Origin: Lingula anatina
Taxonomy: Eukaryota; Animalia; Brachiopoda
Assembly: GCA_051362555.1 (NCBI GenBank)
Contig: CM120641.1
Location: forward strand, 9,858,001-9,922,000
DNA length: 64,000 bases
Direction of reading: 5' to 3'
Part shown: piece after piece, positions 1 to 64,000 of the stretch
Layout: each line of letters opens with the position of its first letter
Position numbering within the stretch: the stretch's first letter is position 1
The notes under the pieces: model-generated
Told to the model about the DNA's origin: nothing
The model's database searches: none
The model's input: only the letters and a program-made list of their open reading frames with translations
Program-made: the position numbers and the translations under genes

Positions 1-3000
1 AAACAAGGTATGATTGGATTGAGGCAGTATTTTAAGTATTTAGACACATAAGTGTATTTTATAATCATAGTCTAGATCTAATATTTTTAAAGCAAAGTCT
101 CCCATGTTTTTTTTTTTTTACGAATAATTTTGCAAGGTAATTGTAATAAGTCAGTTTCCAATCAGTGTGTATGGTATTTAACTTTTTTCATTGAATATCT
201 TTTTTTTTTTAAGAAAAATTGCTATGTTTAGCAGATTATTACTCATTTAGTTCAAAATACCTCTTGATGCAATGTGGTTTTTTCTCTTGCAGACACCAAA
301 TGGCAATGTGGAAGCCAAAGTCATGTGTTTCTACAGGCGCAGAGACATTTCAAACTCTCTTATCATGTTGGCAGATAAACACCAAAGTAAGAATCTTATA
401 ATTGTTGCTTCTTTTGTGCCTTGCTTGACAATGGTGCCTTGCATGCCCCATGTGTATTGAAATTAATTCAAGTTTCTGTAAAGAAAATTGTTACCTTTCT
501 TTTGATTTCAAACGGAACTTAGTAGAAAAACGTTGTTTTTCTCTAAGATTATGCAACTGGAATATACAATATCCTAGGTTATACAATGCACCTACTTTAG
601 GTACACTTGAAGATGACCAAGAAATGGAGGAAAATGATGATGTATCAGAGCAGCAAAGGCATCAGCTCAAGCACAGAGAACTTTTTTTATCAAGACAAGT
701 GGAGACATTACCTGCCACGCATATACGAGGAAAGAGTACAGTAACTTTATTGAATGAAACAGAGCTGCTAGCATCTTACTTAAATAAAGAGGTAATTGTT
801 AATATTAGGTTCGATGCAGAAGTGGTAGAATCTTATATGAACATTGCAGCGTGAAATGGCTTGCTTACCTGGAATTTTGGAAAACATTTTAAAAGTATTA
901 CCAGTTTTTATCATTTTTTGTGTTTACATTTTCATACAATATCCATAAGGCTGTGAACAGTATGCTTCAGTGAAGTGTGTGATGAGAAATACACAGACCT
1001 GTTCTGAGTAAATGTATGAAGTAATTTCCAATCCAGCTGTGACATTGAAATTTTAAGAGATTAAATAGGTGTGTATGGAATAATAAGAGGAAACAATACA
1101 GGGGTAAAGTTACAGACAAATTTATTTATGTCCCCATGTTAGCATTTTAACAATGGTAAAATGGCAAAATCTAATTATTTTACAGGACACATTTTTTTAT
1201 TCACTGGTGTATGATCCCCAACAGAAAACCTTACTGGCAGACAAGGGGGAGATCCGTGTGGGTGGAAGATATCAAGCAGATGTACAACCACTACTTAAAG
1301 AAGGTAAGTTTATTGTGCAAGGAATTTAACAGACATGGGGGTTTTTGTAGACAAAGTCCAGACATAGATATTTAAATAGACACCCACATGTTTAAATTAT
1401 AATGTTCTGTCATAGGTTCCCAAATTTTTTAAAAAAATTATTGTTTGCTTCAGCAGTTTTGAATGTGGACTGGCCTCTAAATCATGATCTAAGTGCTGTA
1501 ATTATTGTTTGAAAATTTACCCATTACATTTGACATTTAGGTTGAAAGAAATTTTAAGTTTAATTTCACTGGATATATGCATTTGAAATACTAATATGCA
1601 GTTATGTGTATGCAGTTAAATCCAAGGAAAAAATACTTTTATGGTAAATTGAACAAGTATTTCCTTTCCTTGATTTTTATTTTCCCTTTGCAGGTGAAAG
1701 TGATGGAAGGAAGATGGAAGACCTTGAAGAACTAGTCTGGAATCCAGAAACACATTTATCTGACAGACAGATTGACCAGTTCATGGTTATAGCCAGGCAA
1801 GTATTAGCAGTTTCAAAACAGTGGGTCAGATTAGGATTTAAATGTATTTTACACCAGTATTTCTGAGAAACTAAAAATGTTTGAGATAATTGAGATTGTG
1901 ATCAGTTAAAAGACTTCTGACAGAATTGATGAGAGAGATAAAATGAACAACATTGTCAAAAGAGAGAGGGAAAAAAGAATTCCTGTATATTTTCAAAAGG
2001 GTACCTACCATTATTTTGACCATTGATTCATTGTTTATGTAATATAACTTTCAGGGCTGTCGGGACCTTTGCTAGAGCACTTGATTGCACAAGTACAGTA
2101 AGACAACCAAGTTTACATATGAGTGCTGCTGCTGCTTCCAGGGATGTCACATTGGTATGTAACACCTCATGACATAAAAAGGGCTGGGTATTGGTTTCTT
2201 TATATCGGACAAAGAACCTGTTATATAAGGCAAGCCTTATGAGGACTGAAATTATAAAGAACTTTGCTCACAAAGGAAAATTTTCAATGTTTCATGCCAT
2301 TTTATCCAGAAAAGTTACATGAAAGCTGATGCATTTTTTTGTGCTGCTACAATACAATGGCACTAAACCCATGTTTTTGCCCATACATCAGATTCGTACT
2401 TCTGTTTGTTAGTTCCATGCCATGGATACCCTCCACAAACACCAGTACAACACAGCCACTGCCATCTCCAGTCTGGTGCCTCCAGGGGGACCTGTGCTGT
2501 GTCGAGACGAGATGGAAGAATGGTCTGCCTCAGAGGCCAACTTGTTTGAGGAAGCCTTGGACAAATATGGGAAAGACTTCAATGACATTCGACAAGATTT
2601 TGTGAGTAAATCATTGTGCTGGAAACTGGACAGACTTAAATTTTTTTCTCTGGTTTGTTGTAGATATTGAAGTGAATGATGAGAACTTTCACAGACCTGT
2701 TCTGAAAGAACGAGGTGTAGATTTCTTCAATCCAACCCTGACACTTCAAATATTATTTGAAAGTTTTTCATTTTTCTCAATTATTGACAAAATAGATGTT
2801 TCATTTTTGAGTCAGTGTACTTAAATTGCATTATTGTCCGGATTTTAGGATTAATTATTTTTATAAAGCAAGTGCTTTAATGTTGATTTTATTTCATTAT
2901 GCAGCTTCCCTGGAAGACTTTGAAGAGTATTGTGGAATATTATTACATGTGGAAGACCACAGATAGATATGTGCAACAGGTAAGATACAGTTCCCTTTGT

Positions 3001-6000
3001 TGACACCATTGCCTTGTATCAATGTTATCTGTGATTAAATATAGGTGACAAATGGTTTCAGTTTATTTTGTGTTTGGAGTTGACATTATTATTCTAAATT
3101 ACTCTAAATTACTTGGCTCTAAAACTCCACATAAAATGAATTTAATTTTTATTGCAGAAAAGAATTAAGGCAGCAGAGGCTGAAAGCAAATTGAAGCAGG
3201 TCTACATTCCCAACTAGTAAGTTTTTATAATTGAAATTTATAAAATTGATAATGGGAAATGCTGTTTGTAACATAAAGATTACCCATATTGTTGATTGTA
3301 CTCTCAAGTAGATAATGGTTTTGATACAACAGTAGTAACGTTGACTACTTTTCTCAGTAACAAGCCAAATCCGGCCCAGTTGCCCAACAATAAGAATGGT
3401 TCTGCTGCGTCTGCTGCTGCTGGTGCTGCTGCCCCTGGGGCAGGGGGAGAGGGTGTGCTCTCCAGAGCCTGTGAAAGCTGCTACAGTAAGTATGACTTTT
3501 TGTATAAGTAGGCATGGTTTAACTGTAATTTTGCAAGAACATGAAATGTCTGTTTCATTGATAATCTTCTGTTGAAGATAAGTGAGAATACATATTTAGG
3601 TTTCTTGGTTTTAGGCTGATAATGTATAACTCTTTTTGGAAGATTATGCAATCCAAGTTAAATACCACATTATCAAATAACGGTGACAATCTGTCTTGAG
3701 AAATTGGAATATCCTTTTCTCTTGTACATTATTAAGACATATAAAATTTTCAATATTTAACATGTGCATATTTATATGTTTGTTCATTTTGTAATTGCCA
3801 CCTTTTCTCAGCTGCCCATTCTTCCCAGTGGTATGCCTGGGGTCCTGCCCACATGCAATGTCGGCTCTGCTCCAGTTGCTGGATATACTGGAAGAAGTAT
3901 GGAGGGCTTAAAATGCCTACAAGACTTGGTAAGTAAACTGTTATAGGAGAACTTCTTTTAAAAATTTAAATAAAGACATTATGTGAAGATAGAACATAAA
4001 GGTGCTATGTTGAGTGATTGACTTTTAAACATGTTGGGTATGGATACAAGTATTTGGAATATCTCCCAGAAGGTAGAAATATCCATGATAAGCATTTTGA
4101 ACAATTTTCATGAGTGTCTGTAGATATTGAGTGTACCAGGGGTTACATTTGATGTCATATGTAGCTGCTACCCTGATGTTTGTTTGGTATATTTTGTAAT
4201 GCATGACTGTAGTCTCCCAAATTTTCTTCTATTTATTTTCCATCTTTCAGAAAGATGGGTCAGCTTTTTTTTTATTATAATAGTTGTTATACTGTACTCT
4301 ACCCTGGTTCTGCCTTGTTTTAAGGATGTATTTCACTTAAATTTTGATTTTAAAAGAGTGACCATAGAGCAACCTTTATGTGCTTTGGATAATCTCATTT
4401 TGCATGTTCTAAATGAACTGTAGAGCAAATATCATGATATAATATTGAAAAAACTTTGCAAGTCTTGATGTTTTTTTAGAAAACTTTTAGTCTCAGGGTT
4501 TAGCTTTCAATTTAGTTTCCTTTATTTAAAAATGAGCATTTTTCAGTTGTGTAGTACATGGTTTGTGTTTATGTTATGTCATTGATCTACTTTGGGCCAA
4601 ATATAGATGAATCTCTGCATTGCCAATACTGGTGTGTAGATGATTCAATGGCCAGTTTAATCCAGATTCTGAAGTTGATATTTTTTTATTTTGTTCAAAT
4701 TGTGGATAAAATAGAAGGTTATTTGGATATAAAATTTTAACTAATCACAAAAAGGTCCAGTGGCTGATTGAAATGAAGTCAAAATTGAATGATAACATGA
4801 TATGTCATTATGATCAATTTTTCTGTCATTAAGTGTAAGGGAAAAAAGAAGTATAGAAATACCTTACTTCAACCAAAAATGTGTCAACTTCACAATGTGG
4901 AACCTCATTGGGCTCAGTCTAGCATTTTAAAAGATTTTTACCATTAGCTTTGAGTGTTCAGGCAAGTTGATTATGTTTGGCCAAGTTAAAAACTGATTTA
5001 CTAATAAGAGATATAAAAAAGATTATTTGGAACGAATAACAATTTCCTCCTGTTGCGAAAGGAAAAAAAAAAGAAAGAAAAAAAGATTGAAAAGAATGAA
5101 AGATTGAGCCCAGTTATTGCTTTGAGTAAAGATGTTTTCTTTTCACATATGTGTACTATTTGTCCTGTTTAGATGGAGAACGCCCAGCACCCAACCAGAG
5201 GCAAGGTTAGATGAACATGTTTATTGCATAAGACTAGAAGTATATATACCAGTACCAGTATCTATGACTTTCACAATTTCAGAGGAATACATAATATAAT
5301 AATTCAATTATCAGATATTTAGAGCTTGTACTTTTTATTTGCATTTTAGTTCTTTAACTGTTTTCCATTCACTTGCTGTTATTTAGACCCCACCTCCAAG
5401 TACGTGCTGTAAATGTAAAGCTTTAGTTGTAGGCTTTTGAAGTGTTTGCAATGTTAACTGTTGTAAAATGGCTTATTTTGTTGATGCCTATAATGGATGT
5501 GATCTTTATAAGTATATTTAAATATATTTGGAATGAAATAATTATGCCTCATCTTCCTCTTGCCACAGCATTTTGCTTAGCCCTCCTTTTAATTTGCAAG
5601 TTGTGTGAACAGTGGATAACTGTAAAATACATTTGTGTCCAATTTTATAAGTTTTTAAAAGCTCACATTTAGGACTTTGGCGAATTTGGCTTTAAATAAA
5701 AAAAAAAACCAAAGACATTTTCCAAATTTTACTCAACATAAGTTGGATATACTTAGTCCTAGCCATTATTTGGATAATAGAACACCCATGCTTTAGTTTA
5801 GTTTTCAAAACATACATTTGTGCGCGGTGAAATTTAGTTTTTAATCAAGAGGCAGCATTTTTTATGTGATATGGCCCTTGAGAATGTGTCAGCCATAGTC
5901 TATTTTGCACAAAGAAGATACAACACAAGATGAGGCATAATGTTGCGTTTAAGAAATATAATATTTGTAAAGGAAACTTTAGGCAACTGTGGGACTAGTG

Positions 6001-8883
6001 TTTCTCTGGAACAATGGCTTTAGAATAGTGCTACAAAGTAAGCCAGATTGCAACCATATTGGAAGCAATGTTAGTGCAGTATGTAACATTTTGTTTTTTC
6101 CCCACAGAACGCCTGGCTCAGATGGCTGCTTTGAGGATGCACAAATGTACTATCAGTGGGTGTGGCAAGGTAAGAGTTGAATGGATGATGTTTATTGATG
6201 AATCTAAGGTGAATAATTTAGTATGGCTACAAAACACCATGGACAAGTAATTGTGTGTGATGTTTGAAGAGGCATCAACTGTTCTCTTCAAAGCAAATGA
6301 TTATAATTTTCCCCTTTATTCTTTTATTTAGGAATTTAAACTTAAAGCCCATCTGGCCCGCCATCTTGCCACTGCACATGGCCTAGCAATAAGATCAGGA
6401 AGTCCACGACCAGTCATGAAAACACGTGCTGCATTTTGTCTGGTTACTACACCTCTTACTCGAATCTCACGCCGTGTGTGTAGGGACATACTGAAGCCTC
6501 GTAGGGCGGCACGCAGTCCATTCACCCCAATCAATATAGCAGCAATAAAGCAGGAGTGTAAGTTGTCACATATTTACTGACATGGCAGATGAAATTGTGG
6601 AATTTTATACAATAAGAGCTGAATCATTTAAAACGCGCCTTTTAGATCTGGTACAATATTTTGAGGGGATGAAAAATGTTCATAGTAGGCTTTAATATTT
6701 TTGATAAAACATTACCCACCCACCATCACCACCAATCACACACACAAAAGTTTCAAGAAGATGGGTTATATATAATTTTGAGCACCCTGTTACACATTAG
6801 AACAATTTGATGGAAAAAATGAAAGAAACCTCGTCTTTTTTTACAGGCCAAGTCAGATTGCCAGATGCAGCCAAGAACATCACCATCAAGCCCAAGCCAC
6901 AGATCACCATGGAGAAGGTTGGCGCAGGCTTGAGTCTTGATGTTAGTGGAGAACATCCTCCGTGGCTGGCACACTCTGAGAAAAAGGCGGAACCAGCCAG
7001 GTATGCCTACCCACGCCCATCTGCTGAGGAGCTCAACCAATTCTGTAAGTAGCTTAATTTTGCTTTGTTTACAAAAGTTGCTAGCACGAACCCAGGGCTG
7101 AAAAATATGACACAGTCTACGCTTATTGTTTTTAGGGCTCTTCATTACATTTTATATGTAAAATTTTGACATCAGTACTGTGTGATACATTAAAAAGCTT
7201 TAGAAGTGTATGATGAGAAATTTCACAGACCTGTTCTGAATGAAATGTGTTGAATTTCACAATCCAACTCTGACACTTCACTGTTATTTATAAATTGCAT
7301 TTTATTACTCCCTTTGATACAGATTTTGAACTGCTAACTGGGAAGTGATGGCATGCTGCATTTTAATAAATTGATTACTTTACACTACCTACATACATAC
7401 TCAATATTTTTATCCCTGCAGCTAAATAAACAAAAATATGATAGAATTTGTTTCCTTGCTATCATGTAAGATGCCAAGTTTTGGATTTTTCTTAGCGATT
7501 TCTACCTTCCATTGCTTTCTCAGGGGAGCGCCAACATGTCCATGTGGAGGAAGAGGAAGACATGGAGGGGGAGTCGCCTTCTGCCAAACCATCTATCATG
7601 AAGAAAAGAGGTTATGATCAAGGTGGACTAGAAGGTACATGAAAATGCACAAATGATTAGCCAAAGGGGTACATAACACTATAAAATATCAAGGGACTTT
7701 GATTGGGATGATGAACATGATCTTTGATTCAATGAAATATTTTTTGTAGCCATTTTGACAGAAGTGCATGATGAGAACTTTCACAGACCTGTTCTGAAAG
7801 AATGAGGTGTAGATTCCTTCAATCCAACCCTGACACTTCAAATATTGTTTTAACAGTTCTCCAGAATGTTTTATTCTGCATTTATTCTCAGTGAAGTGGT
7901 ATGATTTAATTTAAAAAAATGATTCTTCCCTTTGTTTAGGACCCCCAGCAAAACGTCCAACCATGGGAGTCATCAGACAGTCCAGCAGCATCAAACAGGT
8001 AATGTGTTTTTGTTGTAAATCATAAACGTGTGTGAAATGTGAGCATAAAATATGGCCAAGTGGTTTTCTGAAACATGCAGGTATTGATGCTGAAAATTTT
8101 TGATTGGAATTCCAGTCTGCAGTTTATGTGATGGGTTGGGAGGTGGAAGGTCAGGAGGGTTTTTCGTTTAAAATCTAGTAAGTCATCAACCATAGACAAA
8201 ATTGACTTTCAATTTTGATACTTTCAATAATTTTTGACAGCAACACTCCTAGCTCATCAGTATCTTTTTGTGTTGCATGTTTCAGAGGGGCCCGTACATG
8301 AACGGACGTGGCAAACCAGGGACCAAGGCCACAAGGAAACTGAACTGGGTGGATGCACCTGATGATGTCTTCTTTTTAGCAACAGATAACACAAGGCATG
8401 TCTTGCAAATACTAACTCAGTTTATGTATATTTACTTACAATCATGAAGGGTGTGCACAGATGCTTACCCCCCCCCTTAATATTGAATTTACCAGGTTGT
8501 AGAAAGTTTTTTGAATAGGCATGATGAAAACTTGATGAGACACCTGAAGTTTGTGATGAGAATCTTCACAGACCTGTTCTTAGTGATCGGTGCTGAGTAC
8601 ACAATCCAACTCTGAAACTTCTGCAGTTTTTAAGTCATTACTGTTGAAAGCTCATCTCACTTGTGCATGAAATATGAACAATGCAGTTTTCTTAAATATA
8701 GAAAAAAATTATCCTTCAACAGCTTTGATTATTCTTCGTCTTATTAATTTCAGACGCCTTCGCAAGCAACTGAATGGGACCGAATTCCGCAAAGCAGCTC
8801 GCAAACCTTGGCGCGTTCTTGAAAATGTAAAATGGCCAAGCAGCACCAAAGAACAACAGGAACCTATAGTTATTCTTGACTAA
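1..8883 (+). CDS. MTA1: Metastasis-associated protein MTA1/2/3-like (NuRD subunit; BAH-ELM2-SANT-GATA ZnF-C2H2), 5' part outside window
   Basis: Spliced exons approx. <1-7, 293-386, 601-791, 1186-1302, 1693-1796, 2055-2153, 2413-2601, 2905-2979, 3158-3216, 3358-3485, 3812-3928, 5173-5205, 6108-6169, 6332-6557, 6847-7044, 7523-7633, 7940-7997, 8286-8395, 8754-8883. Peptides [69 protein letters not shown]...[23 protein letters not shown] and the C-terminal EPIVILD match the MTA family. Confidence 0.97.
972..1046 (+). ncRNA. Intronic box C/D snoRNA copy 1 (degenerate D box)
   Basis: C box GTGATGA 979-985; guide CACAGACCTGTT then D' CTGA 1004-1007; second guide CAATCCAGC then variant D box GTGA 1039-1042; weak terminal stem. 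Confidence 0.7.
2669..2747 (+). ncRNA. Intronic box C/D snoRNA copy 2 (SNORD25-like D' guide + SNORD69-like D guide)
   Basis: C box ATGATGA 2676-2682, TCACAGACCTGTT-CTGA (D' 2702-2705), CAATCCAACC-CTGA (D 2738-2741), terminal stem GAAGTG/CACTTC. Confidence 0.92.
7203..7279 (+). ncRNA. Intronic box C/D snoRNA copy 3
   Basis: C box 7210-7216, D' 7236-7239, C'-like GTGTTGA, guide ACAATCCAAC, D 7270-7273, stem GAAGTG/CACTTC. Confidence 0.92.
7761..7839 (+). ncRNA. Intronic box C/D snoRNA copy 4
   Basis: C box 7768-7774, D' 7794-7797, D 7830-7833, stem GAAGTG/CACTTC; nearly identical to copy 2. Confidence 0.92.
8546..8621 (+). ncRNA. Intronic box C/D snoRNA copy 5
   Basis: C box GTGATGA 8553-8559, D' variant CTTA 8579-8582, C' GTGCTGA, guide ACAATCCAAC, D 8612-8615, stem GAAGTT/AACTTC (compensatory change). 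Confidence 0.9.
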
Positions 8884-9530
8884 AAGATTATTTGTGTAAA
8901 AAACTGATACGTTTCTCTGGTCTGCACTAAGTGTGGGCTATATAACTCATACAAGAACAAATGTAATTGTGCATTACTTTTTTTCACCAAAGTGCATGTA
9001 AACAGTACCTAGAATGCAGGATTTGTAGGAATACATCATTTTTTTGTGTGAAATAAGTAGTAGAAGCAGAGTAGACCTGAAAATGTACAAGTTTGTAGCT
9101 ATTGAAAATTGCGCTCATATTTATTGGAAAGTATTGCAGGGAAGAAAAGTCATACAGTTTGTGGTCTTTATTAATCTGACATTCACTGTAAAAAATACAA
9201 TCTTTGATAATGTCCATGTGGATTTTAAACAAGCTTGTAAATCTTAACATATTACATGATCAAAATAGCATGGATTTCTAGGAATAAAGGCTTCATTTTC
9301 AAAACTACTAGTTTGTAACTGAAAAAGTGAAATTTGCTGCTTGGTTGCCTTGATCACTTTCAACATAATTTATTTCAATTTGTTGGTCTTGTTAGGCTGA
9401 TGTAACCCAAGTGCAATTTCTTGCAATGGATGTCCAAAACAGTCTGAAATTTATCCAAATGTCCTGTGCTCAGTATGACTACATACTCTCAAATTTAATC
9501 AAAAATTCTTAGTATCACATCGGATTCTTG

Positions 9531-12360
9531 TTAACTAGAAGTTTGGGAGAGCTGAGCCACAAAGCTACTGGTACTGCTACTATGGGCAATATTCCTCTGC
9601 TGTGCTCGCACATACTGCTGCTGTATCCTGTAAGCTTCATCATATGACTCGACAACCAAGTTGGACCTAGGTCCAGTTTTCCATGTGTTACCTTGCTCAT
9701 CTATGACTGCTGCTTCTATACATATGGTATGTATACCAGGGACAGGGAAAGTGAGCAGGAAGTGGGCACTGAAGTAGTCGTTGTGTGGCTCTGTTACTTG
9801 GGTCATAGAATTGGAAGGATTTTCTGATAACTGGAAAGAGAACAAGAAATTCCTTATTACATTTCTTATTATACAGTAGTTTTAATATAGATAGGAGGAT
9901 AGCCCAACCTCGGTAAGAATCCGAATCAACCCCCCCTTCCCCTGGAGTAGTTCAAACCCCAATGTTGACCAATACCTTCATGTCCCCCAGTGCTTGCCCC
10001 CTGGTCTGCATTACAGAGTGGACACCCAGCTGTATACTGTGAATCTTGCGGAACAAGCCAGGGTGCTTGCCATGCTGTATGACGCCCTCTATCTTCAGTG
10101 TGAGATGTGTGTCGTGGGTGATACTGACAGGCTCCGTGACACTCCTTGGCTGGGGTGAAATAGCCAGCTAAAATAATACAATATTTAAAAAAGTCTTACT
10201 GACAGTTTGGTTTTGATAAAGAACTTTTCTCTGAACTACTAAAAGTAAAACTAGTGAAATGCTGTTTGTTAAAAAAAAAAAACCTTAATCATAAAACGCA
10301 TTAGTTCCAGTATTTGTCATTTTACTAACACCTGGATAAAGATTGTTACACTAAATTTCTTACCTTGATAGAAGTTGCCTGAAGACTTTGGTAAAAATAT
10401 CTTGGAAAACACAATGGAACTTGAATCAAGGATAGCACTGTCCTCTCTAAGAAGTCCATATGCTGAAACATTGAGAACTAAATATGTCAACTAACACAAA
10501 ATTGGCAGAAAAATGAAAATCAAGCTCTTCAATAATAATTTTGCCAATAACACATTTCTGAAATAATTATAGCCAAATCAGTTTGCTTAAATCTATATGA
10601 CTCATGTACACACCTGATAGGCAATAGGCAGTTCAGATACTGTCCCTTCCAAAGTTTTCTGTAAGTCTTGTAAGATGTCCTGGCAGGCTTCATACAGTTG
10701 CCAACTATGTGTGGGAACTTTCTGGCTCAACCAGGACAGACTATCACTCAGATAGCCACGGCTTTAAAGACATTTTAAAGAGATTATTAAGAGAAAATAT
10801 AATCCTAAAAAAATAAGCAATTTTAATTATAAGAAATGAATTATTTCCATTTGTTAGTATTTTAAAGTAGGAATTGACCCTAGGCATTCATTTCTATTTC
10901 AATTTCAATATCAAACCAAATACTTCTCTTTTTCAGTTAAATTTCAAAATTCTCAAATGCAGAAATAAATAAGCTGACGATTCACTTGCCTGTTTTTACT
11001 TTGAAGAATAACTCTCAATGCCTGTGAAACAATGAGACAGCAGTGCTGTAATCTAGACACATTATCAAGGAATTCCAATTGTACATTGCATTATCTGACT
11101 ATATTTATGAGATATATCATGAAAATGCCAGCAGAAAATATGAAATATACATCCAAATATCAAGTGTCTGGTTTAAAAGATATGCTCTTATAATAAATAA
11201 TGTGTTTTGGCTTCATTTCCTTTTATGCTATGATCATATGATGATAAAGGATACAGTTGCAAACTGCCAAGTGACACAGGATCTGCATCAAATGATGCCT
11301 GACTCAGGTGACCATAAGATGTATGGAGATTCTCAAATTCACTGGCACACTGCTGAAGCTGTATTACAAGAAGAAGTGAATCAATTAAAAATAAAGTGTC
11401 TCTAGTACATCATTAAATCATGATCGATAGGTCCTCACATGTCCTGTAAAGTGAATTTTAAAGTAAGCAGCAAAGCTTACAAATATACAGACTGCAACAG
11501 CGATGACCATGAAAGACAAAGTGACCTGCATACACTGTCTGTACATAGAAAGCCATCACTACTACAATACATACTATTATTGAGAGGAGACTTGATCATA
11601 TAAATGTGAAACTAAAATACTGTCTCCAAGTCACAGACCTGTCCTACCACTCTGCCACATCTCTGTATCTCCTGTCCTGTTGTCATGGCAATGTTGACAG
11701 CAATGGCCGGGGGTGGGTTGGTGCGAAAGCTGCAGCAGGCTTTCAGCAAGTGAGCACAGGCCTCTAACTGCTGAACTCTCAGCTTTATGAAGTCACACTG
11801 GAAGTGTAAGGGATGGGTAGGGGTCCCTGCAGCCTGGAAATAATTTAAGCTGCACTTGGTATCATTGCAAAATAGTATATTTTACAAGCCAAAGAAATAC
11901 TGCTTTATTTAGTTTTGTTTAGTAAATAAATGTCTTTAAGTTTCAAGAAAGGGATTTAGAAAATGCACCTTTATAATTTATATTTGAAATAATGGGGCAG
12001 GAACGAGGAGCAACAGAGCAAGCTTTTGGTGGAGACTTTTACAAGCAACAAGAGCAACATGAGCTTGTTTATAAAGAAATGTTCTAAATACTAAAATTCT
12101 CTGTAAGAAACTTGTCCAGCCACTAATGCAACAAATAAAAACCAGACCCAACACTACATGTTATCAAAAACTTACCCTGAGTGAGGAGAGACCCCTATGG
12201 TAGTATACTGCAGCCTGTGTTATACACTGCATCATTGTAGGGATGTCATCTTCTACTCTTCTCAGGCTGGTCTCTCCTATACAAAACTCATGGAGGCTGG
12301 TCAGCCAGAACAGGAACTGCTCAGAAGAGACCTTAAGAATAAATGATGACAACCAAATTC

Positions 12361-12401
<41 letters not shown>

Positions 12402-15400
12402 CTGTTAGACAGAACACTAATCACAAGCCACTGGTGAATAAACACATTAAGACACTGTAGATAAACACATTTTTTTCTTTTTTTCTTTTACAAAAATTAA
12501 TAAATAAATGGAAATAATTTTTTTTTCAAATTTTAAAATTGAAAAATAAAAGTAGACTTTAAAGTTGATGGGTTGTTTGGGTTAAAAAACCTTTACCTTT
12601 TATTAATTTAATGGTATGGATGAGGGTTTTATCATCTAAAGCAATGTATGGTGTGGGAATGTGTCAAAAATACCTTTACAAATAGACTTTTGAAGATTCC
12701 AGCTGCTACTTCATGGTGACCATATCTGGTGGCCTGCCTTGCCACTTTGTAAGCTTGCCAGTAATTGGTCACCTTTGTCAATGCCATGATTGTCTCTTGA
12801 CAGTCACCAGGTAACTCATAGGCAGCAGTGGCTTGAAAGACTAAGGTGCAGAGTGTTACCTAATAATCAATACACAGATAAAAATTATACTGACAGGTAA
12901 GGTTTTGTACACTTACTGTGATTAAAATTCCTAATATTTTCTTTCCCACTTAAACTCACAAACATCAATATTGCCCTGTTACAACAACCTGATTTTCAAT
13001 AAACCTTTAAGGTGAAATGTCTTTCAAAAATTTACGTTCTGAAATTTAACTATGAATCATTATTTATGTCGTTTTTGTTTTGGTACTGAACAAAGCAGCA
13101 AACAAACCAAGAAAACTTTTTAACCCAGTTGTGCAATCATTAAGTAATATTTTTTCAGTTAAAAGTGCCAAGAAAAATCATCCAAAATTTAACAAAAGAA
13201 ATAAGTCTTTGGGACACATGTTCTGACTTACTGCAAAATCATGCTGCCCAGACTCTGTTGCCTGTTTCAGTGTGGTCTGTATTTCAGAAAAGATGCTCTG
13301 CAGGCTTTCATTGTTGTAACTGCTCACTGCTGCTAGACAGTCACACAACAGGAGGGCACTGGACACTAGAAAAGTGGTTATATAATACTTTAAAATATTG
13401 TACACTTTAATGTCATTAAGTTTGTACTAAAATTAATTGTTTGTCTGTAATACATCTGTTGCAAGAATAAATGGTATTATTAAAATATTAACACCTAATT
13501 AAACATTGACCCAAATAAATGCAAATAAGCCACTATTATTGATTAGATCTCAAACAGTATGTATATAATTTCTAACCAGAAAACAGATTTAAAATTATTT
13601 TACATTATCCTTTTCATAATCTTAACTTTTATAATACAAACATTTTTTCCTTGTTTTTATTACTAATTCAGTTACCTGGGGCAGAGTTCAGGAGTGACGA
13701 GAGAAGATTAAGAAACTTTTCAGCCACAGATGAAGATGCTTCACTCAACTTCACTACTGACAAGAGGCAGACCTAGAATAAGCATTGAGACTTCCTAATA
13801 ACATACGATTCCCAATTACCTTTCTTAATAATTCAATTATGGTCTCTATGTGAAAATCTAACTTTTGGCAAAGCATTCCCACAAAACATCATTAAAAGTA
13901 AAACAGGAAGCATACAAAGAAATTGCATTTTTTATATAGCATTTATTTACTCTTTGGCATTTATTTTTTAATAACTAATTAAAAGAAAAAAATATGGTAC
14001 CTTCAAAGCTTCCTTGTTTTTCTTGTCATCACTCATAGCTGAAACTAGCACCAAAGCTTCTAAGGCAGTGCACGCTTCTAGTATGATGGGGAGGGTGTCA
14101 TCAGAAGTTTCTAAATTTAATATTTAATATTTTACATAAAGAGATAACAAATAAAAATGTTAAAGCAGCATATATGTCAATAAGAGAAACAAAACAACTA
14201 AGTCTGCAACAGCATTTTCCTAAATAGAAAGTGTTAAATATCTTCATCTGCATTGCTAAATGTGTGACTCTGTGTCTGAATACCAGGTATACATAAATTT
14301 ACTGGGCATGTTATAAAGGTTACACAAAATTATCAGTCCAGTTTTTAACAAAAATATTGTGGAACATAAATTATTAGTGAACATTACCCTTCAATGTCCA
14401 AAGTGCCAAGTCAGTGAGGAGTTCTGTTGCTCTAGAGGCAATGCTTGGGTTGATATGGTAACAGAACTCGGAACAGATGTGATGAAGTGCTGAACCTATA
14501 GACAGACATAACATTTTACACTACATACATACATACATACATACAGGATATTAGGATAAGATGCTTTAAATCTTGTCCTGCATTGCAGTTTATTTCTAAA
14601 TGATTCATTACGCTAGTTTAAGGACTGTGAAAATGTGATTTAATCCCTCCCTATAAATCAATATATGGGTTAACCATCTTTCCAAAGTTCACACAGTTTA
14701 TCTTGACTGATATATTGGTGAAATATGATTTATGATCTGGACTTTTTTCAAATGAGTTTTTCTATGTTCTGATGCCTAAGATACAGATTTCAGAACTATA
14801 TTTAAAGAGGACTTTTATATACTTTGTTATTTTTATCATATATATACCTTGAATTTGATTAAATGTGCTAAGAGCAATAGTTTTAGACAAAGACGTAAGC
14901 ACTAGCAGAGCTCCCTTTCTGAGACCATCTAAGGGGGTGTTCATGGTAAAACTGCAAAGGCACTGCAAATAAATCATTACATATAGAATAATGCTGGATT
15001 ACATCATAACCATAATTGCCTTGTAGATAATATACCAGATGATGCATTATCAACTTCCTGGAATATAAAATCAACAAAACACAAAAATTGCTTGTCAGGC
15101 GTAAGCTGATTAGTTGCTAACATATCAATTACAATTAATTTAAGTTTTTCTGAAAAATATTATAACAACAAAAAATATACTGTGTAGATAAAGAAAAAAA
15201 AACACCTGAATCTGTTGGACTGTCCACATGTGTGGGGCTCTCTTCACCAACAAGCGTAGATCTTGGAGTGCTGTGATCTTCACAAGGCGCCTGGGGTCCT
15301 TTTCCAGATAAACCAGCAACAGTTCCACCTGAAACAAATGTTTTCAATCTCATATTAAAAGCTTTGAAACACACTTTTTCTGTCTTGACTTAGCCTAGTC

Positions 15401-17262
15401 ATTTTTCCTTTTTTTTAATGAATTATGGAAGCTGACTGTCCATAAAAAAAGTACTGGAAAATGTTCAATAGTTTGCTAGAACTGATGGATAATAATTCTA
15501 CATTTATAACCCAAACTCAAGTTATCAACACATTTCAAGATCACTTGGATTCAGCATAGTGAACATTTTCAATTTTGGGGAAAATTCATTAGTTTATAAC
15601 TAATTTAATCCAAGGATGTATAAACGTCCTTGTTTAACCTTAATATGCCTTTGAGACACAACTGAACACTACGAAAACAGAAAGATTTATGTCCATTTAA
15701 AAATTTTTGTCAATACATGCTCAGTTTAGCTTAGTCAAAATAAAAAAACACCTAAACAAATCATCTGCAGTGCCCCTTATGACTCTGTCATAAGTGAAGA
15801 CATTAGGCATGCCTTGTATTACAGGAACATTTACCTGCTGTGGAATATCTATGAGTGACTTAGCTGCCAGCATTGAGAGAGTGTGCAGAGTGACAGTCAC
15901 CATGTCTCTGGCTGGGTAGTTAGGTAGCATCTCTTTACACAACTCACGCACCTGATTAAATAAACACATTTAGTACACTGTTTAACAAGTGTGTATTTAA
16001 ATTCTAGAATATCCTTTAATTCACTTCGTGAATCCTAGTTTTTAAAGTATGAAGATGAAAAACAGGAAATGATGTGAGAATCAAGCTGTTCATTTGCAAA
16101 TAAAAAATAAAATAAATTGGGTTAAAAAATGAACTTCTCAATTAAGACATGATTTGTTAGTAAAAAAATTACCTGACATATGCTATATATATAAATACAT
16201 TTAAACATTGGTGCATGACAACAATGCTCTGAGCATGTTTAAAGTCAAAATGTGCTTATCTATAATACTTAAAACCAAATTATATTCACTTTAAAATCTA
16301 TACTTAAAAAGATAAGTGTGATGACACATCCCCCCTTCATACCACTCACCCTGGCAGAGGTAGTGGCATCATGGTGCATATGTTGGAATACAGGGATCAG
16401 CTTCAACTTCATATCAACAGGAGTGGCCAGCCCTTGGATCATCTCAGCCAGCTTCTGGCATACGCTGGTGGCAAATTGTCTAAAACAACATTTCTTTTAA
16501 GATAATTTCACATAAAAGACATTTTTTAATTCATAATTATCATAGAATGTCTGCCAAGTATTGAAGTATAGTTTTAGACAAAACACTAAAAAAGCAAGCA
16601 TTTTATCATAAAGCAAGTTAAAATAAATAATCTTTCCAAAAGCTCCAATGCTGTTTGAAATTGGTAACGCCCCATTGCACATCTAAGGCAAACAACTCTG
16701 AGGTGAAAAAATTCAGAAAAGTACAAATTTTGTTGTAGTCTGGTGTCTTCATGACTGTTTTCAGCTTAGTCACAACACTCACTTTGAACGATCAGCAAAA
16801 CATGATGCTACAAATATGGCTGCTTCAACTTCCACAGCATCATGGGAATCCAAGCTGTTGATGACACTGTGGTGAGCATTCTTCCTGTCTGAGATAATAC
16901 TGGCAATGCTACCCATTGTTCTGAAACATAAAACAAATCATTATTATCAGACCTTTATGACCTGCTTGTTTCATAGTGACTCAGACTTAACAATCAAGCT
17001 GTTTAAATAATATTTCCATCAACATGATATTGTTTGATAAAACACTTCTCTGGTAATCTACCTCTATTAGTATCATCATGTTTAACTGGCTATATATTCA
17101 TAACTCCAACAGATTATTATGGTGACAGGGATACCCTTTAAATGTACTGCACTCTTTTGATCTGGAAATCTAATTTTCTAGAAGCAATTCCAGGAATAGT
17201 AATTTCCAAATCTTTTCAATGTCAATATTATTCTGACAGAAGCATTGCGACTTCTTTTTCTT

Positions 17263-17309
<47 letters not shown>

Positions 17310-18217
17310 TGAAGGACTTTCTGCAGTATTGTGCTGTACACATTTCACCAATGCAAATCAATGGTAATTCACCTCAGCGTGATGGCTCTGGCCACTGGGT
17401 CATTGCTGTGAATGACAGAAAATATTCTCCTCACAAATTCGTCCACATTTAGGATCTTATCAAGATGCTTTTGGCTTTGCTGCATAACTTTTAAAATGGT
17501 CAGCCTTTGGAAATTTGTCCTGAAAAGAAAAATGTTCATGTATATGGTACTATAGAAATGAAAATACTAGTAATCAAATTTCAGATGATTTTATGCCTTC
17601 AGCCCTCCTCCCCTACAAAAAACAATTATAATAAATATATAAATAAGTTAATAAAAATAATAAAATGAACAAAATAACTACTAGATCTATAATAATGCAA
17701 AGCTAAACTTACTCAAACTATATGTGCAGAATATATAGCTTCTCTACTTGATTAAATACAACTCTGGAATATCTACTTACCCTGTTCTGAAAACGTCAGC
17801 AAGTTTTAGTGATGCAGAGTTGATCAAAATTGGAAATGGATACTTCTCAAATAGCTTGGGAAACCTTACTATAGCTTCACACTGCTCCCCCGGTTTCTGG
17901 GACCTTAATCCTGCCAGAAAAAGAATATATGAAAAAATTATTCATGCCCAATTTTCAACTTGGGCTCTTTTGTAAAACTGTATCACTGCGACAGATGGAA
18001 AGTACCATGTGTAAAAGAAAATTGTGCCAACCTTTTTAATGAACATTTCACCTCAGATAAATCGTACAATGTAATCCAGTAAGGTTGTGTTAATACTGGT
18101 TGGGGGGTCACCTTTATCAAGCTCCAAAAGAGCTGAATTTGCATCCTGCTCTTGTTCTCCATAGCTTGAATCACTAGTTATTCCTGAATTCTTATATGAC
18201 AAACTCATGCCTGACAT
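9531..18217 (-). CDS. INTS7: Integrator complex subunit 7
   Basis: About 20 exons. Exon 1 (18217-18112) reads MSGMSLSYKNSGITSDSSYGEQEQDANSALLELDKG, followed by LRSQKPGEQCEA, HSNDPVARAITLR, DPRRLVKITALQDL, SSEQFLFWLTSL and PHNDYFSAHFLL...WKTGP, all matching INTS7. Stop at 9531. Confidence 0.96.
11053..11254 (-). other. U12-type (minor spliceosome) GT-AG intron in INTS7
   Basis: Donor GTATCCTTT (11254-11246), branch point TTCCTTGAT (11072-11064) about 10 nt from the AG, no polypyrimidine tract, reading frame preserved. Confidence 0.93.
12363..12400. repeat. (TA)n microsatellite
   Basis: Direct observation. Confidence 0.95.
17267..17308. repeat. Poly(T) homopolymer (poly(A) on the INTS7 sense strand)
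   Basis: Direct observation. Confidence 0.95.
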
Positions 18218-18498
18218 AATTGTTAATGTATTGGCACCGCATCAAACAAAGTTGGTGTCAGCGTCAACCAAAGCTGCACACATGCGCTGAAACCGGAAGT
18301 TATTATTTTAACTATGCAAAGAAATTTGTGGTGGAAATACAAGTGACGTTTTTGCTCCTAACGAACTCATTATGCAGAAAGATTTAAAAGAAAAAAATAT
18401 TTCCCTATTTTTTCATATGACTTATATTAAGCATATCATATCATATCATTGTTAATTGTTATAAATATTTTTCTGCGGGATAGAAAAAGGCGGAAGTC
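18218..18498. promoter_or_regulatory. Bidirectional promoter INTS7/COMMD1
   Basis: Divergent ATGs 281 bp apart; ETS-type motifs CCGGAAGT 18293-18300 and GCGGAAGT 18490-18497; CpGs retained locally. Confidence 0.8.
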
Positions 18499-19828
18499 AT
18501 GGCAGACGAAGCAAAGAGTTTGTTGGCTCTTTTAAACGGCATTGCACGCAAAGATTACTACAATGACACAGATATTACACACGATTTGCTCAAGAGTGAA
18601 CTATACGCGGATATGTCGGAGGAAGATTTTCAAAATCTGCTGAAGAAATCGACCAATTTAATCAAGGTAAATACTACCCAGATCAAACCTAAACTAATAC
18701 AAGTTGATCATTCCATTTATGACATTATGTACAACATTAGTTATAGTACTTCTACTGGAATAATAAATAGAACATCGCCGAATATTAGGTGTTAATGCAC
18801 TAAATATATTCTAGTTCATTTATGATATTTTGTAAAGAGATTTTTTTGTTCTAAACTTATGATTATAGTCAATATATATACCACAAAAGTTTTTAGAAAT
18901 ATTATTTACCAATTATATTCCCTGGCCATAAACCGACTCTTGCCTCAGTTTAAATTGAATCAACCCTCCCTCCTAGTTTTTTTTTTTTAATTTTGCTCAA
19001 AGTACCCATTATCAATAAACGTTTGACAAAATTTGCTTACTTTTTGCAATAATTACATTTATTTACACATACTGAGTAAAATGCTCAATTTCAATATACA
19101 TGTTGTTATTAATTACATTACTTTGCAGAGCATGTCATCAGCTGACATGGATTTTAACCAACTGGAAGCCTTCTTGACATCACAGACAAGGAAGAAGGAT
19201 GGTGGACTGACAGAGGAGCAGGCCAAAGTTTATGCCAAGTTCTGGAAAAACCATAAGACAAAAATCCACGATAGCCTAGTTGCCCAATCTACATGGGATA
19301 ATACTCTTAAATCTGTTAACTGGAGGATAGATATTAAAACTCAGGCAAAACACATTGAACAAATCAACACCCCCACTGCTATTGTAGAGGTACAATTAGA
19401 AAGTGCTAAAGATGAGGTACTTTGTTTTTTTTTTAATGCACACTCTTCTTGAAAATGATGATATCTGCTTTTGTCATTCTAATTAACTTACTTATTTTTT
19501 TATGTATGAAAGGTTTTGTTTGTAAATAAGATGTTTTTTTTCAAAGGTGCCTTATTATTTCTTATGTTTAATTGTGGTCAAATACATATATTGATTATCA
19601 TAGTACTGCAGTAGTTATATTTTTATACTCATAAAATTGCTTTTTTCTTTTATGAGGACCATGTGTAGAGTTTCATCATAAAGGGAATTCTAAAATCACT
19701 CTTGTATTCCTTTTTAGACCCAAGAGACTTTGACATTTGAGATGGATGAAGAAAAACTAAAAGATGTTTTAAGCAGTATACAGGACATTGAAAAACAGAT
19801 TGTTCAGTATTGCCAAAATCAGGGATAA
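18499..19828 (+). CDS. COMMD1: COMM domain-containing protein 1
   Basis: Exons 18499-18666, 19129-19416, 19718-19828 (188 aa). Peptides SADMDFNQLEAFLTSQTRKKDGG, FWKNHKTKIHDSL and the COMM motif WRIDIK. Confidence 0.96.
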
Positions 19829-20783
19829 CACAGGAAAGAAAATGACAGGAAATAAAATTTATATTACACATTGTTATAAGATGCAAGAGGGGCCTGCTGG
19901 CATAGAATGTTTAGGTGCATGTTAAGTTAAACATTTGATGAATGTCTGTGAGATTACCAAAAAAATAAAGACTGAAATTTCAAGAAGGGTGACTGATATA
20001 AGCATGATTAAGATGTGTTAGAGATGCCTTGTGAGGTGCATTTAAATTGCTCTTCTGAACATTTTATAAAATGGCAAAAGAAATGATGTACAATTCTTGT
20101 AATAGTAGTAGTTATTTATGTCAGTTGGGATTGGCTGTGTGAAAAGGCCTGATTTCATGAGCTGGTGATACAGGATTATGATTTAAATTCGCCTTATATT
20201 AAGACAATAAAACAGAAATTGCCAAGAAGTTGATTCTGGAAAAAATGATAAAAAGAAATAAATATGATTATTAATAGAGAGAACTTTAAAGAGATAAAGT
20301 TTTGCATATTAAAAAAAAAGAAAAGAAATACCATAAAAATAAGATGTATCATTTCAAGATCATATTTTGTTGCAATGACAATTTTTAAACTTGCAACACT
20401 GATATTATTGTGCAAAATAAAAATATAATGTACATTGCACATAATATTATGATTGAAAAATAAACTCAGTATTATTTCAATGATAAATTGTTCCCTTTAG
20501 CATTTTTAGCTGACAGATATATACTGTTAAACACCTGCAGTCATTTGTTTTTGTATAATCACAGCATTGGTAAATAATCAAGTCTACTAGCTGGTATTTG
20601 GACAGGAAAAGGACTAAGATTTTCATATTGCTCTATGTTTTAGAACAGCTATATATTGATAAACCAAACTTGTTTTACTTTTGTTGAAGTAAGCTCATTT
20701 TGGCACTTTTCCAACAGGTGCCTTCAGACACGCCCCCGTCAATGTGGCCGCCAGACGGCGACTCTCACACGTAAACAAGAAAG

Positions 20784-23700
20784 ATGGCGCACAGGGGCGC
20801 AGGACTATGTCGGGGGTTCAGCCGATACATAAAAGAGAGCAAGCTCGCAGCTTGTTCTGTGAAAAAATGGCCTATAATATTAAGACGGACTATGGCATCA
20901 GCATCTTCACCAATATGCACAACGTATATTCCGGAGTTTGACGGGACAAGCGGGATAAAATCCTACCAAGACCTCCACGACCTGAGTCTTCGAGACCCAG
21001 ATCTATTTTGGGGTCGACTGGCCAGAAGTCGCGTCAAGTGGATGACCGACTTCGACCAAGTTCAGAAATGCGATATGGAAAAGGGGGATTTTAAATGGTT
21101 TCTAGGAGGAAAGCTTAATGTTACAGGTTTGATAACTTGTGTCACTTTATTAACACAGAGCACAAAAGTTGGATTCGTCGAACGACCAAAGATAAAATGT
21201 TACCCTTCAATGGCCTCATTTTTACAGCACCCAAGCTGCTGCAGCTGCTTTCTTGCCGTTTTAACCCAACTAGTTTCAGTGTATCTTTACATTTATTTTA
21301 AATTCATGTGCATTTTAATTTAATTTTAACATGAAAATATTTTGCAAATTAAATCTCTTTCAATGTGGGTAGATAATAAATCAGAAGATTAACAGATATA
21401 TAGATAAACAAGTGAATTAGTGAATCATAGTAAAACAAAATATATTGCAATTAGTATGTGGGAAATTAACAGATAAATTAATTGATAGATTAACAATCAA
21501 ATGCAAATGAGTAGATAAATGAATGATAAAAAAGAATAACATGGGTCGACCCTTAAGCAGAATATGGAAAAAATATGAAAAAGTCTGAAACTTAAAAAAT
21601 CTTTCTGATTTATATTTTTATAATCATGTGTGCTTGTCCACATCTATGTTTATGTAGAATTCCATTATTTTTTTAAATTTTATGGTTAAATACATGTTCA
21701 TTAAAATAATTAACCAAACTTCTGACAAAGTTTTAAATGTGAACATTATCAGTGTTGAAACATTGATACTAGAGGTTTTGAGTTGACCAAGTTTATGGTT
21801 TAGTTGGAGCCTCTAGGGTGGCCTACAGGATACTGAGTTGGACCATAAATAACTTAAGTCATAAAATAATTTAATGTTCCCCGGCTCTTGAAAAGATAAA
21901 CCCATGATTGCCTGGTAGAACAAACACTTAAAATTGAATTTAAACAAATATTATATGTATCAAAAGCTTATAGGGGTCAATTTGAAAAAAATAAAAGTGA
22001 ATTTTGTTATATATTGTCATTATATGACTTGGATATGCCATGCTTGGAAATTTAAAATTTTATCATATGAGCTTCTGCTTACACTGCTTTTATTAACATG
22101 CATTTTTGTTTCTTATATTTATACTTATATTGATAGAAAACCTATATTTAGAAATTTGAGGTAAGCGCATTGTACATGGTGTAAAATGGAAGAATTTTCA
22201 TTTTAAGTTGTATAGATAACTAAAGATGCATATCAAAAATATTTAAAGTTGTTTTGCAATGCACGTCTTTAGCATAATAAGTGCAAATATTTTTTCTGTA
22301 AATGATATGAAAATAAAATTGAGTGTGGATATATTTGGCATGTTTTAGAGAGCTGCATTGATAGACATGTCGAGAGCACTCCAAACAAAGTGGCATTAAT
22401 TTGGGAAAAAGATGAACCTGGAACAGAAGAACATGTTACTTACAAGTAAGAATCTGTTGCACTGAAAGCTCTCTTATCTCCATTTCAACAGCTGATGTAT
22501 TTCCCATGGAGCTTTCCCATCTAGTGTTAAACTAGCATCTCTGGTATAAAGGAAACATACTTCATATTTCTTGTTTCTTTATATTCTGAGCCTTATTACA
22601 TATTATAAATATTAATATAATTAAAGCACAAAACTGGAAAAAGATAAATATATTTATTTCTAAGAAAGTGGAAATTTTCATTTGGATGAGCTTAGTACAG
22701 TCGACATATTTTGAAGAAATAGCAACAAAATGATATGATGCTGAAGTATAGTTTATAACACAAATCTCTGAATAAGATTTTGGCACAAAAGATGCTTTAA
22801 TATTCTAATGGCCCTCAACATTAACTTTCAAATAAAAAACTATCACTTCAATGTATTTCTGAAATATTTGATATAAGTATAAATATAAATATAAATTTTG
22901 TAGACCAAATTTTTCTTTTTTCTTCTAAATAAGTATTGATTGTAAACAATAACATGCATCACTTGCATTTCCTTCACATAGACTTATGATTTTAGAGTAT
23001 GGTGTTGTAATTTCAGTACTTAAAAAGAATGAAAGGTGCTACTGAACATTTATATTGAACTACCTGGGAAGATGACAGACAAAGACAGTTATGTCTAACA
23101 TCTCTTAAAAAAACAAATTGATATATATTGCAGAGAACTCTACCATAAGATGAACCAGATTGCTAATATGTTGAAGGATCATGGTGTGAAGAGAGGAGAT
23201 CCTGTCGCCATATACATGCCTGTGTCCCCACTTCTAGTGGCTAGCATGCTGGCATGTGCAAGAATAGGAGCTGTACACAGTGTGGTCTTTGCTGGGTTCA
23301 GTGCTGAGTCCCTGGCTGCGCGTATCAATGATGGTAAGTTTTTTCAAAAATACATAATTATAAAGTTATGTTGGATCTGCTGAATTCTGGTATTTCAATA
23401 CTGATTTAACTAGTAAAAATAAGATTAAAAACTATATATTTGTATGATAGAAACTATGTATTTGTGAATCATACCTGTATGTAGGATCCTGAAATATAAA
23501 GGTAATAATACATTAGAGATTGGTCATACTCAGTTGAATAATGGATACTTTATTCTCTTTACAAGAGGCCAGCTGAGTGATGACATTAATTCCATGCAAA
23601 AATTCTTGCTTACAGTAGAAAAAGCTGTAAAGAATTAACCAGAGACGTGTCTGGGAATATCTAGTGATAAATCAATATGTGCCCCTGGCAGAGTGTGGGT

Positions 23701-26700
23701 ATTATGATATTGTTTATTTACCTTGTTGTTTGCCAGTCACAATCATTAGATCATATGTATTCCACAGAATCCTGTTTGATTTTATCCTAAATTGCAAGAC
23801 TTAGCACTATCTCAGAGATTCTCATTTCAGCAATATATTTCTTCAATTCTGTTTGTACATGGCACTTTTAGTATCTGATAATTTTGTTTAAAATTTAGCT
23901 GGAGCAGAAACTGTGATCACCAGTGATTTTGCAGTACGTGGAGGGAAGCTTGTAGAACTGAAGAACACTGTGGATGCTGCATTGGAGAAATGCCCTGGTG
24001 TCAAGAGAGTGTTCATGGCAACCAGAACTAATAAAGAAGTTTCAATGGGAGAGAAGGATTTTCTGCTAAAAGAGGTACTATTGAATGTGCAAGGGTTATA
24101 GTCATTGAAATATCAAAATTAGTGATTGTAACATATACGAGATATGTTTGATCTGCGGATTTACTTACTGTCATTAAGGGTATATATAAAACATACGGTG
24201 AAATAATGACTTGGACATTAGCTTTATTAAAATAGCTTTTGGCCTTGAAACCCCTGTTGAAATATAAAACTACATAAATTGCCATAAAAGAATTATCATA
24301 TTGTTCTCTTACTCTTAAAAAACAAACACAATGCATAAATTTCTCATTGTTTAGTAATCAGTTATTTACTTTTTGCAAGCTATTTCATAACTGTTATTCA
24401 CTACTAATTACATATTTTGGGCTAGGAAATGGCCCAGTATCCAGAAATGTGTATCCCAGAGAAGATGGACAGTGAAGACACACTATTTATGTTGTATACA
24501 TCAGGGAGTACAGGCAAGCCCAAGGGATTGGTACACACACAGGCGGGATATATTGTGTATACCACTGTAACTCATCAGGTGAACTGTCATATGCCAAATA
24601 CATGGTCTTTATGTAATAACATGAAAAACTATTTTTCTCAGTTAAAATTATTGCAGCAATTTTTTTTGTTTATCCCTTTTGAATAATTCATTCATTCTTC
24701 ACTTTTACTTTTAGCAATGTGTGTTTGTGTGTGAATTCAAAAGTACATGTAGTAGGCAAAAAGATATTAGAACATTGTCTGTTTAATGTCAGTTTTAAAT
24801 AATAAAAATACAAAATGTGTTCTTTTTTAGATGGTTTTTAATTACCAGCCAGAAGATATTTTTGCATGTGTAGCAGACATCGGATGGATCACTGGCCACA
24901 GTTATGGGGTGTATGGACCTCTCAGCAATGGTGCTACCTCAGTATTGTTTGAAAGCACACCCACATATCCTGACCCAGGTGAGAAAATGTTTTTTTTTTT
25001 CTGTCAGATAGCTGATTTATATAAATTTCCAAAGGTTTTAGGATACATATGTTGAGATCTGTTTATTAGACTTGTTTTGGTCAATAATCTAAATATATTA
25101 ATCCAATTGAAAATTGTAGCCCAAGAATCCAAATGATATCTGAAATAAGTATTTTGAGTAACATTTTTTTCAAAAGTGAACAATTTGCCATTTGCAAAAT
25201 GAAAAACAAAACAGAGAGAGAAAATGATTATTGAATCTTTTATTGAGAAAGACTGTTAGTAGATTGTAAAGTAAATGTTTCAGTTGGATCGAAAATATTC
25301 AACAAAATACATATTAGTTTCACAGAGAGTTCTGTGTTTCAGGACGTTACTGGGAAATGGTAGAAAGACTGAAGGTGAACATACTGTACCTTGCTCCCAC
25401 TGCTCTGAGATTACTGCTGAAGTCTGGAGATTCCTTTGTCACCAAGTATGACAGGTCATCACTCAAAACACTGGGGTGTGGTAGGTTGACAGAGCTTTGA
25501 TAGATACTCTTTTTTTTAAGCAGGCAGCAAAATGTTTATGTGCTTTCATAACATGTCAAACCATACAAAATATACTGGTATTTATGGTTTTAATATGCAT
25601 GCCTCTTTATCCTCACTTATGTTAAAGTTTTGCTATTTTTACATGTCAGTGAAACTCCTGATTTGTATTGCTGATTACTTGTAATTCAGAAAAAAATATA
25701 AAAGTCATTGAAGGTTGCAGAGGACTTACTTTCCAAAGTAAATGTAATGTGTTACAACACATTCAGCGAGAATTAGTTTCCGGATATTTTCAGTTGGCGA
25801 ACCTCTGAACCGTGAAGCCTTTGAGTGGTATCATGACATTGTTGGGGAGAAAAGATGTGATGTTGTAGACACCTGGTGGCAAACAGGTATACTACAGTCC
25901 TTATGTCTCACAAGTTACAATTTGAATGTTGAAGTATTTAAAGATCAAAAACCATCACTTGACACTGGCTGTGGATGTGTGTGTGTTGTTTTATAGTGAG
26001 ATTATAGATAGGTAATGGCTGCATTCAGAACGGTGGACTAACTAGTCCGTGGGCCAATTATGGCAATCCACTTAAAAGCTTGCCATCTTATCTGATAATA
26101 GACACTGAATAGATTCCCTGTGGGGAAGTATTCAAGTGGGTCAGCCATGTTTGACTCTTGGACTAGTTAGTCCACTGCTCCGAATGCAGCCATAGATAGA
26201 TACTAGCAGACAACCAAACTGAATGATGTTTCCATTATTTTACATGCGCAAGAAATCTTTCCAGCTGTAAAGATAGTGGTTTACTGATTATTCATAACAT
26301 TTTATACAATTTAAGAATTTATGATATTTTAGAAACAGGAGGGATTTTGATAAGTCCCCGTCCATCAGCCCCAGGAGCAGAGATCAGGCCAGGCATGCCT
26401 ATGAGGCCTTTCTTTGGTGTAGATCCAGTACTTCTGAATGAGAAGGTGAGGCAGAAGGGTGTGCTTCATTAAAAAAAATGAAAAAGTATTACTAGTTTTT
26501 TCAGCTGATCTATCTTGTTAGTAGACAAAACAGTAGAAATAAAGTATAAGTATACTTGTGGTTGGAAAATTTGTATTTGATATTTATGGCTTATAAAAAT
26601 GGATAGTATTGCAAATACATATGGAATTTGAAAACTCCCACAGGGTTAGTGCCAGTAAAGTGGTAGCATGAATGGCAATAGTAGAAAGCATACATGTGAC

Positions 26701-28516
26701 ACTGTAGTAATATCACTTTCTTCTAGGGTGAAGAGTTGACTGATGAAAATGTCAGTGGTGCTTTGTGCCTCAGAAAACCTTGGCCAGGCATTGCCAGAAC
26801 AATCCATGGCAGCCATGAAAGATTTTTAGATGTTTACTTCAAAATGTTTCCTGGTAAAGAAATATTTCTTTTATAAAAAATTTATTCTCGGAACTCTATT
26901 GTTAGCTCTGTTCTGAAATTTAATGTTATTTACAATATTTTCAAGGATTTGAAAAGAGAAAATGCCCATGTTGCTGGAAAGGTTTAAGGGAGTATGAGAC
27001 CTGGGATTATTAACAATAAAAATCTTCAGGCTATTCACACTATTATATTCCCCAAAGGTGTATATTTTACTGGGGATGGCGCCCATCGTCACAAGGGTGG
27101 TCACTACCAGATCACTGGCAGAATGGATGATGTCATTAATGTTAGTGGACACAGACTTGGAACAGCTGAGATAGAAGATGCTATAGTATGTATTTATGTT
27201 AGTTTGTACTGCAGAGATTTCACTTGTGTCTTGCTCAGCTAGATGAACTTGTTAACATTTGGTTTTGTGTGCATGCGTATTTAATTGAATGCAAAAAACT
27301 AATATTTTACCTAAGGTGAAACTGTCATACTCTTGTTAAAATGTTTAAATATTAAATTGTTATACTGTCCAGGATGAACACCCATCAGTGGCAGAGTCAG
27401 CTGTGGTTGGATTCCCTCATGAGATTAAAGGAGAAGGTAAATTATGCTTTTCTTAGAAAACAGTTTATAAGGCCTTTGTTTATTTGTGCATTAGTTGTAC
27501 AGGTAAATAGATTTTTGTAAAGCACAAAAGATTAATATAAGTTCATGGATTTCTTTTATTTTGCTAAGGGATATCATGAATCTCTTTATATCAATTTTTG
27601 ATAAAAGATGATTGTATGCAGTACAGAATAGTATCACGTCGTATGCTGTTCTTCAGGTGTCTATGCCTATGTCACCCTTAAAGATGATGCAACACAAACG
27701 GCAGCAGATATCATCCCAGAATTAAGAAATCTGATCAAAACACAGATTGCCTCCTATGCTGTGCCAGACATCATACTGGTATGTTTTTATTTCAGAGGGT
27801 GTAAGGTAGTTATTGTATTTTGACCTAGCAAAATTTGTGCTCTGACTCCACATGGGGACTCTCATCATCACTGAATACCATCAGATTGACTAACATGCCT
27901 CTTCCTGGCATGGAGTAGAATACAGAGATGCTGGTGATTATACAAGAACATTCGAAACAAGAAGTTTGTTTGTATTCAGCGAGAATCCTGGTAGAGTTAG
28001 TGCACATTAGCTAGGTCACAATAACTCACTCTGAACAGTTCGTAAGATTCATTCAGACAGAGTATATTTTTCTTGTTGTTGACAGTTGGTAAATCTAGAC
28101 TTGCAATTGACCCTAAAGACGTACTGAGAAATTTGGTTATACTTTGTATCAAGTGAAGTAATTAAGGAATTGGTATATTTGTTTAAATGATTGTAATTCA
28201 CCTTTTGAACATTATATAGTGTACATTTGACGAGAAAATCTCACACCCTCAAATGCTCATTCCATCCTTTTCATCACAACAGCTTGAATGTTATTGAGGT
28301 GCAAGTGTTTGATGTGTTGTGTGTTTTCTCCATTCACAGATAGCCCCAGGTCTTCCAAAAACACGCTCAGGGAAAATAATGCGTCGGATCCTTCGAAAAA
28401 TTGCTGCAAGTCAACATGATGACCTTGGAGATATCTCAACCTTGGCAGAACCAGGAGTGGTACAAGTAATTGTGGACCATCACAATGAAATTAGTAAAAA
28501 GAAGTCCTGGCTGTGA
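20784..28516 (+). CDS. ACSS1: Acetyl-CoA synthetase 2-like, mitochondrial
   Basis: About 14 exons. Basic N-terminal presequence, AMP-binding motif [56 protein letters not shown] and [12 protein letters not shown]. Confidence 0.95.
26015..26193. mobile_element. MITE with long terminal inverted repeats (PIF/Harbinger-like ends)
   Basis: ATGGCTGCATTCAGAACGGTGGACTAACTAGTCC ... GGACTAGTTAGTCCACTGCTCCGAATGCAGCCAT; imperfect pairing extends to about 70 nt. Superfamily is inferred. Confidence 0.8.
27808..28026. repeat. Foldback element (imperfect ~35-40 nt terminal inverted repeats) in last ACSS1 intron
   Basis: AGTTATTG..TGACCTAGC..TGTGC.CTGACTC pairs with GAGTTAG.GCACA..GCTAGGTCA CAATAACT. Confidence 0.65.
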
Positions 28517-29646
28517 TTGGCAGATATTTACACAATCTTGGTTTCCTTACACCATTATTTTGGTTTTGATTAATTAGATTTAATACTTGCCAAAACAGCA
28601 ATAATTGACATGTAAAAATCAGGATCATTAAATAGATCAATAAGCTTTAGCTAAAATTGGCTAAAGTTGGCATGAACACAAGTGATTTAGCATTTCAGAC
28701 TTCAACAAACTAATCGAAGGGATGGTTTGTAGTTCAATTTTTGCATGAAGGCAGTGTAGTTTAGTTTGGGATAGATTTGGTTACGTAATTTATGGTAATA
28801 TGAGGAAAAAACATTTTATCTCTGTTGCTATTGCAGGGGCAATATTTATTATTATGGACACCATTAAGTAAAAGTTTCACCATTTTTGAGATTATATATT
28901 TAGATATTAACATACTATTTTAGCAGCATTATATTTGTAGTTTCTTCAGTCTACTTATTATACAATTTTACAACAGTTTTGCAGATTTTAGCTATGAATA
29001 CCGGTGGACATATTTGTTGTAATGATGTTTACACTAGGAAAAATGTTTGTTCCTGGTTTTAAGTACAAATACTTGAGGATGATTTCCACTTGGCAGCTTG
29101 CTCTGAATTCTGTCAAAAATGTAACAAATAAAATTCTTTCAGATACACAGTTTTCCCCATTTTGCTCATTTTGTGTATGTTGCAATGGCTTCGTCATATA
29201 TTTTGTGTAAGAAGGCTTAACATAGTTATCAAACAATTAACAACATCAATGCAGGTTTTTAATATAATGTAGGAAAAATTAACCTCAAATATGATATTCA
29301 AGTTTGCAAATTTTATTTGTAGCATTATATATACTGTTGATGATTTATGCATCAATAATTTATTTTTCTTTAAACATTACCATACTGGACATTATAAATA
29401 GTGCCTTGAAGTGATGCCTTATTTTATAATGTTACGGGTGGCATATCTGGCATTGCTGTGATTGCTTACAATTCATAAGGCAGAGCATTAGCTCAAGGGG
29501 CTTTAACTCTCAAGACAGAAGAACTTCAAGTTAATTGATAACCCAACATTTTGTCACTTTCACACTCAGTACACTGAAAATAATCTGTGAACTGAGTAAC
29601 TACATATCTTGGCTTATTACGTCCCAAATTTGCCCCATGAAATATA

Positions 29647-29744
29647 GCACAGGTGCTTTGCTTACTTGTGGCCTGATATGGTGACCCTTTTGATGCACAC
29701 TAAAATTGTCTGAATCTGGGCAAAAGTAAGCCCAGTACCTGTGC
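29647..29744. repeat. Inverted repeat/hairpin downstream of the ACSS1 stop
   Basis: GCACAGGTGCTTTGCTTACTTGTGGCCTGAT versus ATCTGGGCAAAAGTAAGCCCAGTACCTGTGC. Confidence 0.7.
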
Positions 29745-31267
29745 AATATGTCGTGGGCATGGGAGAGACAAAATATCAGGGCGATTAATGATTAAAAATA
29801 CTTTTGTCTTGGGAGTTCAACCCCCTTGTAGCAGGTTTGAATAAGGTAGAATATATAGAATATATGCATCCATTTCAATATGCATTGTGAGAAACAATAA
29901 ATGCAGTGTTTTCATAAAACACTGCTAAATACGCACATCATATAAGTAAGATATCTGGTGTGGAGCAGGATGATAACAATTATGGGCAGTTTTTGCATAA
30001 TTATGGACAGTTTTAGTCTTGATTTTTTGCTCCATCGTTAATTATTAAGATTTTTATTTTAGCTCATAGATTAGATTTTCTATTAAAAATATAAATATGT
30101 ATATGCAGAAAGATAATTGAAATAAATATATATACAACTCAAAAGAATTTCATATTTTTATTATTTAATATTTTGTTTTGCTTATATAAAGGAACCTATT
30201 GACAAAATAATAAAAATAAGTTTTTTTTAGTTGTGAATTAAATCTAAAAGGAACCATTTGGTTTAAACAAAAACACTCTACTTTGGCAAATGTAACTTAA
30301 AGTGTTTGCTGTGACACTGGCACATTGTAACAAATCAAATTCTTCTTTGAAGCAGGTAATGAGTAATGTAACATTAATACAATATCCATATGGCTGACAC
30401 AGCCATCAGTTAACACATAATGTTTATGAACTTTGTAAAAAACAAAATTGTGCTGATTGTCAGCGCTGTTTAATAGTTTACAACATTACAAGCTATAGCA
30501 GTCAAATTTTGCTTAATGCAAAAGATGAATAAAATGTGATTACGTGCCTTAACTGATACAAATAACACAAAGTGGAAATTTCTTTTTCAAATTGACAATT
30601 ATAAATACTGGAATGACATTCATAAATATAAAATACTTCCAACAATAAAAAGTTAAGAAAAGAAAGTTTTACATGTAATGAAAACTAAAAATTGAATATT
30701 TCTAAACAAGTATGTTTTGAGTCCTGTAGTATTAATACTCTAAGAAAAACCAATCAAATATCTATTCTTAAAATAAAACTTGGTAACAGTCCAGAACGGC
30801 TTTCAGCTTTTCAAGTAGTAAAATGTTTTACTTACAGCATGCACTGTTTTCGTTCTGGCTGAAGAATTTTTAATGTCTTAAAACCTTTCAAAGATTGATA
30901 TAACAGTAGAATAAATAATTACAAATAAAACAATCATAGACTTCAGGGCACTGCTGGGCAGCTATTAAAATGTAGCATTGAATGAATATATTTATCTAAA
31001 TCTTCAGTAAAGACTTAAAAGCAACATTCAGAAATAACTAGTTACGCACCACATTACTAATGCAATAGGCATTCAGCATTTTATTCACCATATCACCATC
31101 ATTTTATCCATCATATACTGTATTACCATCATTCATCCACTGTTTTACCATCAGATTCAATATTACATCAAATATCACACCCATTAGTCAATCAGTTTCT
31201 GTCATATCAAAACAGTCATTATTCCAGGTAATAAATGTATAGTCTCATCTCAACTGCTATGTATTTG

Positions 31268-34045
31268 CTACCTCAGGTTAACTAGACTCCATCCACCTTT
31301 TCCATCAAGTCGGAGTTCTATATCATGAAACTCTCGAAGAGAATCCCTGTGGCCCACGCTGATCACTGTGATGTGCAACTCTTTGCACATTTTATATAGA
31401 AGCAGCTCTGCAGCATGGCTTACCTGACTTGTGGCCTCATCCAAGACTACAAAATTTTCAAAACTAATATAAAAACAAATCTCAATGAAAGTTGTCAGCA
31501 AATCGTTATTTTTGCAATACATAAAAGAAATACATTTGAAGAAAAATTAATAAGTCAAAATTTAATCATCATCCAGTCCAAAATATAAATATTATTAACT
31601 CACACTAAGTCCATGTGTAACTCTCACACCAAGTCCATGTGTGTAATATCAATACAAGTCAATTATTTTTTCTAAAAGTAACAGCATTAAAATCATACAC
31701 TCAGACTGTGCCTTACTTGCAAAAGGTGGCTGGTGATAAAACAGACGGACAAAAGACAATCTCTGCATTTCTCCAGGAGACAGTACATCATACCTGTGTG
31801 GATGAATATGAACAAAAATAAGATACCCCAATTTAACTTACGACAGGTTTCATGGATGACATTCACAAAGTAAGATTTGCTTATTTGCCTCTGAATAGTT
31901 AACCACTTCCATAATAAAGCTTTTTCACCAATGAGAACTCAAATTTTTAAAGTCAATTGAAATGCATGACTTGGTTTTTTTGTGAGTCGTTTAAGGGTAT
32001 CATTTCTATTTTCACTTATGAACTTTCCATATTGCCAGCAAAAAATAAACTTAAACCATTAATTCAATTTACCAATTCCATTCATTGTTTACATCCAACC
32101 CTCCAGCTCTATCAAGTATTTTTTGCAAGTCTACGGTGCAAATGAAATGCTGAATTATCTCATCACTTTCTGAAAGCAAAGGAATTATTATAATAGTACT
32201 ATTAGTATTATACATGTAGTTTGTACATATATAGCCAGTTCCTGCCTCTGTCTGTATCACAGAAACTAAAGTGGTAGCTTGAGTCAAAGTTGTGCATTTT
32301 CCTTGTTTTGATTCAAACTGTCATTACATAGAATTTTACAAGAAACTCATTCAATTCAATCACATTACATATGTTTAAATACATTATTTTTAAAATTTGT
32401 TTTGAAAACAAAACTTAGCACTGATGATGATACTTACCAGTGCCTGATGAAAGTTTATGATGTGGAAAGATAATCTGAAATTAAGGATTTAGTTTCTTAC
32501 ATATCTAACATCAAAAAGATATGCATGTTTTAAAAATTTGAACTAAGCAGAATAATTAGAAGACATATTAACATCTAAATTATCCAAATATTTAGTAGTT
32601 TCATTTCTCTTGAAATAATTTCCCTTAACCTACTTGTATTCATGTTATTCATACTAACTGTATCTATAACATAACTGTGCCTGATTTAAGTAATCTTTGC
32701 AATAGAACTATCGATTCCACAAATGAGGAACCCACTTGTTCTCTTAATGTTCCATTTGTGAGATAAGGTTTCTGGGGCAAGTAAAGTATGCCTCTAGTTC
32801 CAAATGGCACCAATGTCTCAACAGATCCCTCCATCAGAGGCCACAACCCATTAAGCACCCTAAGAAGTGAACTCTTCCCACAGCCACTGTCACCTGTGAT
32901 AAGTAGGTTCTTTCCTGCTACTATCTCCAGGGACAGATCTAAAAGGGAACAAGTGACAAATTATATCAACTACAATATTCTTCAAAAAGTGATAACTAGA
33001 AAAATTTGTAACCTCAGGAGGTTTGATCTGCAGAAAGAATTACATAAAGGATGCTAAACTCTGGAGAAATGAACATATTTCTAATAATGTGACAGCTATG
33101 GCATCTATAATCAGGTAAAAGAATCTTTAGCATACCCAGAAGACATGCACCTTGTTTAAAAATCAAACAACTTAAATTGTGGTACCTTTCATTAGCACCA
33201 TGTCACTTTGTGGAAGATGGTAAGATAAAGCATTTAGCCTCATGGCTACCGTGCCATCTGGTATAGGGGTCGCTATGCTGCAAATATTATTGGAGTAATC
33301 AAATGCTTTTATTAAAAAAAATTCCAAATTATGGTAAAAAGTATTAACTAGTCATCTCAATTAATAATAAACAAGAAAAAAATATTTCTGAGATCAAAAC
33401 TTTACTCTTGAAACTTTGGTTCATTATAGAGCCTATAGCTAAAGCAACCAGCCTCAAATTGCCTACGATACAGTTAAGGTTGTATCAACAGAAACAGTTC
33501 TAGCATGAGTAAACTGCTGACATTATTCCACCAAATTGATTGTAATTAACTTACCTAATCTACATCACTTACCTGGAGGAAACTATGGACTCTAATGCAG
33601 TGCTGTCTGACCTGCCACGGCCATCTTGTATTTCAACATTAACATTGTTTATATCTTCATCAGGCATACTTCCCAAAAGACCTGTTGCACTGGAATGACA
33701 TATGCATGTCTGAATATCAATAAAGCTTGTCCTTTGTAGTTAGTTATATGTCCAGACTTTCTTTTTATTCTACTTTTTCTGAAAATATAGACAAGCATAG
33801 ATTAACCTGGGTTAATTTGTGTTAAATAAACATATATTTGAGAGATGAAGTTTAAGTTTTAACTCTTGAGATTTTTTTTTTTGCATAGGATTTGCTGATA
33901 AAGTTGTCTATACTAGGTGTCTCCTACTGAAGTTGCTTCAAAACTACTTATATCTTACTGTGTTGTTAGCAATTTCTTAAAAGCATTACCAGATCCTTTA
34001 ATTCTAAATTCTCCCTTAACAATTAACATCCCTTTTGACTAAAAA

Positions 34046-34098
<53 letters not shown>

Positions 34099-37000
34099 CT
34101 AGATACTGTTCCTCTGCCTGGGGTATCATTATCATGGAATGGTGTTATTTTCTCACTCTCGTCTTTATCCAGACAATCTAGGTTTTCAAGTAACTCCCCA
34201 ATACTACAAGATAAATAGCAAAATGCAGTCTGATTTTAATTACATATAACTCTTCATACCTCACCCATTCAAGTTATACAAATCAAATAAGACATTTACA
34301 TCCATTAACAGTAATTTAATTTTCTAATTTATTTTCATTACGTAAGGACAAAATAAATGTCTCCACAAAATTTACCTCTTAAAAGCATTTATGTATAAAG
34401 TATTTTTTTTATAACCATAATATGACTAAAATAAACATAAAAGTTGAAATTAAAAAAATGAAAATCAAGATACACTTAAAGAGAGGGGTGCTAACATACA
34501 CACAGGATCTGAAGGTAATGCCTTTGAAAGAGTAGTAAATAAGTACTAAATGAATGAATGAATGTGGTGAGGCTGACAATGAACACTAAGAGAAAATATC
34601 AAAATCACAATCAACTTCTTGGCAAGGAGAATCTGGTATCTTGCCCCTATCTTACAAGTGATCTTGGGTCCACAAAAAAATAAATAAATAAATAAAATAA
34701 ACATGTATTCATTTATCACTGTTCCTACTAAACTCATAAATTAGCTTATTACCGTTGTGATGTTCCAGCCACATCTGTCATCTTCACAGAGAGATCAATC
34801 AGCTTTGTGAAGCAGTTGATTAAATAAATAATAAAAAATGCATTCTGAAAAAAAAATAACAAAGCTTGATTTAATAAGTGAAAAGTTATTTTAATTACTC
34901 AAACTATTAATATGAACATAATTTGAGTTGACCTTCATAACACAAAAGACGATATTTAATTGTTTTTCATCCATGAATGTCAATGGATAATGTTCACTGT
35001 CTTGCATTACCATTTATTTGTAATAAGGAGACACAGTTAATATCTATAAACAGTTATCTACATCATCTAATGCTTTATTTGGCTTACTAATATACCTTGC
35101 TTATAAGTGCACTGAGATCTGCAGGAGACAAGTTGTCATACATGTTCCACTCAAAGATGGGAATGGCTAATACCAGATAACTCAAGATACTGCCTAAATA
35201 GTCAAAAGTGTTAACAGAGCCTGCAGAAAAAATAATTTTAATTTGTGAAAATTTGAAGATTTACAATATAGTTAGAAATCAGAAGAATGAATACCATCAA
35301 AAAAAAAAGTTGCTGCTGTGTTCTCAATAATATATATGTAACATGCAAGAAAATAATTACAATATTGCATGCTTAAGATTTATGGAAATCAGTGGTATAA
35401 ACTGTGTATTATTGATCTACAAAATTCACCCAATTTGATTGTCAATATTAAAGAATTTCTGAAAAGAACACAACAAAATACTTGCACTGCAGAGCATATT
35501 CTCGCATCATGAGTTGCTGCTGTGTTCTCAATAATCTGTCGAGCTTCTGTTCAGTTTTATGAAGTTCCAGAGTCCCACATCTATAGAATGCTGCAGCCTC
35601 TGCATTGACCCGCAGCTGCATGTGCTTGTATCTGGTGCAGTGATAACAGAATGGGTCAGACTATAAAGTAGTACTAAATTATCTATGCTTATAACTTCTT
35701 TTTTTTTTGTATTCTTTACTATCAGGGTAACACTAGAGACTTGGGTAAGACTGTCACCAAATCAAGCTGGTGAATGACTCTTAATGTGGGCAGAATTCTG
35801 AAACAGCTTACTGACCCATACCAGTTGACATTTCCCGGAAATTAATTTCTATATTTCTCCAAAATTGAAAAAAAAAATTATGTCTGCCACTTTAATAATA
35901 AATATGAGCAAATGGGCAGATGTGCATCAAAATGTATTCCTTTTTATTTGTATCTGGCCCCACCTCTTAGATGTAAGATAGCCAATGACATTATACAAGC
36001 ATATCTATTTTTCAATACCCTGAATTTTTGCATTTTCCAAAAATGTTACAGAGTTATGGTGAGTGTCAGAAAAAGAAGATCAACAGTTGATATGTTGGGG
36101 GAAATGCCGTTTAGTTGGGAAAATTCACCTTTTGTAGGAAAATTCTGTATGGAAAACATTTAAGTTAATTCTAGAGAATAAAATATTTCAATTGAAAAAT
36201 ATGAAAAGTGTCAAATATATAAATTTTTCTAATATGTTCTGTGCATATGTCTTTATACCTGAAATCTCCTTCCTGTCTTTCTTGGAAGAAAACAAACTTA
36301 ACTACTGGTGACATCAGCAAAATGTTGATAACTGTTGCCACAATGAAGAAACATACAACGCATACTGGACCCAAATATCCAGAACTGAAAAGAAAATGTT
36401 ATAAATGTTTAATATAAATTCTTGCCTTTATTTGTGCAACAAGATAGGCTCCCTAAATAAAAAATCAATATATACACCAAGGCCCAATTTTACTTATCTA
36501 ACCATATGATTTTGGCTAAAATTATACATAAAAAAATACTAATAAGATTATTTTTCATTACTTTTTTGCTACTTATTTGTAATTCACCTTTTAAACTAAT
36601 CAATAACACAGTTATATCAAGGTGGATATTAGTTGGTGGATATATTGTTGGTGCCTTAGTGTAAAAGGAATTGAAGGAGAAGAATCCTTGTAAAGCCCAA
36701 ATCTGTTTTTAATGGGTCTTCGCTGCATCTATTGCCATTGGGCTATACAGCTGTGGCACACTTGTAGTGATCCCTACAGATCTGAACTAAACAGAGAAAA
36801 TATTGAATTCTCACACGCCATGCACAGCAGTATAGAAGCTTTTGATTTATTAATGAAATGCTTGATGATTGAGAAGCCTCTTTTAGCAGTTAAATTAATT
36901 ATAACTCACTGCATTCAAGTCAGTAAAGTTCACTTCAGACTGGCTTTTAAATCAGTGAATATACTAGCAGTGAATATACTTGTACTAGAAAAAAGCAACA

Positions 37001-40000
37001 AGTTTACTGAGTACTAAATGTATTTATTACAATGACAATGACAGGCTCTCTAATTCACATATGCAATATACAGGCTTTCAACACATATCATATATCACAT
37101 GATAATTTTGCATTTCTTTCAACAAAGGAAGGCATCCTAAAAGGTTTTCTAGAAGGGGGTGGGATGGGAGCAGAAATCCTACCTTTCTTCACTTCACTAT
37201 AATATTGTGCAAAAAAAAAAAAAAGCTTCAGGTGGCAGGGAAGGGGGGGTTACAGCTGTGCACTTTTTAACCTACCTTTAAATCACTGGCAAATACACTT
37301 GGATTATAAAAGCAAAAATCCTCAATCCCAAATAAATCACTTCTCACTAAAATGCAATTACAGATTGTATTCTTTCACTTTAATGAAAATGAGAAATAAA
37401 TTTAATCATTTCTAAGTGGTTTTGTCATTTGTCTAGCTTTCAAAGAGATCTACTAAGTGATTTTGCATTGCAGATACTGACATAAGCAAATGAGCTTTTA
37501 AAACATTGATTTTTGTCTTGACACCCTTTGATGTTAGGAACGCTTAATCCAATCCAAATGGCTTTGTGTGCGATGATCCAGGTTGGCCTAGTATGCTATC
37601 TAATTCTACGCTTTTCTTCTACACCATCACATAAAACTTCATGAGATTAAAAACAGCCACTGAATGACTATCTACACATAAAACTTCATGAGATTAAAAA
37701 CAGCCACTGAATGACTATCTAAATAAAAAATCTGCCTAAAAGATTTAAAGTAGTTTTGATTAGTAGTTTTGATTAGTCTGACAAAGATGAAAAAAAGCAA
37801 TTACCTTCAATGCAATATGAAAATCAACAGTGGAATAAGGTAGTGTATATGGTAAACCTTCCTTTAAAAAATTAATTTCTAACCCTAACATAAAATACAA
37901 AAATCAAACAACTGGTAACTGTTTAAGAAGTAATGTTATCCATTATTATGTGAAAGAATAATATGTCTATGAATAAAGATGGGTTTCTCATAAAGCCATA
38001 TGCATCTTGGAGGTTCATCTTATGTTATAATAACAATTATCTATGCTGTGTACACGTATACCAAACAATACATAACAAGGACATAAGATTGGAATTACCA
38101 AATAAAAGAACTCAAATTGTTTTTAACAAAGTAAATCACATCATTGAAATCAATGACAATAAAGAGGCATAAACAATTCAACAATAATTTCAATTGCTTT
38201 GGAAAAAAAGGGGAAAAATACACTAGCAAAGATTTTACACTCCATACTGAATCAAACTATCATCACTGCAAATCATACCTGGTGTATGCCTGGTATAAGT
38301 AATAACCAATAGTAAATGGGGAAATAATGGCCGGAGCTACCACCTGGCTGAACTGGTCGCACATACGGTCAACATCCTGTGTGATTCGTTGGTCACTGAA
38401 AATGTAGTTATCAACATCATACATAAAATTGATCTGTTTTTCACAAAAAAATGTGGAATTAAAAACTGCTATCAAAATTGAAAATACTGCCAAACAAATA
38501 AAAAAAAGCTAGCATTCTGGGCCCAGTTTTATAAAAGGGCATTTAGCACTAACAGGCTTTTAGAGAATTTACTCACCAGTAAGGCTTATATACCATTTAG
38601 TGCTAAATGCCCTTTATAAAAATGGACCCTTTTAAGTACTGAAAACTACCTGCAGACCTAAGATTAGAATAAAATCTTAAATACCAATCTTAAATATCCC
38701 TATATGTGAGGTAAGTAAGGCCTAGTATAACTTGAACTTTATGATAAACTAAAACTTATCAATAGTCAAATTTACAAAAAAAGTAATAAATAAATAAAAA
38801 GGAAAATTAAATTATTAATCATAACTTACGGATTGTCCACTCTGTTTTGCAGTACATTTATCTTATAGTATAAAATATCCTTGAAGTACTTGGAGTGTAT
38901 ATGACGAGTGATTAGCCCCCTCCAGGTCACATAGAGCACTGATGCTACATAGGTGCTTGTGCTGATAACCTGAGAAAAAACTTCAAATTGTATTAATCAG
39001 AATCATTTTTCTATCCCAAAATGAATGCATGTGCTTGTTCTTGTCTGGACAACCCTATGTTATGTCTGAATGGATATTTGAGTTTATGGAGATATTTCAC
39101 AAAATAAATATGTACAATAAGAAAATGTCAAACTGGTACATAAAGTTATACATTTGATAAAAATATGAACAACTCTCATTTTTTCTTATTATTTGTATAC
39201 TTTAACTAAATTGAGGTCATTCAATGGCCTGAGAGACAGTTACATTAGTACAATTTGGATGTGTGAACATGTAGAATTACAGAAAATACTTGCTTGTACT
39301 TAAGAGAAACCTACTTACAAATGCATTGGCAACAATTAGGCCAAGGGCAGAAATAATCAGCACTCGGAAATTGTAGATGTCCTTGTCTCCAAACACCTTA
39401 TAGAATCTGCTTGGAACTAGTCCCACAAAATAGATTACCACTTGACCTTAAAAAAATAACAAGTAACTAAATTAATTAATTAATAATTTAAACTTTAGTT
39501 TTCAAAGAATTTTCAACAAGTACTATGTTCAAGTTATAATACATTTCTGACTTTTAACCACTCGAGTCCATTCTTAAAAAGAAAGAGAGAAAAACATACC
39601 CTTTACCAGGGCCACAGATTGACTTTTCACTAGATATTCACATATGTGTCTCTGGCTAATTCATGGCACATTTCTACTTTGTTAGAGAAAAGTGCACATA
39701 TAAATATTAATTTGTGGCTCTGGTAGAGGGTAAGAAAGACATAACTGTACTCTTCAACACTTTGCTGTCTAAAATATTGCAGATAGTTTTTTAAATGAAT
39801 TATCAATTTTCTAACTTAGTTTTTTTTAATTTTTTCATATTTTTTAAAAGGGTTATGTATTTACCTAACAAACCTAACAGCAACAGGGTTATGGTCAATA
39901 ATACTGTAACATTGGTCCATTTAGGATACATTATTCTCAACAGCTTCAACAATCGCTTGGCAAACAATGTGTTGAACTTGAGGCTGAAATTTTTTTAAAC

Positions 40001-40695
40001 AAGCTCTGATCATATATGCTATGTAATATATATCAGACTTTTAAAAAATCACTAAAAATGAATTTTTCTTCAATTTGGTAAGTTTAACGAGACACTCCAC
40101 AGGAATTTTCAACCAAAATAAATTTTCCTGGGGTAAGGAGCAATTTTCTCCTACTTGAGAACTATTGCTTGACCCATCCCTGCACTTGTTTTACTTCATT
40201 TTAATTCAATAATTTAGTTTTAAATGAATGTCCAATCAAATACACAACATCTGCCATCACTCACATTGCCTCCTTTTTACACAAGAAAAAGGCAGGGTGT
40301 TTTGCATCGTTGCCCTGCACCATAAATAAAACAGACGTTGTAAGCTGACAATGGGAAACCTAAGGAGGTTGAGAATATAATGACCACACAAGGTATGCTT
40401 CAGATAATCATTGGTATAAAGGGTTTTATTGTTTTCAGAGTCTGGATTGGAATATATAAGAACCTTTAAAAGGGCATGAATATGACTGTGGGAGATTTTG
40501 AAATGCATGGAGAGAACCTCTAAAGATTCATTTTGGCTGAAAAATCCCATGGATGGGTCCTTCATATTTTAAGGCAATGTATCTCACATGAAAACCAAAC
40601 AATTGCAAGCAAAGCCTACACTGTATACATTATTTTTTTAAAAATACACAATATAGTTACCTCTGCTCATGCAAGCCCATTGATAATGGCTTCAT
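31268..40695 (-). CDS. ABCD4: ABC transporter subfamily D member 4 (lysosomal cobalamin transporter)
   Basis: About 17 coding exons. Peptides [24 protein letters not shown], Walker [26 protein letters not shown], signature [27 protein letters not shown] and SVGHR. Start at 40695 ([11 protein letters not shown]) is inferred from phase; an upstream, probably non-coding exon may lie near 42400-42520. Confidence 0.94.
34049..34094. repeat. (AC)n microsatellite
   Basis: Direct observation; lies just after an ABCD4 donor site. Confidence 0.95.
37628..37721. repeat. Perfect 47-bp tandem duplication
   Basis: CACATAAAACTTCATGAGATTAAAAACAGCCACTGAATGACTATCTA x2. Confidence 0.92.
38519..38629. mobile_element. 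Short MITE with ~33-bp terminal inverted repeats
   Basis: GGGCCCAGTTTTATAAAAGGGCATTTAGCACTAA ... TTAGTGCTAAATGCCCTTTATAAAAATGGACCC. Confidence 0.8.
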
Positions 40696-42399
40696 TCTGA
40701 TTTAGCCAACAGCAGCTTAAAGTAATTGCAAACTGAAATTGAAAATCCAGTCTGTCGGGTTTAATGTATTCTAGCAAACTGCCAATGCACTGGTAGTCTC
40801 ACAATTGGTACTTCTGTATTACATGTACTAGTACTTCCACATGCATGGTGACATGCGTCTCCATTAGTTATGGCACTGACGGTACTAGTTGATGTTATCA
40901 ACAGAATCACAGCAAATTTAGGCTATCATGTCGGTCTCCTGACTGGCAGTCCCCTGTTTGGCAGGTCTTCTTATCTATATCATTAATCGGTAATAATAAT
41001 AAAATTTATATTAGTACTGGCAAGAATCACAGTCCACTCCCCCCCCCCCCCCCCCTCCGCCCCCAGCCCCAATCCACCAAACTCCTAGCTCACCATCCAC
41101 CTCACTGCTACTAATGCATTTAATCATTATTTACGAACGTCTGGAAATACAGAGTGCAAACCATTAATGATACGCACCTTCTCTCCGCAGATGCGATCTT
41201 CTATCAAACCATTTGAGCAGTAGAGTACGAGAAACCTACATGTGTACAGGGGTGACCCCAAAGGTCATAGAGTCTAACGCACGTGTAAGCACACTCATTT
41301 AGATTGCATCAGTTGTGCAAAAAGTAGTGTGAACAAAGAAATGTGGTGCGGTTAAACATGGCACTGACTTTTTACACTCAGTTCACTTATAAAGTAGGAC
41401 ATTTCAGAGAAATTCAGCTGCATTTTTTGAAAATTTATGTAATTTTACCTGTCCAGTAAAAAAACACTTTAAAAAATGAATCTTTGACTTTGTAGATTTA
41501 TTAATTTTGCATTTTGGCATCCCCCCCTTTGAGCAAAGAGCAATTTCACTTCCAAGCTATGGTCTTGAAAATATGGCCTTAAATTTTGGATTTACATATA
41601 ATGTTTTGAAGGAATAAGTGAATTTAATTAACTTGACATTAGTCATTTGTCAATCAAAATCATCTTAGCAGGCTCATATGCAGTTTAAAAATTAGCATTG
41701 TCAGATTTATTTGAAGAAAGGTATTGAATTTATTCCAGGTTTTTATTTTAGTTCATGTCTAAAACTTATTGATCTTTCTATGCCATAAAAAGATATTTCA
41801 TTTTCGTATTCACCAATACAAAATTACAAGTGTTGTTACCTAGTGGCTCTTTAACTAAGTAAATTTCTATCTTAAAAAAAAATGAATAAACGGATACATA
41901 AAATTTTAGAAGAGGACAGCATGCATGCATGCAATACAAAATAAAGTATGACCCAATTCCAGTCTTTTCATATTATCTATCCTGCCTATTGGTGCTACGG
42001 CTATACTTGAAACAATATTAAGTTTTCTTGGAAAATCATTTCCTTTTCGATTTGTCCTACTGAGCAACACAAAAGAAAAGGGAATGCATCAGTGGTGCCA
42101 TCACAATCAACAATACTAATTTTTACTTGCGTTTGAGTATATATAAGTGTAGATTTGCATAAACATCTGTCAATCAATAAAAAGCAACCAATCACAAACG
42201 TACCCTCCATTGATTACCGCCTCTTTGAGTTAGATTTTCACCTGTTCAGAAATGACCGTGGGTTTTATTCCCAAACGCTTAGAAAAAAATCTTATGAAAC
42301 TTATAACTCTCTGTATTAAGCAATCAATCATTGTTCTTTAGTTCTGTGCATTTTGAGTGTTATCTGAGCAATAAAACAAAAGTTAGCAGCATTTATTTT

Positions 42400-42900
42400 A
42401 CCCCCTACTCCATACAGCAGCGTGTGCTCTATAACAAAACTTGTGTCTCGACCAAGTCTGACCTCTTTCTGAAGTGACGAGTCGCGACACAGAGAGCTCC
42501 CAGAACCGTGAGAATTCCCCATGGTTTCGGGTTTAGTGGCAGACGATTATATCGTAGAAGGACAGAGAAAGATATAAGGAATAATTTGACTACCATATTT
42601 AGGACATTTTGACACAATTTTGGCCATTCAGGAGGTAACTTTGTTTTCCCTCCAAAATTCAAGATGCCTTTACTGAAAAGGCAGCCATTCGAAAAGAACT
42701 CCGTTCCATCCGATATTAAGCCAGACGAAGAGGTTTTTTACTGCCCACTGACTAATGAAATATTCAGGGACTACGAGTAAGTAAAATATTTTATTTTGTA
42801 TTGTTATGAAGCTGTCAATTATACTCGAATTAGGTCAAACCACACGTGGGTGAAAGACACTCGCAACCGGTGTTTGAGCAACTGCGCCATTTTGATCATA
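42400..42900. promoter_or_regulatory. CpG-rich, probably bidirectional ABCD4/BAZ1A promoter region
   Basis: Local CpG enrichment, divergent genes, minus-strand donor-like GGG|GTAAAA near 42400, YY1-like CGCCATTTTG near 42885. Confidence 0.6.
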
Positions 42901-45900
42901 ATTTCTTTGTTCGCTTCCCAGGGAATTTTTTGAACGAATCATCCTATGCAACAGCCTGGTATGGTCATGTTCGATTACGGGTCGATCAGGGTTGACGTAC
43001 CAAGAGGCCTTAGAATCGGAAGAACGTGCCAGAAAGCACCTGTCATCCTTCCCCTTCTATCTTCATAAACCCATCTTGTTTTTGGCAACAAAGACACACA
43101 GGAGCAGGCTGAATGATATGAATGATGATGTATTCGTTTTCACCAAGGACAGATATTTTGTTGGGGAAGTGGTGGAAGTTATACATGAAGGCGAAAGGTA
43201 AATGCATTGTAAAAGGTTGTCACTATCAAGTCATCAGTTATGAAGAGTTGGTTTCAATCTCTGAAGTTTTGAACATTGTGGCATCATTTTGGGCATCTTG
43301 AATCATAACTGGTTGACCTACATAATGCATTGTTGACTTAACAGTTCTGTATGAGAATTTGAATTTTGTTCAGAGCCCATGGGCATTCAATCCTGCGCAA
43401 TAGCGGTGCCATATATATTGCACTGTCAGCTCATTTTGGATTTGGCAACATTAAGGTAAATTAACAATGCCTTGTGGCCATTAGAATTGTTTTCCCCATA
43501 GCAAGTATTCAGCAGAAGTGTGAATTTTCAATATCAATAACATTTACTTTTTTTCAGTAGATTATCCTTTTAAGCACCTAGCTGTCAGGGTTCTAAACCC
43601 CACTGAAAATCGGAGAAAACCTAGAAAATAACTGCTTCTTTTTCTAGTCATGGAGAAGTCCATGTGGAAAGTTTCTCAAATTGGAAAAAAAACAGGGAAA
43701 ATATCACAGAATTTTTCTTTGGTTAAACGTTTTAGACTTGTGCCCAAACCAAACAGTAATATTACAGAATTTTTCTTTGGTCAAACTATTTGATATTACA
43801 TTGTGACCCATTTGATAGCACTGTTACATTTAAGTGTAGGAAAAAAGTGACAGAAGAAAGAAAAACTTTTTTTTCATCTAATTAAACCAATCATCATTTT
43901 CATGTAAACAAAAAATATTGCACTTTTGACAGGGTATTAGTATTCCAAAAGCATTTTGGTTAGTGGTGAATAGTGTATTTTATTTTTAGAAAATCCTGCA
44001 AGATACTTAAGGTCTTACCACCTACCCCTTTGCCTAATGGAGATGTCAATGGAACCAGGTAAATGAGTATTGTTCTTGATATTGCTTTCTTGACAGCTGC
44101 CTATAAAAAGAGCAGTAATTATCGAATGCAAAATGTATTATTTATTTTCATACGATTAAGCCATATGAAATTGTAACAGGGCAACATGATCTTCTTCTCC
44201 TTCTTCAGAGGTCTTTTAAAACAAAGTGTTCGTCAGTTATGGACAATATCTTTGAATAGCAATATATTGACATGGCCTGGACTGCTGTTACAGCATTTAG
44301 TATTCCCCTTTTGATTAACGATAAATTGAACTTATGAAAATCATTATTGTATGTATTCTCCAAATTATCAGGATTACTATACGGATTTAGGAAATTATCA
44401 GGATTCAGTTTACTGTTTATTATGTTTTCTTTGATTAAATTTAGCTATGAGAAGATATCAGCATAGGCTGAGCAGTCACACACAAGCATGCGTGCGCACA
44501 CACACACACAGAAAGCCATATTTTAATATCCATGTAATTGTTCATTTCTCCATGTAGCCCATCAACAAGTGAAGCAGCTGACCAAGAGGATGTTGACAAT
44601 TACAGATACGTTGTCCAGAAGATAGGCAAAGGAGAGAAGGGGGACCCATTTATAGCTGATGCACCAGATGTCAAGTAAGACAATGTCCTGTTTCACTTTC
44701 TTACGTTTTTAACTCTCAACATCATTGTTATATTTTCAGTTTTTTTTGTTAGACCGAATGAATTCTTGGTGAGTATGTCTCTAAATCACAATAATACAAG
44801 CACAGATATCATAGTGTGGGTATGGTTTGTCCTACAGGATTTTATGCATTTCCTTTGCTATTTTGGTGTAATTGTCAGTGTGTGAAAAGGGAGTGAGCTA
44901 AGTTATGTTTGAGTATTTTACATGTTTTTACCTTTTTCCAGTCGAAAGAAAGGCTTGTATACCAGAGACAAAAGCAAACTGTTTCTAAAAAGTCACTGTG
45001 AAGCAAGTGAAGGAATATGGAAAGTGAAGGTAGTTTGATTTTAAAAAGCAACAGTAAATCTAAATAAAATTTTTTGGCTTATATTTTTTAACATTTGAAT
45101 GTCACTAGCTTAACTCATAGTAGTTTTTAGAACATTGTAATATAAAAGCATTATCCTCTCCTTGCCTTTACTGGGAAAGTGCTAATCTAAAGAAATCAGT
45201 GAATTAGTTTATATATAGTTGTTGCAAAACCAGTGTGAAAGCTTTTCAGTGCTAACTGTGCTAAAGTAAATGCTATATGCATCCATGTGGTAGGACACAC
45301 TGCAGTGTGTGGTTAATTTTGCAATTTATCATGAACTTGTAGGAGAAATATATTAGGAAGCATCACTTGAATGAAGTGAACTTCAAAAGCATGTTTCCAA
45401 GTGCCATTCCCACATTTGAGACTTCTGAGGTGAAGAAAAAACCCAAACAGAATAAGTCTGATGTTGATCTGCTCCTGAAAAAAGCCAAGAAAGAACACAA
45501 AGAAAAGAAAGAGAAGAAGGAGAAAAAACAAAAAATAGGTACATTGCACCCCCTCCAATGCAGTTGTTTATAATTATATTCACATTATAAGTTTACTGGA
45601 CATTTGATAATATAAGTATAAAGATGGAAATAATGATGAGCAAGCATACTTTTGTAACTTTTTAGAATATATGTATGGTAGAATTCATTTGACAGTTAAT
45701 ACACAATCTAAAACTTGTAGATGAAAAAGAACCGAAAAAATTAACAGAAGAAGAAAAAGAGGCCATGAAACAGAAGTTATTACTAGAAAAAGAGGCCATG
45801 AAGGCCCTCAAGTTGGCAGAGAAGCAGGAAAAGCAGGAAGAACTTCGAAAGAAACTAGAAGAGGAAAAGGAAAGGAGAAGGGAGGAAAGGGAAAAGGTTG

Positions 45901-48900
45901 AGTGTCTCCTTTTAGTTTGAACTATTTAAATTTACGATGTTTGATTCTTTTGCCATGAAAAGGATTTTTGAAAAATTTAAAACTTTGTTTTTAAAATTAG
46001 AATATAGAGCAACCTTCACATGCTTTTAAAAGTTTGATTGTGATTTCATCTCCAGTTAAAAGAAGAAAAGAAGCTGAAGGCTGAATATTTGAAGGAATGG
46101 AGCAAGCCCAGAGATGACATGGAGTGTGATGATCTCAAGGTGAAGGACATGACAGTGATTGACACAGAGATTTGATTTTTTCTATGAAAAAGCATATTTA
46201 ATGATATTTCAATGGGTCAATTTTCTTAAAAATCTGGTTTCACTTTGTGTATATTGCCAGCACCCAACATAATATGCATTTCACTTGTATTTAATAAGTG
46301 CATATATGATATCAGGTCCTCCCTGACCCCACTCCTGTGAAAACTCGTATACCAGAGGAGCTGTTTGGTGATGTGATGATGGTGCTGGAAATGCTGCATG
46401 TCTTTGGACCTCTGCTGGAAATCAAGGATGAATTTCCTCATGGTGTCTCCATGGGTAAGTTGGCCATAATTTTTTCCTTCATAACTGGGAGGTGTATTTG
46501 CCAGCTGGTGAGTACTGATCCTATCCCAATAGCAAAATCTGCCATATGCTTGTTTACAGATTTTGTACTGTTTTCCCTGTTGTGAAAATTTATGACTCCT
46601 TTCACTCAGATTGTATATACGTTGTAGTATTTAAATAAAGATTATCCTATGTATTAACCAGTTATGAAAATTTAATGTATACCCCAAACTTAACTGTTAC
46701 CCTCAAAGTTGCCTATACACTTGTATTTAATTAGCAGACACAAACAAAAGTCACGTGTAAGTTAAAATAGCCACAACGTCATGCATGTTGGATTTTAAAC
46801 GTGTTTCACTTTACAGGACATGCTGTGTCCCTGTAAAGTAATGGTTACATATTTTCTTTCATAGATATGATGGAAAAAGCTCTATTGGAGAAGGATGTTG
46901 ATGGCACACTAGCAGATCTACTTGGCTTTCTACTGGTCTCCATCTTTAACTTACAACAAGAAGAGGAAGAGGAGGAGGAAGAAATAGAGAAAGAGGAAAA
47001 GGATGGAAATTTAACTGGTATGGTTAAAATACCTGGTTTTTGGTTTACCAAGTTATCAATATTACATAGTTTGTACCTAAGGATATATTTTTTTAGGGTG
47101 AATGAAACAGATTGTTCACTCAGTGACCATTTTAAGTGTTGTTTCTGCTAAAAAGAAATATATTTACAAGTCCATTATTTGTTTAATGAAGTTACTTTTC
47201 AATCTGTAAATATTGTCAACTGACAATATAACTTACCCATCCTGTCATTTTGTTACCTTAAGACTGCTCAATTATATAAGCAAGCTGAATTGTAACATAA
47301 TAGAAATCAGTAAGAATATGTTGTAATTTTAGCTGAAAGAGTGGAAACAATTGATGAGGATACAGATATTGCTGACTTGTCCACCAAAGACCTGATACAG
47401 GCTGCTACAGTGGCCTCTCAGTGGCCCCACCTATATCATGGTAATGTGACAGATAAATTTGTATCTTTGTGTGTTTGAAAGTAACACTTAAAGTAAAATG
47501 TAACATTCATGCACACATGTATGTGCTGTGCTCATTATTTCCTATTTATATACTACCTATATTTTATAGTAAAAATCTGACTTGTAATCTATATAATGGA
47601 CTTTTTAAGGGTAATAATAATAATTTTGGAAACTTGAAACCAAATTAAAAATAATTTGTAGATTTTACATATGAAATTTGTAACACTGTATTTTAACTTG
47701 CTAATTTAGGGACTCCACTGAGGAATTTACAACTTGATTCTCTTACTCTCACGGAAATCTTGCGCCTCCATTTTCTATCATCTGGTGCCCATGCTAATGC
47801 CAGCAATGCCAAGTTCCGCTACCAGCAGAGAGGAGGATATACATCCCTGGATGATGCTGGCATGGAGTTCAAAATGCAGGAATCTGCCATTATAAAAGCA
47901 CTCAGTACTTATAATGTATTTGATCTCTCACCTGGTAAGTGGTAATTGCTGTGAAATTGTTCTGTGCTGCCTTGTCTGTTAACAGAGTCAAGATTCTGAG
48001 GAATAACTTAGACAAATTAGAATTGTAATGACTTTTATCATAATAAATAAAGTAATAGTGTGATTTCAATTTCAAATCTTGATTTCCCAGTGGGATGAAA
48101 GAGATTTTAATTTATATGAACAATTTATGATATGAATATATACCAGCAATTTTATTCTCCATGGGTTTCATTTCTCTGTAGGGGAAAAGATGAAGATAAT
48201 CATTGCTCTGGTGCACCAGTTGCTAACCTATGCTTCAAGCAGAGATTTCATAGAAGACAATTTTGAAAAACTACGACAGGCAAAAATGGACCTGAGGCAT
48301 CATCAGTGGGCAGAGCAGAGAAGGGAAAAAGAGGAGGCAGCTGCTAGGTTAGAATTTTTTTTGACATGTTTATAGATGCATATTAGTTAAGTTGATTAGT
48401 AACACTTTATGAGGTTTTAGTTTCCATGTATCTCAGATTCTTTTATGTTTTAAAATCCATTGCATTTGATTTCCTTCTTGCTTTTGCCAAGGTTGGTAGT
48501 TAAGTATTGATTTAAGGTTGTGGAACCTACATTTGGATTTAATATTTGTAAATGGATGGCAAGACTTTAAATTGTAGTTTTTTAAGGCATCAAGATTTGT
48601 TATAGATATAAGAAAAGGGTCGAAGAAAGAGCCAAAGAGAGGGAATTGGAAGCACAGAAAAAAGAGCAGAGAAAGAAGGAAGCCGAGGAGAAATTAAAAG
48701 CTGATGAAACAAAAAATGGGTAATTGAATTTTTTCCATATTTCAAGAGATGTCATAGTGATGAATTTTCATGTTTATTGCTGCACACAAATTGAGAATCT
48801 TGTATTTCAAAGGTGTACCAACTGAGTGATTCTTTGTATTTAAAAGGTATTTATGAGGACTGTTCAGTAATGTCAAGTGGTCACATTCTAACTTTGGTTG

Positions 48901-51900
48901 ATTAATATTTAAATTTCCGCATACTGTATATAGTACTTGTACAGTTGTATATATATTTCTAACTTATTTTTAAATTTATATCCTTACTTATTTCTAACTT
49001 TTTTTGTGAATTCAGTGAACAACCAGAGGCTGAAGATAATGCTTCAAAAAAGAATGAAGAAGAAAAAGAAGAGGAAGATAAGACCAAAAATGACAAGGAC
49101 AAGAAGGAAGACGAGAGTCAAGAGAAAAAGGGCAAGAAAACCCCTGCCAAGGGCAAAAAAGGAAAATCATCCAAAGACAAAAATCAGACTGAAGAGGAAG
49201 AAGTCGAAGAGGATGAAGAGGTAATTTTTAAAATGGGGGATGGCACAAAGTTTGTTGATTCATACTATTGACTATTTTTCACATGCATGCACACTTACAC
49301 ACAGAGCTATATATATATTACAGAATAATCTACTTTAATGGATTACCATGAAATATTATGATCAAAGTTTATTATTTTTTATGTAAGGAATGTAAAATAA
49401 AAAGAAATACAATTTAATTTATTGCATGTTTCTGCAAAAGGTCTGCAATTCTTTTTGCTAAACATCCTTTATTTGTATAAACTAGGACATAGATGAGTCC
49501 AAACTTTCCCCAGAGGAGCGTGAAGCTTTGCGAAAAAAACGAGAAGAAAGAGAAGCAGAACTTAAAGAGTTGTTCATGAAGAGAGAGGCAGAATTGCACG
49601 AGTTAGTTCAGAAACTACAGCATGGCAATGCTGTGTATCCTCTGGGCAGGGACCGTGTTTACAGAAGGTTCTGGGTCTTCAGATCAGTGCCAGGTGAGAA
49701 GAAAGTACTGCTTTAATCATGGACTTGCCATTTGGAATGAAAAGGTGTATTTTAAAGCCTGAATTATTTTAAGTCACGAGAAATATGAATTTATCAAAGA
49801 TGAGCATTTTATCCGCTTGTTCATTTATGCTTTACTCTACAACCATACTGGTTTCCACTTATTGTTGCTGTTTACTTTGAAAGTAAATTTATATGTTAAA
49901 AACACTGGTTTTCTAGGTCTGTTTGTAGAGGACGAAGAGCTTTACGTGCCAGATGATCTCCTGCTCCCAGTAACACAGACAGGTGACAAATCCAATCCTT
50001 TCTTTGGCCAAAACCTACCTCGTCAGGTGCCACTAGTGAAACCTGTTACTGAAGAAAAGAGCACTGCAAGTGACAAAGAGAATGATTCCTTCGATGCTAA
50101 CAATATGGAGACTGGCGATGACTCAGTTGCAAAGATGGAAAACCCTCTGGGAACAAATACGGTCAATTCTGAAAACATTAAAAATGGCAGTGGCGATGGC
50201 ACTGTTGAGGCAACTGGAGGTGCCCACTCATCTCAGGAAACACAAAATGCAGCAGAGAAAAACCTGGCATCAGTCGGGGTTGATTCTAAGCCTTATGAAG
50301 AAGGGTTCAACTCACAGATTATACCTCAGAGTAAATTTAGATGGGCATTCTACAGTTCTCCAGAAGACATTGAAAACTTGCTGGAATCCCTCAACCCCAG
50401 GGGCTACAGGGAAGGCTCTCTGAAGCAAACACTCATGGAACAAAAGTCACAAATTCTGAAATCTGTCCAGGAGACACCAGTGGATTTACTTATCAAGGAT
50501 ACAAACGAAGAATCTAGCAGTGATCAGAGGTATGTCAATATCAAGTCCAGGAATCGAACCACTCAGGGGGCTGTGAAGAATAATTCTGCTCAGGAATTCC
50601 TGGAGCTTCAACTCAGGGAGCTGCTGCTGGATACAGAGGAAAGGATTTATGCTGGAAGTCTAGGCACTTTGAAGGCAAGTCTTTAATGCAGAAAACAAAA
50701 GAAAAATAATAATAAAAAGTATTTTCATCTTTTGAAAATGTGAAATAAGAATATTTAAATTTCTAGGTCTGACTTTTTATATTTTCTGCAATATCCAGAT
50801 CAAATTCAAAAGATGTGACACGCATGCATGCATGTGTGCGCGCGTGCAAACACATGATATTGGAGATTGTCTTAAAGGTGATCAAAAGTAAATGGTCAAT
50901 ATTTTAATACTGAAGTGTCTCCTCGCAGGTAAAAGATCGTCTAGCCTGGAGAGAAGCTCTAGAGCAGGGAACATTTGATGTCCAGTGTGACAATTTGACA
51001 TGGGCAGGGAAGGTGGAAAACATTGGGGAGGCAGAGGAGTAAGTGTGACTTTGCTTATTACGAATTTTTTTCAATGTTTACATGACATCAACATTTTTAA
51101 CTAAAACTCATAATTTAAAGCATATCATGCAAATAATTAGATAGTCAATCCTTTTTTTAGGTCAAAAATGGATACAGATGATGAAAGTCCAAGTCATGTG
51201 GTGAAAGACCTTGCCAAAGCTTTAATTCAAATAGAACAGTGTGTAGAACCCAAGTTTATTAATCCACCTCTTGGTAAGAATGTGTGAAATGACATGTTCA
51301 TTTATTTTTGTATAGAGTTTTACTTGTGATATTAACATGTGGTTTAACCATGCTTTATGTTTGTTAAGGATTGAAGTGTCATTGCTTATCTTCTACAGTA
51401 TTATTTCTGTAATTTTGGCCAATGTTATCCATGCATTACATCTGATTTTAATAGAATTATGTCTGAAGCTTTATTTGTGGAGCTTGATAATCAGAGTAAT
51501 TTTTTAAAAAATCAAATTAAACAGAAGAAGCACTATTTGCATGCAGATTGCAAGATAGATATTAAATTTGTGTACTAAGTGCTATAATAATTTAGTAAAT
51601 GCTACACACAGGGGAAGCTGAGGACTCTAAAAAAGCCAAACAGAAAGCTGCCCTGGAGGCTGTGGCTAAGAAATCTGCAGAGAGCAGACGCACTAGGAGC
51701 AGGGTGAAAGACGATCCAAAAGATAAAGAGGAGGAAAAAGAAGATGATAACGGTACAGTTAAAATGTTTTTCTTTCTGTTTTAGATATAAAATTAGATTA
51801 ATGTTATTCTTTCTTGATAGTTATGTGTTATTTTTGATAAACATGATAAAATGGAATAAAAGATTTGGTTTCAATTTTGTTTTTAATAAACCACCCTTCA

Positions 51901-51936
51901 GAGTTTTATTGTAGCAGGTTAATGCACTGAGCTTCT

Positions 51937-51971
<35 letters not shown>

Positions 51972-53196
51972 GAACATGGGTATATAAACGTTCTTCCCAA
52001 AACATAAACAAGTACCTGAATAAATTTGAATGGCTGAAAAAAGATATTACACCTATTACTCTTCAGAGGAGGACAAGAGTGAAGTGGGCAAGCAGCAGAA
52101 GACCCCCCTGGAAAGGTGGGAAGAATCCCTGATGAGTTGCACCAGTCTACCCCAGGTCTGCCTATACCTGGCAACACTAGATCGCAGCATCACCTGGTCT
52201 AAATCTGCTCTCAATGCTCGCTGTCGCATATGCAGGCGTAAAGGAGACGGAGAGAAAATGTTGCTCTGTGATGGATGTGATAGGGGGCACCACATGTACT
52301 GCCTCAAGCCACCAATGAAGGTAAGTATTGTGCCAGCTTTTGTAGTAAAAGTATTTGAATGATTTCATTATTTTTTATGTTTTAATTTTGAAGAACAGTT
52401 CAGAAAAACTTCATTAGTTACAATAGCAATAAAAGTTTGTAAATATGTTAATTAATTGTGAAACGGAATAAAACCAGACGATACAGTTGGAAGTGTATAA
52501 TTATTCAACAACCTTTTTCAAGGTAATATTTTTATTTGTTATATTAAAAGGGTGATAGATATGAATATGGATTTAAAATAGATTTGACCATACTTGCATT
52601 TTATCTCCTGTTTCGTAGGATGTTCCCAAAGGTGACTGGTATTGTCCAGACTGTAGGCCCAAGGTGAAGCTGCAGAGTCCTCGAAAGAGAAGGAAGACCT
52701 TCAGCCAGTCCAGTGATGAGGAGGAGGAAGAGGAATCTGAGGAAGAGGAGGATGAAGATGAGAGTGAAGATGAAGAAGATGAAGAGGAGGACCAAGAAGA
52801 AAGGTACAGAGATTACATTGATTTAGTTATAGTCTATATTCGTTATTGGATAAATATATTCATCCAATTTTGTTTTTGAATTGTGAAAATCTGCACATCA
52901 AATTAAGGAAATGCTAAATTATTTTCTATCAATATCTTGATTGGTGTTCAGTTCTGAAGAGGAAGAAGAGTCAGAGGAGGAAGAGCCAACGCCTGTTAAG
53001 CCAAAGAAATCGGCTATTAGAATAAAAGGTTGGTACTTAAATTGAATAGCATGTTAAACTAGTATTTTATCAATATTTTTAAATCTGTGGTGTGGAGTTT
53101 CTTCATTTTCTTTTGGCAATAGGTGTATGTTTGCATATATGAGTGCTTGATGTTGGTAGCTACAATTTCCACATTTGAACATAAATTGTCAAATGA

Positions 53197-53248
<52 letters not shown>

Positions 53249-53579
53249 CAAATTGAAACATTTTAAATGAATACCCTCTCCAGGAACAGGTTCAGGTAGA
53301 TCAACGCCCACCTCTGTGAAAAGTGAAAGTCGCAGAAACAGTTCCAGGAACAGCCCAGCTGACGCCAGACCTACAAGGTCCAAGAACAGAGAACAAGCCC
53401 AGGACCGACCAGCATCTAGGTCCAAACCGGGAAGGGACAGTCCTGCAACCACTGGTCATGATAGTCCCAGTACAAGCAGGACTAGGGGAGGTAGAACAAC
53501 TACTAAGAGGGCATACTCAGATTCAGATGAGGGTAGGTTTTTAAATCTGTATTGGAATGGGTGTTTAACTAATATCAAA

Positions 53580-53668
<89 letters not shown>

Positions 53669-54800
53669 TGCCTGCCTCTCTCTGTCCCATGTCTATCTTT
53701 CAGTGTTCAGGTTTAGAACTGAAATGTACAATTCAGCCCTCATCTAAGTATATTTTATTATTTTATTCTTTGTCAGATACTGTTGTTAGAATCATTTGCC
53801 TTATCAATGTTTGTTGCAGCTGTACTTTAGACAACTTTTATCTTAGTTTGTTGTTGAAGTAATGCTTAAAAGTTATTTGGTTTAGATGGTGTGTTTTTAT
53901 TTTTCACAGAAACCAGTGCCAATCGCATGTCCAACACAAAGAGTCGTGGCAGTGAAAAGGTCCAACAGATGAAGTTGTGTGAGGAGTTAGTATATGACCT
54001 GGTCAAACACTTGGATGCAACTGCATTTCTCAAACCTGTCAGCAAGAGAGAGGTTGGTCCTCTATTATCGTATCTGTTTTGAGTTATTACTGATCTCAGA
54101 TAAATTAAAACCACTTAGTGTTTTATGTGCAAGTACATACAATGGAATAAATTGATTTTTCAACAGGGCAGTGAGAAAGACGTTTGACATATCCACAACC
54201 AGTTTTCATTGAAATAGAACCGAGCATTTACTGTCCATCTGATAATATTAGAAATATAGCTCTGTTGAAGAAAGATTGTAAACTGTGTTGCCATTGATTA
54301 CAAATTAGAAATACGTTTGAGCTTTAAATAAACTTTTAAAAATGTCTAACCACCATAACCTTCATACATTTCCTTTATTCTGAACACTAGCTATGGCATT
54401 TGAGTAAACTAAATTAAGATCTTGGAAAAAGAAGTGGCAAGCACATGTATGTGGAAGGTGATTACAAGTGCTATTGCCAGATGCTACAGGTTTTTATAAC
54501 ATTCCCTTATATTTCTTTCAGGCACCAGATTATTATGACATAGTGAAGAAACCCATGGATCTGTCCACCATCAGAAGCAAAATCAATGGATTTAAATATA
54601 CTGAACCTGCAGAGATGGTAGAGGACATGCGGTTGATGTTCAAAAACTGTGAGCAGTACAATTTACCAACTGCCCCAGAGTTTAAGGCGGGAGTTAGAAT
54701 GGCAAAGTATTGTGAAAAAAGACTGAAAGAACTAAAACTGGATAAACTTAGTGTTAGTAAGAAATCTGCTTCGCCAGTGAAGAGACCAAGAAGAATGTAG
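42664..54800 (+). CDS. BAZ1A: Bromodomain adjacent to zinc finger domain 1A (ACF1): WAC-DDT-WHIM-PHD-bromo
   Basis: About 26 exons. WAC MPLLKRQPF...EEVFYCPLTNEIFRDY..FFERIILCNSLVWSCSITGR, DDT FGDVMMVLEML, PLGRDRVYRRFW, LNPRGYREGSLK, PHD CRICRRKGDGEKMLLCDGCDRGHHMYC, bromodomain APDYYDIVKKPMDL. Confidence 0.97.
53199..53246. repeat. Poly(T) homopolymer
   Basis: Direct observation; a shorter T run lies at about 51940-51968. Confidence 0.95.
53583..53664. repeat. (TG)n microsatellite
   Basis: Direct observation. Confidence 0.97.
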
Positions 54801-56525
54801 AGATAGAAATTGTAGGTTTGTTATGCATCAGTAGTGGAGATTGATCGGTATGTTTGATGAAGATAGGGTAAGAGATCCTGTTAAGAGGTCAACTTGTGTT
54901 ATTCAAGTATTGTGGAATAAGAGGTGGACTTCTTAGGCGGAATTGTGCCCCAAGGTTGAGAGAGAACTTGGCTATGTAAAATTGACAAAAAAGTGGTTTT
55001 TATGTGAGTAAAGGAAGTGATATAGTATTGTTCAGTAAGGACAAAGATTGAAATGACACATCTTTTCATATTTATTGGATATTTATTTTTTTCTTAGTAT
55101 ATCTGCTGATTTTTAAAAGTTTGGTTAGGAGGGATATTGTGACAAGGCCAAGTTGGTTGTTGCAGGTTCTCAACAGCTCAAGGTAAAAGTTTTTTTATAC
55201 CTCTTGTTGTGTAAAGATTTATAACACCAGAGTTATGTAAATATACATTATTATATATAGAAAAATACTTAAATCCCTTTTGTTAAAATTTTGATTTGGT
55301 ATTAAAGTGTGATTTGGTTACTCTGTGTATCCTTTGCACTCTTTGACTGTTAGTAGTCGGTACTTGTTAGTGAAAAGGTCTGATATTATGAATAAATAAT
55401 TGCAGAATTTTTTGTTTGTTTTTATTGCAAAGAATACTTGCATGTGCTTTCATAGTCACCATGGAAGCCAATAAATAGTTGGTCCATATCTTATTTTAAA
55501 AATTAACAAAATCAAACTTCAAGATGTGATCAATTAGACAAGTTTTATTTTTTACTCTTTGAATAAAATGGGGGGGAGGTATTAGCGCCTGGAGACCAAA
55601 TGACCTCCTTATGTCAGTCTTAAACCAAAGCTCATTGGAATATGCATATAACAAATTACTTATAAAAAGAATCAAGATACTTCACAATCATATGGGATAA
55701 ACTGGGATAAAAAGACAATCACAATGAATAAAATATAAGTGTTAATTCAACTGGGATAAATGTGATCTTTTCAACTACTTTGTCATTACCATGTTTTAAT
55801 GGGTACTAACATATGTATACATAATTCGATGTGATTTAAGTGAAAATACAATGCAAGGTCATTGTGTGGTGGTCATGTCATTTTCTTCTGCTTCAACTTA
55901 ATCATTTTAACGAATGATAAAATGCAAATAATGTACAATATGTAACAAATAAATTAGTTTCATGATTTGATATCTGATGAATATGTTTAGATTGTATTTT
56001 TACTAAAATACAAACAAAATACTTAACCTCAGTCAATCTCTGACTTTTATGTTATTGACATATAATGTATGTTATTATTTTAAGACTACTTCAAATCGAT
56101 CACTTGAACTGTCATTATTCATTAATTTGACACAATAAAAATTGGCAAATTACCGTTTTAAGATTTTAAAACCCACTGACTTGGAGCAGGCATTCTCTTT
56201 TATCACAAGTTTTAAACTGATAAAATAAACTGCCAGTATCTTAATGTTGCACATGTGTGAGTTAATTGCTTCAGTTTTCTAACTGAAATTTTTAAAAAAC
56301 CTTACATAATGGAAATGGGTGCAACATTTTGCTTGCTGGCTTTAGTTTTGTCTCTCAGACATCAGTTGCTGAGACAGCGCATTTCTTGTACTGGAATTCA
56401 ATGTATGAGCACTGTTTCTATTCCCATGTTTATTTTAATATTTATTCATACTTGCACTCTTCTATGACCAATAAAATGGCAAAAGCTACAGAAAAAAACT
56501 GCTAGCCTTTCTAGTAACAGGCTCT

Positions 56526-59500
56526 TCATTTTCCATCTTTACTTTCATATCTACTTGTATCTGCAGTCCTCCATGGCCAGAAAGATGAGAGAGAAGCAGC
56601 AGCAGACATTAGGCTGCCAGTCACTGCGCTGGTGGTCAATGTCGAGGCAGTCCCTGCTTCCCGAGTCCGACTCTGTGCCTGAGTCATCTTGGTGTCAGAA
56701 TCTCGGAAAGGGACAGGAATTTCTGGAATACAAGTAGGTACGGCCTCCCAGTCTTCTGGGATGTCCTGGAGTGTAAATCCTGGGAGAATATTGGAGTTGT
56801 CTTCCTCTTCTTCTTCACTGTCCGACTGACTACATTCCTCTTCTATGGACTGCATGAGATCAGGGCTCACTTGAAACATGCCACTTCTGAAAGCAAATTA
56901 TAATTAAGCTAATTTTAATATGTTTAAAGCTGAATTGTGTTCTTAGCATACAAGTTTGGCAAATGAATAAGGAATAAATAATTCAGTCCCCCAGCCTCCT
57001 CTTTCTAGCAAAATCAAATCAACAGAAAAAATACTTCTTACAACAGCAGTAACAGCATCCAGATTGCATACAAAGATAAAATTCATTCCTCTAAAAAAAA
57101 TTTAAAATTTCACATCAAATTTTTGTATGTCAAGGGTACAAAGTCAATAACAATATTGCATGTGAAGAATCCACCGCTGAAAACGGAAAGAAAATTGATT
57201 CAGCAAGTGACTCATTTAACATCATGCAACTAACCTCCCTAAATGAGCAGATTTCAGTAGCAGCAGCATGTTGTGTATGGTTTGCCTAGGGTGCAGTTTC
57301 TCTGGAGAAACGTTCTGCGTGAAACAAAGATGGAGCACCTGGTGGTTCAGTCTGTTCACAGCACTATTGAACTGCTTCTCTGTTAAATCACAGCCAAAGA
57401 ATTCACTGAAACATTAGAGCAGATATCTGTGAAACGTTGATCCTTCTATGATCCCTATATTTCATGCATTTAGGAAGGCTAGTTTGAATTGTTCACATGA
57501 TTTTCTTCATTAAAATGGATCGACACAAAATCTGATTGCAAACAGATGTAATTTGCCTGTATAATGATCAGTGCAATGCTTTTTAAAACCAGTTTCTTCA
57601 AAAGGGTAGTATCCTTAGGCTACATTAAACAAAGAATTCAATAAAGTATATAATCTTCTATTCCTGTTGGCTTTAACTATATGAATTTTCAGCAAGGTGT
57701 TTAACAAATTTCATACTACATAATACTTTACCTATAACAGAGTCTTTTAGGCAGGTTCACATCCAGTATAAAGGCCAGCACCTGTGTAATCTGTGTGGTA
57801 TAACCCAGGGCAGCGCACAGAGTATAGGCTGGGTTAAGATGACCTAGCTCTCCCTCAGCACTGTGCTTCTTATCAGCTTGAGAAACTGGAAAAAGGTAAT
57901 TCTATATTATATCATTTTTATTTATTTTCATTATTTCTATCATTCCAATAGTTTTTGCTGAAAAGCAGTTTTGAAATTTTTGAAAGCAGTACTAATTTTC
58001 TTTACATCTGTATCAGACTCTATTTGGCAGAGTGTCAATACATCTTGAACTTAAATTTTCAATAATAATCTGAAAGCCCTCAAGGCTTGAGAAATTTTGT
58101 TTTAACACGTATAATAATATAAAGTGAGGAAAACCTCCCCCAAAAATAATAAAAATATTTTTGCGGCAAACAATTTATAACGCAAACTATGAATTTATCT
58201 TTGTGACACAATTTACAACATAAATCATGAAATAAAAATCACCAGTCAAAAGTACTAAGCTACGACTGTTATGCACATCTGACTTTTGGCTACTCATTTT
58301 CATAGTTGTAAATAGTTGTAAATATTTCATTTTAATAGGAATTAAAATTCCTAACCTATACCATATCACAGTAAAAGTAATACTCACTCCACGCACAGTA
58401 TGCCGAGTAGTCTCCATGGCCAGGCAATTTAGGGTCCACCACCTGATACTGTAACTCCCCTCCATTGTCAGTGTATATCCACTTCCCTCGTACATAAGCC
58501 GTCCTCCTGGCCTCTGCTAGTGCACTCACTGTACTCAACTGCATACTGTCTACCTCACTGCTGGCATGAAATTGAGCATTACAAAGGAATTGCATTGATA
58601 ATTTTATCTAAACTCTGGCACAACAAAAATGAGTGCCTGTGTAATCTATTTTTGTAATTCACAAGTTTAACTACTATTCAGTAACATTCTTGTAATCAAT
58701 TATTTTACAAATTATTTTTACGTGTAATTCAAACCAGCTAAAATTGTACCGAAAAATAACATTGGCATGTAAAAATATTAGTAGTTTAGCTTCACACCTT
58801 TTTGGTTCTATCTCCTTGATGGAGAAGATGAAAGTTCCAAGTTCGTCAATCCTCTGTCTTCTTATTTTACTCAATTCATCTTCACTCTCTATTAAAAAAC
58901 CCTCTCTTGTCTCCATTTTATTTTGGCCATCTTCCATGTATTTAAGTATTCTTTTGAGTTTTTCTTGTTGCTTCTTAACTTTAGAGTTTTTATAAGCATT
59001 GTTCTTTTTGATGGCTTTTAAGTTGTCTTGATCTGAAGAAAAAACATTTTAAAAAACTGCAAACTGTGATATTATGAAGACTTTTATGGTCTATTCTGAC
59101 AATGGTAAGAAATACTGATGCTTCTAGGATATAAAATAAAAGGTGTCCTCTTGTGGTAGAAAAATCATTGTGGTATTGTGGTAAAATCATTTGTTATTAA
59201 AGGAAGAGCTTCTTTTATTTAATAACTTTGAATTTACCACTTTTTTTTCTTTTTATCCCCTTCTTTCTAAAGGCATCATATGGTAATGGCTCCATCATTT
59301 CAACCAGGAAAAATTATCAATTACATAATTTTGGAATCATCCAAAAAACATTTTTATGTAGATTTTAGTGCTTTTACAGTAAAGAATATAATTTTAAGGT
59401 AGTTTGCTTTTCAATTGTGTCGCTACCATTCAAGTTGAGGTAATGCAATGTGACAGAAAGCTTTTTCACCTCTTGCTTCTTTGCTTTTGACTTCTTCAAT

Positions 59501-62500
59501 AGCTTTCTGCAGTAAATTCAGCTTTTTGGTGTAGAGTTGTATCTCAGTTTTCTTGGTGAATAAAAGATAAAAAGAAAGTAAAATGCATGGAGTAGGGATT
59601 ATTTCAAAACAAACAAGTTTTTCTTTAGTAGTATTGATATTATATAACTTGAACATGCCATGTTTACAACATGGAAACTGTATTATTTGTTGTCCAAAAA
59701 TAGTAATAATACATAAATAATAATAATAAATAATAAATTCAATGGGTTAAGATGGCAAAGACCTTAGATAGAAGAAACAAGATTCAACAACAAATCTTAG
59801 TTTTGCAGACAAGCTGGATAGCAAATGTGATCTTTACATAGGACACCCAGGAAAAACTATCAAAGACCAGGCAAAAATCTGTTTAACTGGAGTTAATTGC
59901 ACTAATAATTCGCACTAAATGCCGCCGACAAATAAAAAAGTCAATATATATGTTGATAAATATGTTGTATATAATACAAACAAATTCTCATTAGAGAAAT
60001 ATTTAAGTAAGCAATAAGTACATAATTTTAAGTAAAACCCTTATGCAATACTAGAAAAATTACTTTTCTAGGACTCACCTTAGCATCGATGTCAAGATGC
60101 TTTTGCACAGCTGATTCTACCCTGAAAAAATTATTTAAATAAATCAATGCATATACAATTTTTGATTCCAAAAATTTTTGACAAGAAAATTATAAAATAG
60201 ATTTGTACTACATATCAAATGCTTCTTAGGCAGAATGCCCTTCACACCTACTGTATCCCATTTACAAATCTAAAATTCTGTTTTTCTAAAATCAGTCATG
60301 TAGTGATGTTGATCAATGTTTTCATTTTCAAATATATCAATTTTGCAATTTACTTAATTCTAATTTTGTTTAATGTATTTACAAGAAACTTCAAGCCCGT
60401 TCAAATATAATGAGAGCTGAGCTCACTACAGTGCTTTACGGTAATGTGCCAAGCATTTCGACGGGCCCAGTCAATCCGACCACAAAAATTATTTTATAAA
60501 ATTAATTTTTCTGGGCTCAAACAATTAGTCCATACGTCAAAATCATGGGACAGAATTTTTTTCTTGTTCCGATTGTTCGACCACATCGTCGACAAGACTC
60601 GGTAAATTTTCAAGCCAGTGAAATAGATGCTGCATGCCTCGGCCCTTTGTCAATTGTTGTCCTTTTAATAGCTCTCGTCAATGAGGGAGAAACAATTAAC
60701 TGAAGATCTAATCTGGAAGCATGACGTACCTGTCTTTTCCTTTGTCCCCGATGACAATAATAGTGCTTATAGACATACAAATTTTGCTAATTAAGCAGAC
60801 TTGCCCTCGCTGACTGATTCATCACGCCCGTAACTGGGGAGGGGGGGGGGGGGTAAAAAAAGGTCTATTCTGGATGAAACCAAATATCGACAGTGGGTAG
60901 AATACGTCGTAAACACCTTCATATAGACCATATATCCCGTTTGCTAGTAATAAAAAGTTTGGGAAGAATAAGCAATTTATTTTCAAGTTCGATTGAAATA
61001 TATATGCAGATGGGGAAACGTTCTTGAAGTCAACACCGCAAGATCTTACATTTACTACAATCGACCGAAAGATCAGCGGGATCGACCGCCCAGACTTCTT
61101 GGCGCCAAATACCACGCGCTGTCAAAATCTGACGAACACGTGTCGCTGTTCACCTACATGGATAACTGATTTGTCAACAATAAAAATTACGTCTTCCTTA
61201 ACTCCATGGGAGCTTCATAGAGAGTTCCACTGGGTATTTACGTTACCTGTGAGTCACTTTCTATTTCCCCAGATGCATGAAATGTTGATAATATTTAGCG
61301 TAATCCACGACGAACTCCATTCCTGTGACCCCCCTCCCCCAAAATGGGACCATCTTCATTAACATGTGGTTTGCGCTATGCTGGAGCAGGCCAGATAAAA
61401 GCAGTCTCTCATTTCTGCATGTGCTCAATTCTCACGTCAAATTATAAATGCACCTGTTTTGTGAAAATTATGGCAAGTAAATGCTTTTTTTACGTTCGGG
61501 TTGTATCAGTGGGGTTTTCAATATGCACCGTGGTTTGTGCACAGCGAGAGTATATAAGTAAGAAAATCGGAAGAGTGCAAGCAAGATACTGTATGTCTAT
61601 CGGCACAGGTACGCTCCGTATTTTGCCTTTTCTCAATATGTTTTTATATGACATGCTTTTTAAATAAAATACTTAATAGTAATTTTAAGTTACACTGATT
61701 TCCGTTTGAGTACCAGTTGGTATTTTTTGATACGGGTGATTGAATTTTCTTCAGAAGTACGTACGTCTACGCCTCGACGCTGAGCAAGCCTTGCGGGTTG
61801 AAAACAACTGATCTCAGACTGGTAAAAAATTTCAATTCGGTTGATTTCAGTTGTCATATTAAAATTCAAATAGGGCGTACGTAAATCACATAACTGGTTT
61901 AAGTCCACTAAAGCTACTGGTTTCAAGTATAAGTGACCGGCCTTTGTTTACAACACCCATCTCCGGGCAAATACTCGTCCCACTTGTGAAGCGCATCATG
62001 AAAGTGATCGTAGGTGAGGGAAATATATAATTAAAAATTATAATTGTCGTCTTTTTTAATGTTAAGTAATGTTAGCACATATTGTACACAGCAAAATAAG
62101 ATTTCAGGAGGTTAAAACATGCCTGAAACACGTGTTAGGCGAAAATTGCGGCTTATCTTGCGTAACACTTCCGGTAAAATGCAACACTTCCGGAAAGATG
62201 GACGTTTTGGCAGATGCCCCTAACAATCCGACGATATCAAAGGTTTCCATTTGCTGTATTTTAATCAATTCGACCAAACTGACATTTCCATGAAATTAAT
62301 TAATTAATCTTGGTCGAATTGTTTGGCATATTACCGTAATTGCAAAACTAATCTAATTGAATACATAAATTGAATTATATGTATGTATAAGTTTGGGGCA
62401 TTCTGCACAAGTAACCATCAAGTGACATCTATTGCAGCATATACTGTATATTAATTAAACATGTCTGTCAAAGGACATTTAGTTAAAATATTGGGGTAAA

Positions 62501-63076
62501 GTACAAAAACTGACATGCAGAAACACCACCGCATGTTCTGCAAAACGAAGCACGACAGAGGCTACATCGTAACTTATGACTCAGCAATAACATACAACAT
62601 GTGTTAAGATGTACCTTGCAAGAACTTTTGATCGTTCCTTCTTCAGCGCATGCCATTTTCTTAACTTCACTGAAAACCTAAAACAGTTAAAATGAAACTT
62701 ATTATTGCATTTTAGTATAAATAAAATGCCTCATGTGTTTGAAAAAATATATATGAAGGAGGTAATGGTAAAATCAAGTTTTTCATGGAGCATACTATAT
62801 AATATATCATATATAATGGTAGCCAGCAGTAGCTTATCATATACTCATATACAAGTGTAATCCTTACTTATCACGATTATCTGGATTTTCGCATTTGGAA
62901 TGTGCAAAGTTCCCGTCTCTCAGACAGCGTTGACAAGTAAATGGGCGTCTTGAATTTCTACATAGAGGACATCTTTCAACTGCAACACTGATCCCACCTT
63001 CTGTGTCTTCAAAAGAGGATGAAAGTTGAAAAATATTGGGTGCTATACTGCTTCCTGTGCTACTGCTGGCTGCCAT
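56526..63076 (-). CDS. ATG14: Beclin 1-associated autophagy regulator ATG14/Barkor
   Basis: Exons approx. 63076-62868, 62677-62615, 60121-60079, 59553-59472, 59032-58797, 58560-58388, 57886-57731, 57406-57235, 56887-56526. Peptides VAVERCPLC...FTCQRC, coiled coil, LAEARRTAYVRGKW, GDYSAY, ILDVNLPKRLCY and the BATS-like SLMSAAASLSSFW. Confidence 0.95.
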
Positions 63077-63085
63077 TTGTTTGCG

Positions 63086-63093
63086 TGACGTCA
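63086..63093. promoter_or_regulatory. Full CRE palindrome TGACGTCA just upstream of the ATG14 start
   Basis: Exact 8-mer about 10 nt upstream of the start codon in a CpG-retaining region. Confidence 0.5.
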
Positions 63094-63394
63094 GTTTTGT
63101 TTTGGGAAAATAGAACAGGTGCTTGGGGTTTTTCAGCAATTCATAGTGCTCATATGAATACGACACATTGAGTTTCATACTTGTAATGGACATACAGATA
63201 TTTCATTATTTTTATTCAAAGGTAAATTGTATTTACTAAGTTATAAGAATAAATCCATCTTAATTATTCTCCGACTAATTTTGCTCCCTGTGCATTTGAG
63301 CTCTTTTATTAAGGAGTATGGAAAGTAAAGAAGTAAACATGAGTGATGGCGAAAAAAAAGAAACAGATGACAACTACTGCTAGTAGTTTTAGAC

Positions 63395-63537
63395 ATGGCC
63401 AGTTTGTATGATCCGAGCATTCTGCTTTTAAACATGGAAGAAGACACATTTTCGCAATCTATGAATGCCGATCTGACATATACCGCTGTGGTGACTGTGT
63501 TGGCCTGCACTGCTGTCATAGTCGTTTTGTTGTTTCG
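63395..63537 (+). CDS. Probable first coding exon of an unidentified divergent gene with an N-terminal membrane anchor
   Basis: ATG at 63395 reads MASLYDPSILLLNMEEDTFSQSMNADLTYTAVVTVLACTAVIVVLLFR and ends at a good donor CG|GTATGT; head-to-head with ATG14. Confidence 0.5.
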
Positions 63538-63793
63538 GTATGTCAATCTTTAGCACGGAAATTCATGCGTTAGCACACCTATAAACAATCTCTGATTTTT
63601 ATAAGCTTTTACTTTCAACTTTTCTTAAAACGTGTCCAAAACAATGGTCAAGTGATTTCGACACAGGTGCAGTTCCCAAAGCAGTAGTTTGGCCAGTTCC
63701 GAAGCAGGATGCAATATGAAAATCTGATACGTACTGTGGGGACACAACTAGCTATTATCATCAGTACTCCCTTTTGTCAACATAACACGTCAC

Positions 63794-63951
63794 GGGGGCG
63801 TCTCGATAGTCCGAAGGTTCATTGGTCCGAAGGTTCATTGGTCCGAAAAGTTGTAACATTTTCATCGATTTTTTAATCAAGGGTTCATTGCTCCGAAGGT
63901 TCTATAGTGAACATTCGGACCAGTGAACCTTCGGACTATCGCTACGGCCCC
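63794..63951. mobile_element. Non-autonomous DNA transposon with TIRs, internal 16-bp repeats and an 8-bp TSD
   Basis: TSD CACGTCAC at 63786-63793 and 63952-63959; TIR GGGGGCGTCTCGATAGTCCGAAGGTTCATTGGTCCGAA versus TTCGGACCAGTGAACCTTCGGACTATCGCTACGGCCCC; tandem GGTCCGAAGGTTCATT units. Confidence 0.85.
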
Positions 63952-64000
63952 CACGTCACATGACTTTATGTACAATGTAGAATATAGTGCATTCACTTTT

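Follow-up and report, generated by a model that had tools for sequence, protein, structure and literature searches.

A five-copy family of predicted double-guide C/D snoRNAs in introns of an MTA-family gene of Lingula anatina

Methylation of 18S rRNA at the equivalent of human Gm1490 is listed for all six species tabulated in Table S4 of PMC11014333. The same table records the 28S methylation Gm4494 for human, Xenopus and Arabidopsis and gives the site as unmethylated in Drosophila, yeast and Dictyostelium. As the first-pass annotation of this locus had stated, vertebrates divide the two tasks between snoRNAs with separate hosts, with SNORD25 in SNHG1 and SNORD19/69 in GNL3, in agreement with the relevant sections of PMC6466398 and PMC6984369. 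Both 28S-G4464 and 18S-G683 are substrates of SNORD19 and, in frog and fish, of SNORD69, and the 18S activity was abolished in reptiles, birds and mammals by one nucleotide of the antisense element (main findings of PMC6984369); Gm683 is entered for human and Xenopus only in the cross-species table of PMC11014333. The proposal put forward in PMC6984369 is that the two halves of a snoRNA evolve, and are shuffled, independently of each other, with whole snoRNAs relocating to other introns and genes.

The window, that is, the 64 kb of Lingula anatina DNA analysed here as a whole, contains most of a gene whose introns carry elements related to both of these vertebrate types. The gene is placed as follows.

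293–8883, + strand: MTA-family gene (metastasis-associated protein, NuRD subunit), from the spliced translation, Pfam domains and junction reads

The gene comprises 18 exons within the window, its first 32 codons lying upstream. The spliced translation of 293–8883 is an exact match to residues 33–732 of P0001, which is called metastasis-associated protein MTA3 (Lingula anatina) in its source and in which all five domains of the MTA family, BAH, ELM2, Myb (SANT/Myb), GATA and MTA_R1, score above the Pfam cut-off. The exon at 2413–2601 matches human MTA1 in the PDB with E = 3e-31. RNA-seq was taken from runs X1, X2, X4, X5, X6 and X7, which bear the same species label and are long-insert libraries. 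Junction reads set the start of the second exon at 601. Five of the 17 MTA introns in the window bear a snoRNA element, and splicing of all five was seen in 4/4 RNA runs (102, 64, 114, 286 and 213 junction reads in run X1 for host introns 1–5 in order).

The five elements and their parts are given below.

972–1048, + strand: copy 1 (degenerate), in the intron at 792–1185
Parts of copy 1, + strand: box C 979–985; D′ guide 992–1003; D′ 1004–1007; D guide 1029–1037; box D 1039–1042
2669–2747, + strand: copy 2, in the intron at 2602–2904, with an 8-bp stem and C at +1
Parts of copy 2, + strand: box C 2676–2682; D′ guide 2689–2701; D′ 2702–2705; D guide 2728–2736; box D 2738–2741
2715–2721, + strand: C′-like GTGTAGA of copy 2, identified by eye
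7203–7279, + strand: copy 3, in the intron at 7045–7523, with a 6-bp stem and U at +1
Parts of copy 3, + strand: box C 7210–7216; D′ guide 7223–7235; D′ 7236–7239; D guide 7259–7268; box D 7270–7273
7247–7253, + strand: C′-like GTGTTGA of copy 3
7761–7839, + strand: copy 4, in the intron at 7635–7939, with a 6-bp stem and C at +1
Parts of copy 4, + strand: box C 7768–7774; D′ guide 7781–7793; D′ 7794–7797; D guide 7820–7828; box D 7830–7833
8546–8621, + strand: copy 5, in the GC-AG intron at 8396–8753, with a 6-bp stem and U at +1
Parts of copy 5, + strand: box C 8553–8559; D′ guide 8566–8578; D′ CTTA 8579–8582; D guide 8601–8610; box D 8612–8615
8590–8596, + strand: C′-like GTGCTGA of copy 5

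The first-pass annotation had ascribed the C/D consensus to all five introns. The count of five copies, one per intron, stands, but the full consensus is confined to copies 2, 3 and 4. Box C (RUGAUGA) is perfect in every copy. Box D reads CTGA in four of the five, the exception being GTGA in copy 1, and D′ likewise reads CTGA in four, the exception being CTTA in copy 5. Counted in kink-turn register, the terminal stem comprises 8 pairs in copy 2, 6 in each of copies 3, 4 and 5, and 4 in copy 1. Across the alignment 28 of 30 stem cells pair, compared with 33–53% when the partners are slid. The D guide of copy 1, CAATCCAGC, forms one G-U pair with its target. Box D lies 106–250 nt upstream of the 3′ splice site across the five copies.

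Pairing with rRNA was scored on three motifs, of human and Xenopus, from the supplement of PMC6984369, where the methylated bases are marked. The human 18S motif with Gm1490 is ...AAUAACAGmGUCUGUGAUG, and the Xenopus 28S motif is ...GCGUUGmGAUUmGm.... With the former, the D′ guide forms 13 contiguous base pairs (12 in copy 1) with a dG of −20.4 to −22.0 in all five copies; with the latter, the D guide forms 9 bp in copies 1, 2 and 4 or 10 bp in copies 3 and 5, with a dG of −12.7 to −14.6. The two target assignments made earlier are borne out on these supplementary motifs, as the +5 position pairs with the marked G in both cases, i.e., the Gm1490 equivalent for the D′ guide (U25/snR56 type) and the Gm4494 equivalent, formerly numbered 4464, for the D guide (SNORD69/19 type). 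A D guide of 9–10 bp is at the short end of the range.

A comparison of the five copies agrees with the earlier description of conserved boxes and guides and diverged spacers: 32 of 37 columns are invariant in the former and 6 of 28 in the latter (Fisher p = 1.3e-7, a value that is indicative, the copies being related). The D guide taken by itself is invariant in 8 of 9 columns versus 2 of 22 in the adjoining spacer, and is thus under selection; its sole variant column keeps a G-U pair. The 50-nt flanks have a mean identity of 0.47, against a background of 0.46 ± 0.05. The copies all run in the sense direction, each in an intron of its own within the one gene, and the remaining ~55 kb of the window contain none. 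The pair of guides at a distance of 14–44 nt, with at most one mismatch each, was found five times in the window and in none of 200 shuffles. A covariance model built from the five copies, which match it by construction, detected no sixth copy in the 64 kb, the next match having E = 0.086. That match, at 40498–40572, contains no guides and was discarded. Likewise discarded was one more match to the D′ guide, the sixth, at 11631–11643, which runs antisense in a coding exon of INTS7, has no boxes and is ascribed to chance.

The change of the terminal stem from GAAGTG/CACTTC to GAAGTT/AACTTC in copy 5, previously presented as compensatory, is real, but it concerns a single pair, was reached by 111 of 500 shuffles and is not significant alone. 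Folding energies showed nothing distinctive with respect to shuffled sequences (z from +0.39 to −1.61, 5/5 copies), as expected for C/D RNAs, which are stabilised by protein. Between copies 2 and 4 there are 3 differences, and between the members of any other pair 12–25, which points to a family of mixed age. Local duplication from one intron to another likely gave rise to the copies, with copies 2 and 4 separated most recently or homogenised by gene conversion. The dual-guide pattern had no matches in the collections metagenome_contigs and viral_contigs; these are poor in animal DNA, and the result is therefore uninformative on distribution.

We further compared the elements with Rfam. Copy 1 matched snR56 (23.9 bits) and DdR1 (23.7 bits), with no match to SNORD69. 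Copy 2 matched snoU25 (E = 1.9e-5), SNORD69 (E = 0.0012) and snR56 (E = 0.016), and copy 3 matched DdR1, snoU25, SNORD69 and snR56 at E values of 0.0005–0.008, all of these below the gathering score. Copy 4 matched snoU25 (E = 0.0066). The top match of copy 5 was SNORD33 (E = 0.0009), through boxes and stem, together with snoU25 (E = 0.019) and SNORD25 (E = 0.043). Divided into halves, the elements resemble snoU25, snR56 and DdR1 over the 5′ half with the D′ guide, and SNORD69 over the 3′ half with the D guide. The comparison with SNORD25, SNORD69 and snR56 suggested in the first-pass annotation gave a divided answer, in that the guide halves align but no gathering score was reached. The best values among the copies were 31.2 against 50 for snoU25, 29.7 against 54 for snR56 and 19.4 against 39 for SNORD25; for SNORD69 they were 28.2 against 37 in copy 2 and 25.6 against 37 in copy 3, with copies 1, 4 and 5 unmatched. 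SNORD19 was not reported in any Rfam scan of the copies. The elements are predicted to work like U25, yet fall outside the Rfam membership of SNORD25, snR56 and snoU25, and chimeras of this kind escape the default thresholds of Rfam.

Matches to SNORD33, SNORD60, SNORD70, SNORD91, snoR38, snR61, ceN30 and others follow the boxes and stem, not the guides, and were set aside. Neither the GAAG/CUUC stem nor the spacer that follows box C was accepted as proving that the RNAs descend from SNORD69 or U25, since the unrelated SNORD91 and sn3071 have them too. Over positions 8700–64000, the only Rfam match was a mir-1245 hairpin with 32.5 bits, against a cut-off of 79.

Long-insert libraries lose RNAs of 70 nt, and the absence of reads over the elements consequently means little. 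No pile of small-RNA ends was found in four long-insert runs, the depth over copy 5 was zero in 4/4 of them, and X4 and X5, both long-insert RNA-seq, had no reads in the introns within 7000–8800. In X6, intronic depth within 7000–8800 was restricted to two bins over copy 4, with 64 and 86 letters. To judge from these bin sums, the 150 letters would correspond to two 75-nt mates of one fragment at 7761–7835, provided that the mates are equal. Position 7761 is the first base of the stem and 7835 lies 2 nt beyond box D, ends that fit a mature snoRNA; the fragment is one molecule from one of four runs, and copy 2 is a possible source of it. In X2, a poly-A library, six sense reads begin inside copy 3 and reach no further than 7426, with none upstream in that intron. 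These reads fit either a 5′-trimmed, 3′-extended precursor or capture by the A-rich stretch near 7425. Ordinary unspliced reads are present in X2 at 8403–8524.

Taken together, the locus very likely holds five paralogous intronic C/D snoRNA genes, predicted from their sequence to guide methylation of the equivalents of 18S G1490 (through D′) and 28S G4494 (through D), in an MTA host. Following established C/D biology, each RNA would be freed from the debranched intron by exonucleolytic trimming to protein-protected ends. Box C and box D with the terminal stem would form a kink-turn on which Snu13, Nop56, Nop58 and fibrillarin would assemble, and fibrillarin would methylate the target base opposite +5.

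The copies are not expected to be equivalent. Copies 2, 3 and 4 are probably fully active. Copy 5 is probably active as well: CTTA at D′ also occurs in a Tetrahymena U25-type row of the SnoBIRD supplement, where the abundance-like value is high and the label given by the tool is pseudogene, and the change may accordingly be tolerated. Copy 1 is likely weak or in decay, as a mutated box D and a weak stem are described as features of snoRNA pseudogenes in the relevant part of PMC12309372. The D′ half of copy 1 is intact.

Conceivably, the RNAs act as single guides of U25 type, directed to 18S G1490 and leaving the 28S site unmethylated, the element next to box D being a leftover or serving another RNA. 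Such a reading draws on the 9–10 bp of the D guide, on the loss of box D in copy 1 and on Drosophila, where U25 is listed with a single target (Me18S-G1620, hosted in Uhg2) and the G4494 equivalent as unmethylated in the tables of PMC11014333. Against it stands a D guide with 8 of 9 invariant columns, next to spacers with 2 of 22, whose lone change keeps a G-U pair. Moreover, copies 3 and 5 share the 3′ end of Xenopus SNORD69, CAATCCAACTCTGA, an RNA reported as active on the 28S site in a yeast assay, and this end coincides with the ACAAUCCAACUCUGA element of Arabidopsis snoR34. We regard a purely single-guide function as quite improbable. The altered box D and weak stem of copy 1, features of snoRNA pseudogenes according to PMC12309372, could also be taken as a sign that the whole set consists of inactive retro-copies, or of a small dispersed repeat descended from a snoRNA of another locus. 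Against this are the sense orientation of the copies, their distribution over separate introns of a single gene, their absence from the remaining ~55 kb of the window, the sparing of boxes and guides by the accumulated changes (32/37 versus 6/28 invariant columns), the one compensatory stem pair and the flanks at background identity, so that an origin of this kind is extremely improbable.

Intronic snoRNAs are necessarily co-transcribed with their host, and four of the five copies look intact, which lends some appeal to a selected regulatory link in which the level of NuRD/MTA transcription would govern rRNA methylation at these sites, with the fivefold copy number raising the dose. MBD2 and CHD4 are NuRD subunits. 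The human MBD2 gene hosts SNORA37 (as stated in PMC11737211), while CHD4 hosts scaRNA11 and CHD8 hosts SNORD8/9 (as listed in PMC6466398). The view of a NuRD gene as an atypical host, expressed in the first-pass annotation, finds no support in these listed human cases, in which two other NuRD genes carry unrelated snoRNAs. The coupling of rRNA methylation to MTA transcription, suggested there as well, is unsupported, since guide shuffling, host switching and NuRD hosts are all documented in the sources named. Hosts of U25-type RNAs differ by lineage (SNHG1, Uhg2), host and snoRNA levels showed no linear correlation in Drosophila (PMC11014333), and the pattern is covered by the constrained-drift model of PMC3511168, according to which the main requirement for a snoRNA host is broad expression. 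A regulatory role for the placement in MTA has little probability, and MTA is likely to be simply a broadly expressed host.

For the preferred reading, a family of double guides, the base next to box D raises the question of an additional target. In its published form the 3′ end of Xenopus SNORD69 is CAATCCAAC-T-CTGA, and that of the Rfam SNORD69 consensus is CAAUCCAAC-C-CUGA. We infer that this +1 base is the activity-switching nucleotide described in PMC6984369. It is T/U in copies 1, 3 and 5, as in Xenopus SNORD69, and C in copies 2 and 4, as in the Rfam consensus; with the vertebrate G683 motif, the former three form 8 contiguous base pairs and the latter two form 7. If Lingula 18S rRNA keeps the motif, expected as AGUUGGAU at the G683 equivalent, copies 3 and 5 may each serve three targets, as against two for copies 2 and 4, a possibility we advance tentatively, judging it somewhat short of an even chance. 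The 18S-G683 site as a possible further target was absent from the earlier sequence-only reading. A bolder scenario would see in the Lingula RNA the survivor of an ancestral three-target guide of bilaterians (18S G1490, 28S G4494 and 18S G683), which vertebrates split into SNORD25 and SNORD19/69, and would further require that the Lingula paralogues independently repeated the U-to-C switch by box D that ended the 18S-G683 activity of SNORD69 in amniotes. In this complete form the scenario is unlikely.

A literature search, in which openly accessible papers predominated and most subscription papers were out of reach, yielded no description of the guide pairing found in Lingula, of Lingula snoRNAs or of MTA as a snoRNA host, and no snoRNA catalogue for C. 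elegans, amphioxus or a mollusc. U25, SNORD25, SNORD69 and HBII-210 do not occur in the main text of the ncRNA papers on Schistosoma and Trichoplax, and a term search of PMC2770079 had no matches. Further sources of comparison, each used in part, were PMC8583080 (sequences to about 60 nt), PMC11542601, PMC8817022, PMC2780460, PMC2656528 and PMC2655684. Within this literature the specific combination of guides and the MTA host are apparently undescribed, both guides being known by themselves. Double guides, several intronic copies in one gene and chromatin-factor hosts are documented, and hence none of these constitutes a new kind; no new mechanism is indicated by the five-copy family.

The U25 relatives SNORD25, snR56, Me18S-G1620, Arabidopsis snoR19, Dictyostelium CD1/DdR1 and Neurospora CD19/CD41 (Rfam CL00049, RF01298 and RF01559, with the published tables) have in common with the Lingula RNAs a ACAGACCUG core in the D′ slot, directed to the 18S G1490 equivalent, and a size of about 65–70 nt. 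The partner of this guide differs: in place of the 28S G4494 of Lingula, no second target is listed in the tables for the U25-type RNAs of human, Xenopus, fly and yeast, and the G1490 guide is accompanied by 18S Um1448 in Arabidopsis, by 17S Um1456 and 26S Gm2132 in Dictyostelium CD1 and by 26S Cm1489 in Neurospora CD41. The hosts recorded for U25 types, SNHG1 or Uhg2, also differ from MTA. Among the rows of the SnoBIRD supplement, a U25-type sequence of zebrafish ends in CACAATATTTATCTGA, which by eye agrees with copies 3 and 5 in 11 of 16 letters; four of the 11 matches are box D, the guide core differs, and the macaque row in the same supplement has no such likeness. The zebrafish end is a faint hint of an ancestral pairing of the two guides, set beside a fly RNA listed with no second target. 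Five copies of 65 nt are compatible alike with an ancestral pairing, with a fusion within brachiopods and with a guide newly arisen in a vacant D slot.

The vertebrate SNORD19/69 RNAs (RF00574; PMC6984369, as reported there) resemble the Lingula RNAs in having the same 28S G4494 guide in the D slot and several intronic copies per gene. The published 3′ end of Xenopus SNORD69 is identical to copies 3 and 5 over 14 nt, and that of the Rfam SNORD69 consensus is identical to copies 2 and 4 over 16 nt. In contrast to the Lingula family, the Rfam consensus and the Xenopus sequence contain no G1490 guide, and the host given is GNL3, not MTA. Arabidopsis snoR34 (At1gCDbox13.1) and Neurospora CD17 are, according to their catalogue entries, double guides that combine the same LSU site (Gm2918 and Gm2875, respectively) with an 18S guide. 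In these two, however, the LSU site is addressed from the D′ slot, and the 18S guide is directed to Um1273 (snoR34) or Am154 (CD17), not to G1490. The human RNAs SNORA37 in MBD2, scaRNA11 in CHD4 and SNORD8/9 in CHD8 are likewise guide RNAs in introns of NuRD or chromatin-remodelling genes, and differ from the Lingula family, as far as these listings describe them, in belonging to other families with other targets and in having one or two copies.

The Lingula family would provide a clean invertebrate case of guide-module shuffling, in support of the proposal, outlined in PMC6984369, that snoRNA halves move as units. It predicts a methyl group by the A-loop of lophotrochozoan rRNA, at the 28S G4494 equivalent, and possibly another at the 18S G683 equivalent. 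With two such sharp motifs, animal genomes should be easy to survey, and the survey would tell whether the fused RNA is ancestral or the fusion is specific to one lineage. In vertebrates, plants, Neurospora and Dictyostelium, the guides for G1490 and G4494 have different partners in the catalogues compared here; in Lingula, they are predicted to be each other's partner.

Copy 3 of the five intronic box C/D snoRNA elements, which lies in the MTA intron at 7045–7523, has a few sense reads in one RNA run. In the poly-A run X2, six sense reads start within copy 3 and end no further than 7426 (window 7215–7426), and no reads of this run were found upstream of copy 3 within its intron. The stretch 3′ of the copy 3 start contains an AATAAA near 7365 and a strong acceptor-like sequence, TTTTTATCCCTGCAG, that ends at 7421 and is followed immediately by an A-rich run. 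No junction to 7422 is present among the RNA-read junctions listed. These reads could be derived from a 3′-extended snoRNA precursor, from a polyadenylated RNA that is snoRNA-capped, or from internal capture.

The MTA exon at 8286–8395 is 110 nt long, a length not divisible by three. A few reads in each of the four runs leave it out, with the joint from 7995 to 8751 represented by 5, 5, 7 and 2 reads. Skipping would lengthen the intron around copy 5 and change the reading frame of the final MTA exon. The intron that hosts copy 5 (8396–8753) is of the GC-AG type, with a GC donor, as is one other of the 17 MTA introns (1797–2054).

Inspection by eye of copy 1, the degenerate element, reveals an alternative outer helix in which TTCAGTG pairs with CATTGAA (window 960–971 with 1043–1049; 7 pairs, including one G-U). 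The helix is out of kink-turn register, and may partly substitute for the weakened stem of this copy.

Between 250 and 9400, many exonic positions of the window carry a different base in the RNA runs, and several of these differences are fixed within a run. The sequenced animals are, therefore, either polymorphic or diverged when compared with the assembly, and at the 95% setting intronic reads could drop out.

The MTA protein carries a C2H2-like zinc-finger motif (beginning CTISGC; window 6108–6360) between the GATA and R1 domains, which is also found in protein P0003 and was not reported at this place by a Pfam search of the MTA protein.

The neighbouring genes were named by Pfam on long exons:

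Within 9100–55000, minus strand: INTS7
Within 9100–55000: COMMD1
Within 9100–55000: acetyl-CoA synthetase
Within 9100–55000, minus strand: ABCD-type transporter
Within 9100–55000: WAC/WHIM/PHD/bromodomain gene (BAZ1/ACF1-like)

RNA reads from both strands at 9124–9400 suggest that the 3′ end of INTS7 meets that of MTA. An Rfam scan found no snoRNA in the introns of these five neighbours. The near-perfect inverted repeat at 38528–38620, with a weak mir-1245 score on both strands (Rfam, 32 bits where the cut-off is 79), is probably a small transposon-like hairpin.

In the human genome, MTA2 is presumably located on 11q12, no more than a few hundred kb away from SNHG1, which hosts SNORD25 (U25). 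Human SNORD25 is listed at hg18 chr11:62379613. If the presumed proximity of MTA2 and SNHG1 is correct, U25 may have stayed close to an MTA gene; the proximity may equally be due to chance.
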